Below, one piece after another: positions 1 through 64,000 of a stretch of 64,000 bases of DNA. The notes under the pieces were generated by a model, which was not told the DNA's origin, made no database searches, and worked only from the letters and a program-made list of their open reading frames with translations. The DNA lies in assembly GCA_022605425.2 (NCBI GenBank), contig CM061254.1:715688-779687 (forward strand), written 5' to 3'. Made by a program: the position numbers and the translations under genes. This DNA is from Hamiltosporidium tvaerminnensis FI-OER-3-3. Lineage: Eukaryota; Fungi; Microsporidia. Numbering within the stretch: position 1 is the stretch's first letter; the number at the start of each line of letters is the position of its first letter.

Positions 1-1537
1 TCTATCAATGGTTTTTCTTCGGAAATACAGCCTATAGAAATAAGTTTAGATATAAGAAACAGAAATGAAACAAACGTGCTAAAAACATTTGGAAATAAAA
101 ACATCACGAGGGATATTATTTTTTTCTTATTTATAATTATATTTCTAAATATAGAATTTCTTTTCGAACTTTTTTTTTATTAATCATAATTAAAAAAAAA
201 CAAATAATTGGGCATATTTAGATTTTTCTAAATCTATTTTTAACATTTTTTATTACACATTATAATTATGACTTTTTCAATAATTACCAGACTGAATTAA
301 TTTTTAGAGATTACATTGCAAACTTATATATAAAAATTAAAGTTTTATATTTTATTGATTATAACTACATGAAATTCCATAGAATAATTCTTCTATTCAT
401 TAAAATTAGTTTTTACTTAATCTAAATTATTCGGTCATAAAAACGATCAACGATACTTACTATTACTTCAAATTATTCTTATCTTTTTTTAATATAAACA
501 GAATATTCTTATAAATTATGTTTTTAATAAAAATATTTAAAATCTATGTTCCAGACTCTTGTTAAAGAAAGCCAAGAAATATCAAATCAATATGACTTTA
601 TTCTGTATTTTCAATCTTTTAATAAAAAAATAAAATTTAATTCGTTAAAATGATTTATATTTACTTTGATTTGTTCAGTAGTGAAATTTGAATTAAAATA
701 AAATGTTTGATTCTTAAAACATTAAACATAGCGAAAAATATCTTCTAAGATTCAAAAAAAAATTAAGATATTTAATGTATTTTATAACATTTACATAAAT
801 CTAAACTTTCTAAAATACATTTATCTCAATAAGTATAAATAAACTAATTTCTTTATTTTTAAATATATGTTAATTAGGAAAATAATTTGATTCACTATAT
901 TTCATTTAAATTTACCATTCCTTTATTTATTTTTATTGCGTTTATGTTTAAATTGTTTATTTATGAAATTATTTTAAAAGTTTAGCTATTCTTTTGAATA
1001 TAATCTAGCCTATATCTGAAATGTTTAAATTAAATTTTTAATACTCTTATTTATAATTTAATGGCTTATTAATTTACAATAGTTGACTTTATTTTATCTT
1101 AAATTACAGTGTTTTGATATAAAAACTTTTTATTATCCTTCAAATTCAGCTAAATTGATTAGAGTGGATTCAATCTTATATTTTTTCTTATTAAGATTAA
1201 TAAAGATGTTTATTTAAAATAGCAAGTATAATATAATAGTATTAGTTTTTTTTCTTTTCTCTGATAAAATTGTATATTTAGATTGAAATTTACTACTATC
1301 TTGAATATTTTATTAAAACAGAGAAAATATTCATTGTTGTTAAGTTTCTTCATAATTTTTTTCGGTAAAATGAATTTAAAGCTTTTAAAGATATTTAAAT
1401 GTGAATACTTTATATAAATGCTTATAAATGCCACATTGCATAGAAAATGTGAAAAAAACTTTGGCATTTGAATGAAATAAAAAAATATGTAAATATATAA
1501 ATTAAATTATTTTATATTTCGAAAGTATATATACAAT

Positions 1538-2270
1538 ATTTATTGACATATTACAGCCTTTGAAACCAGTGGCGGATGTTATATTTGTTTTCATGACATT
1601 AACGCAATTCTAGGTTTAACATAAATAGCTGCTCCCCTAATACACTATCTGTACTCCCTGCGATACCTAGATCCTAAAGCCCTTCATCAAGAAAGTGTGT
1701 AGATCCCAATTAATGGGCGAGATGGTTGCCCGGTGTTAGTTAATATTTGTTGCATGGAGTATGATCGTAGCTAGAAACTCCTCCCGAGCTCTCCAAGACT
1801 ATGCAGCATTACCACATACTCTATACTTACCGTGCCGCATAAACTTTTAGTTAAGATGTATTTCGGCACTTACATGTAGTCCACTTATGTGTGTAATGTC
1901 ATAACAACAGGTATAACGTTCTTCTTAGCTTTACCGGCTTTGAAAGGTTTTGTTTTTGGTTTTTCTAGGCGCTAATTTTTCTAACCCTGGTGGGCAAGGC
2001 TAGGTTTTTAGGCATTTACATGGCAATTATTTACAAGTTCGCCGCGGTCTCCTACTTAGTTTCATAAAAAACACCAAAATAAATTTGTAAAAAGGGTTTC
2101 ACTATTTCGTTGACTCACGCCTCCTCAGCAAATTCTCAGCGAACAACCGAAAATATATATGGTTTGGTTCCCACCAAAAATCCAAACAATGATCTTCACA
2201 CCAATTTCACATACAATTTGCAGAGAATTGGTTTTTTTTTTTTGGGGGGGGGGTTTATCCATCCTTCACA
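1538..2270 (-). mobile_element. Family A structured SINE-like element, diverged full-length copy
   Basis: Colinear similarity to 16053-16781 along its length (gacattaacg, aagactatgcagca, caacaggtataac, cccaccaaaaatccaaacaatgatc). Boundaries approximate. Confidence 0.8.
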
Positions 2271-2626
2271 TTACTGTAAATTAAATTTTCAAACATTTAT
2301 AATTTTATATATATCAGTAAAATTTCTGCCAAATTATTCTAAGTCTTTTTTATCATTTGGAATTCCATTATTTGTAAAAATATAATAACTAAGAATGATT
2401 TGATAAATAATAGAAAGATTTTATGTAGTTTCTTTTAATCTACTCGATTTATACTTTTAAACTTCCTGCGTATTTTCAAAAGCCAGTTTTTATTATCGAG
2501 ACGTATGAATATTTTTTTTTTGAAAATTTTTAAACTTGAATATTCTTTCTATCTTTTTATAAAATCGTTAACAATATTTTACTCAATGTTTCTAATTATG
2601 ATTTAATATCGTAGAAAATCTAAAAA

Positions 2627-3352
2627 CTTTATTTAAAAGTATCACATCTTTTTAAAATAGTGGCAAGTGTTATATTTGTTTTTATGACATTAACGCTGTT
2701 CTAGACTTAACATAAATGATTGCTACCCCAACACTCCATCGGTAACCCCTGCGATACCTACGTCCAAAAGCCTTTCATCTAACAGGTGTGTAGAACCTAA
2801 TTAAAAGGCGATGCAGTTACCCAGAGTTAATTAATGTCCGCTACATGAAGTGTGACCGAAAGCCGAAGCCCCCCTGGGCTCCCCCCAAGACTATGCAGCA
2901 TTCCCACTTACTCTACACTTTCTGAACCCAATAAACTTCTAGCTAAGATATATTTCAGAGATTTACATGGGGTCCACCTAGACAGTGCAATGTCATACCA
3001 ACAGGTATAACCTGCTACTTAGCTTTCCTGGCTTTAAATGGTTTTTTGTTTTGTATCTCCCAGGCGCTAAGTCTTCTAACCCGAGTGAGCAAGGCTAGGT
3101 TTCCATGCTTTTACCTGGCAATTACCTAAATTTTCAGCTGCGTTTGCAATCTGGTTACATAAAAAACTACAAATAAATTTGTTGAAAAAGTTTCTCCATT
3201 TCTTAGACCTCTCCTCCTCATAAAAACTCCCATGGAACAACCGAAGATATAGTTGGTTGTATTTCCACCAAAAATCCAAACAATGATCTCACAACAGTTT
3301 CACACACTCATTGCCAAGCAAAAAGTTTTTTATGTGGTTATCCTCCCTCCAC
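2627..3352 (-). mobile_element. Family A element, young full-length copy with 14-bp TSD
   Basis: Highly similar to 16053-16781. Flanked by the direct repeat TAGAAAATCTAAAA at 2612-2625 and 3353-3366. Confidence 0.92.
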
Positions 3353-5486
3353 TAGAAAATCTAAAATAAAAATAATTTTAACAATTTAATTTAAATAAAA
3401 GTTCTGCCAATCGTATTTTTAGATATCAAGGGATATGTTTTAGGTAATTTGACTATTGTGGTTTACTAACCCGATTTTTACTTACAAATAAAATATATAT
3501 AGAATTAGAAAAAAATTTCATAGCTGAAAAAAAATCATGTTGATTATAAATGAGGAATTTTTTTAAAAAATAGACTAAATTTAAAAATATGCACATGCAC
3601 ATTGATTATTTCATATTTTGTTTGGATTTGGTTTTGATATTAAATCGAAATATAATAAATTCAAAAAATATAGAAAGCTTTATATATTTTAGCCTCTTTT
3701 ATATAAATACATATCTCATCATCTTATTTGTTGGTTTTCTTATGGTATAAAGAATCTAATTCCGTATTAATCTTATTTTCATATTGTGAGAAATCAAAGC
3801 AAGGTTAGGATTATAATTCAATCTGTTTTAGTTCTACTGGTATGTAATATTCTTACTGTATGTTTTAATATTCTTTTTTTGTTACTAATCTTTCATTTTA
3901 TATTTTATTTTAATATTTACGTTTTCAAGCTATGGTTTTTGATATATGAGCAACAAATCAAACCAATGAAATAAAAATACAGCTTTTGTGAAACTAAAAA
4001 CAGGAATAATAGCTTGTTTATAAAATTATACACACTGTAGTTATCATAAAGTATTTGAAGTACTCTCAAATGATTATATTTTGTGACATAATAATCTTAA
4101 CTGTAAACACTGTACAATTAATTAGTATATTCCTGCAATTTGATATACTTTAAATATAAATTATAAAATGAACTTTTTATATTTATAATCTAAATATGAG
4201 ATATAACTAAGAAATAATTTTAAACAAGTTTAGTTTGAGTTATATTTTTGTTTGACTTATTTTGGTTTTCATATTCTCGTCTTTTTTAATATTGCTATTT
4301 TGTTTAGCTTTGAATTGATAAATTATTAAAGGTCTTTTTACTTCACATTTCGATTTATATAACACTACACAGAATTTACTTTTTCTCGTTTGAGTTTTAT
4401 ATATTACAGGTGTTTGTGTACCTCATTAATTCGTTTTTTTGATTATATTTTGCGATTTAATCTCTCTTCAGTATATGTAATGGCTGTGATTTTCACCCTG
4501 GTTTATAATATATAAATATACTAGTCTTTAAACATTGTCACTAATGGAGATCTCTATTATAAACTATTATAAAGCTCAAATCAGCCTCTTATGGTATTTT
4601 ATGGGTGTATTATTATAATTTATTGTATAGCCATTGCTATTGCTCTATAAACATTGAAAAACAGAATATTATATCTTTGATTCTACTTCGATGATTTTTT
4701 TTTTCAACAATGTGAAACGAATATTAAAAGTGATTTTGATTTTCATGTATTGTCTAATAAAATTTATTATTTCAAATTGGTATTTTAAAGAAATAAATAT
4801 AAACTTTTATCTATTTTATTTTTAAATCTATATCTACTTCATAATATTCATTGTAAAGGATCTATCGGGATTTAACTTCCCATTCGTTTTGAAAACTTAA
4901 ATTTATATTTAGTCTTGCCTTGACAAAAAAAAGTCTTTGAAATTTATGTTTTATATTCTTATGAAACAACATTTTGAAAAAATCAAAATAAATTAGCATT
5001 CCCTGAAGAATACTTTGATAGCATTTTTTATAAGATAAAGAATATTTAAAAATATAATGAAGTAAAAGGTGGCCTACAAACTAATAAATATATATTCTTA
5101 TTAAAGATAGCATGACATGAATTAGTTTAAATAATATTATATAACTAATATCCTTAATATTATCGTTTTTTCTTATATACATTTTTTATAAATTTTTAAT
5201 TTTACTAAAAAAACATTTAATTTGCAAAAAATGCAGACGGAAATTTAAGATAAACAACTTTATTAAGACTTCGATTCATTAATATTCTTAGAAGCGTTTA
5301 ATTCTGTAAGTTCTTCAAAAACAGAACTTTCATTTTCATTAACTGTAAATATTAGTATTAAAGACATAATTGATAAAGAAAATCCTACAAGAAATAATTC
5401 ATAAGTTTGATACATCAGGGGAGATTACTTTAAATTTTATTTAAATATTTTTCTATAAATATTAAATCTACTATACAGATACAAAA

Positions 5487-5869
5487 TATTTTTATTTAAT
5501 AAAATTCTGGGTTAAAACATTTTTACCATTTTTATATGTTTTCTTCTACCTCTTTAACCACTATTGTCTCTTCTTCCAAATCCGACTCTTCATTTATGTT
5601 ATTGGTCGGTTCCTCTAAAGTGGTTCCTCCTTGTGAAATAAGGGGTGCTTTATTTTTTGGTTTAAAATTTTTTTCACCATCTTCCTCTCTCTTCTCTTCT
5701 TTTAAAGGGGGTATTGGTTCCTCATGCACCTCTGATCTCATAATAACACCCATTAACGCTCTCTCCCAGCTCTCTTCGGCATTTAGTCCTGATTCAAGTC
5801 CTCTTCGTCGATCAAAGGAAATTGTTTCGACTGTTTTCTTAAGTACTATAGACTGAATGTATGCCTCTA
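5487..5869 (-). mobile_element. 5'-truncated 3' end of an RLE-type (R4/Dong-like) non-LTR retrotransposon
   Basis: Near-identical to 15567-15995 and encodes the ..EAYIQSIVLKKTVETISFDRRRG.. C-terminus. Flanked by CTATACAGATACAAAA at 5471-5486 and 5867-5882. Confidence 0.85.
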
Positions 5870-6489
5870 TACAGATACAAAAAAAGTTAATTCCTATAAA
5901 TTAATTATTTAAAAATTTATATTTGAGGATTTAAGAAAAATATTTTTTCAGTTCTTAAATTTAAAATTATATTTAAATAAATTATCTTTACTAAGTCATA
6001 AGCTTTGTATATAAAAACTTTATCAAGTATCTTCTGCAAATCACTGATCTTTATTTATTTAAAAAATATTTCTTTTAATTATAAAATTTAAATTTTTAAT
6101 GTTTAGATTTCTTTTACTGTATTATCAATAGATTTACTTCCTTATAAGTATATAAAATATATTTTAATATAATTTGTCAATTATTTCTTATTTTTGCCCT
6201 TTCAAATCTTAAAAATATTGAATTCAATTTTGTCTCGGAAAAAAGTATAAATTTTGATTTCTTAAGATGATTTATAAATCATATTATTTTTAGATGACAT
6301 TTTATGAAATGGCATGCGTGAGAAAAGAAATTTAAAACCATTTAAAGATTTGTAATATCAACTAGCTTTTAACTATTTTATACTTTTGAATATAATTTAG
6401 ATAGAATTTATGTCCGAGGCTCAAAATACTATATAATTGCTCTTTATATCGAAATAAATTCATTTACAAGATCAAATATTTTTGAAGAA

Positions 6490-7152
6490 GCCGCAAATGT
6501 TGAATTTTATTCATGGCATTGAAGTAGTTCGGGTTTATCCTGAATAAAAACCATTTAAACACTCCATCGTTATCCTTAAGATACATAATTTGAAAAATAT
6601 CGTCAAGAGGGTATTTATAACCAATTTATGCGTGGAGCATTTGCCCTCAGTTCGTTAAAGTTCTTGGCCTAGAGAATAATCGCGGAATTAACCACTTTGA
6701 AAACCTTAAAGACCAGCAGAATTTTCATTTACTTAAAACTTTCTACCAAAAACAACTTTCACTATGGTATATCTCGATGACTTGGATAGAGTCCAATTAT
6801 ACGTTGAAATATTATCCCAACATAGGACCTATTACTTAGCATTCTACGCCTTTTAGAGCACCTGGGCGCTAAGTCTTCTTCATGAAGGCAAGGCTGTTTT
6901 TTAATTGTTTTACATGGCAATTACTTCCAATTTCAACCTTGTTTTAAAATCTATTTACATAGAACACTATAAATTATTTATGTAGAAAATTTTCTTTTTT
7001 AGCAAACCATATCTTCTTTAGACAAATTTTCCTGAAATAACTGACAATATAGTATTGTGTTCATGCCTCAAGAATGCAAACAATGTTTTTTACCCCAATT
7101 TGACATACATAGACCCAAACTATGGTTTTAAATGTAGTTATCTTTCTTTCAT
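6490..7152 (-). mobile_element. Family A element, old degenerate copy
   Basis: Retains aacactccatcg, tacttagc, ggcgctaagtcttct, gcaaggct, ttacatggcaattac, caaacaatg and atgtagttatc in the expected order and spacing. Confidence 0.75.
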
Positions 7153-8296
7153 TACATCAAAAATTATAAAATAATTTAACTCATATTTTTATTTTATTTA
7201 AAAAATACGAACCTTTCATATTTTGAAGTCACTAAATCGAAATTTATAATATTTGAAGTAAAATATGTGTTATGTATTTTTAATTACCAAATATTTATAA
7301 AAAATCTGTTTTTTACGTTGGTAGAGACTCAAACATCTTAATACTTTTATAATGTATTCTGAAATACTCGGGATGTATAATAGATCTATCATGACTTCAA
7401 TTAATCTAATTCATATTTTTATATGTTTTATCTATATTGTCTTTTCCGTTTATTTTTTTTTATTTTAGACACAAAAATTGGTTTCCTAAAATTTATCCAA
7501 GAAATCTTAGCTTGAGTATTTTCTTTGAATATTTATTCTATACCTTAATATTTAAGTAAAAACTAGATTTTAATATCTGTGCATCTCCCAATAAACCTAT
7601 TTAATATCAAGATTTATTTTAAAACTGATATAAAGAATTTGTCAGAATTTCAATCCTTTTCTACAATTTAATAAATGATTTTTAATGTATTTATAGTCTG
7701 ATTGATGTCTATGGTTACCAATTTGGATTCTATAATAGTTTGTAGTAATATATATTAGTTTATGAAAATGGATGTGTTATAACACACCATATACAAATAA
7801 AAAAATGTTTGTGTAAAATTTTTCCTAGTGCTTAGAGTTTTCGTGTATAAAACTTTTGAAAAATATTTTAAAAGAAATATTCATACTCTACAAATATTTT
7901 AACTTATCTAAAATAAATATATCTGGTTAATATTCTGAATTTTAACATCAATTTATTTTGGTGTCCATCCTTATCTCTGCATACTCGTTATCAAGAATTT
8001 CTTAAAGGGAAGATTCCTAATTGTTTTAAAAACAGGGGTTTAATATTTAAATATTTATATTAATTCTATCCATTTGTTCTATTTCATGCATAATATAATT
8101 CCATTCATTTATTTTTAAAAACTATTCTTTAAAAGCAATTCCTATTTTTTCTATAACAAATTCAAGCTATTCTCATAATCCATACTTTTCCCAAAGCATA
8201 AAATACATTCGAATAAATAATTTATATTTCCAAATTTATTTGTCGCTTTTTCCCTTTAAATCTGCCCTTCAAAAAAAATACAAACAAAAAACAAAA

Positions 8297-8992
8297 ATGA
8301 AGAAAAACACCACCGACCAAAAAAAAGAAAACCACCCATCAAAAAACTCACCACACAAACCAGACCAAAAAAAAGCAATCGAGCCACCAAAACAAGAAAA
8401 ACGAACACCTGCTGAAGTATGGCAGAACGCTGCGCGTCTTCTTGAAACAAAAAAGAAAGAACCGCCCAAAAAAGTACTTCTCACCTTCGAATACCCCGAA
8501 ATCCAAAAAAAACTTTCACAGTTAAAAGCCAAAAAAGAAGAAAATTCTACCGTAAAAACAGGAAATTCCCATTCTTTTACTTCTGCAGAAATAGAAAATG
8601 CAATTATTTACCGTACATTCTTCCACATAACCGACAAAACAAATACAGACACACCCCAACACCAAAATACTTCACACACCTCTTCAAACACAAACTTATT
8701 CCACGATCCACTTTTCTACACCAAATTAGATATAGACACTCTTTTTTTCATATTTTACTGCCAGCCAAACACAGTACACCAATACTTTGCTGCTAAACAA
8801 CTTAAAAACTACTCATGGCGCTTCCACACAAAATACCACACCTGGTTCCAAAGATTAGAAGAACCTAAAATTATTACAGAAAGCTACGAACAAGGAATAT
8901 TCTTATTTTTTGATTATGACGTCACCTGGACAAACCGTAAAAAAAAAGATTTTACTTTTGAATATAAATATCTAGAAAACATAGAAATGTAA
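8297..8992 (+). CDS. CCR4-NOT subunit NOT3/NOT5-like (C-terminal NOT-box)
   Basis: Motifs DTLFFIFY, QYFAAKQLKNYSWRFHTKYHTWFQR and FDY..W..RKKKDFTFEYKYLE are typical of the NOT2/3/5 domain. First ATG is at 8297; the ORF track starts at a TTG at 8240. Confidence 0.9.
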   Translation: MKKNTTDQKKENHPSKNSPHKPDQKKAIEPPKQEKRTPAEVWQNAARLLETKKKEPPKKVLLTFEYPEIQKKLSQLKAKKEENSTVKTGNSHSFTSAEIENAIIYRTFFHITDKTNTDTPQHQNTSHTSSNTNLFHDPLFYTKLDIDTLFFIFYCQPNTVHQYFAAKQLKNYSWRFHTKYHTWFQRLEEPKIITESYEQGIFLFFDYDVTWTNRKKKDFTFEYKYLENIEM

Positions 8993-9204
8993 AAATTTAT
9001 ATTCTTTGTAAATCTATAATATGTTTCTTTCCATGTTCTTGTATGCTCTTTAATAGGTTTCTGTTGATTTTTTATTTCTTTATGTGTTTGTAGAAAAATA
9101 TTTTTTAAATAAATTACTTTTGAAAATTAAAAAGTTTAAATAAAATACTTTTAATAATAATGTTTGATTATACTCCTACATTAAAACCCTCTTATTTATA
9201 CGTA

Positions 9205-9425
9205 CTAATCAATAACACCCTCTTCTTATTACCATTATTAATAACACCCTCTTAACTACTACCATTATTGATAATCCCCTTTAAATGATACTACTTATTA
9301 ATAACACCCTATTAACTACTATCCTTATAAATAACACCCTCTATCATACTACTTATAAATAACACCCTCTTAACTACTATCCTTATAAATAACACCTTCT
9401 ATCATACCTCTATCATTAACACACT
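9205..9425. repeat. Imperfect tandem repeats built on AATAACACCC
   Basis: Repeated aataacaccc(t)cttaactacta units at about 30-bp spacing, just downstream of the TRF4-like gene. Confidence 0.75.
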
Positions 9426-10655
9426 CTACCTTTCCCTACCCTTTATTTCCTTATACTTCTCTACAATCCCTCTCCTCCATTCTTCTTCCTTCTCATCCAA
9501 ATTAACCCACACACTTAAGACACACTTATTAGAATCTACCTCTCCACTTAAAATAACACTCATTATTCTATAACAATGATTAAATACTTCTTTAACACTT
9601 TGTATTGTAGAACAACCATGTCCTACATTATAAGAAGGATCATCAGGGTCCTCTATATTCAAACAGGCATCAAAAGATTTGTCATAAAATTTGTTAAAAT
9701 TAGTATTATTATTATCACTTCTATTATAATACCCCTTATTATCACTTCTGTTATACCCCTTATTATCACTTATGTACTCACCCTTACCCTCATCTCTATA
9801 TTCTGTGTTATTCTCTTCTATTCTATTGTAATATCCTTTATGACTAATCATAACACTTCTATCGTATTTAAAATCTATTCCAAAGTATTGAAAGAAATCC
9901 ATAAAAAGGACTCCCATATTTAGAAGGGGGTTAACGGTTTTAAGCTGTATCAGAGGGTGTAGATTAAAAAAATGGTTAAGAAGTAGAAACTGTGCGTATG
10001 AACAGAGACCGCCGCGTCTGGTCTGTGACATATCACGTTTAAATAAAAAATATTTTAAAACTAAACAAAAATTGTGTAAATACGGTTTTTTTTGTAATGC
10101 AGTGTGTACATATCTAGATTGTGACATATTGTTGATAGAAATGTCAAATCGTATTTTGTATAAAATATCGCGACATTTTATTATGGGGATGCGTGCTTTG
10201 TTGAGGTGTATAATACTAATTGGTTCTATAAATTCCGTGTTCTGTAAAATTAAACATATTTTTTTTAAAAGAATATTTTCTTCTTTTTTTTGATTGCTGT
10301 CGCTTTTTATGGTGGGACATGATATTGATAGGTCTATGTCGCTGGTTGTTAGGAATAGGTTGTGGCTGTAACTGCCCATCACTGTGCAGTGGAGGTTTAG
10401 CTTTTCGAGAAATAAAAGTTGAAATTTTGAAATTAAAAAATTTCGAATTTCTATTTCTGTAGGCGTGGGTTTGAGTGTCTGTGATAGTGTTAGTAATTCT
10501 GTGTTGAGTCTTTCTAAAGGTGAGATGTATTGTGGTACTGCTGTTTTTTTTGTGGAGGTGTCTGGTATTTTTGTGTAGAGGAAGTGTGTTGGTGGTTTGG
10601 ATGAATAGTCTGATTTAATGTTTACAGATTTGTAAGGAATAAAAGAGTCGTCCAT
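9426..10655 (-). CDS. TRF4: Non-canonical poly(A) polymerase, Trf4/5 (TRAMP) family
   Basis: GSY..L.L..SDIDL nucleotidyltransferase motif, KARIPIIK..FDISIN, GGLCSY, and the PAP-associated LNIEDP.DP..NVG motif. Confidence 0.9.
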   Translation of the reverse strand: MDDSFIPYKSVNIKSDYSSKPPTHFLYTKIPDTSTKKTAVPQYISPLERLNTELLTLSQTLKPTPTEIEIRNFLISKFQLLFLEKLNLHCTVMGSYSHNLFLTTSDIDLSISCPTIKSDSNQKKEENILLKKICLILQNTEFIEPISIIHLNKARIPIIKCRDILYKIRFDISINNMSQSRYVHTALQKKPYLHNFCLVLKYFLFKRDMSQTRRGGLCSYAQFLLLNHFFNLHPLIQLKTVNPLLNMGVLFMDFFQYFGIDFKYDRSVMISHKGYYNRIEENNTEYRDEGKGEYISDNKGYNRSDNKGYYNRSDNNNTNFNKFYDKSFDACLNIEDPDDPSYNVGHGCSTIQSVKEVFNHCYRIMSVILSGEVDSNKCVLSVWVNLDEKEEEWRRGIVEKYKEIKGRER

Positions 10656-10699
10656 GGTAAAAAGGGGGTTGAGTTAAAGAAATTGTGGGTTATAAGATG

Positions 10700-10925
10700 T
10701 AGGGGGTGTTATTTACTAAGGTAGTTGGAGAGGGTGTTAAATATAAAGAGGTAGTGTGAATGGAAGGATAAAGGGGTGTTGGTAGTAAGGAATAGGAAGT
10801 GTAGGTGTAAAATATAAAGAGGTGGTGTGAAATGAAGGATAAAGGGGTGTTGGTAGTAAAAAATAGCAAGTATAGGTGTAAAATATAAAGAGGTGGTGTG
10901 AAAGGAAGGATAAAGGGGTGTTAAT
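10700..10925. repeat. ~71-bp tandem repeat (about 3 units) upstream of TRF4
   Basis: aaatataaagagg recurs at 10739, 10810 and 10881. Confidence 0.8.
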
Positions 10926-11477
10926 ATCAAAGAGTAGCAAGGTGAAGTGTCAATAAGACAGTAATGGTGTTTAACGGAGGATTAAAGAGTATTTAGGTTA
11001 AAAGGGTGTTATTTATAAGTTAGTATGGTTTTCTTATAACACCTTTTAACTATCTATATTGTTATCTATGCTTTAACACCCATTATATTATAATATGGTA
11101 GTTACATGGTTTAACACCCCATTAACTAAACATATATCTTTATATTGTTTAACACCCTTTAAAATACAATTTATAATTATTGTATTATCACACCCCGTTA
11201 CTTATTAGAGTACCTTAGTATGATTAACACACCTTTAGATTGTAATGAGTTCTTATGACTTAACACTCCTTTAATTAACGATTTATAAGTATAGGAATTA
11301 TCACCCCTTTACCTAAACATATATTTTCATATTATTTAACACCCTTTTAAAATAGTATTTATAATATAAAAATTTAAGACCCCTTTAATTATATGCTTGG
11401 CAAAATCTTTTTTTTGGACTTTTAAAACAAAGTTTTATAAATAAAAGCAAACACTAATAAACAAAAATACGACACAG

Positions 11478-23106: not shown

Positions 23107-24435
23107 ATAAAATATTTATTTTAATTGAATTACAAATAAACATGTTTCTGACTTAGATTTTGAATAAAAAATATTTATTTTACTTGAATTACAAATAAAA
23201 ATAAATATTTATTGACTTAGATTTTCAATAAACATATTTCTGACTTAGATTTTGAATTAAAATAAATATTCATCGACTTAAATTACAACTAAAAAGTTTC
23301 TGTTTGACTTAAATTTTTAATAAAATATTTTTTATGTTTATTAGTCTGTAAAAATAGATATTTTTTTATAAATTAGAATTTAATTATAAATTTTGTATAA
23401 TCTAAGATAAAAGTTGGAATTTAAAATTTTTTTGTTTGATTTAAAAAAATATTTTTAATCTGTAAATTTCAGATCATTTAATAACGAAATATAATTTAAA
23501 AACAGATAATAAAATATTTTTTATATCTCGAATACAGATTTATATTTTTATATGAAAATGAATATAAGAGTTGCATTTTTAGTTGGATACAAGATGTATG
23601 TTTTAAATCTCCTATTTATGTTATTACATAAACAATTATAAAAAAAATATTCAATACACAAATAACAAAATAAAGTTATTTCTAATCTTTTTTTACAATT
23701 TTAGTTATTTTTTACCAAATATTTTTATTTTTCAATAATCACTTTATTTTCTTAAATAGATTTTCTAAGTTTGATACTTCGATTGATTAATATTTTCATC
23801 CTAGAATCGTGAAATTAAAGATCACATGTTTCTATAATATTTCTAATATTTTTACTTTAATTATATTTCTTTTTTTAATATTATTTTTTATAAAATCTCT
23901 AATCTTCTTAATTTATGAAATCAGATAGGAAAATAAATTTTTACTTTCGTTTAAGTCATGTTTATATTTCAATTCAAATTTAATACTTATAAGATGAACT
24001 CTCGTAAGTACTTAAATATCTTATTATTGAATTTGAGGTAATCTAAATTAATAATCAATATAACGATTGATTAAAGAAATACAAACCATGGGAATTATAA
24101 AGTAGTAAATTAAATTTATTTCAATAGAAAATTCGGTAGAATTAAAGAATTTTCAGTTGATATTGTATTCGTTTGTAAAAACACATTTATTTAATATTTT
24201 CTTATAAAATATTCTAGAAAATTACAAAATTAAATTACAAGAGAACATACTATTCAATACGATTAGGAATAATTAGTAAAATACTTTTGTTTAGCGCTTG
24301 AAAAACAAAAATATTGTGAAACAGAAATATAAGACAATAAACAAACTAAATTTGGATAATTAAATATAAAATTCTGAAACAAAAATTTATTTGTTTCATA
24401 TGAAATTATAAAAAAAAGGAATAAAAAACAAACAA

Positions 24436-26703
24436 ATGAACAGACAATTTTACACTTCAACAATTTTATTTCTTCTTGATTTTACAATAAAGACTTTTAA
24501 AATAGAAAATGGAAATTTTGTTATTTGGGACGAAGCGCATTTTGGAAAATTTGCACAGAGATATGCGAATAGAGAATTTTATTTTGATGTACATCCACCT
24601 CTGGGAAAAATGATGACGGCTGTGTCTAATGTTCTTTTTAATAAAGATAGAGAATTTAAATTTGAATCGTCTGAAGAATATCCAACTGGTACTGATTACC
24701 CGAGTATGCGAAGATTTCATGCTTTTATTAGTTCTTTTATACCTTTGTTAGCATACCTGACATTGATTAATCTACAATTTACACATTTTACTTCTTTGAT
24801 CACCGCCCTTTTACTTGTATTTGAAAATGGAATGGTTTCTATTTCAAGGCTTATTTTACTTGACTCACATCTTCTATTTTTTACTGCACTCACCACATAT
24901 TTTTTAACTCGATATTTGTCTCGCAAATATCTCATTAAAGATGAAATAATTAATAAGAATCTTAAGAATATTTGTGAGATTATAGAAACCAAACCTTATC
25001 TAGATCAAGAAAATGAGATAAAATCCAATTCAAGTAAAAATCTAAGTAAAAATGTAAAGACAGGTTCTAATATAGATAAAGAACCAAAACCAGACCCTAG
25101 TGCAATTCAAGATAAACCCTCGAACAATCAAACATATCTAAACTACAATCCTATTCCTACACTTTTATTTTTAGGTCTATCAATAGGATGTGTCTTAAGC
25201 GTGAAATGGATCGGTTGTCTCACAACACTTTACTCGGGTCTTCCAATAATATTCATCCTCTATAAAAAATTAATCAACAAAGATTATTCTTTGCTAAATT
25301 TTACAAAAAAATTAACCGCATTATCCATTCTTCTAATACTAACACCTATATCGATATACATTTTATTTTTTATTCTTCACTTCCGTATTCTTATATACTC
25401 AGGATCAGATGATAGTCACATGAGCTCATTATTTCAATCAAGGCTTGTAAACAGTGAGATCGGTACAGTAAATAAATATATAAATTACGGTACGGTTGTT
25501 ACACTAAAATCTTCAAAAAACGCTGGCGGTAATCTTCATTCCCACCAACATTCATACCCAGACACACCCGGAAATCACTACCAAATAACTACATACCATC
25601 ACTCAGACACCAACAACAACTGGGCGTTTCAGAAAGTCACAGATACACCAACTAATCCGCGTTTTCTTGGACATAACGATAAAATAGTCCTGTACCATAC
25701 AGAGACCCAACAATATCTCTCTATACTACAGAATCGTGTTACCTCTTCACCACTCACCACTGCCAGTATATGGACACTTGAAATCGTTACAGATATACTT
25801 GGCAAAGAACATAATGTTAAAACACTTACTACTCGATTTAGACTTAAAAATGTCGAATCAGGTTGTTACTTGTCATCTAGCAACAATAATTATCCTTCAT
25901 GGGGATATAACCAAGGAGAGGTTGTCTGTACCAAGAAAAAAGATGTTACAACACTTTGGAACATAGAAAGCAATCCATACAAATCAAACAATGAAGAACA
26001 TAATAAAGAAAGAAACCAAGAAAGTAATCAAGAACATATTAAAGAAGGCGATGACGAAAATTTACAACTAGTAAATCCTGAGTACAGAGAAGTAAGAAAT
26101 TTACAAACTTTTTTTATTTCACATTTTTTACATCTCAATACTTCAATGTTCCTCACCAATAAATCTTTTACACAAGAAAAAGACTTAGAACCTGTCAGAT
26201 TAGTAAGTAAACCTATAGAATGGTTTATTCTACGACGAGGATTAAGGATGACAGGATGGTCAACTGAAAGACCAAAATTTTACATGTTTGGAAATCCCAT
26301 CTCCTGGTACTTAAGCAATATATGTGTACTAATAGGACCCCTTATTTTACTAATAAAAACCATAAAAATAAAAAGAAATTTGAAAAACAGACTCGATCCC
26401 ACAATCAAACATAATATAGCACGAGATTATCTATGTATCTATTTATTTACAGGTGGTTGGTTATTACACTATATTCCGTTCTTCTTCGTAGGAAGAGTAT
26501 TATACTTCCATCATTACTTCCCTGCCTTGTTCTTTTCCATTTTATCTACTTCTTATGTCCTACAGCATACAAGAAAAATAAGTATTTTTATTTTATTTAT
26601 TTGTATTCTCACTTTCTTTCTCTTCTCTCCTCTCACTTACGGAATAGTAAATATAGAAAATATGAAATATTTTAAATGGATAAGTACATGGGATTTTACA
26701 TAA
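24436..26703 (+). CDS. PMT: Dolichyl-phosphate-mannose:protein O-mannosyltransferase (PMT2-like) with MIR domains
   Basis: VIWDEAHFGKF, FDVHPPLGKM, SRLILLDS, SVKWIG, LHSH (MIR), YPSWGYNQGEV and HYIPFF..GRVLYFHHYFPAL. Confidence 0.95.
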   Translation: MNRQFYTSTILFLLDFTIKTFKIENGNFVIWDEAHFGKFAQRYANREFYFDVHPPLGKMMTAVSNVLFNKDREFKFESSEEYPTGTDYPSMRRFHAFISSFIPLLAYLTLINLQFTHFTSLITALLLVFENGMVSISRLILLDSHLLFFTALTTYFLTRYLSRKYLIKDEIINKNLKNICEIIETKPYLDQENEIKSNSSKNLSKNVKTGSNIDKEPKPDPSAIQDKPSNNQTYLNYNPIPTLLFLGLSIGCVLSVKWIGCLTTLYSGLPIIFILYKKLINKDYSLLNFTKKLTALSILLILTPISIYILFFILHFRILIYSGSDDSHMSSLFQSRLVNSEIGTVNKYINYGTVVTLKSSKNAGGNLHSHQHSYPDTPGNHYQITTYHHSDTNNNWAFQKVTDTPTNPRFLGHNDKIVLYHTETQQYLSILQNRVTSSPLTTASIWTLEIVTDILGKEHNVKTLTTRFRLKNVESGCYLSSSNNNYPSWGYNQGEVVCTKKKDVTTLWNIESNPYKSNNEEHNKERNQESNQEHIKEGDDENLQLVNPEYREVRNLQTFFISHFLHLNTSMFLTNKSFTQEKDLEPVRLVSKPIEWFILRRGLRMTGWSTERPKFYMFGNPISWYLSNICVLIGPLILLIKTIKIKRNLKNRLDPTIKHNIARDYLCIYLFTGGWLLHYIPFFFVGRVLYFHHYFPALFFSILSTSYVLQHTRKISIFILFICILTFFLFSPLTYGIVNIENMKYFKWISTWDFT

Positions 26704-27453
26704 AAATAAAGGAACAATAATAGTAATTGTTATTTATATTTGTAAAATTTATATTGGTAATAGATATATCTGTAAAATTTATATCTGTAAAGTTTATATC
26801 TGTAAAATTTATATTAGTAATAGATATTTACTATACAAATCAATATTTGTAATATTTATATTAGTAATGTCTTCTATTTTTCTTATTAAGAAATTTGAAT
26901 AAAATATTTTAAATAAAAATGTTTAAAGAAGACTTAAATGTCTCTTTATTTACTTTTTGTTGGTTTTGAACACAAAAGAATTATAAAATATTTGCAACGC
27001 AACCAACAAGGGTATAAAATAACGGAAATAAAAAAAAAGGAAATGAAATGTAAAAAAAATAAAAAATATTTTTTTTAAATTTACTTGCAAGAAATATAAT
27101 AAGAGGTAATCTGAGTTAAATATATTATTTAAAACCATAATAAGTTTTATTCTAAGTAATTGATAAACTAAATATAAGAAATATAAAAATAATAAATGAA
27201 AGAAGTCATAAAATATATATTTGCTGTATTTCTTTATTCTTTTAATATAATATTAGTTGTATTTCTTTCTTTAAACTATAACTGGGTTTGTAAAGTATTA
27301 TTTTTTTAAGTTCTTATATTCCCACGTTCGTTTTCTTTATTTCTATCTCAATTCTACTCTTCTAATTTGATTAATTAAATCACGTAAATTAAATCACGTA
27401 AATTTAATCAAAGATAAAAAAATATTTTTTTTTATTTAAATTTTTACAATTAA

Positions 27454-28725
27454 ATGTTCATGAAAATACTTTGGTATTTCTGTATCACTAAATACGTATT
27501 AACTTCGTCATATTTAGAAACTTTAAGTGATGATAAGATGAATGTTTATACAATTCATACATTTATAGATAATTATATAAAAGAAATGTACAATAATGTT
27601 TCTGAAAGTGTACTGCAATCTAACGACAAGAATCATTTATTAGTTGGTTACACTGAAACTATCAACAGTAATGAAATAAGCAGATTGAGTGATTTTATTG
27701 TAGAGCGGGAATTTAAAAATATGGAGATTAATTTTTTAATGGTAAAGAATAACGAAGAAGTAGAAAAAGTATTTACAATTCCCTTTTTGATTTTGAAAAG
27801 AGAAAAATGTAAGAAAACTAAACTTACAGTACTAAAGTTCGTAGAAACAGTTGATGAAAACGAAAAAGATTCTTGTAATTATTTAAGTGCTGGTACCTTC
27901 AGAAATACAAAGTTTATCATGAAAATGTTGGTTTTCTATTTAATAATTCTACAAAAGACGGTATTTAAATGCAGAAATCCAACAGAAAATATTGGTTTAA
28001 TTGTTTATTATGGGAAATCTCAAGATTTTCTCTTAAATAATTTTCGTAATGATTATGTTGCAAATCTTGTACAGAATAATGTTTCCGCTTCTAATTTGAA
28101 TCTATTGGTAGGAAATGATTCTATTTTTAATATAAAAAAAGGAAATTTACAAAAATTTATAAATTTTTGTCATAAAAATTTTGATATAAATAGATTTACG
28201 AGTATAAAAATATTTAAACTACAAAAAAATGAAGAACGTACTTATAGCTTAGAAAATTCTATGGAATCAGGCAAATTAGACTTACTTGTAGATTCTTATG
28301 AATTACATTTTGTACCACAGATTAGTACAAAGGTAGTCTCATATTTCATTCCATACATATCATTTAAAATTTTTACAGAAAAAAAAGGTAAAATTAGAAA
28401 TAAAATATATAAATTTGAATCTAATCTTTATAAATATACATATGAAGTTGAAAACCTATCTTTAAGATTAAAAAAAGAAGAAGAAAATTTCAATGGAAGT
28501 ATTACTAGACAAGATAATTCATCAAATATTTATATTTTATATTTTAAATATAAATCACATTCAGGAAAAATATTTTGGGCAGATTTTGATCGTAAATTGT
28601 TTTCTGGTAATAAACATACAGAAGAACAAAATGATAAATTTTTTATGTTTAAAAATTTACTTTATGAAATGATAGATTTATATTTTTGTTGTAAAAAATG
28701 GTATGTCTTCCAAGAGAAAGAGTAA
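27454..28725 (+). CDS. Hypothetical, probably secreted protein
   Basis: 423-codon ORF with a hydrophobic N-terminus (MKILWYFCITKYVLTS). No family recognised. Confidence 0.7.
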   Translation: MFMKILWYFCITKYVLTSSYLETLSDDKMNVYTIHTFIDNYIKEMYNNVSESVLQSNDKNHLLVGYTETINSNEISRLSDFIVEREFKNMEINFLMVKNNEEVEKVFTIPFLILKREKCKKTKLTVLKFVETVDENEKDSCNYLSAGTFRNTKFIMKMLVFYLIILQKTVFKCRNPTENIGLIVYYGKSQDFLLNNFRNDYVANLVQNNVSASNLNLLVGNDSIFNIKKGNLQKFINFCHKNFDINRFTSIKIFKLQKNEERTYSLENSMESGKLDLLVDSYELHFVPQISTKVVSYFIPYISFKIFTEKKGKIRNKIYKFESNLYKYTYEVENLSLRLKKEEENFNGSITRQDNSSNIYILYFKYKSHSGKIFWADFDRKLFSGNKHTEEQNDKFFMFKNLLYEMIDLYFCCKKWYVFQEKE

Positions 28726-29444
28726 AATTTTATAAGTTTTAAGTAAAATTGTTTTTTTCTAAGTTTAATCTACTCTTAAATATATTTTTAAAAACTATTT
28801 ATTGCGGTTTTAATAAATAAGATAGGAAAGCAAATCGTTGTTTATTTTATTAAAAATTGTTTTTACAAGTCTAAAAGATAGATTTGAATAAACTGGTAAA
28901 TTTTGTATTTTGTGGTATAAATGAGTAAAGAAAGTCAAATACCGTGAAATTTCCAATGAATTGATAAGAGACAAATTAAAAGATTAAATAGCAAAATTTA
29001 TCTTCTAATATACTCTTGGTTTCAATAATGAACTTTTCTCAGTGAATATGAAGTTTATTATCTAGTTCTCTAATAGATTCGAAATACCAGTAAGATCGAG
29101 AGATGTAATATTTATAAATTCTCTCAATTATAAGATCTATCTTCTACTTTACAAAACTGCAAATTCAAATCAGATTTTTTTTTTACAAATAGTAAAATTA
29201 AGATTAGTTTACAATTAAATATAAAAAATTTTAGAAATTCAAACACAATTGTGGTTTAAAAAAGGCAATTAAATATTAGAATGATTGAATTGATATAAGA
29301 AATGCTTTTTTTATCAAAATTTAGTATAAAAACAGAAATAAGAAAACCTATTTCAATATATTTTTTTGAGAAATTGAATTATTTGAAATAGAATTGGTTG
29401 GTTTATAATAAATTTTCAATAATTTAAACTCACCTATTTCAGTT

Positions 29445-30124
29445 GAAGTGACATAAGTTGTATTGCTTTCATGATTAACGCAATTTATGGTTTAACATAG
29501 ATAATTGGTTAATCGGTATTCAATTATCACTCATTATACCGAAATACTAACGCTTTTACCCAGAAAGAGTGCAGAACCTTTTTAAGTTGCTGGGAACCAT
29601 CTAGACTTGGTTAATGTCAGCTTCCTGATATGTGATTGTTGTTAAAACTCTTCTGTCTCTTAAGTATCAGTAGCCCACTTCTTAATTCCATTTTTTAAGA
29701 AGCATTTAGACTTCCAACTAAAGCATACCTCGAAAACTTACATGAATTTAATCTAGGATGTTGAAATGCCATATCAACAAACCTAGATTGATTTCCAATC
29801 TTCCTAGTTTTATGAAGGATATGTATTTTCACATCTCTCAATACAAAGTCTTCTAGCCCTAGTGAAAACCCCTGTACTTATGCTCTCTACTGACAACATC
29901 CTACAAACCCAGCCGATTCTACGATCGAGTTACACATAAAACAACGAAATATATTTCTAAAAATTTTCATTATTTTATAGACTTCTTCTCATTATGTACA
30001 ATACCCATAGAGCATCCGAAAATATAGTGTGTCATTAGTATAACCAAAAATTCAAACAATTATTCCAAGCCAAATATATCTTATCATTGACAAGTAGATG
30101 TTATTTTGGTCATAATCCCTCCAC
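29445..30124 (-). mobile_element. Family A element, old degenerate copy
   Basis: ttcatgattaacgcaatt, ggtttaacata, gttaatgtc, aagtcttctagccct, gttacacataaaa, ccaaaaattcaaacaat and terminal ccctccac in colinear order. Confidence 0.78.
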
Positions 30125-30214
30125 GAAATTAGAATAATATAGAAAATTTAATTAAAAATAAAGTAAAAAATTGTTAGAGATAAGTTTAAATTAAAAAAGA
30201 TTAAAATAATAATT

Positions 30215-30307
30215 TAATAAAATTCTGAATTTAGATATTTTTTTACATTTTATATGTTTTCTTCTACCTCTTTAACAACTAATGTCTCTTCTTCCAAATC
30301 CTACTCT
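30215..30307 (-). mobile_element. ~90-bp extreme 3' end of the RLE retrotransposon with TSD
   Basis: Matches 5495-5590. AAAAGATTAAAATAATAATT at 30195-30214 and 30308-30327. Confidence 0.85.
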
Positions 30308-30366
30308 AAAAGATTAAAATAATAATTACAGTTATATAGAATCTAAAAACAATTTAAAAGACACAT

Positions 30367-33153
30367 TTATTTATTTAAAAATTCTTCTAATTTTTTAAAA
30401 TATTCATTTTGATATTTTTTAAAAAAATCATTATTACAAAGTTCAGAGACATCTGTCCATACAGCTTTATTTTCATTATTTTTAAAACTATAATAATTAT
30501 TTTCTAAATTAGAAATTATATCAGATTTTACAATCGGTAATTCATTATAAATATCATCTGAAGATTTAAATTCTTTATAATAAAACACATCACTATCAAT
30601 TATTTGTGCAGATAATTCTTTTTTAGAATTATCTTGTACCATTTCAGAAATAATATAAATTACTTTACCATACACACGTTTAACTCTACTTATGAAATAA
30701 TCATATTCTGGTGAATTTATATTTTGATTAGTTGATATATTTTTAAGGAAAGGAATTATATTATTCAGACTTTCTTTGGTCATTGAAATTTCATTTTCAA
30801 TGAAATTTAAAATTTTTAATAAAATTTTATATTCCAAATTACAAAGTAAATCAAATTTGTTAATTAAAGATTTCATAAATAAATCAATAAGTTGAAGAGA
30901 TTTACCAGATTTAATCCAACTTTTAATTAAAAATTTTTCAAAAATTTTTATATCAAATGAAGTACTTGGTAAGTAGCAGTTGGTTTTAGATTCTTTTAAA
31001 ATACCAAAATATTCATAATTTTCTTTTAAATATTCAAAAATAGAAATTATATCTGTTTCGTATTCATGTTCCTGTGTTTTAAAATCATATTGAATCAAAG
31101 GTTTAAAATCATTCTTAGTACACCCAGCACATTGAGGATTTTCATTTTCTAAAAATAAATTTTTAATTCCATTTTTATTTTTAAATCCACATAAAACCAT
31201 AAAAATTTCTTCCCAAATACTTTTTATAATAAAATTTTCTTTTTCTTCTATTTCATTCAAATATTGAAGAATTTCTTTTATTAAAAAATTTCTACAGAAA
31301 AATAAACATACGTTGTTTACATATAATTTATCTATTTTTATAAAAATATTAAAATAATTTAAATCGTTATAAAAATTATTCATTCCGTGTAAATATAAAT
31401 ATAAATTTTTTTCTTCTTTTTTCCAATAAAAATTTATTTCTTTAAAATTAACTTTTAATATTTTTAAAATTAAATTTGCATTAAAAAAATTTGAATCGAA
31501 TAGAGAAGAAACAGAACTGTAAAGAGAACAGAAATTGTATGAATAATCTTTGAACACATCTGCACATTTGTATTCAAACTGTAATAACTGATTTAGAACC
31601 AATAATTTATCAAGTAATGATTCTAAAGAAAAAGAATCATTTTTTGTTTCAGAGATTTCTATACTTTTGTCGCAAATAAAACTTTCACATAAAAAAGTAC
31701 AAAATTCATCTTCAAAAGAATCTTTTTTACTAAAATCTCCATTTTTGGCAGAATTGATTAGAAAATACAAAATATTGCAAATTTCTTTTTTTATTTGAAT
31801 TTTAAATCCATTGAAAACAATTCCTGCAAAAAATATTCCTATTTTTGACTTTCCACAAGAAGGTTCCAATTTAAATGTTCGTAAATAGCAATTCAAAGGA
31901 TTTTCAATCAATTTTTCTAAAAAATCATTGTTTTTTAAATTCGTGTCACTTAAAGAAGACACAGTACATATAAAATCACCCTCTTTATCTCCACAAACAT
32001 TTGTACTTTTATAAAATAGTTTTTCATCTTCTTCTCCATCAAAAATTACAGAACGGTTTTTGCTTTCATTTATTTTTTTCAAAACAGCTAAAAATACATT
32101 TTTCTCATCCGAAGTAAATTTTAAATCGAAATTTGAATCATCAGGAAGATAAAATAGAATATCGTTTGACATTCCTAAAAATGTATTATGATACGTCTGA
32201 AAGGTTTTGACAAGACTGTTGGTTTCAAAAAGATATCCATCGACATATAAGACATATTTATTGTTCATTTTTCCACTTAAAATTAATGGAATGGTATTTG
32301 ATTTTCTAATTTGTGAATTTATTTTTTCACAACAAAAATATTCATTTTCATCTCTTTCGTGCTGTAAATACAGCCATTTAATATCAAAATCTAATTTGGT
32401 TTCTATTTTATATTTTAAAATAAAGGAATTTACATGAATTTGATAAACAGAAATTTCATTTTGATTATTGAAAATATACATCTGACTGTCATAAAGAAAA
32501 ATATCTTTAAACGGTGGCAATTTGCATTTCTTTATCAATGGGTTTCCATTTGTAAAATATACACTGACATATGAAGAAGTATTGTAAGTTATTATTTCTT
32601 GGTTGTTGAAAACTGAAAGTGAAATGTTTTTTATTTTTGTAAAATACGGAGTTATTGGAATTTTACAAAATTTTATTTTTTCTATTTTCAAATTCCTTTT
32701 TTCATTTTCCATATCCAATAATTCTGTACAAAACGAATGAATTTGATTCGAAGTAAATACAAAAATAGAAAGTTTTTCATTTTTAGGCGAATTATTTCTG
32801 CCACCTTTTAAAATTACTGGATTTTTGAAACCTGGAATCTTTATTTTCTGAAATAAAACCAAATTAGATTCTTCTGAGATTTTAGTAAAAATATACAGAT
32901 AACTCTCAGTAATAGAAATGACATAAATTATATATTTATGAATTGAAAGAGAAGATGAAATGGGAAAAATACATTTCATTTGTAACGATTCTTTTTCTGA
33001 TACCAATGAAATAGACACTAATTCTATATATTTTTGAGATTGTAATAAAATATACAAAGTTGAATTAAAAATGAGAGAAGAGATATCATTTACAGAACTT
33101 ATAGAAGTCAACCCAGATATTTTATGACGAAGTGTAAGAGGTATTTGAAACAT
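30367..33153 (-). CDS. Large hypothetical protein (beta-rich N-terminus, helical C-terminus)
   Basis: 928-codon ORF with CCCTTA before the ATG. No family recognised. Confidence 0.8.
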   Translation of the reverse strand: MFQIPLTLRHKISGLTSISSVNDISSLIFNSTLYILLQSQKYIELVSISLVSEKESLQMKCIFPISSSLSIHKYIIYVISITESYLYIFTKISEESNLVLFQKIKIPGFKNPVILKGGRNNSPKNEKLSIFVFTSNQIHSFCTELLDMENEKRNLKIEKIKFCKIPITPYFTKIKNISLSVFNNQEIITYNTSSYVSVYFTNGNPLIKKCKLPPFKDIFLYDSQMYIFNNQNEISVYQIHVNSFILKYKIETKLDFDIKWLYLQHERDENEYFCCEKINSQIRKSNTIPLILSGKMNNKYVLYVDGYLFETNSLVKTFQTYHNTFLGMSNDILFYLPDDSNFDLKFTSDEKNVFLAVLKKINESKNRSVIFDGEEDEKLFYKSTNVCGDKEGDFICTVSSLSDTNLKNNDFLEKLIENPLNCYLRTFKLEPSCGKSKIGIFFAGIVFNGFKIQIKKEICNILYFLINSAKNGDFSKKDSFEDEFCTFLCESFICDKSIEISETKNDSFSLESLLDKLLVLNQLLQFEYKCADVFKDYSYNFCSLYSSVSSLFDSNFFNANLILKILKVNFKEINFYWKKEEKNLYLYLHGMNNFYNDLNYFNIFIKIDKLYVNNVCLFFCRNFLIKEILQYLNEIEEKENFIIKSIWEEIFMVLCGFKNKNGIKNLFLENENPQCAGCTKNDFKPLIQYDFKTQEHEYETDIISIFEYLKENYEYFGILKESKTNCYLPSTSFDIKIFEKFLIKSWIKSGKSLQLIDLFMKSLINKFDLLCNLEYKILLKILNFIENEISMTKESLNNIIPFLKNISTNQNINSPEYDYFISRVKRVYGKVIYIISEMVQDNSKKELSAQIIDSDVFYYKEFKSSDDIYNELPIVKSDIISNLENNYYSFKNNENKAVWTDVSELCNNDFFKKYQNEYFKKLEEFLNK

Positions 33154-33432
33154 TAAGGGATACCTATTTCAACTTTTTTTTTATTTTTAAAATATAAAGA
33201 AAATTACCAACCCCTTGATTTGAAACATACTTATAAACTTTCTAATAATTCACTTTGAATTCAAAATTAATCTCTGATGAACAAATATTTCAAATTTTTA
33301 TTTTACCTTACTACAAGTTATCTTTAAAAAAGAATAAAAGATAAAATATTTGTAAATCATAGATTAATTTTGAATTAAGTTACAACAAAAAATTTAAGAA
33401 AAAATGTATTTATAAATCAATTCTATTCAACA

Positions 33433-33477
33433 TTACTTACTTATTCCAGTCTTATTTTACCTCTCGGTGTTGAGGAT
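33433..33477 (-). mobile_element. 5'-truncated family B / RTE-like 3' end
   Basis: Reverse strand reads atcctcaacaccgagaggtaaaataagactggaataagtaagtaa, matching 20481-20526. Confidence 0.7.
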
Positions 33478-33894
33478 TCTATTTAATATAAAAAAGAAAT
33501 TTGCAAAACATTTAAATTTTTAAGTTGTATTTAAGCATTTAATAATGCATTCTTTGATAAATTATATTAGTATTTTTCAAATTCATCTAGAAATAAGATA
33601 AATTAATTTTGTTCAAAAAAATAAATAATAATTTTCTGGCGAATAACATTATCAATCTAAATGACATAAAGAGAATAGAAAATTTTATCTGTAAATTTTA
33701 TAGAAGATCTACATTATATGTTCCTTGATATTACTTTACTTTGTATAAGAAATATTGGTAACTATTAATATATTGTTTTTAAAATATTTTGAGCTAAATA
33801 ATCTTCTAAGTCTAAATAATATATTTATTTAGATCTTAATCTCAACGAAAGTTATCATTTGATATCTAGAAATAATTTTTTTGTAATTACAAAT

Positions 33895-34106
33895 ACAGTC
33901 TATTTTTACCCCCTCGGTGTGAAAGATAAACAAATGGAAGTTTTCCATTTTTTTCGTCTAATCTGTTGTAACTTGGGCTTAAGGAAGATTGGCCATGGAT
34001 CCAATGTCGTTTTTATCCCTCCAAACTGTCAACAATTATTTTAAGTCTAATTTCACACGCTTATTGCCAAGCAGATGGTTTTTAATGTGGTTATCCACCC
34101 TTCACC
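33895..34106 (-). mobile_element. Family B short element sharing the family A 5' head
   Basis: Reverse strand starts ggtgaagggtggataaccacattaaaaaccatctgcttggcaataagcgtgtgaaa (as in family A) and ends acaccgaggggtaaaaatagactg. Confidence 0.78.
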
Positions 34107-34149
34107 AAATCTTTTGAAAATATGATGAAATAGATTTTAATCATATAGG

Positions 34150-36050
34150 TAGATTTTTAAAACAAAATTGGAAAACTACAATATTTGCAAAATATGTGAA
34201 AAAAATGCCATGGGATTGATTAAAGAGTATAAATGGTTTAAAATGTATATTTTTGCATATTAATGGTATAATACAGTTTTAATTGACTAGATTAATAACA
34301 AACATTGATTTACGATTTCTACTGAACGAAGTCGCATAGACTAAGAGTAGGGAAAAAGATTTAAACTCGAATGAATTAATGTTAAATAAAACTTATGATT
34401 CAATAGATCATGCTTATTAGATGAAATACATCAAAATTAGGAACATTTATGAGTAAAACTAAATATTATTTTACCAACGATATCAAACTGTATAGAGATA
34501 TATCAGTAGGGCTTGAAAAAATGATGAAAAATAATAGTAAAAGCTATATTACAGAGAAAACATATTTTAGATATTTATGTGCTATATAAGGATTCACAGA
34601 CTCTTTAGCTCAAATTAAGTCTACATATGTATTTTGGGTTTTAAATCTGAATTATTTTTTTACTAGATGATACTATGCGATTATGCTTTTATGAATTATT
34701 TCTTGGTTTAATGGCGTATTATACAATCTTTAATTTAAAAACAATTTGTAAATTAAAGTAGAGAATTCAGCTAAAAATGAATGAGTCGCAGAAATGCTTA
34801 CTTTTAAATAGGAAATTGGATATTTAAATGGTTAAAACAGACAGAGAAACTACTAAGGATTCGTTTTATAAAAAATAGCCATTTTTTAGATGTAATGAAT
34901 TTTTAGCCATACTTTGAACTGTTAGAATTAAGCAAAACTGTATTAATTTTCAAAAACTAAATATAAGATTTTTTAAGAGTATAAAGACCGGTAATTAGTA
35001 TTTTAAAAGATTAATTTAATTCATTTTATATACGAAATATTGATATTTTTAATGAACCAACAGGTAGGAGTATTTTGAATGCAAATGGCTTATTACTCTT
35101 TTTATATGATATACGCCATTTTACGTAAAAACATAAATAGGTTGTTTTGTATGCTCATTGTAAGGAAGATGCTTCATTAATTGAGTCATTAACCTGGAAA
35201 GTTCTATAAAGATTGATTTGATGCAAAAAAACATAATTTAAGATAAATGCTTTGACATAAAAAGAAATAAATATCATTCACGAAATCAAAGCAGTTACTA
35301 ATGTGAGAATAATTACATACAGTGTCTGATGATAAAAAAAATACTCCTTTCAAATGAAATATACAGAAAACTCAAAGAAGAAATTAAAATCTTAAAACAA
35401 ATTTTATTCATAAACAGAAAATAATAATTGTATCAGAGTTAATTGAAGCTAGAAATGTGAAAATTTATCGGTGATATTCCAGATTAATTAAAAAGAGGAA
35501 ATATAAAGCCATTATATGAGATAACATTCTGTTATATTTAGGAAAGAATATATTTCTAATCATTAATAAATACCAAAACTTGATACTTTTTGGAAGAAGT
35601 ACAAAAGATATTTGTAATGCGAAATCAATTGTTTTGTATACAAATTAACTAAGAACCAATTTTTTTCAGGTTTTAAAGTTTCCCCTTATATATAAATCCG
35701 TATTATAGAGTTTTGTCTCTGATATACTTTCTTTATCTTAAAAAATTTAATGAAAATATATATGTCAAAATAAAAATGGTATCAAAAACAAAAAACACAA
35801 CTTCATATCTTCGAAGGTATATTTTTACACCAAACAAAATTTTAATTTGTTTATCATCATTGAAGTAGTAACTCCTATACAGGATTCGCTCAAACTATTG
35901 AAACAGAACATTAAAAAGGTAGAATTTTTAACCAAACAACTGATTTATTAATTTATCAAACGTGACATAACTCTTTAATCGAAACATGGAAACATCACAA
36001 CTAAGCACGATAAGATTTACTTGAATAATATCGGAGTAGAAACAAGAATA
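34150..36050 (+). mobile_element. Highly decayed long copy of the RLE retrotransposon (RT to endonuclease)
   Basis: Translated scraps in the correct order: KTYDSIDHAY (~34390), ISVGLEKMM (~34500), KRGNIKP (~35495) and IIIEVVTPIQDS (~35855). Confidence 0.65.
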
Positions 36051-36510
36051 GAAGCATAAAACAAGTGAAACCAAAGCTTTAAATTGACCAAAATACTAAT
36101 TTAAGCATAAAAACCTGATCAAGTTTCGTAAATCAGTCCAAAATTCAATCCAAAAAGCCGAGGGATTTATAAATCTGTCATAACAAAATATATATATGCA
36201 AAAATATGTAACAAAAATAACATCACAATTTAAATCAGTAATTTTTTTAAGAAAAGACTTTTACGAATATTATCGATTCAAAATATTTAAAAAGAGTCAA
36301 ATATATGAGATTCGTAAAATAAAATATGTATAAATGGATAGAAAATAACTGACAAAAACAAGAATGTAATAACCAAGTATTAAATATATTTTCTTCATAC
36401 TAAAATTATGTAAAAAAAATAAAATAAAAATTTTATTTACAGATCCTTATAAAACCCAAAATTGTTTTTGAAATTCCAAATTTTTATAACTCAAATATTT
36501 TTGTCCCTAA

Positions 36511-37911
36511 ATGCTCGTCAAAAATTCTTTAGACAACGATGAACTATTAAATAGTTTAGAACTGTGCTATAACACATATACAGACAATAAAAATTATATA
36601 AATCTTATAAAAACAAATTACAAAGAAATAATATTTTCAAGTTTGTATGAAATTTTGATAAATCCAAATAAAGAATCCTATAACCGTACAATAAGTCTTA
36701 TACGAGACGATTTTTCTTTGTTATTTTCTACATTAAAACAGATAATTAAATTAAAATTTCATTTGTTAAAAACAGATGTTGCAAATAATTTAATTTCATT
36801 TGTAAATTTCTTAATTTCATACGAACGTGGAATAGAAGGTTTAGTAATAAATATTTTACGATATACAAATTATAGAACAGATATACAAATATTAGAAAAT
36901 TTATATAATTTTTATTTAGAAAATAGCCAATATTTCCCTAAAGATTCTGTTATATTTTCCTTTTTAATATTTTTTTGTTCATATAACGAAAAATACAATA
37001 ATTTAATTAATAAAAATATTTTAACGGAAATAGGAAGAGATCTGTTATTAACTCAAATACTCAAACAAAATATAAACGTATCAAATAATTTCATTAAAAA
37101 TACTTTGAATACACCAACTCAGAAACAATATCTCGTTTCTAAATTATCTCCTGATTTAGAATTAAATTTAATATTTTATATTGAAAAAGGAGAAACAAAT
37201 ACAGAAAAATATATTGAATGGTTATTTAATTATTATATAACCACGTGTGAAATAGCTGTAGATATTCTTAGATACATTTCAAGTGTCTATTACACAAATA
37301 CTGAAAGTTTTCAACTTTATATTTTGATAGATAAAATTGCAGAAAAATTCGGTAAAAATATTTTATTTTGTTTATATTTTGATATGCTGTATTTTTCAGA
37401 AAAAGAAGTTTTAAATAATCAAATTCCTATAGAATATTTAATATATTCATATAAAATAAAAAATTTAGAAACTTTTGATATTCTTTTAAATTTTCTTGAA
37501 GAACCAGAAAGACTCGCCTGTTTTAAAAAAGCTTTAAAAGAAACAAAAATTGATTTATCAATTTTTTCTGATTCAGATCAGAATTTAAAACAAATATTTT
37601 ATATTAAACGAGAAAAAGATTACAAATATAAAAAAATTATTTTGTATATCGAAAATATGGATTTTCAAAAATATTATAATTTAATATGTGATATTAAAAA
37701 ATTAGGATTACCGTTTATTCCTTTAGAAAGTTATGACACACTTATACACTTATCTACTTCTTGGGATAATTATATGCAAGTTTATTTTTGGAAAATATTA
37801 TGTTTTCAAAAAATCTATTTAAATTTTAATGTACCAGATTTGGAAGAAAAAAGTCTTGAAATGAAAGAAGGTTTAGAAATTATTAGAAATATAAAAAATA
37901 AAGAATTTTAA
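36511..37911 (+). CDS. INTS3: Integrator subunit 3 / SOSS-A-like protein (divergent)
   Basis: Ordered motifs IGRDLL, TQKQYLVSKLSPDLELNLIF, KYIEWL, DILRYISSV and LYFDMLYF resemble the INTS3 N-terminal domain (GRDL..; SRKFLACRLTPDMETKLLF; RYQDWF; DLIRYICGV; LFYDWLFF, recalled from memory). CCC before the ATG. Confidence 0.7.
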   Translation: MLVKNSLDNDELLNSLELCYNTYTDNKNYINLIKTNYKEIIFSSLYEILINPNKESYNRTISLIRDDFSLLFSTLKQIIKLKFHLLKTDVANNLISFVNFLISYERGIEGLVINILRYTNYRTDIQILENLYNFYLENSQYFPKDSVIFSFLIFFCSYNEKYNNLINKNILTEIGRDLLLTQILKQNINVSNNFIKNTLNTPTQKQYLVSKLSPDLELNLIFYIEKGETNTEKYIEWLFNYYITTCEIAVDILRYISSVYYTNTESFQLYILIDKIAEKFGKNILFCLYFDMLYFSEKEVLNNQIPIEYLIYSYKIKNLETFDILLNFLEEPERLACFKKALKETKIDLSIFSDSDQNLKQIFYIKREKDYKYKKIILYIENMDFQKYYNLICDIKKLGLPFIPLESYDTLIHLSTSWDNYMQVYFWKILCFQKIYLNFNVPDLEEKSLEMKEGLEIIRNIKNKEF

Positions 37912-37954
37912 TTCTTGAAACTATTTTAATATTAAATTATGTTTAAATAAATAT

Positions 37955-38030
37955 TTTTTATTTAATAAAATTCTGGGTTAAAATACTTTTAACATTTTTT
38001 ATATGTTTTATTCTACCTCTTTAACCACTT
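37955..38030 (-). mobile_element. ~75-bp extreme 3' end of the RLE retrotransposon with TSD
   Basis: Matches 5488-5560. TTTAAATAAATAT at 37942-37954 and 38031-38043. Confidence 0.85.
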
Positions 38031-39642
38031 TTTAAATAAATATATTATTAAGTTATTTAATATATATATTTGAAAAAAAAACAAGAATACTTTATTGTAT
38101 AACTTAATATAAACAATATTCTCATAAATCTATTTTTTTTTTGTTCCGTTTTTGGAGTTAAGTTTTATTATATTTACAATTTTATTTTGCTAATATTCTG
38201 ATTTAGAATTTGTACTTGTAAAAGATCAATATTATAATATTCTTAATAAAGTTTATAAGTTATTTGTTAAAAAATTAAATTTACAACTTGTTTTGGCTTT
38301 GAATATAAAGTTGGTTACTTAAAAATTTGTATTTCCCTCTTCTAATACGTATAAAAATAGATTTTATAGATTAAATCGTAAGAAATAATTAATTAAAACA
38401 TTATTTGAGATTTCCACAGTTGTAAATATATCTTTCAAATATAAAAATACAAAATAACGAATTATTTTTATTAAATTTGTAATTCAACAAAATTTATATT
38501 CGCTTAAAATATAAATTGAGACCTATAATTTTTAATATATTAATTTCTACTAATCTGTTTAATTTATTTTCAATATAATTTATGTTCTTGAAAATCAAAT
38601 TCATTAAGTTTTTAAAATTTGCTTTATTTTTGTCTAATTGTAATAAACCAGCGAGAGTTTTTTTACTATTTATACAATTTGTTTATATATTTACTCCTAT
38701 TTAAATATATATAGATAATTCATTTATTGATAAAATATACCTTTTTTTTATATTAAGAAGATATATTATCAAGTTCTAATCAATAAATTCTATATGATAG
38801 TTAATTATCGATATCGCATGTCCATTAAATATTTAACAAACATCTACTTCTCTTAAAAATTTATTGATTAAACTCTTAGATAAATTCAGTTCAAATTCAT
38901 TTCCTATAATCTATTAAGATTTGTAAACATCTAAGTTCCTAAAATGAAACATTTGAATTTCATTTCCAGAATTTATAAATTTTCAAATTATTTAGACTCC
39001 TCGATTTTAACAAATATTCAAACATTAAAAGTAATTTATTTCATTTAAAATTTAAATCTCTAGTTTTATAAAAAAATATTAAACTTTAATTTTCCAGTTT
39101 ATAAATTAGATTTGATTATTTCTAGAAAATTATTCAAATGCAGTTATAAAGTATTAAAAATCATACTAGTTATACTTTAAATCAGAACATCTCTCTTATA
39201 TTAATTCTTTTACAATACGCAAGAAAACTGATTTGCAAAAGTATAAAAAATATTTATTAATTTAAGTTATAATTTGATATTTGATTGTTTAATAAAAAAA
39301 AAAGTAAATTTCAAAATTATAATCATTCTATTATCAATTTAAATAACACAAAATTATCTTCCAATTCACTAAATATATTAAAATAGAAAATATATGATGA
39401 ATAATATTATCTTCCAATTTACTAAATATATTAAAATAGAAGACAAAACAAAGAAAAATTAATTCATCTTATTTATACTAAAATTAAATCATAATAACAG
39501 AAAATATAAGAAAATATAAAATATATGAAGAATAATAAATAAGCACAAATAACTATAATAAAATCATAATTATAAAAGAAAATAAAAACTAAAAAAAATA
39601 AACAAATAAACCTTAAAAATATTGTAAATCCATATTTATTTC

Positions 39643-40341
39643 TTACTTACCAAGTTTAAAATCTTTTCCTTTTTTACTAAAAATATGCTTGTAATATAAA
39701 ACGAAGAAGTTTGTATAAAGCATACCTTGTAAAATAGCAGAGGCTACCAAAAGATGATTAACAGGTACTTTTCCAAAGAATTTAAATATCCATCCTATTA
39801 GATAGAATATTCTGTAAACACCTAAAAAGAATATATATTGAGAAGTAAGAGTTTCTGATTCTCCACTTTCTTGTAACTGTATCAATTGTGGTAATATAGC
39901 TACACTTTCTAAAAAGACAGAAAATGTCCAAAAATATTCAACAAAAAATCCTAAAAAAGAAAATGTTTTTGGTTTAAAAGGAAATGCAAGAATAGCAGAA
40001 GGAATTAATAAAATTCTAATATCAACATTGTCCAGTGATTTATCAATAGAATAAAAATATTTGAATCTTATAAGATATATTATAACAGATTGAAAACTTA
40101 AATATAAAATTTTCATAATATTGTTATAAACTCTTAAAAAAGAATCAAAATAAAAAATATTCTTGAACAAATCAATATATCGAGCATAAAACACAATACC
40201 AAATAAATATTGTGTTTTATATGATAATCCACTACAAGATCTTGTTTTTTTTATTTTCTGTGCCAATATTATCATTGAATAGACGTGACAAATGTCACCA
40301 ACCAATCTAAAAAGCATTGCTAGGTTTTTCAGAAAAGACAT
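39643..40341 (-). CDS. ERD2: ER lumen protein-retaining (KDEL/HDEL) receptor
   Basis: FRLVGDICH, SCSGLSYKTQ, RYIDLF, WTFSVFLESVAILPQL and LGVYRIFY. Confidence 0.96.
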   Translation of the reverse strand: MSFLKNLAMLFRLVGDICHVYSMIILAQKIKKTRSCSGLSYKTQYLFGIVFYARYIDLFKNIFYFDSFLRVYNNIMKILYLSFQSVIIYLIRFKYFYSIDKSLDNVDIRILLIPSAILAFPFKPKTFSFLGFFVEYFWTFSVFLESVAILPQLIQLQESGESETLTSQYIFFLGVYRIFYLIGWIFKFFGKVPVNHLLVASAILQGMLYTNFFVLYYKHIFSKKGKDFKLGK

Positions 40342-40480
40342 AAGGGATCTGTTTTTCTTTTTTTGTAATAATTTATATTATAAAACTGTGTAACAGAAAA
40401 TGCAACAAAAATAAATTTATGTTTCAAAAAAGAAATTATTTTTTTACAAGAAAAAATGGTATTTTTATTGGTATTTTTTC

Positions 40481-40885
40481 AGTAAAAAAACTCGTATTTT
40501 CTGACAGAAAATTATTAAAGGAAATACCATTTCTCAATAAAGAAGAATGTAAAGCTTTACTTTATAAATGTAATTTTTAAGTAAAAAAACTCGTATTTTC
40601 TGACAAAAAATTATTAAAGGAAATACAATTTCTCAATAAAGAAGAATGTAAAGCTTTACTTTATAAATGTAATTTTTAAGTAAAAAAACTCGTATTTCCT
40701 GACAAAAAATTATTAAAGGAAATACAATTTCTCAATAAAGAAGAATGTAAAGCTTTACTTTATAAATGTAATTTTTAAGTAAAAAAACTCGTATTTTCTG
40801 ACAAAAAATTATTAAAGGAAATACCATTTCTCAATAAAGAAGAATGTAAAGCTTTACTTTATAAATGTAATTTTTAAGTAAAAAA
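40481..40885. repeat. 99-bp tandem repeat x4
   Basis: agtaaaaaaactcgtatt starts at 40481, 40580, 40679 and 40778; units are nearly identical. Confidence 0.93.
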
Positions 40886-41199
40886 TATTTTTTTTTAAAA
40901 AACCAAGAAAAACAAATTAAATTTAATTTAGTGTAATAATTGGGTTAAATGAATTTATCTTTATCTAGGCTTTATTAGATTTCTTTAATAAGCTTATTAT
41001 TTATTTAAAAAGAACGAATTATATTAAATATTTTGATTTTAATAACTTTAATGATCTAAAAAAAAATTTCTGATAAATTGTAAGTCAAATCTTAAAGTTT
41101 CATTTAAATTTATTAAAATCAATTTTTTAAAAAATATAAAAACAAAATCTAAATAATACTGCTGAGATGATGATAATATATATGATTTAGTAACTAAAT

Positions 41200-42100
41200 A
41201 TATATTATTCACAAAAGAAGGTGCTCCTCTTTTTATCAGTACATATAATGATTATGTCCTTAGTTGTTTTATAAGCCATTTTCTTTTTATTTTGTATAAC
41301 GTTTCTTATGTACCATTCGGCCTATTTTGAATCGATGTAATTTTTTTGGCTCTTTTATTCCCAAGAAAATTTCAATAAATTTTGATTTTTTAAAAAATTC
41401 TATTGTCATTTGGTATTCGAAGAATAAAAGATGTGTGTTGCGTATGGAATTTTATAACTCATAGGACATCATAATGGTTTTAATAATTTTATTTTCGATC
41501 AAAGGAAATGGTTTCGACTGTTTTTTTGAGTATTATAGACTGTATAAATGTTTATATTCTTACGGATATAAGAATATTTTTTAAGGTACATTTTATGGTA
41601 TTTTGTTACAATTCCATGAAAAATCATCACATAAGGGATTATCTCAACACTACCTTATAAATAAGATACGGGTTTAGTTGCCAGAAAGATTGATTTCATA
41701 TCCTTCGGTTAAAAAAATATGAAGCGAGTTATGAAGGGTAAATATAACTCAGATTTATATTATTTTATTAAATTAATTGCATTTGAGATAAATTAGATGA
41801 TTTATTGTGAATTCTTACATTTGATTTATTATGACGTTTCTTCTAATTTTCTTAGTTTGTTTTAAAGATTTATTCAACATATGATTTCATATTTGTATTT
41901 ATAAACCTCAATTTATATTAATTTAATAAAAATTTATGTAATCCACAGCCATGCACAGAAGTATTAGTAAATTGAAACCACCAGTTTGAGCCCGAAAAAA
42001 GAAAAGTTCAAAATCATGCAACACATTCACTCTATAAAAAAATGTTAGAAAATACCAAACTTAAAAGGCCTAATATCTTCAAAGTCAAGAACTAAATCAT
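41200..42100 (-). mobile_element. Degenerate RLE retrotransposon 3' part
   Basis: cgatcaaaggaaatggtttcgactg and atggtattttgttacaa match the young 3' ends. Scraps EIIPYVM, KRHN and DIRP lie upstream. Confidence 0.7.
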
Positions 42101-42487
42101 TTTTAGAATCAAATCTTAATTGAAATATAAACTTGAAACCCATTTAGCTGGAATGTAAGATATATTCTTACATATGTATTTTCGAAAGAAAGTTGCTAAA
42201 TATTTTATTTGCTTACATATTCCGTTCCTCTTACGCCTATTGATGTTGTAGTAAATATTTTACAAATTTGCAAAATTCTAGATTTTAATATTTTTCTATA
42301 TAAAATATATTTAAAAGAAGGACATAACAATTTAATGCATCTTCTTAATGTTTTATACTTCATAATCCAAAACACATCAATAAATCTCAAATTTCTTTCA
42401 ATCTTTCGATATATTCATGCTAAGATTATTATTTTATAAAAATTAAACAACAAACATACTAAAATAAATAATACAAACAAAGTAAAC

Positions 42488-43006
42488 CTATTTTTTAATC
42501 GATTTATGCAAAAAACAAAGTATTCTAAAGAAGTCAGGACCAGCGTTTTCTATTACAATATCGTTAAATAAAACAAGATCATCTACTCTTTCAAAAGTAA
42601 AGTGCCCAAAACAAAAAAAACCGCAAATATAGAATATTTTTGAAATAATTTGCATAAATTCAGAATTTTTGCAGCCATCCTGATCATTGTTATAGTGATT
42701 GGCAAAAACATTTCTATCCACAGATATAAGTTTTTTATTATCTATTATACATATAAAATGCAATGGAGTGACATTAAAAAGCACCATTTTATATCTCGAA
42801 GAAGAATAATCCGATTCTTTTAACGAAATATCCACATTTTCTTTTTCTGCCAAATAATGTGTCAAAGTTTGAAATAATTGTTTTTCTATTTTTTTTTTAG
42901 TTATTGGAAATTTCTTTATAAAAGTTATGTAGCTTGAATAAAATAAACAAGATACCATTAAAAGTAAAAGGAACGAAGAAGCAATAATTCCAGTATTTTT
43001 TTTCAT
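42488..43006 (-). CDS. Hypothetical protein with N-terminal TM/signal anchor
   Basis: CCCC-ATG at 43006 gives MKKNTGIIASSFLLLLMVSCLFY... Confidence 0.7.
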   Translation of the reverse strand: MKKNTGIIASSFLLLLMVSCLFYSSYITFIKKFPITKKKIEKQLFQTLTHYLAEKENVDISLKESDYSSSRYKMVLFNVTPLHFICIIDNKKLISVDRNVFANHYNNDQDGCKNSEFMQIISKIFYICGFFCFGHFTFERVDDLVLFNDIVIENAGPDFFRILCFLHKSIKK

Positions 43007-43505
43007 GGGGAATTTGATCACTGTAATATTTTAGTTTAATCATAAATTGAACGTTTAATTTAAAATTTAATTTGTATCAAGAAAGAGAAATAAAGAAAAG
43101 ATGTTTTGTGAGATACTAAAATTTGAGAAACAAACTTTAAAAAAAATAAAAAATTTAAAAATAAAGAATTAAATAAAAAATTAAATAAAAAGAATTAAAA
43201 AAAAGAATTAAATAAAAAGAATTAAAAATAAGGAATCATAAAATAAAGAATTAAAAATAAAGAATTAAAAAAAAGGAATCACAAAATAAAGAATTAAACA
43301 ACAAATACTATCTATGAGTAGAAAATTGAATTTAATATTTTTTATAAAAAACATAAAGAAATTATTTTTTTTTCCCAATCCAAAAATTCTTTTAAGAAAA
43401 AATACAGAATTTAATATTTTTTTATAAGATTTTTGAACAACTAAATTTATTTTCAATCTAAAAACACTTTTATTAGAAAAAATACAGAATTTAATAATTT
43501 AATTT

Positions 43506-43673
43506 AATTTTATTAAATATAAATTAAAGAGTAATGGAGAAGAAAATGCTTAAAAATCGTAAAAACATTTTAACCTGGAATTTTATTAAATATAAATTAA
43601 AGAGTAATGGAGAAGAAAATGCTTAAAAATCGTAAAAACATTTTAACCCAGAATTTTATTAAATATAAATTAA
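43506..43673 (+). repeat. 73-bp tandem duplication of an RLE-retrotransposon-like 3' end
   Basis: The unit agaagaaaatgcttaaaaatcgtaaaaacattttaacccagaattttattaaat resembles the retrotransposon 3' terminus. The junction motif starts at 43506, 43579 and 43652. Confidence 0.75.
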
Positions 43674-43909
43674 CGACTAATATTATTTATTACCAAAATA
43701 ATTAAATATAAACAATTATTTTATAAATTTAAATTACAAATAAAAATGACATTTTAAAAAAGAAAAAAAACATATTTTTGATGAACAAATTATAAAAAAG
43801 AAAAAAATAAAAAATTATAAATTTTATTCGCTATTTTTGAACTCCTTTGATTACAGAAATTTAATTGGTTTTTTACTAAATTATATTTGTTCTGGATTTT
43901 TTTCTTTAA

Positions 43910-44680
43910 ATGAGATACGAATATGGAAATATTATAATTAATTTGATTATTTATGGATTTAAAGTAAATACAAAGAAAGCTGCTCGTATTATACAAGAAG
44001 ATAGCAAACCATTTGAAATACAATGTACATGTATTTCAGAAGAAGATGCTGAAAAAGAAAAGAAAAGAATAGCAGAAGAAGAGAACAAGAAAAAAGGAGA
44101 AAGTAAAGAAGATGAAGAGGCGGGAGTAAAAGAAGGAAGTAAAGAAGGGGGTAAAGAAGAAGACAATGAGGCCATAGATGATGCAACAGTGGGAGAAAAA
44201 GACGCAGCCATGAGTAATAAAGAAGGAACATCAGAAGGAGCAAACTGTACAAAAAATAAAGAAAACAAAGCTGATAAACCAAAAGATAAGGATGAAGATA
44301 CAAATAAGGATAAGAAAGACGAAGAAAGTAAAAATAAATTTTTAAAAATAACGAAAACGTACGGAGGTTCATCTAAAGATTCCGTAGTTTCACTGAGTAA
44401 TTTTATAAATGCTGTTCAAAATCTTAAATTTAAAGAAAATTGTTCAATTACAAGTAAGGGTTGGTTTAAAATAACTCTTCTAGGTTCAAAGCCATATAGC
44501 TTAGAAGTACAACCGTTTAAAAATATTTCTCCAAAAGATATTCAAATTAAAGATACAATCAAAATAGAATTTTCACAATTTGGAAAACTTTCAATAAAAA
44601 TATCAAACAAAGATTCTTTTAATGAAACTGTTGAAAGTAAAATTGGAAAAGAAATTTTTGAAGTAATAAATGGGTTGTAA
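43910..44680 (+). CDS. Hypothetical protein with E/K/D-rich central region, possibly secreted
   Basis: 256-codon ORF with a mildly hydrophobic N-terminus. Confidence 0.65.
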   Translation: MRYEYGNIIINLIIYGFKVNTKKAARIIQEDSKPFEIQCTCISEEDAEKEKKRIAEEENKKKGESKEDEEAGVKEGSKEGGKEEDNEAIDDATVGEKDAAMSNKEGTSEGANCTKNKENKADKPKDKDEDTNKDKKDEESKNKFLKITKTYGGSSKDSVVSLSNFINAVQNLKFKENCSITSKGWFKITLLGSKPYSLEVQPFKNISPKDIQIKDTIKIEFSQFGKLSIKISNKDSFNETVESKIGKEIFEVINGL

Positions 44681-44800
44681 ATCGTAAATCTTAAAAGTTT
44701 TAAAAACTATTTTTATAAGAATTAATAGAAAATTAATTATTATTTTGCTCAGAAGATTTAGTGATTCTTAAAAGTTTTAAAAACTTTATTTTTATAAAAA

Positions 44801-45229
44801 TTAATTATTATTTGATCGGTAAATTATATGAAGACCAGAATCTGTAGACACGGGTCCTTTAAATTCGTCCTCTCCTAAAGATAAAGCCACATCTTCAAAT
44901 TCTTTTAACATTTCATTTTTACAAATTGTACCAAGATATCCTCCTCGTTTAAAAGAAGAACACATACTGTTTTCTTCTGCTATTTTCATAAAAAAAGATA
45001 AAAAATCCAAAATATTCCTATTTTCTTCTAAAATATTTATAATTTCGTTTATTTTTTCTACCGCCATTTCATACGTATAATCATTATTTGGTTTCCTTGA
45101 ATTTTCATGTTTTATTAAAATATGATAAATTTTAAAATTTGTTTTTGGATGCTTCCAAATACTTTCACCGGTATCTTCGTTATAAAAGTAATATTTATTA
45201 TATTTTCTAGATTTTTTTCTTATCCACAT
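44801..45229 (-). CDS. ESS1: WW + parvulin peptidyl-prolyl isomerase Pin1/Ess1
   Basis: W..KKSR...YYFYN..TGESIWKHP (WW domain), HILIKHENSRKP, SMCSSFKRGGYLG, M..EFE and GPVSTDSGLHII. Confidence 0.95.
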   Translation of the reverse strand: MWIRKKSRKYNKYYFYNEDTGESIWKHPKTNFKIYHILIKHENSRKPNNDYTYEMAVEKINEIINILEENRNILDFLSFFMKIAEENSMCSSFKRGGYLGTICKNEMLKEFEDVALSLGEDEFKGPVSTDSGLHIIYRSNNN

Positions 45230-45518
45230 TAAGGGTTGAACAAACAGAATAAAAAATATATTTTTATTTTAAAAAAAAATAAAATTAGAAATACAAATAT
45301 TAGAAATAGAAAATATTAGAAGTAGAATATATTACAAATACAAAATATCAGAAATACAAATATTAGAAATAGGAAATTTAAGTCTAAAAAAAGAATTAAA
45401 TTTAAAAATCAAAGAGAAATTTGGATTAAAAATAAAGAAAAAAATTAAACAAATTACTTTTAATACCCCCCTATTAAATTCTTATAAATTTATTTATATT
45501 CCAATATTTAATTTTAGT

Positions 45519-45568
45519 GTGGTTGAAGAGGTAGAAGAAAACATGTAATAAATATTTTAACCCAGAAT
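45519..45568 (+). mobile_element. ~50-bp extreme 3' end of the RLE retrotransposon with TSD
   Basis: gtggttgaagaggtagaagaaaacat..ttttaacccagaat. TTTAATTTTAGT at 45507-45518 and 45569-45580. Confidence 0.75.
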
Positions 45569-45585
45569 TTTAATTTTAGTTGTTC

Positions 45586-45778
45586 AACAAAAATTTGTTT
45601 AAATAGAAATTTATTTATAAAAATTTATTTACATTTTAATATTATATTTTATTTGTCTAACAAAAATTTATTTAAATAGAAATTTATTTATAAAAATTTA
45701 TTTACATTTTAATATTATATTTTATTTGTCTAACAAAAATTTATTTAAATAGAAATTTATTTATAAAAATTTATTTAC
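45586..45778. repeat. 73-bp tandem repeat (~2.6 units) overlapping the EPL1 stop and 3' region
   Basis: aacaaaaattt at 45586, 45659 and 45732. Confidence 0.85.
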
Positions 45779-46666
45779 TAATTTGCTTATAAAATTATTT
45801 TGTTTCCGTTGTAAAATAAAATTAACTTCATCGTCTAAATCCATCTTTTCTATATTTTTTTCAGATCCAAAAATCATTGTTTTATATTCTTGTATTTTTT
45901 TACGGTCAAATAATAAATTATCAAAATTTAATAATTTTTTGTAAAATGGAATAAATTTTGTGGGTTTTTGAATACCAAGAACACTTCTATAAATAGATTT
46001 TCTTTTTTTAGAAGAAGTTCCTAGCATAGCTTTTGTAGCAGTTGAAAGTATTTGATATTTCGTTTTGTATAAATCTGATTCTGTCTCAAGCATATTTAAA
46101 GATGAATTATAAATATTATTTATGATAGTGAATTCAGAATGAAGCCTCTTCATTTTATCAATACAACTTATTTCACTTCTTCTTGTTCTTCTTCCTGTTT
46201 TGATAATTTGTTTTCTAAAACAGACATAAGGATTGAAAGAAGAATCATCATTAAATTTAAGCATAGCTGGTTGTAAATAATTAATGATAAAATCTTCTGA
46301 ACCAGAAGAATATCTCTTTATTAGTTCTGTATCTGGAATATTATTAATTTTACAAAATTCTATATCTTCATCATCTAAAATATATTCATTTGGTACATCT
46401 TCAGTATATTTGATATATTCTTTTCCTCTTTTAAATAAATTTTCTTCTTCTTTATTTTCTGTATATTCTATTAAAGGAATTGGTATTTTTTCTTTTTTAC
46501 CAGAAATTATTTCTTTTAAATGTATTTCTTTCTCTTCTTCTGCTTCCATTCCAGTTGAAATAGAAGGTGGAATATAATCTTGGATGTAATTTATATCGAT
46601 TTCTTTCTCATCATATACATAATATGCAGCTGAAGTTTCAAATTTTTTATTTCTTATTCTTTTCAT
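45761..46666 (-). CDS. EPL1: Enhancer of polycomb-like (NuA4 subunit Epl1/EPC)
   Basis: TGMEAEEEKEIHL, IPIP, EYILDDED and NPYVCFRK...RRTRR (EPcA region). Confidence 0.88.
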   Translation of the reverse strand: MKRIRNKKFETSAAYYVYDEKEIDINYIQDYIPPSISTGMEAEEEKEIHLKEIISGKKEKIPIPLIEYTENKEEENLFKRGKEYIKYTEDVPNEYILDDEDIEFCKINNIPDTELIKRYSSGSEDFIINYLQPAMLKFNDDSSFNPYVCFRKQIIKTGRRTRRSEISCIDKMKRLHSEFTIINNIYNSSLNMLETESDLYKTKYQILSTATKAMLGTSSKKRKSIYRSVLGIQKPTKFIPFYKKLLNFDNLLFDRKKIQEYKTMIFGSEKNIEKMDLDDEVNFILQRKQNNFISKLVNKFL

Positions 46667-46738
46667 GCAAAATATTTTTCTATTTTTTTTTATAAAAAAG
46701 GAGAATTTTATTTTTATTTTAAATAAAAAAAGGAAATA

Positions 46739-46963
46739 TTTTTATAATTTGTTAAAATAGAAAAAACTTAAAATTTAAAGTTTCATAATTGAAACAAATT
46801 TTTAAACAAAAGTTCTTCTTTATAATTTTTGTAATTTTTATAATTTTTATAATTTTTTTAATTTTTTTAATTCTTGTAATTCTTGTAATTTTTTTAATTT
46901 TTTTTGATAATTTTAAATAAAAGTTTTTCTTTGTAATTTTTCTATTTTAACAAATTATAAAAA
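46739..46963. repeat. Perfect 27-bp inverted repeat enclosing a 9-bp T-rich array
   Basis: TTTTTATAATTTGTTAAAATAGAAAAA (46739-46765) and its exact reverse complement (46937-46963). Confidence 0.85.
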
Positions 46964-47357
46964 AATTATAGAAAAATTCTAGAAATTCTTCTTTAAATTT
47001 AGTGGAAGCAAAGTAAAATATTTAAAAATAATAGAAGACTTAAAAAGTTTACAAGAAAGTTAAATTTATTTTTGGCAACAAAACATATTTTGTTAAAAAC
47101 ATAAAACTTTAAATAAATCTACTTTACTAAGTAAATAGGACAAAAGTAATAAAAGCAAATCAGGAAATCTATTAAAAACAAATTTAAAACCGTTTTCGTA
47201 ATTTCAAAAATAAATAACATATCAGATTACGAAATAAAAAGCTGACCAATAAAAATTGAGATAAAAAAATTGATTAGAATTACAAAAAGTCTATTCAAAG
47301 AAAAATGTGATCTGATTGGTTACAGGAACATATTTAAGAATACAATGATTGTATTTT

Positions 47358-48584
47358 ATGAAGGATAGCGGAAGTGAAAATAAAGAATCGATAAATGCAA
47401 GTTTAATATATTCTACAGTTTTAAGTTGTAGTGGTTCTTGGCTTTTTGGTTTAAATATGACATCTTTAGATTCCTTGTCTGAAGTATTTAAAAATGGATC
47501 AGAAAGTATTGAAGATGGATTGTTCAAATCACACGTAAAAGTTACAGATTCTGAATGGTCAATTATAGTTTCAATCATATGTATTGGAGCACTTGCATCT
47601 AATTTTTTGGTAAATTTAATTCCACTTTCAAGAAAAAATATATTAATTTTGAACAATATTTTATATTTGAGCGGTTTTTCGATGATATTTTGTGTTCAGA
47701 ATATTTTTTATCTGATTTTGGGTAGATTTTTAATTGGAATGGGAGCAGGTGTAGCTTGTGCAGTTGTACCGTTATATCTTGGAGAAATCTCCCCTGATAA
47801 AATACGTGGATTGATATCATCAGCACATCAGTTTTTTATAATATTTGGTGTACTAGGTGGACAAATACTATCGTTCCTGTTTTCTACAGTTCACACATGG
47901 AGAATCACTATTTCAATTTTAATTGCAATTTCTATTCTTTCTTTTATTTTTCTATTTTTTATACAAAATCCAGTGATGAAAAATTCTGCCGAAGAAAATG
48001 TCTCAATCGCACAATTATTTGCAGAAAAAAAAGCTAGAAAATCTTTATTTCTTTCAACAATAATTCATATGGGACAACAACTCACAGGAATAAACGGTGT
48101 TTTGTTTTTTTCAAATGAAATATTAGCCGCCACAGGAAAAGCAAGACTATACACCATCTCAATAGGTCTTGTCTCACTTGCTTCTACAACAGTATCAATG
48201 TTTACCGTAGATATGTTCGGCAGAAAAATAATGCTTCTTTTAAGCTGTTTGGTAGTATCAACAGGCCTATCAATACTAGGCTCAGGACATGTTCCAGTTA
48301 TATCGTTATTTATTTTCATATCTGGGTTTGCAATAGGATTAGGCCCTGTGGCTTGGTTCGTAACATCAGAAGTATATCCATCAGAATACAAAAGTGCAGG
48401 AAACGCTATCGCTGTATCTTCAAACTGGATGTCAAGTTTCTTTGTCGCACTAACCTTTCCATTTTTTTATACGTGGATCGGAAATTTCGTATTTTTTATC
48501 TACGCAACTATAATAATGACTTTATTTTTACTTTTATTGGTAATGTTCAAAGAAACCAAAGGAAAGAAAGCAGATTTTCAATAA
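47358..48584 (+). CDS. MFS sugar porter (hexose transporter)
   Basis: GRFLIGMG, VPLYLGEISP..IRG, QQLTGINGVLFFS, VDMFGRK, GLGPVAW...SEVYP and ETKGK. First ATG at 47358. Confidence 0.93.
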   Translation: MKDSGSENKESINASLIYSTVLSCSGSWLFGLNMTSLDSLSEVFKNGSESIEDGLFKSHVKVTDSEWSIIVSIICIGALASNFLVNLIPLSRKNILILNNILYLSGFSMIFCVQNIFYLILGRFLIGMGAGVACAVVPLYLGEISPDKIRGLISSAHQFFIIFGVLGGQILSFLFSTVHTWRITISILIAISILSFIFLFFIQNPVMKNSAEENVSIAQLFAEKKARKSLFLSTIIHMGQQLTGINGVLFFSNEILAATGKARLYTISIGLVSLASTTVSMFTVDMFGRKIMLLLSCLVVSTGLSILGSGHVPVISLFIFISGFAIGLGPVAWFVTSEVYPSEYKSAGNAIAVSSNWMSSFFVALTFPFFYTWIGNFVFFIYATIIMTLFLLLLVMFKETKGKKADFQ

Positions 48585-49399
48585 AAATTTATTATTAAAT
48601 CAAAGATTTATAGATTACAAATATTAAAAAAATTACTTTTTCAATAAAAAAACTATTAATGAATAAAAAAAGTCTCTTTTGTAAGTCTAATATTTATCTG
48701 ATATTTTAAATGCAACTAATGAGTAAGTTTTTACTATATTTGTATTATAAAAAGCAAGGCTTTATTTTCAATATAATTGATTATAAGACAATTTACTTTA
48801 TTTATATATTAATATCAATTATATAATCGAGTAATTCACGACGACTAAAGCCCTCAAAATTTTTAATTGGTTTGAAAACTGTAAGGCACCAATATTCTTG
48901 TTGCGAATAGAAATTATACTCTTATGGTTTGTTCATAAATCTTACCAACCTATAATTGTCTCCAGAAGTAGAACATGAAATAATTTAGAAAGTTTGATTA
49001 GTATAAAAAAATATACGTATAAATTATTGTTAAAAAATGTTTCTAGATCGCATTAAATGACAAGAATGACATAAAATCTAGACCTTTACTTTATAAATGT
49101 AAGATTAAATTTAAATTATTTCGTCCAAAATTCTTTTAAATAAATTTTACTAAAAAAAAGCAATTATGGAATAGAATTCACGATAAAAGGTTCTTTCTCG
49201 TAAATTTATTCTGATCCTCAAAATAATTGTTTGAATCTATTTTGTTTAGAATTATATAAATAAACTATTGTACACAATTAAATTAACAGATTTTTAAAGA
49301 TAATAACTACTAAGCTATATACATGTTTAATTAACAAATAGATCATGCCTCGGAAAAAAAATTGTTATTTCAGAAAACCAAAACACATACTATGAATAA

Positions 49400-49700
49400 T
49401 TTCTTACGAAAAATAAAACCGAATAGGATAAAAATAAAAAGCACACTTAACAGAATACTCAGAAAAACATGATACCAAGCTTCTGAAAATATAAAACAAA
49501 ACAAAATAGAAGAAGAAAAATAGGCTAATTATAATTACATCCGAAAGTTTATTAGAAAATGTTTAAGGAAACTAAAAAAGCAGATATGAAATACCTAAGG
49601 AAATATACAAACAAATAGATCAAACGAGAATAAGAAATTATAATAGAAATGGTTTGAAAATCATGGGACATATAATGAAATCCAAGAAGAGTAATTTATA
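49400..49700 (+). mobile_element. Possible relic of an APE-type LINE (RTE-like) RT C-terminus
   Basis: Scraps TSES, ADMKYLRK and LKIMGHIMK resemble the YGSE / EM..LR / L..FGHI.R motifs. Frameshifted. Confidence 0.4.
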
Positions 49701-51304
49701 TATTCGTTTTTATTTTTTCTTTTTATGTAAAATTTAATTCATTTCAACGAGCTTAACGGCTAGCTGATCAAAATAAGTATGAAAATCTGTTTTCTATAAT
49801 AATATATATTTTTGAAAACCAGAACAAATTAGTCGTGAATTTTATTGTACATATGAAAATATTTGTTGATTAATTGTGATTAAACACATTTAAAACAGAA
49901 AAATAAGTTTAAACGTTATAGAAATATTTATAGTAAAAAAAATTATAAACCAGAAATCATTTTTATATGAAGAAATCTATTCGATATATTTTCTAAATCT
50001 GTAAAAATTTAAGTCTAAAGTTCGAAATTTCATTTTACTGATTAAATGTGTATAAAATAAAAAAATTATTAGGAAATTAAAATTAACTATGTATAGTAAA
50101 TTAAAGATATGTTTAAATTTAAAAAAAAGGACAAAATTTTTTTCTTTAGGTTACGGTTACTTAGCCATATTTTAAATTCTAAAACATGTGGGTTTATAAT
50201 AAGATCAATAACAGCTCACATAAACATTAAATAAATAAAAATTAAAATTTTAAAAACCTTGTAGATTTGAAACATGAAGGCAAAGATTTACCGATTCTTC
50301 TATAGACAGACGATTTTAAATCATTTTTTTCTCTTAAATCACCGCTAAATTATGAAGGTAAAAATTGAGAATATCTTATAAGTAATAAAAATTGTTTCAG
50401 CAATAATATTTAATAAAATGTTTTGCTTAAAATCATCTCAAAAACTAAATTTAAATCTAAAAGCTTCTCAAAGAGGCTGAAAACAATCTTTACTATATTC
50501 AAAATATTAAAAAGTTATTCATACATAATTCTCCGTGTTCACAAATACGATTGGTTGAAATATCCTAGAAAAAATTAAAACCATTTCGAAATTTAAAGTT
50601 TAAAATATTCATTTCCATGTAAGCAGTATATATATATTTCTCAAATGATTATCTATAAGTGAAAAAGGAGACTACTCCTATATCTTAGAAAAATAAATTT
50701 TATTCATCATTTATAGAAACGTTTCTTCGCGAAAGAACAAATTTGGTAAATAAATACATTTATTTATAATCTAAACACATAAAATATTTTATATTACCAA
50801 ATATGCAAAACCGAAAATCAAGTTGATTTTGAATTTACCTACGTAATATTTTCCTAATTTTGATTAAACAATATCAAAAACTCACAATATTTTTTTATAA
50901 ATCTAAAATCATTTTTAAATATTCAGAGCATTAGCCTAAAAAAACCATACTTCATATTTACTTAAATAATTAAAAAATAGAAGTGAAATAGTAAGTAACT
51001 ATTTAAATAAAAAAATATGAATTGATTCGAATCGTTATTTATTTTAAATTAAGAGTTTAAAAATTAATTAAAAAAACAATAGTATTTTATTTTTAAATCC
51101 CCGAAGATTATATCTCTGATTATACATGAAATTAAAAATCAAAAATTTTATTGATTCAAATCATCTTTATAAACTAACAAAACATGTTTCTAATTTCTCA
51201 TAAAAATCTCATGCAACTTTTGTTCAAACAAATAAGAAGTTCTCACGATCATTGAAATAAACATTTTATTATAAATCCGATGAGGAGCAATCAAAAAAAG
51301 AATA

Positions 51305-51688
51305 TCATCCTTGAGGAGGCACTTCACCTTTCTTTGAACTCAATTGATGTTTCTTTTGTTCTTCTTTGAGCTGTTTTATAACTTCTTCGGGTAATTGATG
51401 CTCCGGTTTTTGTAGTTTTTTCGGTTTAATGATTTTTTCGGATTCTGATTCCTCTGTTTTGGGTTTAATAGACTTCTCGGATTCCGGTTCCTCTGTTTTG
51501 GGTTTTTCTCCTGTTTTATTTCCAATCCGCCTTTTTTCCTCGGTATTTGTTGTATTATTTTCTGTTTTTTTACTATCGTCTTCTTCATTTTTCTTTCGAA
51601 AAACAAAATATCCAATAATAGCAAGTGCAGCTATAGATGCAATCAGAGAAACAATCAAAATTATTCTTTTTGAATTTAGATTATTCAT
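51305..51688 (-). CDS. Small N-anchored membrane protein with charged 13-aa repeats
   Basis: CCCT before the ATG, TM segment IILIVSLIASIAALAIIGYFVF, and KPKTEE(P/S)ESEK(S/I)I twice. Confidence 0.8.
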   Translation of the reverse strand: MNNLNSKRIILIVSLIASIAALAIIGYFVFRKKNEEDDSKKTENNTTNTEEKRRIGNKTGEKPKTEEPESEKSIKPKTEESESEKIIKPKKLQKPEHQLPEEVIKQLKEEQKKHQLSSKKGEVPPQG

Positions 51689-53944
51689 AGGGTACAGAGG
51701 TTTTTACATTTATATAGATATTATCAGTTTATCTTGACAAAATCAACTTTAATTTAGATAACATTGATTTATTACCATAAAAGGTATATTATTTTGATAA
51801 AGAATTATGATAGGCCAAAAAATAATCGCGTTTTCTACTGATAAAGGCACACTTTATATTTTGCAATAACCAAGATACTTTAAAATGATTATTGTGATTT
51901 CTTAGACAATATATAAACATTTTGAAGAATAAAATTGTTTAAAATTTAAGAATTATTGCAGTATTACATTAAACAAAAACATAATAAAAGAGTCTAAAAA
52001 TTATAAGGCATCACATTTTCTTTATTTTTACAATTGGAAATAGTCAGTATTCAATGCCTTCAATATTTTTAGTAGGCTGAATATTTAGATTTATAAGTTT
52101 AACAAAGGAAATAGCAAAAAAATAGTCGAAATAAATATAAAATTTAAATTTGAGTTTTATTTTACATTTTTATTCAAATAATTTCACTTGAACTACTGCC
52201 TCATCGGCTTTCTACTTTCGGAGATCAATTTAGTTTTTTTTTTTAGATAAATTTCCTCTGAACATGAACAGTCTAAAAAATACTCCCGATATGGTATTCA
52301 GATAGACTCAATACTTCTTCTTCACGCCAGTTAGTTTTAAAAAGAATTGTGGAATTTAGGTGTCTATTTTAAATATATTGGCCCCCTTATTCAACTCTAT
52401 TTGTTTTTGGTTTTACAAAATCATTTTAAGATTAAAAAATAGTAATTTCTTTATGTTACTATCTATAGACTATATCCATAGTTCCTCGTGAGAATCAAAA
52501 CCTTTTAAGATATGTTTCGAACTGTTCTTTAGAAATTTCATTCTGGAGTTTCAAATATATAAACAACATATTTAAAATATATTTATATTAAGACTTTCTC
52601 ATTAAATAATATTAATTTCTTCCTATTTTTCTGGTTTTTAACAATTTAAAGACTTTTTCAAGCAATCGCTGATTCGAATGAGTGTAATTTAATTGTTATT
52701 TCACTAGAAAATATTCAAATCAAATCATTATTAAAATTTGTACTTCTGTTTTTATTTTGCTTTCAATTTATTTTCGCGTAAAAATTTAAAAGTTTTCATA
52801 ACAAAGCGAATTAGATTCGTTTAATTAACTTGATCAAATCTTAATTTGAAAATGGATATATATTTTAACTAACTCAATCATTTTTTATTTTTAAGTCTTG
52901 TAAATTTCTTTTTGCAAATTGGTAGATAAACCTCTTTTTTACATTATTAACTACAAAGCTGACGCTTTTCTTCTCCATAGCAGAATATATTTCATTACTT
53001 GGTTTAGAATATAACTAGTCATCAGGTAGGGTGGTTTTTCTAATATTAAGCTTGTGGGGAATAGAAAATGGGAATATCTAATTATTTCTAGCTTTGTGCG
53101 ATTTAAGATATAAATTTCAAAGAGAATTTAATCGTAACCACTCATTAATTAGGCTTCTTTTAACAATTTTTGCAAATTTATATTTATTTCTAATTTAAAG
53201 CAAATCATTTTTTTAAAATTAAGCTCATTTTATTTTTGGTCATTAGAATTGCGTCTATTATAAATAGTCTTTTGCTTTATCAGAAACTTCATGGCGTACA
53301 GAAGAAAACATTCACGTTTAAACTAAACAAGGTTTTGTCACCTTATAAGTAATATTTGATTAACACAAGCTTCCCATATGCTTCTATCAAATTTTAAATT
53401 GATTTTGCGTACTGCTACACGCACTGCATTAAATTAGAAAAATATCTTTTTACATATAGCAATTTACTTTGATGACGGATATTAGTTTCTCGCATTCAAT
53501 AAATTTCTAGTTTAATATAATGCTACTATTTTAAAATACTCTATAATCGAAAAGAGAAAATAAATGTTAGTAAGAATTTGTACTTAAAAATCGCAATTTT
53601 TCAAAACAGTAGTATATATTTTAAGGATAAAATTGTATCTTAAACGCATCAAAATAACATATTTATTAAAAATATTCTTGGATTTTATCATAGATTAAAA
53701 AGCAAATATACATTGAAAAAATAATGAATTTAAGCAATGAATAGGAAACGAAAAAAAATTCAGACCTTTAAGGCATACTTAAACCAAAAAAATAAACCTC
53801 TGAATCGATTTAAACGAGCACTCAGCAAACATAGGCAGAAAAATTAAAAATGATTTATGTTTTTAAATTTTACATTTAAATTTCAAAATTAAATACTAAA
53901 AACCACAATAAATTTATTCATAAAAGATATGTAAAGCCGAATAT

Positions 53945-56161
53945 CTATAAAATACATTCATAATTATTTATAATTAGACTCTTTAAACCGAAAAAAAAGT
54001 CCAGAAAAATATTTTTTTCAACGATTGTTGCGTCCTCTTCAAAAGCTATATTTAAATTAACCAAAGTTTCTTTTATAATTTCATTTTTTAAATTATAAAA
54101 TACTTTTAACAATCCGCTTTGCGTGTTTATCAATATCAAGGAACGTATTTTCAATGTAGAAATGTATCTGATATCAGATTCGGAAACATTAGAATTTTCA
54201 ATATGTATACATTCTATAATTCTATCCTGGGAAAGAGTACCGAAAATTAAATGTAGTTTCGAATATAATATAGATGAATGCAGGTGCAAACTCTTTAAAT
54301 TTGAAACTTTACTGAAAATTCCATATTCTTTAGAGAGAATAGAATAATCACAAATTCTAAAAACCTCAATGGTTTTAGAAGGCGGACTTGAATAGAGTTG
54401 TAATAGGGATTCTTTTGGAATTTTAAAATCCACAAGATCTAATATTTTCAGGTTGGGAAACTTCAATATCTTTGAAAATACAGTTTCATGTAACATTTTA
54501 GAAGAAACAAAAAGTTCCTCAACTGTGTTTGCAATATTTGATGCAAGTAATTTGATAAAATGTGGGAGTAAATGAAAGCCAATGTCTACATTTAAAACCT
54601 TTAACCCGCAGGATTCGTGTAAATTGCTAAAAAAACATCTACTAATAGATAAATTTACATTTTTGATACTTACATTCTTTAAATTTTTAAAAAATGAAAT
54701 TTCAGGTTTAGGATAATTATTAGAAACACCAAAGAAAGAATCCACGATTGAAATACATTCTAAAGAAGAAAATTTCCACAGTAATTTAAGGAAAGATATA
54801 TCAAATCTACATTCAAAAATGTAAAGTTTGTTGCATTTCGCAAAAATTGGATATTCAAAATCCAGGTTAAAACCATCACAACTTATTTCAGACATCTTCA
54901 ACTCAAGAATTTCCAGATTTGAATTAAAAATTAAGCATAAAGTCTCAGCAGATATCTTTGTGTTGACAATTTTATATTCCTTCAATCTCCCAAAACTATG
55001 ACTTATACTAATAAAACTATGTTCCTTGAATGTTTTATATGAAATATTTAAGCTTTCCAAATTTTGAAAATCGTTCAAAAATTTGTAATTTTCTTCCATA
55101 ACTTCAATATCATGCATCACGAGTTTTTTCAAATAATTTTTATAGATGCTTTCATTTAAAAGAGAAAAGAATCTTGTTGTAATACTACATCGAGCACATG
55201 AAGAATCGTATAGGCAGATATATAAATCATTTGCCAAGTAATAATTTGTAAGAGTAATAATTGTTATATTGTTTATAGTTAGCAAAAGATCAAATACACG
55301 TATACTATCTTTATTATTTAGATATCGAAGTAATGGTTTTAAAATGCTTATATCAATACTTAAATCAAATGATTGAAAGTAACTTATGTTCTGCCGACGC
55401 TGAGCGTAATTGTAGCTTGCGAACTTATTATTTTTTAGTGTAATTTCATTATTTTTAAACAGCATAGCAATTTCCAAGCTTTCAAAAAAATGTATTAAAA
55501 GGCGTATTAAAAATATATCATTAAAAGTTGTTCTGCAGATGCAACACAAGGCTTCGATTTTATGAGTCGTAAGTTGCCCAGATATTCCACGTTTTAGTAA
55601 ACAGAACACAATAATTGAATAATCACCTTCTTTTTTGGGAATAAGAAATGAAATAAATTGTAAAATATCTATAAACTGATAGAAGCTAATTCTTTTTTGA
55701 AGTTTTCTAATATGAAAACGTGTTACAGAATTTAAAAAAAGCAAAAATAATTTCATTGAAATTATTTCATCGAGATATATTGGGGATTGTATAAATATAT
55801 TATGTTTCAAATAGGAATCAAAAAACTCAAACCTAACTTTGAATGCGTCCTCGTAATTTATATATAATACAATTACTTTTTCTATATGTCTTGATGTTTC
55901 CGACTTAACAAGAATTTCCGTATTTTCCATATTAATACGTTCATATATACCATCCTTGTCGAAGTATGCATCAAAAACATTATATTCTATTCCATCCAAG
56001 AAAACAAGAAGATGCGCGTTTAGATTCAATTTAAAGGCTATAGGCAAATAATCTATACAAAAACTAAAGGAAAAATATAAGGAAGAAATCAAAAACATTC
56101 TATGCCTGAGAAAATAAGAATTGAAGACTTTCATATTTGCTATATTATGGAAGAAATACAT
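53945..56161 (-). CDS. Leucine-rich-repeat-like, probably secreted protein
   Basis: Repeated LxxLxL/I motifs (FQNLESLNIS, FPNLKILDL, NLKSLHL) and a hydrophobic N-terminal segment. True start uncertain. Confidence 0.75.
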   Translation of the reverse strand: MYFFHNIANMKVFNSYFLRHRMFLISSLYFSFSFCIDYLPIAFKLNLNAHLLVFLDGIEYNVFDAYFDKDGIYERINMENTEILVKSETSRHIEKVIVLYINYEDAFKVRFEFFDSYLKHNIFIQSPIYLDEIISMKLFLLFLNSVTRFHIRKLQKRISFYQFIDILQFISFLIPKKEGDYSIIVFCLLKRGISGQLTTHKIEALCCICRTTFNDIFLIRLLIHFFESLEIAMLFKNNEITLKNNKFASYNYAQRRQNISYFQSFDLSIDISILKPLLRYLNNKDSIRVFDLLLTINNITIITLTNYYLANDLYICLYDSSCARCSITTRFFSLLNESIYKNYLKKLVMHDIEVMEENYKFLNDFQNLESLNISYKTFKEHSFISISHSFGRLKEYKIVNTKISAETLCLIFNSNLEILELKMSEISCDGFNLDFEYPIFAKCNKLYIFECRFDISFLKLLWKFSSLECISIVDSFFGVSNNYPKPEISFFKNLKNVSIKNVNLSISRCFFSNLHESCGLKVLNVDIGFHLLPHFIKLLASNIANTVEELFVSSKMLHETVFSKILKFPNLKILDLVDFKIPKESLLQLYSSPPSKTIEVFRICDYSILSKEYGIFSKVSNLKSLHLHSSILYSKLHLIFGTLSQDRIIECIHIENSNVSESDIRYISTLKIRSLILINTQSGLLKVFYNLKNEIIKETLVNLNIAFEEDATIVEKNIFLDFFFGLKSLIINNYECIL

Positions 56162-56951
56162 GCCTAACCAATGATAGATTTCTTTAAATAAGAAATGATC
56201 CCTCCATTTCTTAAAGACTTCGAAAAAGAATTTCTTTAATTAAATTTATACATTTTTTTAAAAAAAAAACCGTAATAAATTTCATTTAATATATTCGTAT
56301 TTTTTCGTTTTAATTTGGTTTGAATATATCTAAAATGTTTTTTTAGAAGTAAAAATTCGTTTTATAAGATTGCAATATTTACAAAAATCTGTTTTTTATT
56401 TGCTAAAAAACTGTATATATTAATTAAACCTAGAATATGTAAAAAAAATTTGCTTTAGATGGTATTTATAGAATTAGATGCATTCAAACATACCAGGATA
56501 TAGAATTTAATTATTCTATTCATATAATACTTTTTACACCCGTAATTATTTATTATTCAAACATTGCAATATAATATATATAATCTATAAATTTTTTATA
56601 TCTTTCTATATGCACAGTACTATTATATTTTAAGTTTTCCATTACAATATAGGTATCATATTCCTAAATTGCAAAATAATTATAACCAATAAATATAATA
56701 TTATATTAATAAAAAATCATGTTTAAAATTAGAAACAAAGAAGCACATGTAATCGATTTAAAATTGTTAAAATTTAGTTTTTATTTTCGAAATGAAAATT
56801 TAAAATAATAAAATTAATATACAAACAGAGAAAATAACTCAACAAGAATTTTAACAATATCAAAACTAAGTGATTTAAAAAAATTAAAATGTAATTAAAT
56901 TTTTCATATTTTAGAATTAATACTTAGAATTTGTTCCTTTTGAGTTATAAT

Positions 56952-57687
56952 AGGTGGAGGGAGGATAACCACATAAAAAACTTTCTGCTTGGCAATGAGT
57001 GTGTGAAACTGGTGTGAGATCATTGTTTGGATTTTTGGTGGGAATACAACCACACTACATCTTCGGTTGTTCCATGGGAGTTGTTATGAGGAGGAGAGGT
57101 CTAATAAATGGTGAAACTTTTTCTACGAATTTATTTGTAGTTTTTTATGTAACCAGATTGCAGACCGCAGCTGAACATGTAGGTAATCGCCATGTAAAAG
57201 CATGGAAACCTAGCCTTGCTCACTCGGGTTAGAAGACTTAGCGCCTGGGAGATATAAAAATAAAACCCATTAAAAGCCGGGAGAGCTAAGTAGCAGGTTA
57301 TACCTGTTGGTATGACATTGCACTGTCTAGGTGGACCCCATGTAAATCTTTGAAATATATCTTAGTTAGAAGTTTATTGGGTTCAGAAAGTGTAGAGTAA
57401 GTGGGAATGCTGCATAGTCTTGGGGGAGCTCAGGGAGGGGGGCTTCGGCCTTCGATCACACTCCATGCAACGGATATTAACGAAAACCGGGCAACTGCCT
57501 CGCCTATTAATTAGGTTCTACACACCTGATAGATGAAAGGCTTTGGGACGTAGGTATCGCAGGGGTTACCGATGGAGTGTTGGGGTAGCAGTTATTTATG
57601 TTAAACCTAGAACTGCGTTAATGTCATGAAAACAAATATAACACTTGCCACTATTGTAAAAAGATGTGATATTTTTAAATAAAGATA
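56952..57687 (+). mobile_element. Family A element, young full-length copy with 12-bp TSD (reference copy, inferred sense strand)
   Basis: Reverse complement of 16053-16781. TTGAGTTATAAT at 56940-56951 and 57688-57699. Confidence 0.93.
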
Positions 57688-57719
57688 TTGAGTTATAATG
57701 TTTAGTTTAAAATTATTGA

Positions 57720-60400
57720 TTATGTTTTCTTGCACAGATCCATCGATTACAACATGTATACGCAAATAATTTTGATGTCTTAGCATTGAAAAAAAATCAA
57801 TTATTCCTTATTAAGCCAGAGATTCGGTAAAACTTGGCTATATTAAGAACATCAATCTTCTTTATATCATATTTACATGTAGTTTTATAACCAAAGCCAT
57901 TTAAATCTAAACCTGCTCACAGTAACCAAATCAAATTGTTATAGTCTTGTCTGTCTAGTTAACCAGTAGGTTATTTTTGCTATATCTCACTTGAAATTGA
58001 GCAACATAAGATAAATTTGTTATGGTTTAAGCCTTCCAGTCCCTGTTGAGTCTTATATTCGTTCAAATGCAATCAATTAAAAGCCAAAATCTCATCTCAT
58101 ACTTGGTTTGAAATTCTTAGTATTTATATTTTTTTAATTTGAAGCCAATTTTAAAGTAAAATTATTCATTATAAATATGTCTTAATGCTTATATTATCAA
58201 TTAATATTTTTCGATTCTCATTCACAGTTTTGCTTTGTTTTTTTATTATATTGTTCTTCATTTCCTCGACCTACTAATTCTAATTCAATTCGGTAAGAAA
58301 AATACACATAAAAAATTGTTCTTAATTCCCTAACAAAAATTTACCATTTGCCTCTTCATAATAATGCCGAATATCATGAATTAAACTTTTCCCAGGAAGT
58401 CACTAAAGATATAATATACGATTTAAAAAAAATTAGAATGTTAATCATAGTGATTTACATGGAATAATCAAATGTTGATTCATTCGATGCTTTCTTTACT
58501 TTTGCTTCTATATATGTAATTTATTATTTCAAGTATATAATTATAGATAGCTTTATATAATCACAAACATGATTTTTTATCCTGTTTGTACAAATGGCGG
58601 AAAAAGAAGCTGTTAACCATATTATATTTCTGAAATTAAATTTTAAATGTGTCATTTGCGAAAAGAGTCTCAGATCAGAAAATAAGCAGGTTTATAATCT
58701 TCAGTATCTTGTGATCGCTGGTTTCAGCCTTTATTTTGCATTTTTTTTAAATCCCTAAGAATTGTTACTGAACATTTCATAGGATTGACATATTTTGCAT
58801 AATGTGAACTCATTTACAACATATATCATAACAATCTAAGAAAATTATAAACAAAAAATTTGAAATATAAAAACAAATAAAAAACACAATACAAGTATCT
58901 TAAGTTTGTTTCAAACTTTAGAAACTCTTAATTAAATTTAAATCAATATAATTATTACAAAAAAATTTTGATTTATAAAAAAAAAATAGTTTAATTATCG
59001 AACTATTTTCCTAACATTTTCAAATGGAGGATGAGAATACAATAGTACCCTGAATACTATGTTAAACGTTTCTAAGTTTCAAAACTATACAAAATATTGG
59101 TTTTTATAAGCTTGAATGTTTAATACTGATTCGATTCATGTACCATCAAGCTATTATTTCAACAGAAAATATATATAATATTATTTATGAATTAAACCAA
59201 ATAATAGATTAACGCAATACTGATTTTTATATAATTTTTTTAGTAGGTTTCTGATCGAGAAAAAAAATAAATGCTTTTAATTTGTGTATTATAAAGAGAT
59301 CTATAAATATCAAAGCAGGCTTGCCATTGATTTCTGTTAATTTTCAAAGCATTTTATTGCCTATTCTATACAATAGAAGGGATATTTTTTTAAAACTGTA
59401 GAAATACCGCATAACGTCTGTTGCTAGTAATGTTATCTATTTACCAGAGTTTCAAAGATATAACTTTTTTTAGCGTAAAAAATCGCTTTTTATAATTCTA
59501 AAACACAATAAGTTATTCATTGATCGATCAATTTTACTTTACAACCAAAGTCCATAGAAAATACATATTGAGACTTTTAATTATGTTTAGATATATACAT
59601 AACATTTTTTTAGCATAAATTGATTCCATTTTCTCGATTGCGCGAAATATACCAAAACATATAGATCCACTCATTAAAATTCTTATAATTGATAGGGCGA
59701 ACACATTTATTTAAACAAAAATTAGTTTTTCCAAAGACATATACAATATTTGATGTTGATTTGAAGTCTATGAGGAGAGGGTTAGATACACAAAGAGCAG
59801 GGTTAGGAGTAAGATAGGGAGAAATAGATAATTCGAGATTCTTATTTAGTTTCATATAGAAGCGGCACTATTGTGTTATAAGTCTTTAAATCTAAAAATG
59901 CTTTCTGTATATACCTTTAGGAAATATTCCATCTAAATAGGCAATATTGTCCCGTTATCGAGCTTATTGCCTTAGAGATACTGTAAAACAGGTATTGATG
60001 TTGATACGATTATATATCAACATTTTCATAAGTGAATAAATTCACTTATTAAGGTATATTCGACTGTTTTACGAGATCGAACGAGTTAGTTGTTTACTAC
60101 CCTAGGATTTATGTCAAAACTTATGCAAATAATCTTACATATGCCCTTTAACAAACCATATCAGCGTAGATAGTAAGAGTAAAAGTACATTCAGCTGCGA
60201 ATTTCAAAGTAAGAACGAAATCGTTCAGTATTTGTGGCATGTGTTTCATTGCTTCTACATTAGTATGGTGAAAAAGAGATATATCAAGGGCATTTGAGGA
60301 TTACTACTAAGAGATAGATAATCCCATACCCATAGACAAAGTAAGAGTACCACAGTAGAAGATGCCCCGATATTAAAAATTTAACTATATTTATAGTTTT
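57720..60400 (-). pseudogene. Probable decayed coding sequence(s) in the subtelomere
   Basis: Composition looks more coding-like than the flanks, but only short broken ORFs remain (e.g. 59610-59855). No family recognised. Confidence 0.3.
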
Positions 60401-63263
60401 GAAATTTTTAATATTCAATCATCTTTCTTTATTTATTTTAAGTAGACAAATCGTAATTTTGATAGTATAATCTCTTAACCAACGAACACAATCATAGAAA
60501 TTTTATTTTTTGAATTATAACTACTTGTTTCCATTAATTATAAGACTAAGTTTAAATCCTTTTGCTTTGATATCCATCTAAAAATATATTTAAATATCAA
60601 AATGATAATAATATCTTGTAATTCCCACTAGTATAGATATTTCTTCATTATGTAAATAATTGTTCGTAACTTTATATCTATTTAGCAAAGTAAATATTAA
60701 AAATGATTTAAATTAATTTAGCTTATAGTGAAATATATTTATTAAAGATTCATTCAATCTTTATACCAAATTAAAATATTATCTAAATTATTATTTATTT
60801 GAATTGTTTTTTGTGTGAATCCGTAATGACTCATAAGAAAGTTAAAGATAAAGAAAACCAAAAAAAACATTAATCTAAACATTTATAAAATTGTTGTAAA
60901 TTGTATTTGAATAAGGTAGATAAATTAAAAACATTGAAATTAACAAACAATTAATATAAAAACAGATAATGAAATGTAGTTTTAATTTTGAAGTAGTATA
61001 ATAAGAACAAGATTATCAGTTCGAGACATTTTAATGTACTATACAATTTATTTAAATTTAATTCTTTAGATAATTAGAGTAAACTACAAGATAGGTCAAA
61101 TAAAAATATAAAATAATGGAAAACTAAGTAATATCTTTACAAATATAAAAATTTATGTTTTAAATAGGTCGAATATGAGTTCATAGTTTAAAACGAAATT
61201 CTTATATGAATATATTGAGATGAATCAAGTATCAAGATTCTCTAATATAATTGTATGATTTAGTAAAAATAACTTAATGTCTGTATAAATCTAAATAAAA
61301 GCATTTTATTTCAACGAAGTCAATAGTATTAAATTTTTAAAAAATTTTCTTGAAAGTATTATACGTGAAATTTAAATACCTTTTCAGATTTATATCATTC
61401 TTTTAATTAGCTCTATATTCTTTTTAAACCAACAAGCAATACATATATAATACAAAGCAATTTGCTCAATTTTAGGAAAGGTAACTAATATGAGGTTATA
61501 TGGAAATCCAAAGCTATGTATGAATACCCTATATGATCAAAGTTTCAATCAATATACTGAAGGCTTTTAAAAACAATTTCACAAAATTTAATACGGCCAT
61601 ATTTAGGTCAAACACAACGTATTATGACTAAGATTAAAAAATATTATTTAAAGATAATCATTTAAGGTTTAAATAGTTTAAATAATCTAAATGACCATAA
61701 AAAAGCACTTAATACCTTACGCACAAAAACTTCCAATTATAGTAAATTTTATAAGTTTATTAGACTTAACACTCAAAAATCATAGAAGAAGAGAAAATAC
61801 TTAGTTGTATATTCGAATACAACATATTGATATGAATCAACGAATTTAACGGTAAATGAATATTAAATTAGCATGAAATTAATAAATTGCATAAAAGTAT
61901 AGTAAAATGATAATTTATTCAGAAAAAAGTATTAGTTTACTAAATAAAGACAAGATTAAAATAGCCAGAATTGGTTTATAATTAGAAAAACTGCTGCATG
62001 AGCAACCACTATAACTTGGTAAAGGAATAACAAAAGAAATATGTAAAAAATATAGGAACAATTTAAAACAGAAAATTAGAATAAAAAAACAAGAAATATG
62101 AAAAAAAACATTAAAAATGGAATTAAAATAAGGTTTATCTTAACCGACTCTATACAAGTGAAAATTCAAAACTAAAAAAACATTAATAAAATAAATACCC
62201 AACTAAAATTTTCCACGTAAAAGAATAAAAGTTCGATAATTGTAAATAAAATTTGAAATGGTACAATTTTTTTATGCAAAAAAAGAAATACTTTATCATA
62301 GCAGCTATAAACAATACTAATTTCATATAAAAAATAACATACGAACTATATACTAGTTTATATTATAGAAAAGACTATACAGATTTTATACAAAATATAA
62401 ACTTACGTGACAAAAAAGCAACTAAAATCTACCACTAATGATGTAAAATAACGAGTTTACAATATAAATATATTTTTCTTTAATTAAAAGCCAACATATT
62501 ATAGTTAAACTTAAAAAATATATGATAACAACAAGTAAATTATTTTAAGTATGTAATAAACATACAAATCAAGTTTTTAATATGTTATAAATTTAATTTA
62601 GAACAAAATATATGACTTAATACAGAAGAAGTGACAAAGTTATCAAAAAAATGAATAAAAAAACTTACTAAAATTTATATCCCATGCATATCCCTTTAGC
62701 GAAAGTACATAGTATTCCAAATAATATTTTTTAATAAAACATCTAAATTTTGAATTTTTAAAAAAATTATTGTGTAATGAATTGAATCGAACAACCAAGC
62801 AATATTTGTTGGCGTTATTAATATCACATTTCACACGCCTTATATTGCACTCTTCTGAAACTCAGTAGATAAATAAAATGGAATACAAATTATAAGTAAG
62901 AAAAGTATTTTGTATAAATAAAAACCGTATAGTTTTAAAAAAGAATAATATGTTATGATGGTGAATTCTTAATTGCTTTGTAAAATAAAAGAAACTTTGG
63001 ATATTGAAATTAAAAAAAAAAACAGTGCAGTTTAATAAGATTTATTTCATTAAATAATTAATAGCTCGATAAATGGTACCATACATACCTTTCAAAATCA
63101 GAATAATTTTTTTTTACAATGAACAACAAGATATAAAAGAAAAGATAACTTAAACAAAAATAAGCGGTAAATGAAAATAACAAAACAATATTACAAATTT
63201 ATAATAACAGACTATCTCGGTTTTGGAAAAAAAATATATTTCTGTATAAACTAACACATAGAA

Positions 63264-63600
63264 TAATTTAAAATCATTACCTCTTTTTTACACAGTCATT
63301 AGTATAAATTTTTTTGATGACATTCCCGCAGTTCTGAGTTTAACATATGTGACAGCACCCCCACCACACTATCTGTACCACTTACGATACCCATTATAAG
63401 GCCTTCATTTATAAGGTATATATGATATATTTAATAGGGAAAAGGTTTGCGTAGCGTTTGCCCATATCTGTTACTAAGTTTTGATTGTAGGTAGAACATA
63501 GCTCGAACTTAATCTTTCGAGATTATGCAAAATTTTCACTTACTCTATCCACTCCGAAGCCAATAAATGCTCGCTAAGATATATTTTGATGACTAACACA
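63264..63600 (-). mobile_element. 5'-truncated, diverged family A copy capped by the telomere
   Basis: Colinear with 16055-16395 (atgacatt, cgcagttct, gtttaacata, cgatacc, cacttactcta, ccaataaa, gctaagatatattt). Stops exactly where the telomere starts. Confidence 0.85.
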
Positions 63601-64000
63601 GGGTTAGGGTTAGGGTTAGGGTTAGGGTTAGGGTTAGGGTTAGGGTTAGGGTTAGGGTTAGGGTTAGGGTTAGGGGTTAGGGTTAGGGTTAGGGGTTAGG
63701 GTTAGGGTTAGGGTTAGGGTTAGGGGTTAGGGTTAGGGTTAGGGTTAGGGTTAGGGGTTAGGGGTTAGGGGTTAGGGTTAGGGTTAGGGTTAGGGTTAGG
63801 GTTAGGGTTAGGGTTAGGGTTAAGGGTTAGGGTTAGGGTTAGGGTTAGGGTTAGGGTTAGGGTTAGGGTTAGGGTTAGGGTTAGGGTTAGGGTTAGGGTT
63901 AGGGTTAGGGTTAGGGTTAGGGTTAGGGTTAGGGTTAGGGTTAGGGGTTAGGGTTAGGGTTAGGGTTAGGGTTAGGGTTAGGGTTAGGGTTAGGGTTAGG
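63600..64000 (+). repeat. Telomeric (TTAGGG)n tract
   Basis: About 400 bp of TTAGGG, G-strand running 5'->3' to the window end, with occasional TTAGGGG and one TTAAGGG. Confidence 0.98.

Follow-up and report, generated by a model that had tools for sequence, protein, structure and literature searches.

The window, by which we mean the whole stretch of DNA analysed here, comprises 64,000 nucleotides from the microsporidian Hamiltosporidium tvaerminnensis FI-OER-3-3 and corresponds to positions 715688 to 779687 of contig C9. Since C9 is 779,687 bases long, the end of the window is also the end of the contig, one of 17 in the near-chromosome assembly (21.64 Mb) of this parasite of Daphnia, whose telomere repeat is given as (TTAGGG)n (PMC10542269). 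At the extreme right of the window, a telomere tract of (TTAGGG)n on the plus strand (63602–64000) runs for about 400 nt to the contig end, at the physical end of the molecule, with its G-strand 3' end pointing outward and a few TTAGGGG and TTAAGGG variants among the repeats. The tract begins at 63602 and directly abuts a 5'-truncated copy of a repeat that we call family A (63264–63601, minus strand). This copy itself belongs to a polar subtelomeric repeat block whose distal part, cut short at this end, spans 60355–63601 (plus strand). A preceding sequence-only reading had described a telomere seated directly on a truncated family A copy, and the junction at 63601/63602 agrees with that description.

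The window also holds a 755-aa ORF for a protein O-mannosyltransferase (PMT), 99% identical to a Hamiltosporidium tvaerminnensis protein. Elsewhere in the genome, interstitial TTAGGG arrays are found at C15:1158367–1158592, about 280 kb from the right end of C15, as two near-identical units consisting of GGGTTAGGGTTAGTATTGTTTATGCATGTA followed by TTAGGG repeats.

Family A and its terminal copy

We defined family A from 32 copies and built an nhmmer profile from the same 32. The element is about 773 nt long and sharp at both ends, with a fixed GTGGAGGGAGG at the 5' end and variable tail nucleotides after AAATAAA at the 3' end. Ten copies are flanked by target-site duplications of 10–17 bp. Only short ORFs are present and none is conserved between copies, and a search of the window against Rfam at gathering thresholds gave zero matches, family A included; on these grounds we rejected a coding or known-RNA nature of the element. 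The target-site duplications, the fixed 5' end, the variable 3' tail and the lack of a conserved ORF therefore identify family A as a SINE-like, non-coding, non-autonomous TPRT retroposon. Seven copies lie in the window and make up about 7.8% of its length; the genomic density of the family is 4–8%.

The terminal copy matches profile positions 5 to 346/349 of 773. It keeps the 3' ~340 nt of the element, with the 3' end facing inward at ~63264, while ~427 nt of the 5' part are gone, in good agreement with the inward 3' terminus and the loss of about 400 nt that had been read from the sequence beforehand. No telomere repeat was found in the window proximal to the 3' end of this copy. The sense strand is the window minus strand both here and in copy 2, a full-length member of a young subfamily (2624–3400, minus strand), with which the terminal copy shares only about 63% identity. 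At the position of the junction, the young subfamily carries GGGGT, copy 2 reading ACATGGGGTCC, and the family carries a conserved ACTTAC (TTA).

The subtelomeric block and its paralogs

We searched the genome with window positions 57700–61800 and obtained 40 long paralogs of the segment from ~60355 onward, with 72–95% identity, so that the block has at least 40 paralogs. None of the 40 is more than ~170 kb away from a contig end, and each is oriented towards the end that it lies near; matches on the plus strand occur only near right ends and matches on the minus strand only near left ends. Several copies are present per chromosome end. The last 3.7 kb of the C9 block copy (59856–63600) lack any ORF that reaches 70 aa. 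Subtelomeres go unmentioned in the genome paper, and this block system is not described there (PMC10542269). By alignment, then, the right end of C9 (C9R) belongs to a polar subtelomeric block present in many copies, of which it is one truncated unit. The sequence-only reading had overlooked that the whole end is multi-copy, and the end-pointing block contradicts its statement that no dedicated subtelomere exists.

The closest relatives of the C9 copy show what the missing part looks like. All 1838 nt preceding the telomere are 96.7% identical to C7:936966–938803. Over the last 337 nt, identity reaches 95–98% at six loci (C7:938466, C4:1170471, C6:975737, C5:33841, C16:125820 and C5:119408) and 84% at three more. 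The paralogs on C7, C6, C5, C4 and C16 carry a full family A copy and run 7–126 kb further outward; because these full copies lie that far inside their contigs, it is C9 that has lost distal material relative to them. Overall, full-length family A with an identical proximal flank is present at no fewer than nine internal paralogous loci, and the copies on C7, C6 and C5 (L002, L004 and L005) stay mutually 97% identical for at least 1.5 kb past the position of the C9 junction. Since positional homologues of the terminal family A copy sit in block paralogs that are only 67–72% identical, the copy is, judged from this divergence, an old one.

At the junction itself, seven close paralogs (95–98% identical) with full-length family A read GACTAACACAG/ACCTACTTAGAC, i.e. 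CACAG/ACCTAC, where the slash marks the position at which the C9 telomere starts. With longer context the seven paralogs read GATGACTAACACAG/ACCTACTTAGAC, as against CACAG/GGTTAGGG in C9. The dinucleotide AG at 63600–63601 (plus strand) comprises the sole bases common to these progenitor-like paralogs and to the telomere repeat, and is the putative telomerase seed. The sequence-only reading had instead proposed a GGGT microhomology. Alignment to copy 2 or to the profile does place the first telomeric GGGT on the GGGGT of the young subfamily, and to that extent the observation holds; yet the sequence that was broken had no GGGT, because the seven closer paralogs read CACAG/ACCTAC and copy 2 is only distantly related, and the overlap is AG.

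The block exists in several variants that part company close to the junction. Blocks of the L002 type (C7, C6 and C5:33k) and of the L003 type (C4, C16 and C5:119k) share 93–98% identity up to ~20–50 nt beyond the junction position, after which identity falls to ~55–67% and the distal flanks are unrelated. Around L002:1682–1935, the block-borne family A copy has a mosaic structure: the L010 type diverges from about −155 nt, and L008 switches from L003-like to L010-like sequence at about +95 nt. The switch points are thus spread from about −155 to +95 nt. We read them as ectopic recombination that used the dispersed repeat as homology, and take the mosaic as evidence that the element has undergone such exchange repeatedly.

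Telomere junctions at other chromosome ends

We collected 23 telomere junctions across the genome. Ten of these, eight of them new, are at right ends and were found by three junction patterns with 45–46 nt of context; the census leaves out three telomeres reported by the genome paper, probably C2R, C3R and C12R (L and R denote left and right contig ends). All 23 junctions pass straight into in-phase repeats, and no captured subtelomeric DNA is seen at any of them. In 22 of the 23, the telomeric sequence starts with A, TA or TTA ahead of the first GGG, the sole exception being C4L (C/GGGG). Hardly any register in the set has G as its first letter. The distribution of registers suggests a fixed alignment of chromosome 3' ends on the template of telomerase.

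Four further ends show the same signature as C9R, namely a truncated paralog joined to the telomere at a short seed. At C1L the seed is TA: the end reads AAAAATA/GGGTTAGGG, eight paralogs continue as AAAAATA/TATGAT, and the breakpoint, equivalent to window position 62520, falls in the same block. At C2L the seed is AG, and the end reads ATAAG/GG where C3L, with 98% identity, continues as ATAAG/ATTT (L062 and L063 being the left ends of C2 and C3). C1R (L031) has the seed AGG and reads CTAAAAGG/G, and a C14 paralog (L026, ~1460053) of 99% identity continues as AAGG/AGGAAAAC. C17R (C17:914446) has a single T as its seed and reads CAGGAT/AGGG, as opposed to CAGGAT/CTTT in its C10 paralog (L078, ~11.1 kb). 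Seeds at the five ends, C9R included, are thus 1–3 nt long. As judged from these alignments, the pattern indicates that at least five of the 23 visible ends owe their form to de novo telomere addition at seeds of 1–3 nt, and C9R looks like an ordinary instance of a kind of healing that seems common in this genome. In the left-end sequence of C1 (L061, C1:1–4000), the junction is at ~C1:846, and just inside it lies a ~2.4-kb insertion of other repeats that is flanked by a 24-bp duplication of window positions 62442–62465.

We also asked of this collection whether family A is enriched at ends, as it might be if it were a recurring site of telomere seeding, one of the options that the sequence-only reading had offered. 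Two of the 23 junctions (C9R and C3L) fall in family A, as against 1–2 expected from its density of 4–8%, the right-end junctions having been compared by eye. Among the right-end 45-mers so compared, only C17R resembled family A, and the C10 paralog of that end (L078) has no family A match. Enrichment of family A at telomere junctions is therefore not supported.

The second of the two junctions deserves a closer look. The C3L subtelomere is a diverged (66–78%) but collinear paralog of the C9R block, and the family A copies at the two tips are positional homologues in the same orientation. The telomere caps the C3L copy at profile position 341, compared with ~346 at C9R, no more than 8 nt apart in the element. 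Because the nearest paralogs of C3L (72%; C14L, for example) retain a full family A copy, the truncations at C3L and C9R are independent. We estimate p ~ 0.03 for such a match over the six pairs of block-sharing ends, which makes it a suggestive coincidence. No other of the 23 junctions lies in family A.

These observations bear on whether breakage, recombination or telomere seeding is favoured in the middle of family A, with C9R as one instance of a recurrent process linked to the element. In favour of such a site, the two independent caps lie in homologous copies of the same orientation, the boundary between L002-type and L003-type variants falls ~20–50 nt distal of the junction, and the spot carries the conserved ACTTAC (TTA) of the family and the GGGGT of the young subfamily. 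On the other hand, the C9R lineage has no GGGT, two of 23 junctions is what the density of the element predicts, the coincidence reaches only p ~ 0.03 once the six end pairs are allowed for, and the mosaic switches are spread over some −155 to +95 nt instead of converging on a single site. Single-stranded DNA at the junction folds no better than shuffled sequence (z = 0.71), and inverted repeats are weak only, so a fragile hairpin at this position was rejected. Taken together, we consider a preferred site of this kind unlikely. A somewhat broader version, to which we give slightly more but still little credence, takes the central ~60 nt of the old family A copy, just outside its most conserved core, as a preferred point of both termination and exchange in H. 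tvaerminnensis subtelomeres: near the junction lie the two telomere additions, within 8 nt of each other, and the block-variant switch 20–50 nt away, and at least six ends (C9R, C3L, C1L, C2L, C1R and C17R) are truncated block copies, which would suggest that microsporidian chromosome ends undergo a continual turnover of breaking and healing.

Probable chromosome healing and its alternatives

The reading that we favour, and regard as probable, is that the right end of C9 arose by terminal deletion of an end-pointing copy of the subtelomeric block followed by de novo telomere addition. A break, or erosion of the end, would have removed everything distal to the mid-point of the old, block-borne family A retroposon. 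The AG that closes the resulting 3' end, CACAG, would have base-paired with the template of telomerase, which would then have added GGTTAGGG and further repeats de novo, i.e. by chromosome healing. Consistent with this, C9 is collinear up to the junction with seven paralogs that go on as ACCTAC for at least 1.5 kb; the seed consists of AG alone, the paralogs having no TTAGGG at the site; and in-phase telomere repeats run from the junction to the contig end. The earlier preference for healing of an old copy is supported in that the copy is old and is full-length in internal paralogs that run past the junction. The event itself appears to be recent. Family A is a passenger at C9R, which neither transposed to the end nor supplied a GGGT seed.

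The genome also encodes a likely candidate for the enzyme. An open frame of 911 aa contains a Telomerase_RBD match of 72 bits (C4:420294–420659, minus strand) and is probably a TERT gene; the match bears on the presence of the gene only. The two-nucleotide overlap is by itself weak evidence. In AT-rich DNA such as this, roughly 40% of random sites would show an overlap of that length by chance. Overlaps of 1–3 nt are, moreover, also typical of microhomology-mediated joining, and sequence alone cannot separate the two routes, which leaves room for capture of an existing telomere by microhomology-mediated end joining or by template switching to another telomere. What speaks against capture is the whole set of junctions: at none of the 23 does captured subtelomeric DNA separate the chromosome from the in-phase repeats, and in 22 the first GGG is preceded by A, TA or TTA, in keeping with alignment on a telomerase template. 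A TERT candidate is also present. We thus consider capture very improbable and infer that telomerase made the cap at C9R.

A further concern is the assembly, for which PacBio CLR and ONT assemblies were merged, extended and manually curated (PMC10542269). A healed end that belongs to a near-identical C7-type paralog, or that comes from minority nuclei or a chimeric read, could have been attached to C9 through the shared block. In line with this, identity to the C7 paralog (L002) jumps at ~62224: the terminal 1.38 kb (62224–63601, plus strand) are 97–100% identical to it in 115-nt windows, and the proximal 460 nt (61764–62223) only 83–93%. In addition, compared with six close paralogs, C9 has nine private letters, of which those at 62933 and 63107 are homopolymer insertions and the others lie at 62200, 62958, 63115, 63299, 63326, 63358 and 63513. 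We compared these with short-read (Logan) contigs of four runs, in which 63592–63650 is masked as repeat, and found the paralog state at eight of the nine, both homopolymer insertions included, 62200 not being listed there. The private letters may be leftover errors of the long-read consensus, in a repeat beyond the reach of short-read polishing. The contigs have to be read with care, however: an AA variant at 63530–63531 that is common to C7 and C9 is also missing from them in three of the four runs, so minority repeat variants are dropped and absence from the contigs is weak evidence. The four other ends with the same structure also argue for biology and not for a one-off artefact. On balance we regard a chimeric or mis-assigned end as unlikely, and even then the junction would represent a real healing event somewhere in the genome. 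For users of the assembly, the last 1.4 kb of C9 are best flagged for a check of paralog mis-joining.

The orientation of the terminal copy invites comparison with elements that make up chromosome ends. HeT-A and TART of Drosophila and the Athena elements of bdelloids join chromosome ends through retroposition, build up terminal arrays there and show enrichment at telomeres; their 3' ends face inward and their 5' ends outward, with telomeric repeats on the truncated 5' end. The C9R copy has this arrangement, as would be expected if family A RNA had been reverse-transcribed onto the end, 5'-truncated and capped by telomerase. In sharp contrast to those elements, it shows no retroposed attachment, no terminal array and no telomere enrichment: its 3' flank is the flank seen in internal paralogs and not a former chromosome end, no telomeric repeat lies proximal to the 3' end, the copy is single with no head-to-tail array, and the target-site duplications of family A copies elsewhere are of the ordinary kind. 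Since at least nine internal paralogous loci hold the same copy at full length with the same proximal flank, terminal transposition, which the sequence-only reading had entertained, is excluded for this copy, and we attach practically no credence to it. We also rejected the reverse polarity, in which an ancient end with an ancestrally truncated copy was extended by break-induced replication and the full copies are derived. Blocks of the L002 type, the L003 type and L008 share 20 identical bases past the junction, no dispersed donor of >75% identity was found for either 5' half, and the nearest paralogs of C3L keep a full copy.

Telomere addition to a truncated subtelomere, as we propose for C9R, has close counterparts in two other eukaryotes. 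In Pyricularia (Magnaporthe) oryzae, which has the same TTAGGG repeat, 19 of 24 new telomeres extend seeds of 1–4 nt (Rahnama et al. 2020, PMC7367193), compared with 1–3 nt at the five Hamiltosporidium ends, and telomeres are likewise found on truncated subterminal sequences and on 5'-truncated retroelements (PMC7367193). The two systems differ in that the MoTeRs of P. oryzae are telomere-targeted retrotransposons that destabilise the ends, whereas family A, a dispersed retroposon, is flanked by target-site duplications of the usual sort. The events in P. oryzae were also followed in real time, whereas those in Hamiltosporidium are deduced from a single assembly. In Plasmodium falciparum, five of the 28 reference ends have telomere repeats fused directly to a truncated subtelomere (Calhoun et al. 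2017, PMC5550746), and healing competes there with homologous repair among paralogous ends (PMC5550746). The resemblance extends to an AT-rich parasite genome with multi-copy subtelomeres and healed subtelomeric breaks (PMC5550746). On the other hand, P. falciparum has another telomere repeat, its truncations fall in var genes and not in a non-coding unit as at C9R, and its events were verified by SMRT reads and by induced breaks, whereas C9R is known from the assembled sequence.

The right end of C9 is accordingly to be seen not as unique DNA with a curious element at its tip, but as one truncated unit of a large, polar subtelomeric system. The repair logic at the chromosome ends of this large-genome microsporidian would then be the same as that in Plasmodium and in the blast fungus.
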